Shown here: in pieces, positions 1-64,000 of the stretch
Layout: each line of letters starts with the position of its first letter
How positions within the stretch are numbered: the first letter of the stretch is position 1
Assembly (NCBI RefSeq): GCF_009914755.1
Contig: NC_060925.1
Source of the DNA: the human T2T-CHM13v2.0 reference genome, Homo sapiens
Length of the DNA stretch: 64,000 bases
Reading direction: 5' to 3' (one strand)
Position numbers and translations under genes: made by a program
The notes under the pieces: generated by a model
Told to the model about the DNA's origin: nothing
Seen by the model: the letters and a program-made list of their open reading frames with translations, nothing else
Database searches by the model: none

Positions 1-139
1 CTGTAATTTTCAGCTACTCAGGAGGCTGAGATGAGAGAATCACTTGTGCCTGGGAGGTCAAGGCTGCAGTGAACTGTGATGGCATCACTGCACTGCGGCC
101 TGAGAGACAGAGCAAGCCCCTATCTAGAAAAAAAAAATG

Positions 140-1000
140 TCAGTGAAGATGTGGAGGAATTGGAACCCACATACATTACTGGTGGGAACATAAAATCGTG
201 TAACCATTTTGTTTGGGTATTTCTTTTCTTGTCACTTTAATTGGATTTTTAAAAAATCAACACAGGGTTTCACTATCTTGCCCAGGCTGGTCTTGAATTC
301 ATGGGCTCAAGCCATCCTCCTAGCTGAGCCTCCTGAGTAGCTGGGATTACAGGTGTGAGCCATTGCACCCAACTGGTGTAGCCACGTTAGAAAACAGTCT
401 GGCAGTTTCTCAAAAGGCTAAATGTACAGTCATCCTATAATGCAACAATTTCACTCCTAGGCATATATCCCAGAAAAATAAAAATATATGTCCACACAAA
501 AACTTGTACAACAATCTTCACAGCAGCATTATTCATAATGACCAATACATGGAATACATGGAAACAACCCAAATACCCACCAACTGATGAACAGATAAAC
601 AAAATGCAGTGTGTCTCTACCATGGAATACTGCCATGGAAGGAATGAAATATTGATACACACTATGACATAAAGGAACTTTGAAAACACTGTGCTAAGAG
701 GGAAAAAAAGCCACAAAAGATCACATATTGTACAATTCTATTTGTCCAGATTAGGCAAATCTATAGTGACAAAAAAATTAATCAATGGTTGCCTAAGGCT
801 GGGGGCGAAGGTAGGTGGGGAGAGTAGGAGGTAGTGGCTAAGGGGTATGGATTTCTCTATAGGGTAATGAAAGGTTCTAAAAGTGACTGTGGTGATCTAT
901 GCACAGCTCTGTGAATATTCTAAAACCTACTGAATTGCAGATTTCAATAAATAAAGTGAATGGTATGTGAATATTTTAATAAAGCTATTATTTAAAATAA
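140..1000 (+). mobile_element. Old L1M 3' fragment interrupted by an antisense Alu monomer (~245-372)
   Basis: Typical L1M 3'-end motifs (ggaaacaacccaaat..actgatgaacagataaacaaaatg; gtgactgtggtgat..aataaagct). Confidence 0.8.
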
Positions 1001-1011
1001 TAATAATAGGG

Positions 1012-4790
<3,779 letters not shown>

Positions 4791-4794
4791 GAAA

Positions 4795-6266
<1,472 letters not shown>

Positions 6267-7336
6267 TGTTGCGGGAAGTCAGGGACCCCAAACGGAGGGA
6301 CCGGCTGAAGCCATGGCAGAAGAACATAAATTGTGAAGATTTCATGGACATTTATTAGTTCCCCAAATTAATACTTCTATAATTTCTTAGGCCTGTCTTT
6401 ACTGCAATCGCTGAACATAAATTGTGAAGATTTCATGGACACTTATCACTTCCCCAATCAATACCCTTGTGACTTCCTATGCCTGTCTTTACTTTAATCT
6501 CTTAATCCAGTCATCTTCATAAGCTGAGGATGAATGTCCCCGCAGGACCCTGTGATAATTGCGTTAACTGCACAAGTTGTTTAAACAATATGAAACCTGG
6601 GCACCTTGAAAAAAGAACAGGATAACAGCAATTTCAGGGAACAAGGGAGATAACCTTAAACTCTGGCTGCCTGTGGGCCGGGTGGAACAGAGCCATATTT
6701 CTCTTCTTTCAAAAGCAAATAGGAGAAATATTGCTGAATTCTTTTTCTCAGCAAAGAACATCCCTGAGAAAGAGAATGCATCCCTAAGGGGAGGCCTCTG
6801 AAATGGCCGCTTTGGGGACGGCTGTCTTTTACAGTCGTTGATAAGGGATGAAATAAGCCCTGGGCTCGCGTGGCGCTCCCAGGCTTATCAGGACAAGGAA
6901 ATTCCCGCCTAATAAATTTTGGTCAGATGGGTTGTCTGCTCTCAAACCCTTTCTCCTGATAAGATGTTATCAATGACAATGCGTGCCCGAAACTTCATTA
7001 GCAATTTTAATTTCGCCCCAGTCCTGTGGTCCTGTGATCTTGCCCTGCCTCCATCTGCCTTGTGATATGTTATTACCTTGTGAAGCATGTGATCTCTGTG
7101 ACCCACACCCTATTCGTACACTCCCTCCCCTTTTGAAAATCACTAATAAAAACTTGTTGGTTTTGCAGCTTGGGGGGCATCACGGAACCTGCCGGCATGT
7201 GATGTCTCCCCTGGACACCCAGCTTTAAAATTTCTCTCTTTTGTACTCTTTCCCTTTATTTCTCAGACCGGCCGACACTCAGGGAAAATAGAAAAGAACC
7301 TACATGAAATATCAGGGGTGAATTTCGCCCGATATC
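6267..7336 (+). mobile_element. MER11-family solo LTR (HERV-K11/HML-8)
   Basis: Starts TGTTGCGGGAAGTCAGGGACCCC. Repeated aacataaattgtgaagatttcatggaca, AATAAA at ~7145, ends ..gaatttcgcccgatatc. Confidence 0.88.
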
Positions 7337-8085
7337 ACACGGGATCTTCTCTCACCTGTCTACCTGCTTAACTGCACAGGAGAGGCAATGCATGGTGCTC
7401 ATGAACAAGGCAAGCATTAAAGTCAGACCAGACTAACATTTGACTCAGTCTTAATATTCAGGTGAGCTTGGGCAAATAGCTCATTAACCCCAAGTCTTCA
7501 TCATTTTGTGCATATAATGGGGATAACTGTGGCACCCACCTGTTTTTGTGAGAATCAATGAAATATTATGCTTGATGTTATTGTGATCACGATACTATCT
7601 GACAAGGGCAGTGATGCATGATAACATCAAAAAATTAGAAACTGTAATGAGGTCTCTTGCGCAAAATTCCATACAAGCAAATTACTGTCTCTACAAAGCA
7701 TTTCTGCCACACTTAATTCACCATTCCCTGAACAAAATGTGCCATCTTCATTGTTCAGGTCTGTATAGTGCTGGTTTCCCTGCCTGGGCAGCTCACTGCA
7801 TCCCATCCCAGCCCAATCCCCATCCCTCCACCTCCCCCTTCCCTCCCCACTCTCATACAACTCTTCCTTATCTTACAGGACTTGGCTTCAATGTCACCTT
7901 AACTGGAAGCTTCTCTCCCTCTCCAGAAGAGCTTCCCATTGCACTTGATGCATGCACTATTATTTGATCATTTTTGAGTTACAGTCGAAGTCTTTTTGTA
8001 CCTGAATAACATGTTGCCCAGTCAGTTTCTCTTCCTGGATTCAGAAGTCTTTCATGGTAGGTCCAGCTAGAAGTGAAAAAAAGAC

Positions 8086-8120
<35 letters not shown>

Positions 8121-8237
8121 GATGACACAGACATCAGCACTTAAAAGTTTTAAATGACATGTGAAAAACAAAATTTAAGGGCTTCTAGGAGAAATGTAGG
8201 AGGGAAGGTGTTACTGGGAAATATGATAGAAGGTTAA

Positions 8238-12052
<3,815 letters not shown>

Positions 12053-13769
12053 TACTTCTAGAAGAATTTCCATTAGCCCTTTGAAATCCTTCAACATTCA
12101 TGAAGGCCAAAGAGTTTTCACCTAATTTAATCTGATGGGTATGTGACCAGAGTCTTTCTAGGGAATAGAGACTCCCAAACAGTTCAGCTGGGAAGTGAGG
12201 AGAGAATTTATTACTCAAAATCAAAGGGAAATGAAAAGAGGCCAACATAGAATGTCATTATTCTTTCTTGGTGGGGAATGGATTCCAGAGTCATTCTGTG
12301 ACCTTTACATGACCTCCTTATTAGCAGCTAAAAGCTTCCAGTGTAGGATGCAGCCAGCTAGGTTCTCTTCTAATGTAATAAAATTTGCTTCAGCAAATCT
12401 TATGCAGAGCCATCTCCAGGCTCCAGAAACAATAGGCTATAAATTACTGGATCTCCCATTTGATACAATGAAGTATAAGCACGGTCCTGAATGACTCCTC
12501 TACATACTACTCTGGGTGGCTTGAAGTGAATTTGATACAAGAACTGGAGCGAGCGCAAAGCAGAGCTAGATCTAGGATTAATGTGCTTGGGCCCAGCTCC
12601 TCACTACTCACCTATGAGTCTAGTTCCAGAACCCAAGTAGAGGGTGGGGAAACAAGGCTCCTGACTTTTTTTCCCTAATGTCTGCATCTCTTTCACATTT
12701 CTTATCTCCTTGCAAAGAAACTAAACAGGCTCAACTGAAATAACTAAATGATTAAACCCTATACAGAGAATCTCCAAAGACTGACAAAATATCATTCAAG
12801 ACTGTTACACAGACAACCTTGAGGATGACTTGATGTACCAGTGATCTACAATATTTGGGATCATTCCAAATTCCCATCAAGGATCTGCCTATATCAACAA
12901 AGGAGCCAAGGACCAACCATTCAAATGGGCCCTGCTGCCAAGCCTTTTTTTTTTTTTTTACAATGCCATCTCTTCATATTGTTCCATTTAACAAAACTGC
13001 AGCCCTTCATCTACCCTTAAGTCCCTTGGCCAATGGTACAGAGCCAGAGTATGCTACTCCCTAGCAGGAAATCAACAGGATGACCTACTAAACACCATTC
13101 AGAAGATGCTAAGACCCATGAATTGCAACAGGAAAGAAAAGACAGAGAATTAGTCAGACAGGTACATGCTGTGCCAAAAATGCACTACAGCCCCCACCCA
13201 ATTCTGCCTAATCCTAGCTGGGCTGACACCAACCTGATGAGACAGGCCTATGAGATCTCAAACTAAAACAGAAACTCCTGAACTGGGTTCTTTCAAACCC
13301 AGGAAGCAGCAGTAAATCATTAAAGAACAGATAAGTTCTTAAGATGAGGGAGAGTTTCAGATAAATGGAATGCTGGTAGAACACAGGGCCAAAGGAGCAA
13401 AAGTTAACCTAAGCCCAGGTAGAACCTTGTTTACTAGAGTACTGGGCATGGGTTGGGGCAACTATTCTAACCAGAGAAACTGGCTTCAGTGAGGGCAAGT
13501 TGGCAATCCAAGGTATAGCATGCATAGGGCTGGCAAAATTCAGGGTGACTGAAGCAAAAGCTTCAGAACCAGAAAGACCACATCTGGGGGTAGAGCACAA
13601 AACTCTCAAGAGATGAATCTTTGTAAGAGTGAGGCAGAACTATATAGCAGTTTTAGGAGATCTGTTGGTGCCCAGCAAGAGCTCCAAACAGGCTATATGC
13701 AGGGATGCAGGCTGTAGTCTCAGGAGAGGAGGTTCACAAAAGTCATTCAGTCCAAGACCTCAAACTGTG

Positions 13770-14045
13770 TTCTCTACTAAAAGGAATCAAGGTTCCCTAG
13801 AGAAATGGCTGACTCCATGTATGGTGCAGTATATTGATCCTGGAACATCTTTTTTGCCAGAAAGCAAGGAAGCCATCAAAGTCCAACAGGATCACATCAA
13901 AAAGACATGAAAGTCAACTTGAAGAGATAATTATTAACCTAGATGAGACAATGTAAGCATCCAAAACAATATAGACTGCAATGGCCTGAAATACATCAAA
14001 TGCAAACAATAATCTGAGTTCATAATGGTATTCAGAAAAAAAACT
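13770..14045 (+). mobile_element. L1MC-type 3' fragment
   Basis: ctaaaaggaatcaaggttccctagagaaatggctgactcc..cctggaacatc..gccagaaagcaaggaag. Confidence 0.65.
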
Positions 14046-14582
14046 ACTGGTCAGTAGAGGGAAGGTTACTAGGTCACTAACTTACTACTCTAAAAAGTGA
14101 CTTAAGATGAGAGGTAGGGTGGAGAATTAGCTATTTATTCAGTCTTTCCTGTACAAACATAAATTTTTAGGGAGATTGAAGCAGACGAAACAAATCTGGA
14201 AAAATGGAGGTAACTGCTTAATCTGCGGGTTGGGTGCATGGAGGTTCAACATATTTCTTTTGTGTATATTTGAACCCCCTACAAAAAAAGCACAAGACAG
14301 AATGTGAGCCAAGCAGCTTAGGGTTTAGGCAAGGCTTCTGCCTACAAGAGACACTAGGATATGAGGGGTAGTTTTAGCCCTGATGGGCTGAGCCAACTGG
14401 AGGTATATAGGGAGGTGCTAAATTGCTGAGGTATCATGTTGCCCAGCACTTGATCAAATCCTAGATCCTAGGTCTGCTTGGTAGCATGCTTCCTAGGTAG
14501 TGCATCTGAGGCTACCTAAAGAACTTCCTTTGCAGTCATAATTCGCTCAGAAACTACAAAAGTGCTTGCTCTTGAAAATGGA

Positions 14583-15175
14583 GTCTTTGTCCATTTCATG
14601 CTTCTATAAAAGAATACCACAGACTGCATAATTTATAAAAAGGAAAAAAGGAAGGAAAGAAAAAAGGAAGGAAGGAGGGAAGGAGGGAAAAAGGGAAGGA
14701 GGGAAGGAAAGGAAGGAAGGGAAAGAAGGAAAGGAAGGAAGGGAAAGAGAGAAAGAGGGAAGGAGGAAGGGAGGGAAGGAGGGAGGGAGGGAGAGAGAGA
14801 GGGAGGGAGGGGAAGGGAAGAAAAGGGAGAAGGGAAAGGAGGAAGAAAAGGAAAGGAAAGGAATAAATTTTATTTCTTAACAGTTCTGGATGTTAGGAAG
14901 TCCAAGGTTGAGGGGCCTGCATCTGGTAAGGGTCTTCTTGCTGCATCATCCCACTACAGAAGGCAGAAGGAAAAGAGAGTGCAAGAAAGCAAGAGGGCAA
15001 AGGGGGCTGAACTCTGTTTTATAATAAACCCACTCTGTGATTACTAATCTATTAGCACAATAACAACATTAACTCATTCATGAAGGCTATTTTATTAGGC
15101 CCCACATCCCAACTGTTGCATTGAGGATTGAGTTTCCAGCACATAAACTTTGGGGGACACATTTAAACCATAGCA
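14583..15175 (-). mobile_element. MST/MLT1A-type MaLR LTR with an internal polypurine expansion (14641-14862)
   Basis: ataccacagactgcataatttataaaa [GGAA/GGGA tract] atttcttaacagttctgga..tttgggggacacatttaaaccatagca. Confidence 0.8.
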
Positions 15176-16207
15176 GAGCACTTAGGTTAATTCAACTAAG
15201 AGGAGCTGGGAAAATGAAAGGCATGAGAAAGACAGCAAAAGCTAGCAGAGAGAAATGCATAGGTTAAGGAAAAAAGTCACAGTGAATCCTGTAGTGCAGG
15301 CTACTTTATCAAAAGCACCTAAAAAAGATCTCATTAACTCCCCCAGCTCACCTCCACCCACATCTAAAGAGCCACACACAGCACCACCAAAGGCAGCACA
15401 ATGAGAACAGCATTCTCCTCAACAGACAAGCTGGGAGTATCTAGACACCTGACCTCAATAGCTCCAGAACAGTCCTAAAACAGTTCCTCCCTAACCACCA
15501 CTCAAGTCACCAGCTTGGAAAGTATTAAGAAAACCCAAATCCTGACACACCACTATGAAACAACTTAAAACAGCAAAGAACAACCCATTTAAACAGCAAT
15601 GCCAGCTGCTGGGAAAAAAAGGAACAATGAGTAGAGGAGAAACAGACCTCTTGGGGTCCACCAAGACCCAGTCTCTCAGCTTCAGCACTTTCAAATGCAG
15701 AATCCATACCCCTCTGGGGCCTGTGGAGCTCCACAAGGCATGTCGTCCTCAAAGATAAATGAGCAGGCAAGCTGGCTAGAAAACCACTAAGGGTATTAGT
15801 CTTTAAAGAATCTTTACAGGGTCAAAGAGGAATGGGTCTTAACTGGCTATGTGAACTCCCCACAGATTCTGAGGATGATGTCAGTATCCCTTTCCAGATG
15901 TGTTTAACACTTTGCAGTCACTTGTATTCCTGCCACTGAGTGCCAGTGCTTTGCTAATTTGAACTGATTCCAGCTCACGCTGACCCCAGCTCCCTGGATG
16001 TTACCATTAGCCAAGACTGTCACCCATACTGTACCCTTTCAAAGAGTCCTAAAAACAGCTCTTCACCTACTCTTCCAAGACAAGTAAAAATGTCTGCCAA
16101 AGAAATGGGGAAAAAAGATTCAGAGAGTGAAAACAATTAATATACTAACAAGAGAGCAAAAAGCAAAGGGGGAGGAGAAACTAGGAAAATCATAGATGGC
16201 CTCTCAC

Positions 16208-16444
<237 letters not shown>

Positions 16445-16725
16445 TTAGCCAGGCATGGTGGCACATGCCTGTAAATCCAGCTACTCAGGAGGCTGAGGCA
16501 GGAGAATTGCTTGAACCTGGAAGGCAGAGAATGTGGTGACCTGAGATCACGCCATTGCCCTCAAGCCACGGCAATGAGAACAAAATTTGGTAAAAACAAA
16601 ACAAAACAAAACCACACCACCATAAAATAACTCAGACTTAATTAAATACAACCCTAGTGGTGAATGACTAAAGATGGATTACTCATAACAGAGATAACAG
16701 TCCAATAAGAATCCAGGAATCTTAC

Positions 16726-17279
<554 letters not shown>

Positions 17280-18336
17280 TTAAACACAGTATGTAGAAAA
17301 GAATAATTATTGAATCTGTACTGGTGTTTAACTTTTACACTTTGATCTTTAATTCTGTTATTGTGATTGAGTCCAAAGAAAAATAGTATGAGTAAAATAA
17401 AAAGAACACCAAACATGCTAATATTCTGTTTACCAAAGTCTGTAGTGAAATATCCCATTAAATCCAAGTGCAGTGACACACCCATAATCCCAGCACTTTG
17501 GGAGGCTGAGGCGGGTGAATCTCCTGAAGTCAGGACTTCAAGGCCAGCCTGGCCAACATGGTGAAACGCCAACTCTACTATAAATACAAAAATTAGGCAG
17601 GCGTGGTGGCAGAGGCCTGTAATCCCAGCTACTTAGGAGGCTGAGGCAGGGAGAATTGCTTGAACCCAGGAGGTGAGCTTGCCATCAGCTAAGATCATAC
17701 CACTGCACTCCAGCGTGGGTGACAGAACAAAACTTCAACCTCCAAAAAAAAAAAAAAAAAAACAGCTAGCAGGTGACATTTGCTATGGGGAGACTAGGGA
17801 TATGATCTTGCTGCAATCCTTCCATTTTAGTAAATCTAAACAGCGTGAATCCATTCTGTTTCGTCCCCACTCCACTCCAGAGCCAAAACAAGAAAATCAA
17901 TTACATTTCTAGTTCTTTAAAAACATATCTAACTAAATCATCTAATTAAAAGATAATATGCATGGTTCCATACTCTAAAAGAAAACTTATGTCCTGCATA
18001 TCATGGACATTTGATGAATGCTTATTCACTTGACTGGTGTAGACTTCAATAATAACCTGTTCAATGCATTATGCCAGATGAATCTCGCATCTCAAAAGTA
18101 GAACAAATATTGTTCTTTCAGTTTTGTCTACCCATAAATGCAATATTTACTAATAAAAAGAAAATGAGTTTATTGTTCTAGAGAGTATGAGAATTTTGAC
18201 AACATGAATTCTCCTGTCCTAGGACATAATTAATACTTAGAGGCATACTATTTCATGTGGAAGCTACCATTAAATCAATGTTAAGTGTTAATTACCTCAC
18301 ATAATCTTCTAATCTGACTTAAGACTGAAGACATAC

Positions 18337-18395
18337 CTCACAAAGCTGATTTATCAAGTTGTAAATCTTCACCTGTTGAATTCATAAGTTCATGT
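18337..18395 (-). pseudogene. GTF2I-derived exon D (HELMNSTGEDLQLDKSAL*), 59 nt, in-frame stop
   Basis: ctttcag|ACATGAAC...GTGAG|gtatgt. Homologous to HELLNSTREDLQLDKPASG. Confidence 0.88.
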
Positions 18396-19609
18396 CTGAA
18401 AGGTGAGAATAAATACTTAATATTCACTAGGCAATATTCAGCAAAGTAATATCCACTAGTACATATTTAATATTTCATCATGAACTGCGGGTGTGAAGAG
18501 AAAAGACAGGCTGGGCACAGTGGCTCACACCTGTAATCCCAGCAGTTTGGGAGGCCGAGGCAGGCAGATCATGAGGTCAGGAGTTCGAGACCAGCCTGGC
18601 CAACATGGTAAAACCCCGTCTGTACTAAAAGTACAATAATTAGCTGGGCATGGTGGCAGGCACCTGTAATCCCAGCTACTCGGGAGGCTGAGGCAAGAGA
18701 ACTGCCTGAACCCAGGAGGTGGAGGTTGCAGAAACCATGATCGCGCCACTGCATTCCAGCCTGGGCAAGAGAGCAAGATTCTGTCTCAATCAATCAATCA
18801 ATAAAAATATAAGGAGGAAGCATTTACTGTGTATTTATATGTCTGGTATTATGTGAAGCACTTTACTATCTTATCAAATCTTCGGGACAGATCTTCAGTT
18901 CTCACGACCACAAAAGAGGATACTAAAGCTCAGACAGGAGAAGAGACGTGGCCAGCCTGTGTCCCCAGGGCCTATGGTCTTACCACTAGGTTACAGTGTT
19001 TCCAGATATCACATGTTGTGAGATTTTTGCTTTAAAATGAACCAAAAAAAACCAAAGGCGAAAAAGGCATAAGCTATTAAAAAGTGGGAGAAACACTAAG
19101 AGAACCTTAAGCATGTAACTAAAAATATTATGGAAATGTTATTGAATTCATTAGCAAATTTAATGCTAGGTTTTCATTGAGGAGTAGGTTATATTACTCA
19201 TGATGAAGAAAAATGTTCATTTTAAGTATATTAACATAAATACCATCAATATTGTTTATCATGTTTAAATGTTCACTTAAAGCAATTCAGTTAAAATTCT
19301 GCATATCATACAATTTTATAGTTTGCTAGTAGGTTACAAGTAAATAGTCACCCAAATAAAAACATCATGTGTTTTCCACTGGTTGTTGCTCTTTTTAGGT
19401 GAGCATTTGATGTATACCAACAGAGAGAGGATAATAACAAATCACTAATTTCTTTCATCACTATATAAAGGTGGCTTCAGGATAGAATAGTGTAAGGACA
19501 ATGATGAATTTGAAATCTAACATCAATTCAGTGATGCATCAAGATAAAAGTAGAGACAATAGGGGCACCTTGGTGAGTACTGAACATTTTATTTATTTAT
19601 TTATTTTGA

Positions 19610-19768
<159 letters not shown>

Positions 19769-20546
19769 TAGTAGAGATGGGGTTTCTCCATGTTGGTCAG
19801 GCTGGTCTCGAACTCCCGACCTAGATATCTGCCTGCCTTGGCCTCCCAAAGTGCTGGGATTACAGGTGTGAGCCACCACGCCCAGATGAATTCCAAATTT
19901 AACAAAGCAGACTAAGAGAAACAATTCATTTAAAAAAATAATATTTGGCCAGGCGTGGCGGCTCACACCTGTAATCCCAGCACTTTGGGAGGCTGAGGTG
20001 AGTGGATCAGGAGGTCAGCAGTTCAAGACCAGCCTAGCCAAGATCATGAAACCCCGTCTCTACTAAAAATACAAAAATCAGCCAGGCATGGTGGCTGGTG
20101 CCTGTATCCTAGCTGCTCAGGAGGCTGAGGCAGAGAACTGCTTGAACCCGGGAGGCGGAGGTTGCAGTGAGCCGAGATCGTGCCACTGCACTCCAGCCTG
20201 GGCGACAGAGTGAGGCTCCGTCTCAAAAAAAATAAATAAATAATTCAATGAAATCCCTAAGATCCAGGGCTTTGCAATAAATATGTAAATAAATTTCCAA
20301 TCTCCATACTGAAAGTTTAAAAGAAATGCTAATAACTAAAGAAATACAACTTTTCCTCAGCTTTGCAGCAATCTAGAAACAAAGTGTGTAGACACTACAA
20401 AGCACCTTACAAGGAGAAACGTGTAAGGATGGCATGACTCGCCGGCAGCCCTGGGCTTGTCCACGGTACCCCCATGATGAACAGTAACTCCATTGTGTAA
20501 ACGCCCATGAACATAAGATTACAGGACTTTTCCAGTTTAGACATAC

Positions 20547-20612
20547 CATATTTTCTTTCAGACAATTCTTCAATTTGTTTACATAGATCAGCGATACGAT
20601 TATTCCATTTCT
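20547..20612 (-). pseudogene. GTF2I-derived exon B (KWNNRIADLCKQIEELSERKY), 66 nt
   Basis: ttttcag|AGAAATGG...ATATG|gtatgt. Homologous to [22 protein letters not shown]. Confidence 0.92.
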
Positions 20613-21360
20613 CTGAAAATCAAGCAAAAGTTGCTTCTCAATAATACGTCCCTATGTCAGAGCAGCACTAACATATAATGACTTATTTCATATATTTTAC
20701 ATTCTAACGGTCCATATCATTTTACTGCTTTCAAGAAAAAATTTCCCCTTTTTGGTGGTTCTTAGAATTGGTTTAATGGGAGACTATTAGAGAAGCTGAA
20801 AAGCAGGAGGGCAGAAAAGTTCAATCAAATTAAACACAATAACAGGGAGGTCACAATGAGGCGGTCTCCCGGGGTCTTTTAGCAAACTTCCTAAAACATG
20901 TCTCAGCTGTGTGAAATAAGACTTTACAGCAGCCGGGTGCAGTGGTGCAGGCCTGTAATCCCAGCACTTTGGCAGCAGAGGCAGGCGGATCGCTTTGAGC
21001 TCAGGGCAACATAGCCAAAACCCCCCTCCCTAGCCCCACCCCCACCCCGTCCCTACCAAAAATACAAAACAGCAGGGCATGGTGGCGGGCGCCTGCAGTC
21101 CCAGCTACTCAGGAGGCTGAGGCAGGAGAATCATCTGAACCCAGGAGGCAGACATTGCAGCGAGCCAAGATCACGCCACTGCTAGCCTGGATGACAGAGC
21201 AAGACTCCACCTCAAAAAAACAAAAACAAAAACACAAGATTAAGAGGGACCCCCGACCTTACAGATACAAGTTTAAGAGGGACCCCTAAGCAAAAAATGC
21301 CAACCCTTTTTCTCCCAATCATTGTAACACCAGGAGGGTGTAACAGTTTTGCAGCCTAGC

Positions 21361-21790
21361 TGTAGCAGGCTGATGCCCCCAAGATGCCCATATCCTAATC
21401 CCGGGAACTGGTGAACATGACCTTATATGGCAAAAGAGGCTTTGCAGATATAATGAAGTTAAGGGTCTTTGGCTTTTGGGGTTGATGTACTCACTCGGAT
21501 CCTTGTAAGAGCAGAGCAGGTGATGGGAGAGGGTGGGAGGTGTAGTGACAGAAGCAGGAAACTCCAGTCATTCGAGACGGGCAGCACAAGCTGAGGAGTG
21601 CAGGCCACCTCTACCGCCAGGAAACGGATTCTCCCGCAGAGCCTCGGAAGCCACCGACCCTGCTCCCACCTTGACTCAGTAGGACTTACTGTAGAATTCT
21701 GGCCTTCAGACCTGTAAGGGAATACATTTTGGTTGTTTTAAGTCACTAAGTGTGTGGTAATTTGTTGCAGCAGCCACAGGAAACTAGTAT
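21361..21790 (+). mobile_element. MLT1 (MLT1D-like) MaLR LTR
   Basis: tgtagcaggctga..gaccttatatggcaaaag..ttgttttaagtcactaagt..gcagcagccacaggaaacta. Confidence 0.8.
21495..21711 (-). other. Candidate non-coding exon (217 nt) exonised from antisense MLT1
   Basis: attcccttacag|GTCTGA...CCGA|gtgagt. Confidence 0.55.
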
Positions 21791-21831
21791 TGTAGTGAAG
21801 CCTCAAAACCCCCCTGAAGGGGCTGGGCTCA

Positions 21832-21933
<102 letters not shown>

Positions 21934-23408
21934 CTATACAAAAAATACAAAAACTAGCCGGGCATGGTGGCACATGCCTGTAATCTCAGCTACTCAGGAA
22001 GCTGAGACAGGAGAATTGTTTGAACCCAGTGGGGCGGAGGTTGCAGTGAACTGAGATTCCACCACTGCACTCCAGCCTGGGTGACAGAGCGACGCTCCAT
22101 CTCGAAAACAAAACAAAACAAAAAAACCCCACCTGAAGGTTTCCAGTTCTGCCAGCAGTCTCCCACCCAAGCCCCAGAAGCAGACATTCCATTGCTGTGG
22201 GCCATGGACAGGCAGAAGGAAGCACCTCCTCATGGCAGAGGCCTACCCAGGAGAAACCCAAGGGAAGGCACTGCTGGGCTGGCCCCTCTCTGCCAAGGCC
22301 ATATTCTTTTTTTTTTTTGAGGCCAGTTTCACTCTGTCTCCCAGACTGGAGTGCAGGGGCACAATCTCGGCTCACTTCGACCTCTGCCTCCCCAGTTCAA
22401 GTGATTCTCCTGCCTCAGTCTCCTGAGTAGCTGGGATTACAGGAGTGTAGCATGCCTAGCTAATTTTTGTATTTCTAGTAGAGATGGGGTTTTGCCATGT
22501 TGCCCAGGCTGGACTCGAACTCCTTGCCTCAAGTAGTCCATCTGTCTCAGCCCCGCAAAGTGCTGGGATTACAGGAGTGAGCCACTGCACCCAGCATTTG
22601 CCAAGACCTTTGATGGCAGGCTTTTTCCAGGTGATCAGTCCTTGTCTGGTCTGGCTCTGCCCCACTCTCCTTCTCACCTAGTTGGAATCCCTAGCTACTT
22701 TTCAGTAGAGGAGAGTGTGTACCCCAATCCCAGCTTGGTTCAGATCTGCATTTAACTCATGGAACCTGGCTGCTCCCCAGGTCCTGAAGAAAAAAAGGGT
22801 CTCTCTGTGGGTATGATAAAGGATGGGCCTGTCCCCAGGACCCTGTGAGAGGGAAGCCCAATGTCCCACCAGGTTGGCAGGGCTGGGGAAGGGAAAGTGT
22901 TATGGCAGCCCCAAGGAAAAAAAGAGGCAGCAGAGGGAGCAGGACAGCACTCACGTGGAACTCATGCCACTGCCTGAGTGAGGGGAGGGAGGAGTGCACG
23001 CCAGTGACGTCAGGGGGCAGAGAGGCACAGTTCCAGGGCGGCTTTCCCCCTCACTTCCTGCCATGTTACTCTGATCGCCTCCAGGTGAGCCTGTCCACTT
23101 TGTGCCCAGGGGCCTGTAGAAAACCACAGCTCCCCATGGTTATGGCCCCAGGAGTGGGGCAGAGCAGGGAGGAGTCCTGGACAGAGGAGAGGCAGGGGCA
23201 GGAGGGAGTGGGCCTCAAACTCCAGGAGGGGGCCCTTCTCATGGGTCCTGCTTTCTGGCTTCTCCTTCCTTACCCCTGGGCTGATCACTCGGGGAAGAAC
23301 TGAGACAAAGTTTCTCACCCTCAGGCCCAAAGGGTTTAATTACTGGGCCCTTAGGGAGGTGTGAGCCCCCTGAAAGGATGCAAGGTTTTGTTTTGTTTTG
23401 TTTTTTGA

Positions 23409-23609
<201 letters not shown>

Positions 23610-25006
23610 TGAACTCCTGACCTCAGGTGATCCGACTGGCTCCGCCTCCCAAAGTTCTGGGATTACATGAGCCACTGTGCTTGGCCACGATGAAAGGTTT
23701 TGTGTGGAGAGCATGTACATGCCTTTCTGGGAAAACAGTCCACAGCTCTTATTCTCAGCAGGCTTCACGGTCAAAAATGGTTAGAACTCTTGCTACAGAG
23801 CTGTGGAAGCAGCCAGGTGAGGGGCCTGCCAAGGGCACTCTGGGCACTACCTGGGCACTCTCTAGCCCATCATCCCCTAGGCAGGCTGCACTGCTTGGTA
23901 TTTGCAGAGCTGAGGGGGTGGGGCATGTGGGGACTGTGAAATCGCCCTGAGATGACCCACAGTCCTCAGCTGGGAAGTGAGCAGTGCATCTCCTGCAGCG
24001 TCCTCCATCCCTAGAGCCATGGGGCCAGGAGAACTGGCCCTTGCAGCAAGTGAAAAGCCTATTATTGACTCCCTCCCTAGCCATGTAGACAGTGAACCAA
24101 GACACTCATATCAGGCAAATGCCTTGTTCTCTGTTACCGAGGTAACCAGTAGGCATTCCCAGATACAGTGAAGGTCCTCACACCAAGATATGCACCTGGC
24201 CACCTGAGGAAAGAGAAAGGACTATCTGAGGGGATGGGGCTGAGCTGGGTGTGGAGTGGTCCTTGTGGGTCTTGGAGAGTGGGAGGGGGAGCAGCATGAG
24301 CCAGGCCTCGAGGCAGAAGGACAACCAGGAGACAGCCTGGAAAAAGTGCTGGACCCACAAGGGCTCAAGGCTGGCCAGAGGGGAGGTGGGATAGGCTGCA
24401 AAGTCCTGAGGTCTGAAGATTGGCCCTGGCAGGAAGAAACCAGGTAAGGTGGGGTGTTACCTACACCCTCGGGGCCAGATGCAGGCCAGAGCCAGCCAAT
24501 TACCAGGCCCTTAGGGAGGTGTGAGCCCCTTGAAATGACGCAAGGTTTTTTGTTTTTGTTTTGGAGACGGAGTTTCGCTCTTGTCGCACAGGCTGGCACC
24601 TTTGCCCAGAGCAGGCACCAAGACTTCTGGCTCTGGGTGTGACCTCAGTCTGAGTAAAAGCCCCAGCCCCCACCAGGACCACCTACCCCCTAGACTACTT
24701 CAGGTGCTGAGCCCAAGCCAGGGGCAGGAAGCTAAACTGATGCCTAGGGTAATCCCAGCAAAGTCCCTGGTTCCCCGCAGCTATGGGGCTGATGGGGAAT
24801 TACAGCCCAAACCCCAGATGCTGGCTATCAAACTAACACTGAGCCCTCAGTGCCCACAGGGAGATACAATCAGCGCACTTTCCAGATGGGGAAATGGGAT
24901 CAGAGAAGTGCAACAGCCTTGCCCAATGCCCCAGACCAGGGCTCCAGGCCCAGAGTGTTCTTTTGTCACTGTGTTCAGAGGGCAGCAGCTGCTGTGATGT
25001 ACCCAC

Positions 25007-25138
25007 CTGAGCCTGGCAGCTTTCTCCAACTTTGGAAGCCCAGGAGCGTGGCCCCTGTCCACAGATGCACCTGGCATGAGGCGTGCCCAGAGGGACAGAG
25101 GCAGATGAGTTTCGTCTCCTCCACTGGATTGTGAGGGC
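25007..25138 (-). other. Candidate non-coding exon (132 nt) within the retroposed insert
   Basis: gtctccttctag|GCCCTC...CTCAG|gtgggt. Confidence 0.6.
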
Positions 25139-26074
25139 CTAGAAGGAGACAAGGGTCTGCTTGGGAAGGCAGTGAATAGCGAGCAGCCTGAGGCAGTGCC
25201 CCTCTGGATGGATGCACAGTGCCTGGATGGAACCTGGCTCAGACAGAGCTCAGTTCTGCAGGTCCCTGAGGCATGGAGAGTTCACAGCTACCAAGCGTAG
25301 GAGTCTGGATTCAAAGCCAACGGCGTGACTCCAAAGTCCCTGCCCTAGCCCCTGGACCACCCTTGCAGGCCCATCAGATGCCCAGGCCAGCAGCACAGCC
25401 GGCCAAGACCAGGGAAACTTGGGGAGCCTCAGAGCACCCCCAGGTATTCCAACCTAACCCTGGTGCCCCGCCTCTCACCACCCTTCTTCCTGCTTTAACC
25501 TCAACCCCTACACAAAGCCTGGGCCACTTAATGTGGCATCAAACAGACGCCTCAATAAATCAGTCTAATCTCGAAAAAAAAAAAAGACTTAACAGATACA
25601 CAATTGCACGTTAGAATGCTAAAGACCATAAACATATAACAACTTAAAGTACATATAAATTCAATATATATCCAATCATTGTAACTATGACACAGTAGAA
25701 TATTAAAATACTATTTTCAAAATGTATACAAGCTTAATGTTCTATGTATTCAAACTATTTATTCAAAATACAAATCATCAACATAAATTGCCACTAATAT
25801 TCAGTCCCTTCACAGGACACATGATTCACTGGGAGTTAATAAATTAGCAGCCGGCAGGCAGTGACACACAGCAAAAATGAAAACCAAGAGGTGAAATAGT
25901 TCTGAAATAAAGGTTTTAAAGCTAACAGAAATCACTGAATTACTAAGTCATTAGCACTCATTTTGAGCCAACTAACTAATTAATATGAGATGATACAACG
26001 TCCTATACTTTGGTAAATACAGACTATGTTTAAACAATGTCTGTAACATGACTTGTAAAATGCTCCTGGCTTTA

Positions 26075-26315
<241 letters not shown>

Positions 26316-27058
26316 CTTGAAAAAGAAAAAATGGTCATTACTGAAGGAACCATCTTAGGTTACAGCCACCTCTGGGTCAATTCCCAACATTCAAAAGCTG
26401 AGCAGGGCTTTAAAGCTATCTTATTAATAATTATTTCTGTATTGCGAACTTCAGCATACTTTTTCCTAGTTACATTTGAAATGTTATTCTTTTGGGATGT
26501 GCTCAAGTGAATACTGCTTTTTCCTCTGCCTTGCTTCATTACTTTTTAGTTTCCTTCATTTGAATCATCATTGTAAGTCTCCTCTTCTCCTCAAATAACT
26601 TTCAAATTGCTGCCAAGAACTATGTTCTATCTTAAGGCTTTTGAGAAAAAACTTTCAATGAAGATAGCCGCCTAAAGTTATACAAATATAGAAGAAACGG
26701 GATAAAATAAAGCTTAGATTGGAAAAAATAAGATTATACAAAATTCACACGTCAACAAGGGAAGCTGAGTAATTGTATGTTCAAATACTTTTAACAAGTG
26801 CAAAACATGTAGGCTTAAAGAACTAGAGCTGGCCAGGCATGGTGGTTCACGCCTGTAATTCCAACAGTTTGGGAGGCCGAGGCAGGCAGATAACTTGAGG
26901 TCAGGAATTCGAGACCAGCCTGGCCAACAGAGTGAAACCCTCTCTCTACTAAAAATACAAAAATTAGGCCAGGAGTGATGGCTCATGCCTGTGATCCCAG
27001 CACTTTGAGAGGCCGAGGCGGGTAGATCACCTGAGGTCAGGAGTTTGAGACCAGCCTA

Positions 27059-27497
<439 letters not shown>

Positions 27498-27734
27498 TCA
27501 GTCACCAGAAAGCCTGTGTATAAATGAGCAGTGAGATATTCAAGTACAGCACACACACACTTCTCAGGACAGCTGTCGTGAGAGTTCCATGCTCGTTTCC
27601 TTCTGGATACATCAGCAACTCACTCTGCTATGATCCTGCAATACGTCTCATGTTAGAATTAGAGACATCTGGGCCAGGCACAGTGGCTGACGCCTGTAAT
27701 CCTAACACTTTGGGAAGCCGAGGCAGGCAGATCA

Positions 27735-28071
<337 letters not shown>

Positions 28072-28112
28072 CTATTAAGATTGCTGCTTACACATCATCT
28101 ATAAAATACTGA

Positions 28113-28420
<308 letters not shown>

Positions 28421-28628
28421 TAGCCAAGAAACCCTTATTTTAAAACAAGCCAGGCGCGGTGGCTCATGCCTATAATCCCAGCACTTTGGGGAGCCAAGGC
28501 GGGTGGATCACTTGACGTCAGTAGTTTGAGACCAGCCTGGACAACATGTTGTAACCCCATCTCTACTAAAAATATATTTAAAAAATTAGCTGGGCGTGGT
28601 GGTGGGCACCTGTAATCCCAGCTTCTCA

Positions 28629-28733
<105 letters not shown>

Positions 28734-29496
28734 TCAAAAACAAAACAAAACAAAACAAAAAACCACTAAAAGAAAGACTCCATTTCAAAAACAAAACTAA
28801 AACCAAAAACACAACACAAATGTAGTATACAAATGAAAATAATTACTGTGTTAAACACAGTTTCATAGAAAATAAAAGACCAATCAAATACAATAAGCTG
28901 CCTTTTTAGATGGGTGTTATTCTTCTTTCACAGCTAAAGAAACGGGCTCAGAGAATGTTATTTGATTGGACCGTGTTGCATCTCTGGACAGTGCAGCTGA
29001 GATCAGACTTTGTGTGTAACTCCACTAGCCTACCAGGGTGCCTCTCATAAAGGTAAGAAATGTAAATTTGGGCTAATATACAAAGTTGCCAGGGCAGCAC
29101 TGGGTCAATTCTACATACAGTACTTCTATGTTCATCAAGGGAAACCTTAAGGGAAAGTGAAAATGCTTCTAGAAGGCGACTGGACACCAGCGCCTTTGCT
29201 TGTTGCCTTTGGGCTCTTCTTCTAAGGCCAACAGTGACCTGAGATTATTGACTGGCTTTTCCAATCAAGTGGACAAAATGGTACCAAGGTCGCCAACATC
29301 AAACAAATTCACTTGAGGGCCTTATCTATGTCCTTTGAAAGACAAAACTGCTTTTGTAAAGGACACTGTATTTCAGAAAAACATAATCATATTAACAAAT
29401 AATAACACTGTAAAATGCTGATGTATTGAATGCTACTTTAGAAAAACATGCTCAAATCTAGGGAAAAAATTTGATACAAAACTCCGTATCAATTAT

Positions 29497-29524
29497 CTAG
29501 CTAGCTAGCTAGCTAGCTAGCTAG
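29497..29524. repeat. (CTAG)n tetranucleotide repeat
   Basis: ctagctagctag.. at the tail of an antisense Alu. Confidence 0.9.
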
Positions 29525-30539
29525 AGACATGCTTTCATTCTATTGCTCAGGATGGGAAGCAGTGGGATTATCATAGCTCACTGCAGCCTTGAGCTCCTGG
29601 CCTCAAGTGATCCTCCTGCCTCAGCCTCCTAACTAGCTAGGGCCACAGGTGGACACAGTTATGCCTGGGTTTTTGTTTGTTTGTTTTGTAGAGACAGGGT
29701 GTCACTACATTGCCCAGGCTGGTGTCAAACTTTGGAGTCTCGCTGTGTCGCCCAGGCTGGGGTGCAGTGGTGCGATCTCGGCCCAATGCAACCTCCGCCT
29801 CCCGGGTTCAAGTAATTCTCCTTTATCAGCCTCCTAAGTAGCTGGGACTACAGGCATGCGCCACCACGGCCGGCTAATTTTTGTATTTTTTGTAGAGACT
29901 GGGTTTCACCATGGCCAGGCTGGTCTCCAACTCCTGACCTCAGGTGATCCACCCGCCTCGGCCTCCCAAAGTGTTGGGATTACAGGTGTCAGCCACTGAG
30001 CCTGGCGGAGCACTTTCTTATGTTATTAAGTAGCCTAACCCAGGTGGGGCGCTGTCCCTCACACCTGTAATCCCGACAACTCTGATGGCCAAGGTGAGAA
30101 GATCGCCTCAACTCAGGAGTTCGAAACTGGCCCGGGCAACATAGCGAGCCCCCACCCCACCCCATCTCTAGAAAAAAAATACAAAAATTAGGCCAGGTGC
30201 ACACCGCGCCCGGCTAATTTTTGTATCTTCTGTAGAGACGGGGTTTCGTCATGTTGCCCAGGCTGGTCTCGAACTCCTGAGCCCAAGCCATCCATCCTCC
30301 CGCCTCGGCCTCCCAAAGTGCTGGGATTACAGTAGGGCCCAGCCAGCCTCATGTTTTATTGCACACCTGGATAGTTTTTTAATTTTTTTACACAGGGTTT
30401 ACCTCAATCTCGCAGGCTGGAATGCTGTGGTGGGATCATAGCTCACTGGAGCCTTGAATCTTTGGGTTCAAGTAGCTGGGGGGCTGAGGTAGGACTACAG
30501 AGATGGGGTTGCGCCATGTTGCTAGGCTGCTCTTGGCCT

Positions 30540-30915
30540 GAAGGGTCCTCCCGCCTCGGCCGCGCCATAGTTTTCTATTTTTGACCAACATAAACACTGT
30601 GCTGGGTCTGAATTTTTCAGCTACCCTTCTTCAGCCGGCAACACACAGGACCTGGCGGGGAGGTCGCTCTCACCAGTCCCCACTCTGACGAGAAGACCGC
30701 CCAGCTCCAGGCACCGTAGCGCCCCAGTGACGTAGGCGAACACCCGCGCCTCTGACGTCGCCAAAGGCCCACCGCTATGGTGTCGGCGAAGGCGCGCCCT
30801 TGTGACGTCACGGAAGGCGCGCCCTTGTGACGTCACGGAAGGCGCGCCCTTGTGACGTCACGGAAGGCGCCCCTTGTGACGTCACGGAAGGCGCGCCCTT
30901 GTGACGTCACGGAAG
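30540..30915 (-). promoter_or_regulatory. CpG-rich promoter with multimerised CRE (CREB/ATF) sites
   Basis: High CpG retention. TGACGTCA at 30803, 30828, 30853, 30877 and 30902; partial sites at 30686, 30728 and 30753. Confidence 0.8.
30788..30915. repeat. 25-bp minisatellite (GAAGGCGCGCCCTTGTGACGTCACG) x5, one unit 24 bp
   Basis: Units start at 30788, 30813, 30838, 30863 (1-nt deletion) and 30887. Confidence 0.97.
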
Positions 30916-31231
30916 CGCAAGAACCGCTTGAACCCGGGAGGCAGAGGTTGCAGTGAGCTGTGATCGCATCACTGCACTCCAGCCTGGGCCACACAGCAAG
31001 ACTCTGTGTAAAAAAAATTATTTTAGGCCATCGAACTGTATACCTGAAATTAGCAAATTTTATTATATGTAAATTGTATCTCAATAAAGCTATTTTAAAA
31101 TTATAAAACTTGGCTGGGCACGGTGGCTCACACCTGTAATCCCAGCACTTTGGGAGGAGAGGCAGGTCGATCACCTGAGGTCAGGAGTTTGAGACCAGCC
31201 TGGCCAACATGGTGAAACCCCTTCTCTACTA

Positions 31232-31479
<248 letters not shown>

Positions 31480-32826
31480 TTAAAAAGGGGGCCCAATTTT
31501 TTTACGGTTCAGTTTCTAGAACAGGAGTTATTCACCTGTAAGTCATTTGACGAATAGAGAGATAATTTTTTAGCACTCTTTCCAATTACTAGCATGTGTT
31601 TTCTTTGTCCCAAATCATGTTTAACACATCATTTATACTAAAAATACTAATTAAAACAATTATGGCATACTTCTAATAATGTTAAAAGTGAGTAATAATA
31701 CTTAACCTAAAAGGGTACATTTATAATACTACAGTTTCAAGTTTCAGAAAGCAGAGAGGGAAGGATATTTCAAGACTGGAATATTCCTGCCATTCCTTAA
31801 ATCACATTCCTCAGCATCTATTCATTTAACAAATATTTATTAAAGACCTGCTACACTCCAAACTCTTTCTATATGCTTCTGATCCATCAATGAGCAGAAA
31901 ACACAGATATGCATCAATTAGGTTAGTTTGCAGAATCTCAGTGGCTTCTAGCACAATAGTTCATTTCTGACCCATGAGACCTGACAATTACTGGTTAACT
32001 ACAGCTCTGTGACAGATTGTCATCTTTCTAGGACCCAGCCTGATGGAGTAGCCATTATCTGCAACTCTGAATAAACACATTGTAGTTCAGTCACATTTTG
32101 GAATACTATTCAGCAATGAAAAGGAACAAGGTGTCATAAACTCAAAAATGGGTGAACTCAAAAATACTACTGCTAAGTGAAAGAAGTCAGATGCAAAAGG
32201 CATTATGGCAGGATAAAGAACATGGTAAACCACACGCTGGCTCCTGTAACTTCTGCCTACAAGTAACAATGCTTTTGCTTCTATGTCAGCAATCAGACCC
32301 AGTCACGTAGCCATGTCCAAGGCCAATGGGGTGGGGAAAGGATAATCCTCCTGAGAGGGTCAGAGTATGTATTTGAATAATAGCGCAGTTTACCGGTTAC
32401 CTGTATATAGTAACATAGAAGGAAATAAGGGTTGTAGAAAAAAAGAATCGGGCGTGCAGGGTTGGAATGCAATGATACGGAGCAGGATGTGGTGTTAGAC
32501 AGTTCTCAGTTCTTCAAACCCCGAGAAGACTTGAAGGAGGTGAGGGAGTTGGCTAAGCAAAATATGAGGAAAGAGCATTTGAAGAAGATGGAACATCTAG
32601 AGCAAAGACCTTGGAGTAAGCGTGCCTGAGATGCCGGAGGAGTGGTAAGGAAGCCGGGGTGGCTGGAGTAGATTAGAAGCACGTAGTAGCTACTCCTCCT
32701 ACTGGAGGTCATCACAGCAATGGGGTGGGACAAACAAAGAGGACTTTGTCATCGTTGTAAGAACTTTAGTTTTTACACTGAGTGAAATGAGCTAGTACAG
32801 GGTTCTGAGCAGAGACTTATTATCTA

Positions 32827-33279
<453 letters not shown>

Positions 33280-34571
33280 CTACCTCTACAAAAACTACAA
33301 AATAAATAGCTGGGCATGCTGGTGCCTGCCTGTGGTTCCAGCTACTCCAGAGGCTGAGGTGGGAGGATCGTTTGAGACCGGGGAGGTGGAAGTTGCAGTG
33401 AGTAGAGATGGTGCCACTGCACTCCAGCCTGGGTGACAGAGGAAGACCCTGTCTAAAAAAAAAAGATAACTCTGGCTATTATATTGGGGACAAAGGGAAG
33501 AAGCAGGGAGACCAATTAGGAGGCCATTGCAAGAATCCATGCAAATGTCAACGGTGATTCAGACCAGGGTGACAGCTGTGAGGGTGGTGAGAAGTGGCCA
33601 AATTCTGGATATTTTTAAAGGTCAAGTTCATGGCATTTCATGACAAATCGAATGTGGGTGTGAGAGAAAAATAGAGACAACGATGACTGTAAGGATTTTG
33701 TTTGTTTGTTTATTTGCTTACTTGGGTAACTGAAAAAACAAAGTTGGCTTAAGGACCTGAAGACGTTTTTCAAAGAAGACACCAAAATGTCCCACAAGTA
33801 CATGAAAAGATGCGGAACATCATGAACCATCAAGGAAATGCAAATCAATACCACAATGAGACAGCACCTTATACATGTCAGGATGGCTACTATAGAAGAC
33901 AAGCCATGACAAGGGTTGGTAAGGATGTGGAGAAAAGTGAACACTTCTAAGCTGTTAGTGGAAACATAAACTAGTACCCCATTATGGAAAACAATATGGA
34001 GCTGCTTCCTCCAAAAATTACAAATAGAACTACCATGAGATCCACCAATCCCACTTCTGATATATATCCACAGGAAACAACATCAGTATCTCAAAGAAAT
34101 ATCTGCACTCCCGTGTCCATGGCAGCACTATTCACAATAGCCAAGGTGTAGAATCAACCTGTCTGTCAACAGATGAATACAGAAAATGGAGTATATATAC
34201 ACAACAGAATAATATTCAGCCTTAAAAGAAGAAAATCCTATCATTTGACACAACATAGGTGAGCCCAGAGCACAGTATGTTCAGTGAAATAAAGAGTCAG
34301 AGAAAGAAATACTGGGTGACCTCACTCATTTGGAATCTAAAAAAGTCAAACTTAGAAGCAGAGATGAGAGGTGTGGTTGCCAGGGGCTGGGGAGTGAGAG
34401 AAATGGAGAGAGGTTGGTCAAATGGTACAAACTTTCAGATAGAAGATAAGTTCTGGAAATCTACTGTACAGCATGGTGTCTATGGTTACTGATTATTATA
34501 TACTTGAGATTTGCTAAGAGAGAGCAGATCTTAAATGTTCTCACCACACACAGACACACACAGAAGGTAAT

Positions 34572-35582
34572 TGTACACCAAAAAGTGTCTGAGACAGGCC
34601 TTGATCAATTTAGAGGTTCATGTTGCCAAGGTTGAGGATGCACTGGGAAAAAGAAACACAAGTTCCCATACAATCTGTGGCCCATGTATTTTCCAAAGAG
34701 GGTTTTGAAGACTTCAATATTTAAAGGGGAAAGAGCAGCAGGAGGGGAAAAAGGAAAGAAAAGAGTGGGTAGGTAGCCAGATAAGTGGTTATATTCTTGT
34801 GAAACTTTCATTAGTGCTTACTGAATTCACATGTTACATGTGAGAGGAGGGTATAGAGGAACAGTCAATTACACATTCTTGTCACGCTCAGTAAATCTGC
34901 ATTTTACATAAGATAAAAATAGAGTAGAGAAAGAAGTCAAATATGCATTTGTTTTGGGGTGGGCAGAGGGATGATTTCTAGTCTTGTCTTTGTTCCACAC
35001 CCGTGAAGATAAGCTGTTAGTTATCTTACATTGTCAGGGTGATCTGGTTTGGCTGTGTCCCCATCCTAATCTCATCTTGAATTCCCACACGTTGTGGGAG
35101 GGACCTGGTGGAAGGTGATTGAATCATGGGGGCAAGACTTTCCCATGCTATTCTCTTGACAGTGAATAAGTCTCACGAGATCTGATGGTTTTAAAAAGAG
35201 GATTTCCCCTGCACAAATTTTCTCTTTGCCTGCTGCCATCCATGTAAGATGTGACTTGTTCCTCCTTGCCTTCGCCATGATTGTGAGGCTTCCCCAGCCA
35301 CGTGGAACTGTAAGTCCAATTAAACCACTTTCTTTTGTAAATTGCCCAGTCTCGGGTGTGTCTTTATCAGCAGCATGAAAATGAACTAATACACAGGGTG
35401 AGGGAAGCCACCTGGAGAGGTATGTGGCCTTCTATCCTGCAGCTGTGAGTCTAGGAACAAAAGGAAAGCAGGTTTTGTTTTTTGTTGTCATTGTTGTTTT
35501 TTGCATGACTCAGCTCCCAAACTTAACTTTTCCCTTTGCCATAGGGGGTTTGAGGTCCCAGAGATTTTATTTTCCTTTCACA
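34572..35582 (-). mobile_element. MER4-group (ERV1) solo LTR
   Basis: tg...ca ends; ctgagacagg..aatttagagg..ttgccaaggttgagga; ends ttttcctttcaca. 4-bp TSD taat/taac. Confidence 0.8.
35040..35393 (+). mobile_element. THE1 solo LTR
   Basis: tgatctggtttggctgtgtcccc..aactaataca. Perfect 5-bp TSD CAGGG (35035-35039 and 35394-35398). Confidence 0.93.
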
Positions 35583-37207
35583 TAACCACAGAAGGCAAGG
35601 GACATCTTAACTCACTTGATTATGGTAATCATTTCACAATATATAAACATATCAAATCATCATTGTACCCCTAAAATTTATATAATTGTATTTGTCAGTT
35701 ATAGCTCAATAAAGCTGGGGGAGAATAGATTTATCAAAAACACATAAAAAAAAAAAAGAATGGCATTGCTGTAACTGAGGTGGGGAAGGCTGCAGGTAGA
35801 GTGGGCTTGGTGTAAGATGGGAGATCAGGGGTTGAATTTAGAACATGGTAAGCCTGAAACATCTGTGGGATACACAGGCAGATTCCCAGTGCACCCTGGA
35901 TGAAGTCGGTCTCAACTCAGGTTCTCCCGTGTCACAGAATGTCCCCTGGAGCCACAGTCAACAGATCCAGGTGGTAACGCCGGCCTTACCACAAAGAAGC
36001 TCTGACTGTGGGGAGGTCACTAGTACACTCCATCTCTCCTCATCTGTGTGGTGGGTCAGTAAAACATGCCAACAGAGTTATTCTGAGCATTCTGTGACAT
36101 AAGTATATGGCAGCGCTTTGCCAGTTAAAACATAGGATAGAAAATGGCCTGGCTGCTGCTGCTGCGGTTCACGGTAATGGTCTCATCCTCTTAGTCAGCC
36201 GGCTGCTTTGGGATGAAACACAACAAAAAGCCGATCAGATTTTCCTAGAGTCTCATGATCCCAGGTATCCAGAAACACAATTTGGAAACACTGAAGTTAT
36301 TTTTCTTCCTTCGATGTGCTAGTTTTTCATTCTAGCCTACTCCACTCTGGGCAAATCCCTGTAGAATTCCTTGAGCAACATGAGCTCTTTCGCTGACTCA
36401 GATAAAATTGGACAGTATGTAATGTCCTGTGACCCTTGCCTGGAAGCGATCCCAGCTGGCTGCCAGGGTTGAGTCCGAGACCCTTACGACCAGGCTGACC
36501 CTGAGGCCTGGAGACTGCCGAGATCCCTGTTCAATGTCTGGAGAGCAGCGGGCGCAGCTGGTAGCCGGACCCTGCGTGGTTTGGAGCAGCGGGACACTCA
36601 CTTTGAGACAGACAAACCTAGAAGTGAGCAACCACTTTCCACTTCACTATGTGGCGCATGATGGGTGTTCAGCAACAAATATCAGCCTCCTGTCTTCCCC
36701 TGGCACCGCCCCTGGCTTCGGTGAGTGGTCTGTTTCTGCCAACCGTCTCTGATTTTGGAGTCACGGGAATAGAGTACGGAGCCGCACGTGATTCCCTTCC
36801 AGATGTCAGTCCCAACACACCCCAAACGCCTTTTCATTTCTCTCACAAAACATTATGACTCTGTCATGCGTGGATTGCCTGGGTTCTTTTTTCAAGCAAT
36901 TCAGCAGGATGACATAGAGCCTCTTGGTGAGGGGATGCCCATACATTTCCTATTGAAGCACAAAATAATTCTGCCCACTGTTTTATTTAAAAACCACCTA
37001 ACTCAAGGCTCCAGGGATTTCCTTTCCTCCTGGTAGCCTGGGGTTTGGTGAACTCATCAGGCTCCCCGCACTTTGGGGTGTATTCTTCCTCGGTTTCCCC
37101 AGATGTGCAGCCAACAGTTGTAACTAGACAGGTGCAGACATGGCGTGTATATTGATATTGACATTTCTAGCAGGTTATCGCAGGTGTTTGTAAGACAGCC
37201 TTAGTTA

Positions 37208-37480
<273 letters not shown>

Positions 37481-37580
37481 TTAGCTGGGTGTGGTGGTGC
37501 ACGCCTGTAATCTCAGCTACTTGGGAGGCTGAGGTGAGAGAATCACCTAAGTGAGCCCAGGGAAGTCAAGACTGCAGTGA

Positions 37581-38010
<430 letters not shown>

Positions 38011-38439
38011 AACACACACTTATAACATAAAATGTAAAAGGGGAAAAATGCCTTCTTTTTGCCTATTTTATTAAGGATGTAATAACCCTAATGGCCTTTC
38101 ATGAAGAGCATTTTCTCCAAATGCATTGCACTGGGACACTCCCGAGGGACTCTGGAATGGATTTACTGCTTTCTCCGAAAACCAGGACATGGCCTATTTC
38201 ATATAATATTGTTTGATTCAAACACATAATAATAAAAAATAATAATTTTCAGTGCTAAAAGTCAGCAACCCTGATGTGCGGTTTTGCCCCCTGAGTGACA
38301 GGAACAACACACGGATTTGTCTTCTCTTGTGTGACTGAAGAAGGGCAGAGCAGTAGGTTTTCGTTTCACACAACCCAGGAGATTGCCATTTTCTCAGGAT
38401 CACCTGATGGCACAAAACTTAGGCCCTGGCTCATACCCT

Positions 38440-38865
38440 TCGTCCATCTCTTACTCTAGCTATTGCTAGAGCAAGCAGCTTCGAGCAGATGAAACCTCCC
38501 AGCACCTCCCCTCTGCTGCAGCATATCTCTTGCATTTTGACACCACAGCATGGAACACCTGCCACAATCGGCCCAGCACTCACACAAGCATCATCCCAAC
38601 GCACAAGAGAATTCATGCCCCAAGAACACCCCTTGGAGAATCGGAGCTGGAAATTGATGAATAAAGGTTCCCTCCCTCTTTCAGGCGCACAGGCCGTCCA
38701 TTCTGAAGTCACTCCGTGGCTCATTAGGAGCCCCTGCGCAGTCATGCCTCAGCTGCCTCCAGGAGTGAACAAGCTGAGATTGCACTCCCATTTGCCTTCC
38801 TTCCTTCCCTGTGTCACTCTTCCCAATCCCTCTATCTTGTTTTCTGGGAACACTTTCCCAAATTA
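38440..38865 (+). mobile_element. LTR16-like (ERVL) LTR remnant
   Basis: ttgatgaataaag..ccattctgaag..ccttccttccctgtgtcactcttccc..tgggaacactttcccaaat. Confidence 0.6.
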
Positions 38866-39813
38866 GAAAATTCTGGAGGCCAATTAAGGCAATAAGCCAG
38901 GGAAATATGTTATGTAACCGTGTGATGAACTCACAAGAGATACTTGGGGACTTGGAGAAGTCCATTCCCTGTATCTAGGCGAGACCACAGCTAAGTCATT
39001 GACCAAAGGAACTTTGTATTAAAACAAACAAACAAACAAACAAAAAACTTAGAAAAATGGAATTCCAAAATCACCATTAGTAATTCTATTAGGTATTCAG
39101 ATATTCATTGACTATAAATGTTCCTGAATGCAAAGCAGGAGATACAGAGGTCTGAATGTTGGATGTAAGAACTCGTGTATGTAATTGCATGAGCCAAAGA
39201 ACAAGCTTAATGGATCTGGGTTCTGTGATTTTGCTCTTTTCGGAAGTGCTAGCTCAGTTTCAGAAAAGAAGTTCAGCGTCATTTTTTTCTTTTTACATTT
39301 ATCTCCACCAAGTTTATGAGAAGTTGATCCAATGATTTACTCTCCTTGATCAGAAATACCAGAAATTCACTCTCAATTTCAGTCCTTTAACTGATTGGCA
39401 TTCTTTAAACATAATGAACGGGAAAAGGAAATATATCTTAAAACAGTTTTTAAAAATGTGAAACAATTCAGGCATACAAAAGACACAGAAAATGATAAAT
39501 TGTGTGGTATACCACCAAGATAAAACAGCTGTTAATATTTTATCTTATTTGCTTCAAACCCATCTTTTCAGTAAACATGCTATTTACTTAATAAACAAAA
39601 TATTACAGTCCAGCTACTGCCTCACCCAGTGTGCATCATCCTCTCTTTCCCTCCATCCCTGGATATAACTCTATTCAAAATTCGTGTGTATGGGCTGGGC
39701 ACAGTGGCTCACATCTGTAATCCCAGCACTTTAGGAGGTCAAGGCAGGTGGATCACTTGAGGTCAGGAGATCGAGACCAGCATGGCCAACATGGTGAAAC
39801 TCCATCTCTACTA

Positions 39814-40059
<246 letters not shown>

Positions 40060-40504
40060 TTAGTCCTCTGCATTCTAGTTTTTGTTGCTGTTAAGAAGTC
40101 TAGTTGAAGTTCTTGGTAAATAACCTTTCAATCACCTGACTTAATACTGTAAACAGAGAAGCAGATTTTTATTAATGTCTCATCAAAAGTAAGTTTTTCA
40201 CCAGGAATATGCTTGTGAATGCAACATAAACATTTATAAATGTACCATTCATCAGTTTTCTTTCCTGATGGGAATAGTGAAAGAAAATAGAATTCATCAG
40301 AACTCCTGTGCCTCTTTGGCACAAACTTATAGCAATACGATAAATAGCAAGTACACCTATGTGTGAAGTCTTACCATAAAAAACAAACTTGATCAACTGC
40401 GCCGGAGGAAAGACTGAGTATCTTTCTCTTCTCTCCATGGAAAATGATATTACAAAATTGTCGTCACATGTTGGGGCCAGCAAAGAGAATATAGCCAGAT
40501 GATA

Positions 40505-42905
<2,401 letters not shown>

Positions 42906-45009
42906 TTTAAATCCAGGAAAAATTGTAGAGATTTATTTTTCCTGGATTTGGTGATCTTGTGGCTTTTCTCCCCCCAGCTTTTTGAAACTTTTGGTTTGTT
43001 GTGACTTCTAGTCTCTAAATATTCACTTTACTGCCAAATTTTGTATTCATACTTTTGTATTCTTTGTCTTTTAAATGGCTTCCTAAATGGTATACATCAT
43101 CAGGCCCTCAAAATGTGCTCCACCTGCTTTGAACCACAAAACCCCTGGGGACCCTAATCCAAACAGCTTCCACCCTCCCCAGCACTCTCTCGCTTGCTGT
43201 GCAGGCTTTCTGTGAATGCTCCAGGCACGCAAAGGAAGGAAGCCAAATGCTCCAAGCTGCTCGATGTCTGACTCCTGGAGCCGCAGCTCCCATGACTTTG
43301 TAAAGGGCATGCACCCTGCAGGGCATGTGCCCCAAGCACCAGGGGTTCCTCCTACTCTCTTTGCTTTCGAAAATGAGGCAGCAGGAAGTGATGGAGAGCG
43401 CTGTGGTCATCAAATGTGGATGAAGTTAAAATTTGTTAACCAAATGCAAACACTTCGGGGAGTGAAAGTGGGGCACTATTCATTTTTTTTTAAAGTCAGG
43501 CTCTCACTCTTGCCTCAGCTGGAATGTAATGATGTGATCAGGGCTCATTGCAGACTGGACCTCCCAGCTCAGGTGATTCTCCCACTTCAGCCTCCTAAGT
43601 AGCTGGGACTACAAGTGTGTAACAACATACCCAGCTAATTTTTTTGTATTTTTTGTAGACACGGGTTTTCACCATGTTGCCCAGGCTAGTCTCAAACTCC
43701 TAGACTCAAGTGATCTGGATGCCTAGACCCCCCGCAAAATGTTGGTGTTAGTGGTGTGAGCCACCTTGCCTGGCCTCCATTTGCAAGATTGTCCCAAAGG
43801 AAGTGACCTTGGCTGAAACCCTGGCTCTGCTTCCTCTGGCCTTGGGGCGAGAAGTAAATAACCAAATCTGCCTGGGCTTGTTTCCTCACCCCAGAAAATG
43901 GCAGTAAGAGCTGCCTCACAGACCAGGTACGGTGGTGCACGTCTGTAATCCCAGCAATTTGGGAGGCCAAGGCATGAGGATTGCTTGAGCTCCAGAGTTT
44001 GAGACCAGCCTGGGCAACATAGTGAGACCCCACCTCTACAAAAATCAAATTAGATGGGCATGGTGTTTTATGCCTGTAGTCCCAGCTGCTTGGAAGCTGA
44101 GGTGAGAGGATTATTTGAGCCCAGGAAGGTGGAGGCTACAGTGAGCTATGATCACCCCACTGCACTCCAGCCTGGGTGGCAGAGCCAGATCCTGCCTCTG
44201 AAGAAAAAGAAAAAAAGAAAAAAGAAAAAGAACTACATCAGTATTTTGTTAAAGGTTAAGGTTAGATTACCTAGATATAGGCTCTGTTTCTCTCCACATA
44301 TATCTGTATATCTATCTATACACACACGTATATATTTAGAGTTATGTATATATATGCAGAGAGAGGTATAGCTATAGATAGATCTATATAAATATATATA
44401 AACAGCTATCTCTCTTTACATATGCATATATATATTTATGTATCAATCCACAATACAGAAACTTGGATATGCACAAAATATCACATTTTCTCTAAACCAG
44501 CTGAATTTTTATTTCAAACTCCCCTTCACAGCAGACTGGGAAGATGCTTGAATTCAATCTTTTCGAGGTATCCCACTGCCCCCTCCGAGATATGCTACAA
44601 ACTCCCACACGGTGTCAAGCTCTGCACAGGAGTTACCTTGGAGAGCCTGTTGTCCCGGGAGCCTGACCCGTGAGTCCTAGGGGTCCCTGCTGCTTCCATG
44701 TGGACATCAGGCCAAGGGGCCTCTTTCCCAGGCTGCCCGCAGCCCCAGCTGCCCAGGCACACTCTGCTGCAGCTTTTTCTCGGGACGTTGTCTCCCCAGT
44801 GGCTCTGCGGTGACCTCTCTGGGGACCTAGGATCCTCATTTTTTAGTGTGGAAGTAATCCTTTCTTCACATCCAGCTAAGACATTCTATCAAAGCATGAG
44901 AATCTGCTTCCTTTTCATTTCTCTTAAAAAAATCATATACATTCTAGGCTGGGCGCGGTGGCTCATGCCTGTAATCCCAGCACTTTGGGAGGCTAAGGCA
45001 GGCAGATCA

Positions 45010-45306
<297 letters not shown>

Positions 45307-46428
45307 CTACCCTGCCACATCTCTCCCCGCAATGCATGAGCAATTGGGTTAGCCAAAGGGAGAAACATGGGGAAAACAAACTTTCACAATACTGCACTGG
45401 CCACACGGCACCTGCCATAACGAAGGGGTTCGGTAAGTGCTTGGCCCTTTTCCTGGAAATGATACCATAATCACCAGGATATACTGATCCAGCCTGAATC
45501 ACTGGCAGCCTTTACGTGGGCAGAAGTGAAATGAGCAAAACATTATGGTGAAGCAATAGGACTGAACATTTCTGGGAGAAGCAGCTGAAAGAAGAAAAAC
45601 TTCTGGACGAAAGAGTAAACACCTGGGGAGTCACTCATTAAGCAGAACAGGAAGAGAGGCAGAATTACTGACAAAGAGCTAACAAAACATTTTTTCCAGA
45701 AATCTGGGGGAAGACAGCGAAGAGAACAATAGCTGAAGTCCACAGAACAGCCACTAATACAGCAAGAAGATACCTTAGAGCTCAACTACTCAACATCGCC
45801 TCCACCCCATTTTACAAATACTGAGGCTACAGCTGAAAGCACTTGCACAAAACCAATAACACATTAAGTTTAGCTGCAAGATTCCTAACCACCAATTAGC
45901 TTTTTACTATAATTACAATATGTTGTCTTTTTATGACTGAAAGTAAAGAGGATTGAAGAAGTCAGTTGGACCAGGGTTCAGATTTCGACTCTCTCCCTTA
46001 CTTTGTAACCTAGAGTATTTTATTTGGCTCTAGCCTCTACTTCTTCTATAACATAGGACTAAGAATTCTTGTGTAAGAGTCTGGGTTATTGTGAAGATTA
46101 AATGAGGTACTGAAGGACCCAATACAGTGTCAGCACATTGTAGCTGCTTGTTTGAGTGGCGATAGTAATACTCTTTCCAGTTCTTCCAGTATGATTCATT
46201 TTGATAAACTAAAACTCTTCATGAGAAATATCCCATTTGCTTTTTTAAAAAAAAAACGAACACATATAGCCAAGATTTTATTTAACTCATTAATTAATGA
46301 GGGAACCAATAGCATGTTAAAACCAATACAAAGGAAAATCTAGAGGACATGCAGGCAAGAAGGAATGCAAATAAATGCAAAACTGGCCACTTTCATGGCA
46401 CCGTAACCGGTTGCGTCTTCACCTGACA

Positions 46429-50290
<3,862 letters not shown>

Positions 50291-53200
50291 TGCCTTTTTG
50301 AAAATGCTGTTCATATTATGAAGTCTTATAGGGCAATTAAAATTTAGGGTAAATTGATTTTTTTTTTTCTCTCGAAGGGAAGACTCTGGGCTATAAACAT
50401 AGACAGACTGGTAACAGGAAGCAGACGTGGCAAAGTTCACAGATCCTCCATATGCTGGACATGATGGTCTTTGCCAAACAGCTGAAAGTCTTGGCCATGA
50501 AATGCTGCTTTTCATCACCGAGTAGACACTATGGAAAAGCAAGTGAGAAGCCAGAGCTCCAGAGACTTGGGTGCAAACATTACCACGGAAATAGCACAGA
50601 GACTTTGTGTGTTTATTTCGTTTCAAATTTGATGGAAATTTTTCTCATTCAAGAAAAATCCAACTGTCACTACCCTTGCTCATTATTGCAAATTGGCATA
50701 GGAGCCCCCTACACTTTTTATTGTTTTATCTCTAAGTGTCAGGTTAAGACCATGCTGCTTTCTGCCTTGCTACACTCCAGCCACTGTTTGTCCTGAGAAA
50801 TTTCCATGGTCATGCTCTGTTAGTCCAAGGGGTGGTTTTTTACTCCATTTTATTTGGCCTTGCTCAGAGACAAGTGTTGTAACAAATACCTTGGGAGGCA
50901 GCTCACTGGTCACGTAGCTCTGATGTGGAGTCACCAGAGTTTCTATTGGCAGCCCTGGGTTTCACCTCTTTAAAACAAGTGGAGAGTACAGTCAGCTCAT
51001 AAACCGACGTGGTTCTTCATAGCATTCTTCCTGAAGCACCCAACATCCAGCTTTCAAGGAGACAGTTCATTATCTCTTTCAAAGAATCTGTTTCACATAA
51101 CAAAGACATTCTTAGCATTTGGTCATTGCTTGTCATCAGTAGAGAAGCTTACTAGGAGAAATGTCAGGATCCCCAGCTCTAGAAGTTCTACTCAAAAGCA
51201 GAGGAAGGGCCTGGTGACCTCTTCGGGTCTGTGGTCACGAGACAAAGCTGTAAAGGGTGAATACAAGTCACTTGGTTTGTCTAGGCTCTACCAGTTGTTT
51301 GCTGGGTGACAGCCCGTGGAGAATGGTTATAAACAGTTTGGATTTCCAAGTCAAATACGTGTTGATCAAATCCCAACTGGGCTGCTGCCTCAGTTCCTTC
51401 ATCTCTAATGCAGGAGTAACAGCTTATTAATGAGGTGTGAGCATTAAAAGGGACAGTGCAGGTAAAGCATTTATTATACTGCCTAGAAAAAACAGCCCCT
51501 CACTCCTTGTTATATTTGTTTCAATTACTCTAAATATGACGTTGCTGAACTAGTGTTGAGCATTTCTAGAGCTAATGTACTATGCTTCAAAATTTAAATA
51601 ATTTTTCATCCTTCAGTTCAAGGTTAGACCTCACAGTAGCAGTAGTAAGTTATAGTGGTCATAATAACTCTAAAATATTTTAATTAACAAAATCTACAAA
51701 ATGTTTGTTGTACATTGCAGGATGCACAAGAGTTAAAGACAACTAAATATTCAACAAGAATCTGTTCCAGGTGGTGAGGTGTTAGAGACAGAATGTGGCT
51801 GACGGGGAACTTTTCCTTATGGTCAAGATTCAGGAAAAGCAGCAACAAACGTAATAGTGAAATAGCAAAAGAATGAACATAACCAATTCCATTTCCATTT
51901 AAGAGGCTTTGAGCCATTTCTGTACGTAGGCTAGGATGCTTTTAGAGCACTGGGGTAAAACACAAAAACAGCAACCATGTAGTTTTTGAAACTAACTGTG
52001 ATGAAAGCATGTAAACAACTGTGTCGTGTTAAAGACTTACAGGAAGAAGCAGGCTTGACTACTGTCACATGAGAGACCATCACTCAAAGACAAAGACGCT
52101 TCATAAACCTCCCCCAAACCCTTGCTGGCAGCCAGATGCCTGTGGTTGTTGGCTCCCTGCCTGTCCCCCTTACCTAAACATAGAAGACAAAAAAAAAAAA
52201 AAAAAAAAGGCTGCATTTGTCTCCTACGTGTAGAGATCCCATTCTACCTCACCTTAGAGTGAATTGTTTACACAGCCATCTCCCAATAGACTGTTTCTTG
52301 AAAGTAAGTACGTACATCTCAATTGATGCTGATTCAATTAAATACATTTTTATTTTGGTTTCTAAGAACTTTCTGTATTATGCAAACACAAAGGGGTTAT
52401 GCAAACACAATGAAAAGGAAGATTTGAAATGACAAAGAATCAGAAAAAGCTTTTTGAAGGAGAACATTTCATAAAGTCATAGACAACTTAGACTAAAAGG
52501 GACTTGGATAATGACACTAGTGTCCTAAGTTTGCAGATGGGAGGACGGAACACACTGATAGCTAGGAGGGAGCGGGTCTGGATCTCAAACTTCCAAGTTT
52601 GGTTTCCTTTCCAAGTTAGAATCCTTTCAGGCAGAGATGTGGCAAGCAAATCCAAGGAGAGATGAAGGAGACAAAACGGCACAGATGTTTCAAAGCAAAG
52701 GGACTATCCAGGAAATGAAGATTACTTTAGTTACCAGGGAAGAAACGTGTATATGTCATGGGGGAAGGGAAGAGAAAATGCACGCATGTGGCACAGCCCT
52801 TTGTGGTGCGGTCAAGTGGAGGAAGCTTTATGAAGAGGTTGGTGGGACCTTGAAGCAGGAAGGAAGGGGAGGAAGACGCAGGGTACAGAAGGATGAAAAG
52901 CTCATGGTGGTCAAGAAACTTGTAAATGGTGGTAGATACTATAATGGGACACATAGATACGCACGTAAGAAAAGGGCCAGAACACACAAAGTCTCAAAAG
53001 GTTAAGCTGTGAAACTTATAATTTTGAATAATAATAATGAGACATTCAAGATTCTTGAGCTTGATAGGATAAAAAAAAAACAGTATAAATTGACAGTTAT
53101 TGAATTTAAGATGACAAAAGTATTTTAAATTTCTACTTTATTCCCCAAATACATCACTGTCATAAAGCTTTCTGATGATCTAAAGCTGGTTAAAAATAAA

Positions 53201-53444
53201 GACCTTGTACATGCACATTACTTTAGGACATGAAGCTAAGTGAATTATATTGATCAGAATCTGCTAAGAAAATTTTTTTCTTTAAATAGTCAAACTAATA
53301 AGAGATTTCACAGTAACCACATATTAATAGAACTGGAGGATTCTTTCTTTTGCTAAGCCTTGGGAAATGGTTTATAATCATTTGATAAGTTGATGAAGTA
53401 TTAGCAAGCAAGATGGTAAAAGAAATAAAATATACAATCATTGT

Positions 53445-55466
53445 ATAAAGTTCCAGAAACACTTTATTTAAAAATGGAGTTGTAAATGCATAACAAAATA
53501 ACATAAGTAATAAATGTAACAAAAATAAATAAGGAGGATAATGTATTCATACAAAATAAAAATAACATAGTAAAAGGCCAAATGTTTATAATTGAACCAA
53601 ACTGTGTAAACACTTAAACAAGAATGTAAGCAGAGTAGATTCTAGTATTTTCCTAAACTCCTTACCTTCTACTTCCATGTGGATATAATCAGTACCCAAA
53701 TATTAAATAAAAGAGGGAGCAATGCTGATTATTTTGTCCAACTTTTTCTTCAAATGGATTGACCCTGTTTTAACATTTCGTTTATTCCTTCAAAGCATTT
53801 GTATCTTTCCATTTATGTTCTTTAAAACCTTTTTTCAGTCTTCCTTTATTAGACAGAATGGGGAATTTAGCTTTACAAGGAGAATAGTTCATTTACCTTT
53901 TTTTTTTTGTATTTAAAGAAAAATAGGAGATCCATTATAGTTTTGTTTTTACATCTCTATAAAGTTTTTTTGCATCTTTATTAATTGATCCAACAATACA
54001 GGATTTAAAAAATCCTGTAAAGTCTTGAAGTGTATAGAGTTACTTTGTTTCTTAAAACAAATATAGCACAGGATTATTGTGGAAATATTAAAGACCATTT
54101 CATAAAAGTTGCAGTTTAACCTTTATAGACTGATGGGGTCAAGGGGGAAAATCCAGGTCTACTAATAATATTTAACTGAATTAAGATACACCCCAATTAT
54201 AGTGTTCTGGAAACACAAAGGTAATTACTTTTCTTTTTAAAATTATCCAAATGTGAACTTACTGGAAAGAGAAAAAACAAGTTTAAAGAAGAAATTTTTC
54301 ATAGGCTTCTTGTTTAGTAGCACAGGCCAAAGGCCTTTGTCGTCGTCTTGCAGGGTCCTTATAAATGTGTAAGACAGACAGCATTTACTATTGAGTCCTA
54401 CAGGGAAACACACAGAAGCAATTCATTGCTTGGGAGTGAAACTATCAACTAATCTTACGACTACTGGTTCTCCAAGTCCCCTAATGAAGAAAATTTTAAC
54501 CTCATGATCATTTCAAGGGAATTTCTTTTTCAACTGTCACATATAAACTTGGTAACACAGGACCAATATACATGTTCTGAGTTTTAAAAATATACTCCAC
54601 CTAAACTATCTGTCTAGTTTAATCTTTCTAGTTATCATTTAACCTAAAATGAGAGACCAAATCTTATTTCCATTAAAAAAAATGAAAAAAAGTGCCAAAT
54701 TGATCTTTTTGAAAGTGGAGTAAAACACTGTGGGCTTAAAACAAATACAGTATTATCAATCTCCTATGTACAAAAAAGACGGTTAGTCCTTATTGATATA
54801 TAGATATGTCCACCTACCACTCCCAGCAAATCTTAGTGCAAACATAATAGTTAATTTCCGTAAACCCCAAGACAATTTACGTATCAACAAAGTTATATAA
54901 ATCACATCTATGTTGGAAAATTTTAGGACACAGAGTGACTGTTGTGAAAGGTCTGCTTTACTGTGGAGAGTACTTATGTCATTGTGTCCAATGGTAATGA
55001 GTACTAATATAAATCCTATTATTAAGAAGCAAATAGAATGGTTTAACAAATCTGTACAGATGAAGAAGTCCATTTCAGGGAGCAGCTTGGCACAGGAGAC
55101 TTAGGGGTTCAGAAATGTTGGCTATTTAGTTTGCTTGTAGGTCACAGCATGGCTTAAAAAAAAGAAAAAAGATCTATGAAGGGAAAGGGTGTAATCATTA
55201 AATTCAATTTGAAAATCATAAAACCACAAAAGGCGACACTGCCACAATCTGCTTTTTCCTATTTGTGCATCAAGTGGTTATCTAAATAGTTTGAAAGGAT
55301 TGATATACTACATTATACGTCAAAAATAAATAAATAAAATTAAGAAGACAGGGATTCCAAGATTGTAGCTGACCAAGCTGTCTTGTTTTGCGTACATCAA
55401 CACTATGCTGCTTCCAATATTCCTAGCCATTCCACAGGTAATGATTTTTCAACAATCAAGAGAAAG
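53445..55466 (-). other. CEP170: CEP170 3'UTR (~2 kb, AU-rich, free of recognisable repeats)
   Basis: Follows the stop codon. Minus-strand AATAAA at 53468-53463 is preceded by U-rich sequence; other AATAAA copies lie near 53780-53980. The exact cleavage site is inferred. Confidence 0.75.
53463..53468 (-). terminator. Probable distal polyadenylation signal of CEP170
   Basis: tttatt on the + strand (AATAAA on -), at the end of the repeat-free UTR segment. Confidence 0.65.
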
Positions 55467-55756
55467 TCATTCTTGTACTGTAACATCTTCCTCTTCCCCA
55501 TCGGGGTTGAATCTATTGAAATGTATACTGAAATCAGCCTCAGATTCAGCATTCTCAAATTCAGCTGCGGCTGAAACAGCAGCAGGATGAAGAGCCCTAG
55601 CTTCTGGTTGGCCAAGTGTTGGTGTCTGACCCGGGCTGTGGTGGTTATTCACAGGGCTGGACTTCTGTTTCGGTGGAGATGGCAACATAGCACTGGGAAA
55701 TCCCATGTTGTTCAGAGCCTCCAAAGTTCCATCAGGATCAATCATAGCATTGATTG
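55467..55756 (-). CDS. CEP170: CEP170 terminal coding exon (A|INAMIDPDG...EEEDVTVQE*)
   Basis: Acceptor tttccttttcccgccctttag|CA at 55758-55757. 290 nt = 2 nt + 96 codons including the stop. Peptide matches the CEP170 C-terminus as I recall it, and the phase fits the upstream exon. Confidence 0.93.
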
Positions 55757-57266
55757 CTAAAGGGCGGGAAAAGGAAATAATTTTAGATGCAGTTACATTC
55801 ACATATAAACACTGTTCATGATTTGGATAATATTTAAACTATCAGTGCGTATGTGATCTTAAATGTGGCTAATCTTCCAATATTATATTTAAAACTCCAT
55901 TCTTAGTTATTCTGTAGCTGTACTGTAAATCACCCAGCCCTGAATACTTTCTCTGGGTCCTTTGATGTGGCACTTACGGGCATTTCAGAGACTTGTAAGT
56001 CTGGTATTTGAAGATGTGGAATTCAAGAAAAATCTTGTTGAAATTTGTCTTCATTATTGTGAGAGGACCGAGAAAATACTGAATATGATTTTTAATAAAC
56101 ATCTAAACCCACATCACTCAGATAACTGAGGTATTAGCTGCTAAGTCAGGGTTCAGAGTAACCTCAAGGCTGGAGAGGCCAGAAGAACATCAGCATACTT
56201 TGAATGCTACCATAGAATACGGTCATTTAGCCTGGCCAGAGTGCTAGGGTTATCAGCTGTATACACCACTGAGATACAGGGGTTCCCTCAGAGCCTACAG
56301 ACTAATATCACAGGGCAGCTTGCAAAGCCAAACAGACTTGCTGCCTATATGGAAGGGGTCAGTTAAAGGTCAGCTTTCAGTCCAAAAGATCTTTGGGTTG
56401 ACATGGAAAGTTCTCAGGCGGTGATTTTCAATTTGGCATTGGGCAGAGTAGGGAGTTGGGAGAAGGAAGTAACATAGATGTAAGAATCATGTAGAAGGGA
56501 CTTTTAAAAGTATACCCCCAGTCTACCAGCTAACAAGCACTGTGTTAGCAAGCCACTTTTACTCATGGGGTGTACCATAACCCTTAGGTGTGTTGGGGCT
56601 AAATAAAGATGAAAAATCATTTTGATAGGATCCACATAAGTACCTATGATTATTCGATAGATAAAGACTCAGTAGAATTAGCAGTTGACTATGGAACCTG
56701 CCTGTTGTACCACTGGGGACTTCTGGGTCAAGACATACATAGGCATTAATGCACAGCCCAGCTCTGACAAGTTTAGAGGGCAGCCTCTTTCACTTTCTTC
56801 TCTCCTTTCTCTTCTGGTCTCTATGGCCAATATGTACTCATTTCTTGTCAACCAAACAACTATTATTTCTATTAGAATGTAAGTTTGTTTCAGGTTACAC
56901 CACCAACATAATTTAAGAACTGTCAAATCACACAAATAATGCTAATTAACACAACTTTATTATATATTTTTCACATATTATTTATATGTAATACATAAAA
57001 AATTTCAATTAGTTTATGACATCTAGCCTACTGTCAAACCTATGAACTAAAATATGCCCAACATATATCTTTATTACATTTTAAATTTTTATACTGGGTT
57101 TAAAAAAATTCCTTTTTATGAATAATGTGAATGTTTGAACTCTGTATTTTATGTATGTCATTACATTTAATCAAATAACATCCTAACAATATTTTAAGAA
57201 ATACCACTCAGAAGGCACTTATTCTAAATTATTAGCTCTTTATACTTAATTCAGTAGTAAATTTAC

Positions 57267-57318
57267 CTTGCAGCTGCTTTTCTACTCTTTTCAGTTCCTG
57301 TAAGATAGAAGAAATCTC
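57267..57318 (-). CDS. CEP170: CEP170 penultimate coding exon (EISSILQELKRVEKQLQ, 52 nt)
   Basis: ccctgcag|GAG...CAAG|gtaaat. Phase 0 in, phase 1 out; joins the terminal exon in frame. Confidence 0.93.
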
Positions 57319-57507
57319 CTGCAGGGAAAGCAATAACAAAAATTAGCCTACTTTTAGCTAAATGTTATCACTTTACAAGCAATGAATTTCACTCTCACTT
57401 TATTTGGAACACTTAATATTATCTACATGGTACTTACTACATTAATAGCAACATGATATGAAATAATTATGATATCTAGCAAACAAGATTCAAATTAAAA
57501 TATTTAA

Positions 57508-57930
<423 letters not shown>

Positions 57931-58377
57931 TAAAAATGCCTTCAAATTATCTTTGTAAAAACATATAAACTGCAACCTCAATATTATAATTATATTCTGA
58001 GCAATGAAAATCTGTACAAATTCTTTTAAAAAGAAGATAAGCATTATATTAAGTAAACGGAAACGACTTATGTCAACTTAATATTTTCATGTTAGATTTG
58101 GTTCTCTTTAAAAATTTCATGTTTCTAATGTTTAATTATTACAAGAACAATCTATACTAGTAAGAAACACAAAAGGCTCCTCCTTCATACCCTCTGCAAC
58201 TTTGAAACAATCAACATTTTAAACCTGTGAGTCAGTAGAAGAAATAAAATTTCCCAAAATTTTGCATTTATATCTTCTTTTGAAAAAGCAAATCAACGAA
58301 CAGCTCAAAAATAAGGGTCTTTTCCTTAAAATAAAACTCTATTAAAATGTTTTAATCTTCAAGAAAAATTACTATAC

Positions 58378-58471
58378 CATGCTTGAGGTTTTCACAATAG
58401 GGACTTCACTTTCGGCTCTTAATTTGCTTTCTATGTCATCCCAATTCCGATCTTTGTCTTTAAATAATATT
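58378..58471 (-). CDS. CEP170: CEP170 coding exon ([31 protein letters not shown], 94 nt)
   Basis: ttatag|AATA...CATG|gtatag. 1 nt + 31 codons, no stop; CEP170 C-terminal region. The next upstream coding exon was not found in the window. Confidence 0.93.
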
Positions 58472-58779
58472 CTATAAATCAAAAAACATAAGCATATAAC
58501 TTTTTATATTTTAAAAACCTATTACTTTTTTGTTAATAATACCAAAGCAATGTATCTTTTCAAAGGTACACAAAGAAAAAAAACCAACCACCGCATAAAC
58601 TGAGAATTAAAATACTAAGCCAACAGTACCAATTAATTCATGTGTATGAGCTCCAATTGAATGCTTATTAATACATGCATAAATTCTTTACTGTTTATCT
58701 TATTCTTTATTGAAAACAAAATATAAAACAAATGTAAATGATGTTATGACCTCAAAACTTTAATATTTATAATTTACAA

Positions 58780-59135
58780 TACAGTAATGCCCTCTTATCC
58801 ACAGTTTCTCTTTCCATGGTTTTAGTTAGTGGCAGTCAAGCATGGTCCGTAACTATTACAGTATTTTGGGAGAGGGAGAGAGAGAGAGAGAAAAAAAAAG
58901 ACCACATTCACATAACTTTTTTTTACAGTATATTGTTACAAATGTTCTATTTTATTATTAGTTACTATTGTTAATCTCTTACTGTGCCTAATTTATAAAT
59001 TAAACTTTATCATAGGCATGTATGTGTAGGAAAATACACAGTATATTAGGTTTTAGAATTATCTGTGGTGTCAGGCATCCAGTGGGTATCTTGGAACAAC
59101 ATGTATCACCTGGGTATAAGGAGAAAAGACTGTGT
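58780..59135. mobile_element. MER44/Tigger7-type DNA transposon remnant in a CEP170 intron
   Basis: tacagta..ccctcttatccacagtttc..accacattcacataacttt..caggcatccagtggg..cttggaac. Confidence 0.75.
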
Positions 59136-62100
59136 AACTGTCACTTATAAAGAAAATGCAATTTTATTCAGACAGAATATATGCAGTATAGGAATAAGTG
59201 AGATGAAAATAGGTTGAATTAGGTATAAACAATTGTGTCTGTTAAGACCTCTTTATATGGGAATAAGCACCTTATCGATCAAGAAAAGTGTGTATATTAT
59301 TTTGAAGACAAAAAATTGGGAGTACTTACTGTGCTTTTCTTTAACAATTGTTAATTCGTGTTAGTATACTTGCACATAATAACCTATTAGGAATTAGGAT
59401 GCTACCCTTTTGATAAAAACAATTGCCAATAAAGATAATTATCCTATCATTACCCTAACATCAAATAACTTATAAAATAAAGGACCACAAAATTTTGACG
59501 TGTCTTTCAAATGTGGGACACTTTTCTAACACTTTAGAGTCTATCAGACATGATTCAGCAGTCTTAGATGTAAATACTAGCTACTTTTTTGGTTTCTTTT
59601 AAATTTTTTTCAGTAAGCCTGGAAATCTAGTTTAAACAACACTATATAACCTCATGTAAATGTATTACTACTGCAAGCTGATCAGCATTTAAGTAGTAAA
59701 CTAAGTTAATATTTGTGCTGGTATTTCTTCAAAGATCAACATGCCAGACTTACCTTATTTAAAAACATGAAACTCATTAACATCACATCAAGTCTGGAAC
59801 ATTTGCTTAAGGTGGCAACGGGTCTAGAATCTGGTATAAGAATATTCTTATGGCCTACTTATTAAATTTTCTAAACTCAAAAAAATGAACACCCTTGCCA
59901 GCCATCTTTTCTAAATTATTATGTTCTTGTAAAAGAGTCCTTGCAGCATTAGGACTGATGGAAAATAAGGAAATAATGACTATTTCATGGACCAGCTTAG
60001 AACTGTAATGGACTTATACAATAGAGAAAGACTCTGTTTAGCCACACAGTGCTAAAAATTCAGTGAATTTTTCCAGAGGATGGCTACTGAGTATAGTGTT
60101 TGTGGATCTAAAACTGTTAAACCATAGACATTTCACCTTTGGTGAAAATGGGTTTTTCACGGGTTGCCCCTGAAAAAAAAATGCCCCCCTGAAGAAATAA
60201 ATGGTTTATTTTAAAATACAGTTTGTTGGCCAGGCACAATAGCTCATGCCTGTAATCCTAGCACTTTAGGAAGCCAAGGTGGGTGGATCACTTGATGCCA
60301 GGAGATCGAGACCAGCCTGGGCAACATGGCGAGACCTCGTCTCTATAAAAAATACAAAAAAATTAGCAGGTGTGGTGCAGATGCCTGTAGTCCTAGCTAC
60401 TAAGAAGGCTGAGGTGGGAGGATTGCTTGTGCCCAGGGAGGTCGAGGCTGCACTGAGTGAGTGAGTTGTGAACATGCCACTGCACTCCAGCCCATCTCAA
60501 AAACAAAAAACAAAAAACAAAAAAACAAAAAAACAAAAAACAATTTGTAATATATAATAGAACAGATCTAAGAAGTCAAACTTGTCATTTTGGCATTATG
60601 AAATAAACTTTACTATAATATTTACTATAATATTTAATATTTAAATACTAGAGAATCAGAAAACCAGACCAAGAAATTAGTTTAGACCAGGCTATAATGA
60701 CCAGAACTTGTTTTTGTTTGAAGGTCCTTATCAATTTTAAGCTGAAAAAATCATAGCTTTCAAAGTGATATTCAGATTATATTATAGATTCAAAATAAGC
60801 TAAACTTCAGCATGAAAATACATAAAATTCCAAAGCTTATTTCATTCAATAATTTAAGAATTAAGTTAAAATACTTTTGATAAAGCCATTGGTTTTAGGG
60901 AAACAAACAGAAGTCTCAGGCTCCTATTCTATGAGCCATAACCAATTCCCTAGTACTAGCCCTTAAAACATGCGAACGCGGAGTTGCGAATTGAGAGTCT
61001 ACCAATGCAAGGCCATGCTACACAACCTAAGGGGGTCATTTTCACATGGAATGCAATGAGAATGCTGTACAACAGGAGTTCCTGTATAAATATTTAAAAA
61101 TGGATTCCACAGACAGTGTTCATACAATGTAAGTACGCATGCCTCTAGGATGAACCCCAGTAGACATTTGAGGTTATAACTCCTGACACAAAGCTTAAAG
61201 ACCAGTTGATTCTCAAACTACCCTGGCACTTTCCACGCAGAAGGCCCAGGTCTCTACCCCTTAGGTTTGGTTATCACAACTCAGACCTACCTTTGAATAG
61301 TATCTTCTTCCCAAAGCCTTCCCTAAACCTCCTAGGTGAAAGTGATCCTTCCTTTGCCTTTATATCTCTAACTGAGCACTAATCTATTATACGCTATCTT
61401 GTACGACAGTTGATTGCATATGTGCCTCACCTTGCCAACTACACTGGAAACTCTTTAATAATAGAAATGGTTTTATCCTCATTACCTTCCATAAAGCCTG
61501 CCATAGTGCTTTATGCATAGTAAAACTCAACACTCGAACTGAAGGCAATTCAAATACATTAAACATTCTGTATTTATGTATAACTTTATTGAGGCATTTT
61601 TATGCATCCTTTTTTAAACTTTATAAATTCTGTCACTTTCTGAGACAACACAGGTTATCAATCCATCAGCAATGTCTTCTTTGTTCTCAATTTTAGTTCA
61701 ATGTCAAAGCTACAAAAAATATTTTTCTTTGGGGGAGACTACAGAACGTAGGAAAGCTGCTCCGTGGTAAGGAAGAGAATGGTACACAGCAGGTAATCTG
61801 TGAACATCTGCTGAATAAATGAATGAGTGGTTAAGACTCCAGTTAGCAGGGACGGACCTGTATTTCAGTAGGTAGGATGAAAAAACACTGTGTACTTGTT
61901 TACAGGTAAGGAGACTCCAGGGTTTTCCAGGTGCAAGCCACATGACCATACAAGACTCTCATGATATTTTTACAGATAGCACTGGTGTATCAAGAGGACC
62001 CATATTGGATATATTAGCTTCCTATGGTTTTTAATAATAAAATCCAAACTCCTTAACAAATTCTGCCAAAACAGATCCATCCTCATCTCTCTAGTGTCAT

Positions 62101-64000
62101 CTCTCACCATACTCTGGCCCTTTCACTTCACATAGCTTTTGAGTAACTCCTCTCCTCATCATTCAGGACTTAAATTGCATGGCAATTTCTCTAAGAGCCC
62201 TTCTCTGAATTTCCCAAGTGCCCTTGCTATGGGCTTCCATAGTAACCATCCTATATTTCCCTTAACACACTGAACTATAATTAACTGTTTACCTGCCTTC
62301 TACACTCAAATGTGAGGACATCAAAAACAGTGCTAGACAAATAACATACAGTCAAAAATCATTCAATGAATGAATGAGTCTGGAGACTTTATTCCCATAT
62401 AAGATGATCTTAACCAATGTTTATTTCATTTATTTATTTCTTTGGTTAATAATCCTTCCATAATGCCCCAGCTTTAGAAAATAATTTTAGTGGAACTAAA
62501 ATAAAAATGATAACAATTATATATTACATTTAACTACAATGAATGCTTGAGCCAAATCATGATATTAATAAGCAGCTGTGTGATTGAGGCCTATAGATTT
62601 GTTTATTCATGTGTAAAAACTAGTAAGTTAAGCTTAAAATTTTTTTCCCTACAAATTTCAGTTAGGCTTTACCCCAGGGAATGGTGGACTTCATTTGTCT
62701 CTGGCCATAGGATATATTAGCAAATCATAGGTGAATGGGTTGTACGGTGAAGGGGATTCTCTTACTTGTGAAAGAAGTAAACCTAGGAATGATGGAGTCA
62801 CTAGGGGAAAACATGTACTATATCTCACGTAAGACAATAACAGGGTGCTAATTACTTAATCACTGAGTGTGAGTAAAAGAAAAACAATGGACTCATTTAT
62901 AAGCCCTATCAGGATTTATAAAATGTGGTATTTATAAACAGCATTCAACTAATTTAATTTCTCTAAAATCAATTATAAGCCTTAAAATTTTTTAGTTAAT
63001 AAGGTTCCAATTTATACCTGAAATTAATATTGTTATTATACTTTTTATCTCATCAGTGTAACCAGTGATTTTAATAATAAGAAAAAGTTGATGCAGGTTA
63101 TTGGGCTTCAAGTGGAAATAGAAAATGTGGGTAGTAAAATACAGGTAATATTCAAGTGAAATAATGAAATTAAGTCAAATCATGTGTAGATAGCAGAAAT
63201 AGCTAACTTAATACAAGCTGACTGGTTTACATGATATAGAATGTAAATTTCATGAGAACAGGGGTCTTTGTTTTGTCAATGTCTAATTATAAAGTACCTA
63301 GAATGTACCTAATACTTATTTGTTAAGTAAATATTAAAATATTATTCTGTAGAAAATTAAGTCTATTTAAAATTCATAAGAATATATGGGAATTGATAAA
63401 GGTAAATTCCCTTTAAAAAAACAATGGATAGGTACGTAATGGTAGTCATTAAAAACACCTTCAACATTATTTATATGTACAAGGTACTCTTTACGAAAAG
63501 CCAAACGTTTTAAACATTCTATTGCTGTTTTTTGAGATAGGATCTTGCTCTGTTGCCCAGGCTGTGGTGCAGTGCCATGATCATGGCTCACTGTAACTCT
63601 GAACTCATGAGCTCCAGTGATCCTCCGATTTCAGCCTCTCAAATAACTGGGACTATAGGCATGTGCCACCATGCCCAGCCAATTTTTTTTTTTTTTTTTT
63701 TTAATCTCGCTTTGTGGCTCAGGCTGGTCTTCAAGTCCTAGGCTCAAATGATCCGCCTGCCTTGGCCTCCCAAAGTGCTAGGATTACCAGGCATGAGCCA
63801 CTGCACCCAGACTCAGCTATTTTTTCACTAAGGCAGCATGCCTCATATGCCAATCAAATATGGAGGGGTCTGTCAATACATTTCACTCATACTCTTTGGG
63901 GAAAGTAAAGATCTAATTAAGAGAAAAGATCAAGGTACAAAAGTAGATAAAATATGATCAAGTTTGTATAGACGGTTGAGAAATGAACCCAGAGTGGGGA

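What the first reader, a model, noticed from the sequence alone, without database searches (positions are those of the whole stretch)
30713..30915. Promoter minisatellite of CRE palindromes: a natural multimerised cAMP-response element with an age gradient
Seen: five near-identical 25-bp units, each with the 10-bp palindrome GTGACGTCAC and an ETS-like CGGAAG across the junction. Four also have the palindrome GGCGCGCC, and CpGs are retained (4 per full unit). Three decayed units continue leftward in exact 25-bp register (cores at 30728, 30753, 30778; 14-17/25 identity), so an old array has re-expanded recently at one end. The array is close to its own reverse complement, giving hairpin or cruciform potential. 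Known: TGACGTCA binds CREB/ATF and binding is blocked by CpG methylation. Inference: copy number could act as a heritable dial for cAMP/PKA-inducible lncRNA expression, differing between alleles and paralogues.
Basis: partly seen in the sequence, partly recalled or inferred. Interest (0 to 1): 0.75.

Follow-up and report, generated by a model that had tools for sequence, protein, structure and literature searches.

The report
Five-CRE minisatellite in LINC01347 promoter
A real, recently expanded 25-bp tandem repeat carrying five perfect cAMP-response elements sits just upstream of the LINC01347 start site; it was inherited from an old duplicated NUPR-type gene promoter and changes size between genomic copies, but nothing yet shows that it varies between people or tunes expression.

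Summary
TRF finds a 25-bp array at 30788-30915 (5.2 copies, 98% match). Each unit has GTGACGTCAC and CGGAAG. Three decayed units continue leftward in register.

New context: the array is the upstream part of a CpG-island promoter spread by segmental duplication. At least 17 other copies exist in this genome. In most, the array is followed by a CCAAT box and an exon of a Phospho_p8 (NUPR-type) gene; one chr7 copy keeps an intact 97-aa ORF. LINC01347 starts on the opposite strand, inside the decayed units.

Young-unit number differs among paralogues (0, 2, 2, 2, about 2.7, 4, 5, 10). The 10-unit chr10 array has lost the CRE, so expansion does not depend on it. The window array ends at a roughly 13-kb deletion junction inside an Alu.

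hg19 and CHM13 have the same array length. Three VNTR catalogues do not list it. Published bisulfite data place it in a hemimethylated candidate imprint control region.

Best reading: a methylation-sensitive CREB/ATF plus ETS platform of a TATA-less promoter, sized by slippage. The "heritable cAMP dial" is untested and not favoured.

The parts
30788..30915 (.). Young 25-bp array of five near-identical units (25, 25, 25, 24 and 25 bp) plus GAAG. It lies at -27 to -154 from the LINC01347 start site.
   Evidence: TRF; register table; sequence
30713..30787 (.). Three decayed units in the same 25-bp register (14, 17 and 14 of 25). They carry CRE half-sites and contain the annotated start site.
   Evidence: shared by all 7 close paralogues
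30803..30909 (.). Span of the five full CRE octamers TGACGTCA (30803-10, 30828-35, 30853-60, 30877-84, 30902-09). Each lies within the 10-bp palindrome GTGACGTCAC.
30811..30915 (+). Span of five ETS-like CGGAAG sites that abut each CRE (30811-16, 30836-41, 30861-66, 30885-90, 30910-15).
   Evidence: read from the sequence
30791..30897 (.). Span of four GGCGCGCC palindromes (30791-98, 30816-23, 30841-48, 30890-97). The fourth unit has GGCGCCC instead. Older chr7 copies carry a GC-box-like GGCCCGCCCC here.
30403..30761 (-). LINC01347 exon 1. The start site at 30761 lies inside the decayed units. 30403-30560 is antisense Alu.
   Evidence: hub annotation; sequence
30916..31016 (+). 3' part of an Alu fused directly to the array, marking the junction of a deletion of about 13 kb. 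The chr4:121.88-121.90M copy keeps the whole Alu and 12.9 kb between it and its array.
30552..30836 (.). Published candidate imprint control region ICR_103 (hg38 chr1:243101535-243101819): hemimethylated, DNase-sensitive and CTCF-flagged. It covers exon 1, the start site, the decayed units and the first two young units.
   Evidence: PMC9665137 supplement; coordinate offset checked
29076..30915 (.). Stretch shared with the close paralogues (2-4% substitution difference). Paralogy ends at the array.

Best explanation
The array is the proximal upstream module of a TATA-less CpG-island promoter. The promoter descends from the upstream, originally bidirectional, promoter of a NUPR-type (Phospho_p8) gene and was copied around the genome by segmental duplication.

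In this copy the NUPR-type side has been lost. The opposite-strand transcript, LINC01347, now starts inside the old units.

One 25-bp unit holding a full CRE, an abutting ETS-like site and a GC-rich palindrome was amplified to five copies. The likely route is replication slippage or unequal exchange, helped by the hairpin-forming palindromes.

Inferred function: when the central CpGs are unmethylated, the five CREs at -42 to -148 bind CREB/ATF-family bZIP dimers, probably together with ETS factors, and support LINC01347 transcription. CpG methylation blocks this binding, so the array would make the promoter methylation-sensitive.

Unit number is unstable over evolutionary time. It has not been shown to vary among people.
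For: Shown:
- The array and its motifs are real.
- Position relative to the start site follows from the hub annotation.
- The promoter stretch 30560-30915 has GC 0.62 and CpG o/e 1.08.
- At least 17 other copies exist in this genome (19 matches).
- In 5 of 7 close paralogues, plus chr11 and chr7 copies, the array is followed by a CCAAT box and a NUPR-like exon.
- The chr7:56.276M copy has an intact 97-aa ORF that matches Pfam PF10195 Phospho_p8 (E = 2e-17, 64 bits against a cut-off of 25).
- A 25-bp periodic array with ACGTCA-type cores is present in all 18 copies aligned.
- Young-unit counts are 0, 2, 2, 2, about 2.7, 4, 5 and 10.
- Hairpin potential is strong, z = -8.4.
- The window array ends at a junction with about 5 bases of near-identity, and the chr4 copy also ends at an Alu tail.
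- ICR_103 overlaps ENCODE DNase-hypersensitive and CTCF sites and is about 50% methylated in fetal brain, liver and kidney (PMC9665137 supplement table and methods).
- In blood of 98 people the strongest regional methylation effect spans -174 to +125 with its peak at -70. That maps to 30831, the central CpG of the second CRE (PMC12554007 Table 2).
- The window copy lost 1 consensus CpG by transition against 18 non-CpG differences. The other six copies total 39 against 132.

Established knowledge, recalled and not taken from any call:
- TGACGTCA is the consensus CREB/ATF site.
- Binding is blocked by methylation of its CpG.
- CREs act best within about 200 bp of a start site.
Against: - No binding, expression or reporter data were available. 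CREB/ATF and ETS occupancy is inference from motifs.
- The CpG-retention contrast is not significant (Fisher p = 0.083).
- The five units are too young for their intact CpGs to say anything about selection or methylation.
- The chr10 paralogue expanded a unit that has no CRE, so expansion needs no CRE function.
- The intact NUPR-type gene copy on chr7 has only 2-3 decayed units and no full CRE, so many CREs are not needed by the ancestral promoter.
- Intermediate methylation in short-read bisulfite data could partly reflect cross-mapping from paralogues only 2-4% different. Many differences are CpG-to-TpG changes, which are invisible after conversion.
- In the mQTL model all 77 of 77 SNPs were selected and the top SNP lies 1.77 Mb away. 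That reads as an unspecific fit.
Confidence: 0.55

Rival explanations
1. Neutral minisatellite. The array is a slippage-prone remnant of a duplicated pseudo-promoter. LINC01347 transcription comes from the CpG island as a whole, and the number of CREs has no consequence.
For: - Array size drifts in every lineage, including expansion of CRE-less units on chr10 and of a 24-bp variant on chr7:64.895M and chr7:57.119M.
- CRE cores are mutated in most paralogues: 0-2 intact, against 5 here.
- The array is twice a rearrangement breakpoint.
- No LINC01347 function tied to this promoter appears in the listing of 21 papers naming the gene. I read passages of three of them.
Against: - Five perfect consensus CREs within 150 bp of a start site in open chromatin (DNase flag) would be expected to bind abundant CREB/ATF proteins.
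- The window copy keeps 50 of 51 consensus CpGs, the most of any copy.
Confidence: 0.27
2. Epiallelic or imprint-like switch. The array is the core of an allele-specifically methylated region. One allele is methylated and CREB-blind, the other is open and transcribed.
For: - ICR_103 (= 30552-30836) meets the published criteria: at least 5 consecutive CpGs at 50 +/- 15% methylation, similar across three germ-layer tissues and across individuals (PMC9665137).
- ICR_103 was validated as differentially methylated between cases and controls on an independent array (PMC13286735 Table 3).
- Recalled, not from a call: tandem repeats are common in known imprinted differentially methylated regions.
Against: - No parent-of-origin gamete methylation is listed for ICR_103; that column is blank.
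- Cross-mapping from paralogues is possible.
- PMC12554007 reports variation between individuals, which fits a genetic or metastable state better than a strict imprint.
Confidence: 0.12
3. One reading: unit number is polymorphic in humans and acts as a heritable dial for cAMP/PKA-inducible LINC01347 expression.
For: - Unit number is labile between paralogues.
- Slippage potential is strong.
- Recalled, not from a call: synthetic multimerised CREs give graded cAMP responses.
Against: - hg19 and CHM13 have the same length: 851 bp and 49 CpGs between the same two CpGs.
- The array is not listed in three VNTR catalogues, although a different LINC01347 VNTR is.
- There is no TATA box. Recalled literature ties strong cAMP induction to TATA-containing promoters.
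Confidence: 0.06

Closest known systems
Functional promoter or 5'UTR minisatellites carrying transcription-factor sites, such as the TYMS 28-bp repeat with USF E-boxes, the ALOX5 Sp1/EGR1 repeats and the MAOA uVNTR (recalled)
   Same: A tandem unit of tens of bp within about 150 bp of a start site, each unit bringing a complete factor-binding site.
   Different: Those repeats are known to be polymorphic, with measured effects on expression. Here neither has been shown. The factor site is also a CRE, and I found no described promoter VNTR of that kind.
Tandem 18-bp CREs of the human glycoprotein hormone alpha-subunit (CGA) promoter, and synthetic 4-6x CRE reporters (recalled)
   Same: Directly repeated full CREs close to a start site.
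   Different: CGA has two copies in a TATA-containing, strongly cAMP-responsive promoter. This array has five copies at 25-bp spacing in a TATA-less CpG island, each fused to an ETS-like site and a GC palindrome.
Bidirectional CpG-island promoters with ETS/GABP, CCAAT/NF-Y, NRF1 and CRE motifs (recalled class)
   Same: In the paralogues the array lies between a NUPR-type exon on one strand and the lncRNA start on the other. A CCAAT box follows the array, and the chr7 copies also have GCGCATGCGC.
   Different: In the window the partner side was removed by rearrangement, so only the lncRNA side remains.
Tandem-repeat-containing imprinted differentially methylated regions
   Same: A CpG-rich direct repeat at a lncRNA promoter, reported as hemimethylated across tissues (PMC9665137).
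   Different: No gametic parent-of-origin mark is reported and no allele-specific expression is known.
Other CRE-bearing minisatellites in this genome (chr6:171.380M, 35-bp unit; chr17:0.184M, 28/56-bp unit)
   Same: Arrays with at least 5 full CREs. The chr6 array also has GTGACGTCAC.
   Different: They lie near chromosome ends, have longer units and an unknown relation to promoters. The window array is the most tightly spaced of the 7 loci found.

Membership tests
Minisatellite / VNTR | Head-to-tail repeat of a 10-100 bp unit | tested here: met
   TRF: period 25, 5.2 copies, 98% match
Minisatellite / VNTR | Copy number variable among individuals | tested here: inconclusive
   Only two haplotypes could be compared, and indirectly: hg19 and CHM13 have the same length and CpG count. 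The array is absent from the held supplements of three catalogues. No pangenome was available.
Minisatellite / VNTR | Copy number variable among paralogous or evolutionary copies | tested here: met
   0, 2, 2, 2, about 2.7, 4, 5 and 10 young units in 8 copies. Old chr7 copies have 2-7 units.
CREB/ATF target promoter | Full palindromic CRE TGACGTCA | tested here: met
   Five copies, each within GTGACGTCAC
CREB/ATF target promoter | CRE within about 200 bp of the start site | tested here: met
   CREs lie at -42 to -148 from the RefSeq start site at 30761 (hub annotation)
CREB/ATF target promoter | Unmethylated central CpG | tested here: inconclusive
   Literature only: about 50% methylation (PMC9665137). 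The peak of methylation variation between individuals falls on the CpG of the second CRE (PMC12554007).
CREB/ATF target promoter | CREB/ATF occupancy | not testable with these tools
   No ChIP data were on hand
cAMP-inducible promoter | TATA box near -30 (criterion recalled from the literature) | tested here: not met
   30786-30796 reads GC-rich with no TATA
Bidirectional CpG-island promoter | CpG island | tested here: met
   30560-30915: GC 0.62, CpG o/e 1.08, 37 CpGs
Bidirectional CpG-island promoter | Two divergent genes within 1 kb | tested here: not met
   The window copy lacks the NUPR-type exon. Paralogy ends at the array, followed by Alu and unrelated sequence. The feature is met in 5 close paralogues.
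Imprint control region | About 50% methylation, stable across tissues | tested here: inconclusive
   Reported as candidate ICR_103. A paralogue cross-mapping artefact is not excluded.
Imprint control region | Opposite methylation in sperm and oocyte; parent-of-origin expression | not testable with these tools
   The parental-origin column is blank for ICR_103

The most novel reading that the evidence does not exclude
The CRE array is the sensing core of a hemimethylated epiallele. One allele is methylated and cannot bind CREB/ATF; the other is open and drives LINC01347. The recent expansion of a palindromic, CpG-dense unit is what created this allele-specific, imprint-like or metastable state at one member of a duplicated promoter family. 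That would give a natural test bed for how tandem CpG-rich repeats seed allelic methylation, because paralogues with 0-10 units serve as built-in controls.
Probability: 0.1. Interest if true: 0.7.

Novelty: new member of a known kind. Interest (0 to 1): 0.4.

Why it matters
If the five CREs are occupied, this locus is a natural 5xCRE promoter whose output should depend directly on CpG methylation. It also comes with a ready series of paralogous promoters carrying 0 to 5 intact CREs and 0 to 10 units. That would allow a clean comparison of how unit number and CRE integrity affect transcription and methylation.

It also records a CRE-bearing, hairpin-prone minisatellite acting repeatedly as a rearrangement breakpoint in a segmental-duplication family.

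The caveat is that LINC01347 has no established function, and no human polymorphism of the array has been shown.

Tried and rejected
- My first guess was that the right-hand partner exon belonged to the PSPH/CCT6A promoter. Searches with TIGR00338 and PF00118 placed exons of those families at chr7:56.175-56.181M and chr7:56.214-56.221M (gene names recalled). That is about 55 kb from the family member at chr7:56.276M, so I dropped the idea. The exon is NUPR-type instead.
- A first Pfam scan used the wrong coordinates and found nothing. I repeated it in the right frame.
- I tested whether the chr4:121.90M copy is specially close to the window on the left flank. It is not: all seven close copies differ by 2-4% in a star-like pattern. 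The two copies are linked by the shared right-flank structure, not by distance.
- CpG retention as evidence for germline hypomethylation of the window copy shows only a trend (p = 0.083).
- Literature searches. No paper holds GTGACGTCAC together with "tandem repeat". Minisatellite + TGACGTCA + CREB returns only an insulin-gene paper. VNTR + "cAMP response element" + "copy number" + "promoter activity" returns only two meeting-abstract volumes. The NUPR1L promoter and pseudogene search gave nothing relevant.
- VNTR catalogues. PMC8024321 (10 of 11 supplement files readable) lists only another LINC01347 VNTR. PMC11701250 (4 files) and PMC8275641 (11 files) have no entry for the gene or the coordinates. 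Long supplement files may have been cut when stored, and bioRxiv supplements are closed, so absence from these lists is weak evidence.
- The selection-scan paper PMC4776707 only names LINC01347 in a list.

Full report
**1. The observation.** Tandem Repeats Finder reports one strong array at 30788-30915: period 25, 5.2 copies, 98% matches, score 249. In register, the units at 30788, 30813, 30838 and 30887 are identical to the consensus. The unit at 30863 is 24 bp because one base of GGCGCGCC is missing. TGACGTCA occurs five times in the array, each inside GTGACGTCAC. The whole 64-kb window has 8 such octamers against 0.22 expected, and 0 of 100 shuffles reach 8. Two of the three octamers outside the array lie in Alu sequence and one in unique sequence. 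CGGAAG follows each CRE directly. The array holds 19 CpGs.

Three further units to the left score 14, 17 and 14 of 25, against 4-8 of 25 for the eight neighbouring registers. A score of 14 or more is reached at only 34 of 63,666 other plus-strand positions, and at 20 of 9,130 GC-rich 25-mers. As single-stranded DNA the array folds at -50 kcal/mol, against -26.8 +/- 2.8 for 200 shuffles (z = -8.4).

**2. Where it sits.** By the hub annotation, LINC01347 exon 1 is 30403-30761 on the minus strand. The young array is therefore at -27 to -154, and the start site lies inside the decayed units. The stretch 30560-30915 has GC 0.62 and CpG o/e 1.08. There is no TATA box at -25 to -35. The unique promoter stretch is bounded on the left by antisense Alu sequence, which forms part of exon 1. 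On the right it is bounded, directly at 30916, by the 3' part of a sense Alu.

**3. It belongs to a duplicated promoter family.** The window's genome could be searched. The stretch 30560-30920 has 19 matches. Seven are close copies: chr4:122.76M, chr10:38.45M, chr4:121.90M, chr1:223.18M, chr1:0.20M, chr7:45.93M and the window itself. They differ by 2-4% in substitutions in a star-like pattern. There is also an 84% copy on chr11 and at least ten chr7 copies at 73-81%. The search scores only its best candidates, so these are lower bounds.

In five close copies, plus chr11 and the chr7 copies, the array is followed by a CCAAT box, GC-rich sequence and an exon. At chr7:56.276M that exon is an intact 97-codon ORF matching Pfam Phospho_p8 over the whole model (E = 2e-17). 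From recall this is the NUPR2/NUPR1L locus. The name was not tested. In the younger copies the frame is broken.

The array is therefore the upstream element of a NUPR-type gene promoter, and LINC01347 is the opposite-strand transcript of one duplicated copy.

**4. The array is old and unstable.** All 18 copies aligned carry 25-bp-periodic units with ACGTCA-type cores. After the three shared old units, the eight younger copies carry these numbers of young units:

| Copy | Young units |
|---|---|
| chr11 | 0 |
| chr1:223M | 2 |
| chr1:0.2M | 2 |
| chr7:45.9M | 2 |
| chr4:121.90M | about 2.7 |
| chr4:122.76M | 4 |
| window | 5 |
| chr10 | 10 |

Intact full CREs number 5 in the window and 0-2 elsewhere. 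In nine of the ten chr10 units the core reads GCGGCGCCG(G/C) instead of a CRE. Expansion therefore does not depend on the CRE. A pair of old chr7 copies has separately amplified a 24-bp variant. The intact NUPR-type gene copy has only 2-3 decayed units and no full CRE.

**5. The right end is a breakpoint.** Paralogy with the family stops at the array. The window's right flank, 31440-32840, has one other copy, 98% identical, at chr4:121.882M. That copy lies 13 kb from the chr4:121.90M promoter copy. On chr4 the array is followed by an Alu tail and 12.9 kb, whose first 1.85 kb was searched and, apart from interspersed repeats, is found only on chr4. Then comes a complete Alu whose 3' third equals window 30916-31010 (alignment from 30912, 97.2%).

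The simplest reading, which is inference, is that the chr1 lineage lost about 13 kb between the array end and the middle of that Alu. The two sequences read almost alike for about 5 bases at the join. The earlier junction of the array to an Alu tail is a second rearrangement at the same spot. Hairpin-prone palindromic repeats offer a plausible cause.

**6. Variation between people.** This could not be measured directly.

PMC12554007 (Table 2 and text read) gives the hg19 region 243,264,696-243,265,547 as 851 bp with 49 CpGs, spanning -501 to +350 from the start site. In the window, the CpGs at 30411 and 31262 are 851 bp apart and enclose exactly 49 CpGs. So hg19 and CHM13 carry the same array length.

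The adVNTR catalogue (PMC8024321 supplement) lists a different, Alu-derived 32-bp VNTR for LINC01347, not this array. That VNTR maps to window 16867-16933, which also confirms my hg38-to-window offset. Two further catalogues have no entry.

**7. Methylation.** The imprintome study (PMC9665137; abstract, methods and supplement table read) lists candidate ICR_103 at hg38 chr1:243101535-243101819, with LINC01347 as nearest transcript. It is flagged for ENCODE CTCF and DNase I sites and has no parental origin given. This maps to 30552-30836, and both edges fall on CpG cytosines. It covers exon 1, the start site, the old units and the first two young units. The study's criteria were at least 5 consecutive CpGs at 50 +/- 15% methylation, similar in fetal brain, liver and kidney and among individuals.

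ICR_103 was among 14 candidate regions validated as differentially methylated in a liver-cancer case-control study (PMC13286735 Table 3, passage read).

In whole blood of 98 people, the strongest regional effect at this promoter spans -174 to +125 with its peak at -70. That is position 30831, the central CpG of the second CRE. In that model, however, all 77 of 77 SNPs were selected and the top SNP is 1.77 Mb away, so a specific genetic cause is not shown.

Cross-mapping from paralogues could inflate intermediate values.

Within the family, the window copy has lost only 1 consensus CpG by transition against 18 other differences. The other six copies total 39 against 132. This is a trend only (p = 0.083).

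**8. How unusual it is.** Three full CREs spaced 8-40 bp apart occur at only 7 loci in this genome (11 pattern matches per strand). Clusters of five or more occur at three of them: the window (25-bp spacing), chr6:171.38M (35 bp) and chr17:0.18M (56 bp). I found no paper describing this array or any CRE-bearing promoter minisatellite.

**9. Mechanism and verdict.** What is shown is a recently amplified, hairpin-prone CRE/ETS/GC-box module immediately upstream of an annotated lncRNA start site. It lies in a CpG island reported to be DNase-accessible and partly methylated.

What is inferred is that unmethylated units bind CREB/ATF dimers, probably with ETS factors, and support transcription, that methylation of the CRE CpG switches this off, and that unit number changes by slippage.

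The two reference haplotypes agree in length, the promoter lacks a TATA box, and the family shows expansion without any CRE.

I file this as a new member of a known kind, a promoter minisatellite carrying factor-binding sites, and rate it of moderate interest.

Noticed in passing
window 16867-16933: An Alu-derived tandem repeat of 31-32 bp (2.1 copies) inside a LINC01347 exon. It also contains TGACGTCA. The adVNTR catalogue lists it with alleles of 32-96 bp (PMC8024321 supplement). It was not tested for eQTL there.
   Followed up: partly
L003 (chr10:38.45M copy), array region: Nine of its ten young units have the core GCGGCGCCG(G/C). Relative to the CRE, every change runs from A/T to G/C. The chr4:122.76M copy shows intermediate states. 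This may be GC-biased conversion inside a minisatellite.
   Followed up: no
L014-L016 (chr6:171.380M) and L018 (chr17:0.184M): Two other minisatellites with at least five full CREs lie near chromosome ends. The chr6 array has a 35-bp unit and also contains GTGACGTCAC. The chr17 array has a 28/56-bp unit and 18 CREs within 3 kb.
   Followed up: partly
L005 1937-2140 and the same place in L002 and L006: In the young paralogues the broken NUPR-type exon carries a new short ORF in another frame (start MASASCSPGRPLAS...), which ends at a GT donor. From recall this resembles the annotated N-terminus of PSPHP1/PSPHL near SEPTIN14. Not tested.
   Followed up: no
window 30916-31016 versus chr4:121.883-121.897M (L030, L031): About 13 kb present in the chr4 duplicate is missing from chr1q44. 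The junction lies between the array end and the middle of an Alu.
   Followed up: yes
window 23005-23012: A lone full CRE in unique, GC-rich sequence inside a LINC01347 intron (context GCCAGTGACGTCAGGGGGCAG).
   Followed up: no
LINC01347 locus as a whole: A PCA-based selection scan of 1000 Genomes data names LINC01347 among loci whose SNPs are most correlated with population axes (PMC4776707, passage read). Mapping artefacts from segmental duplication are possible.
   Followed up: no
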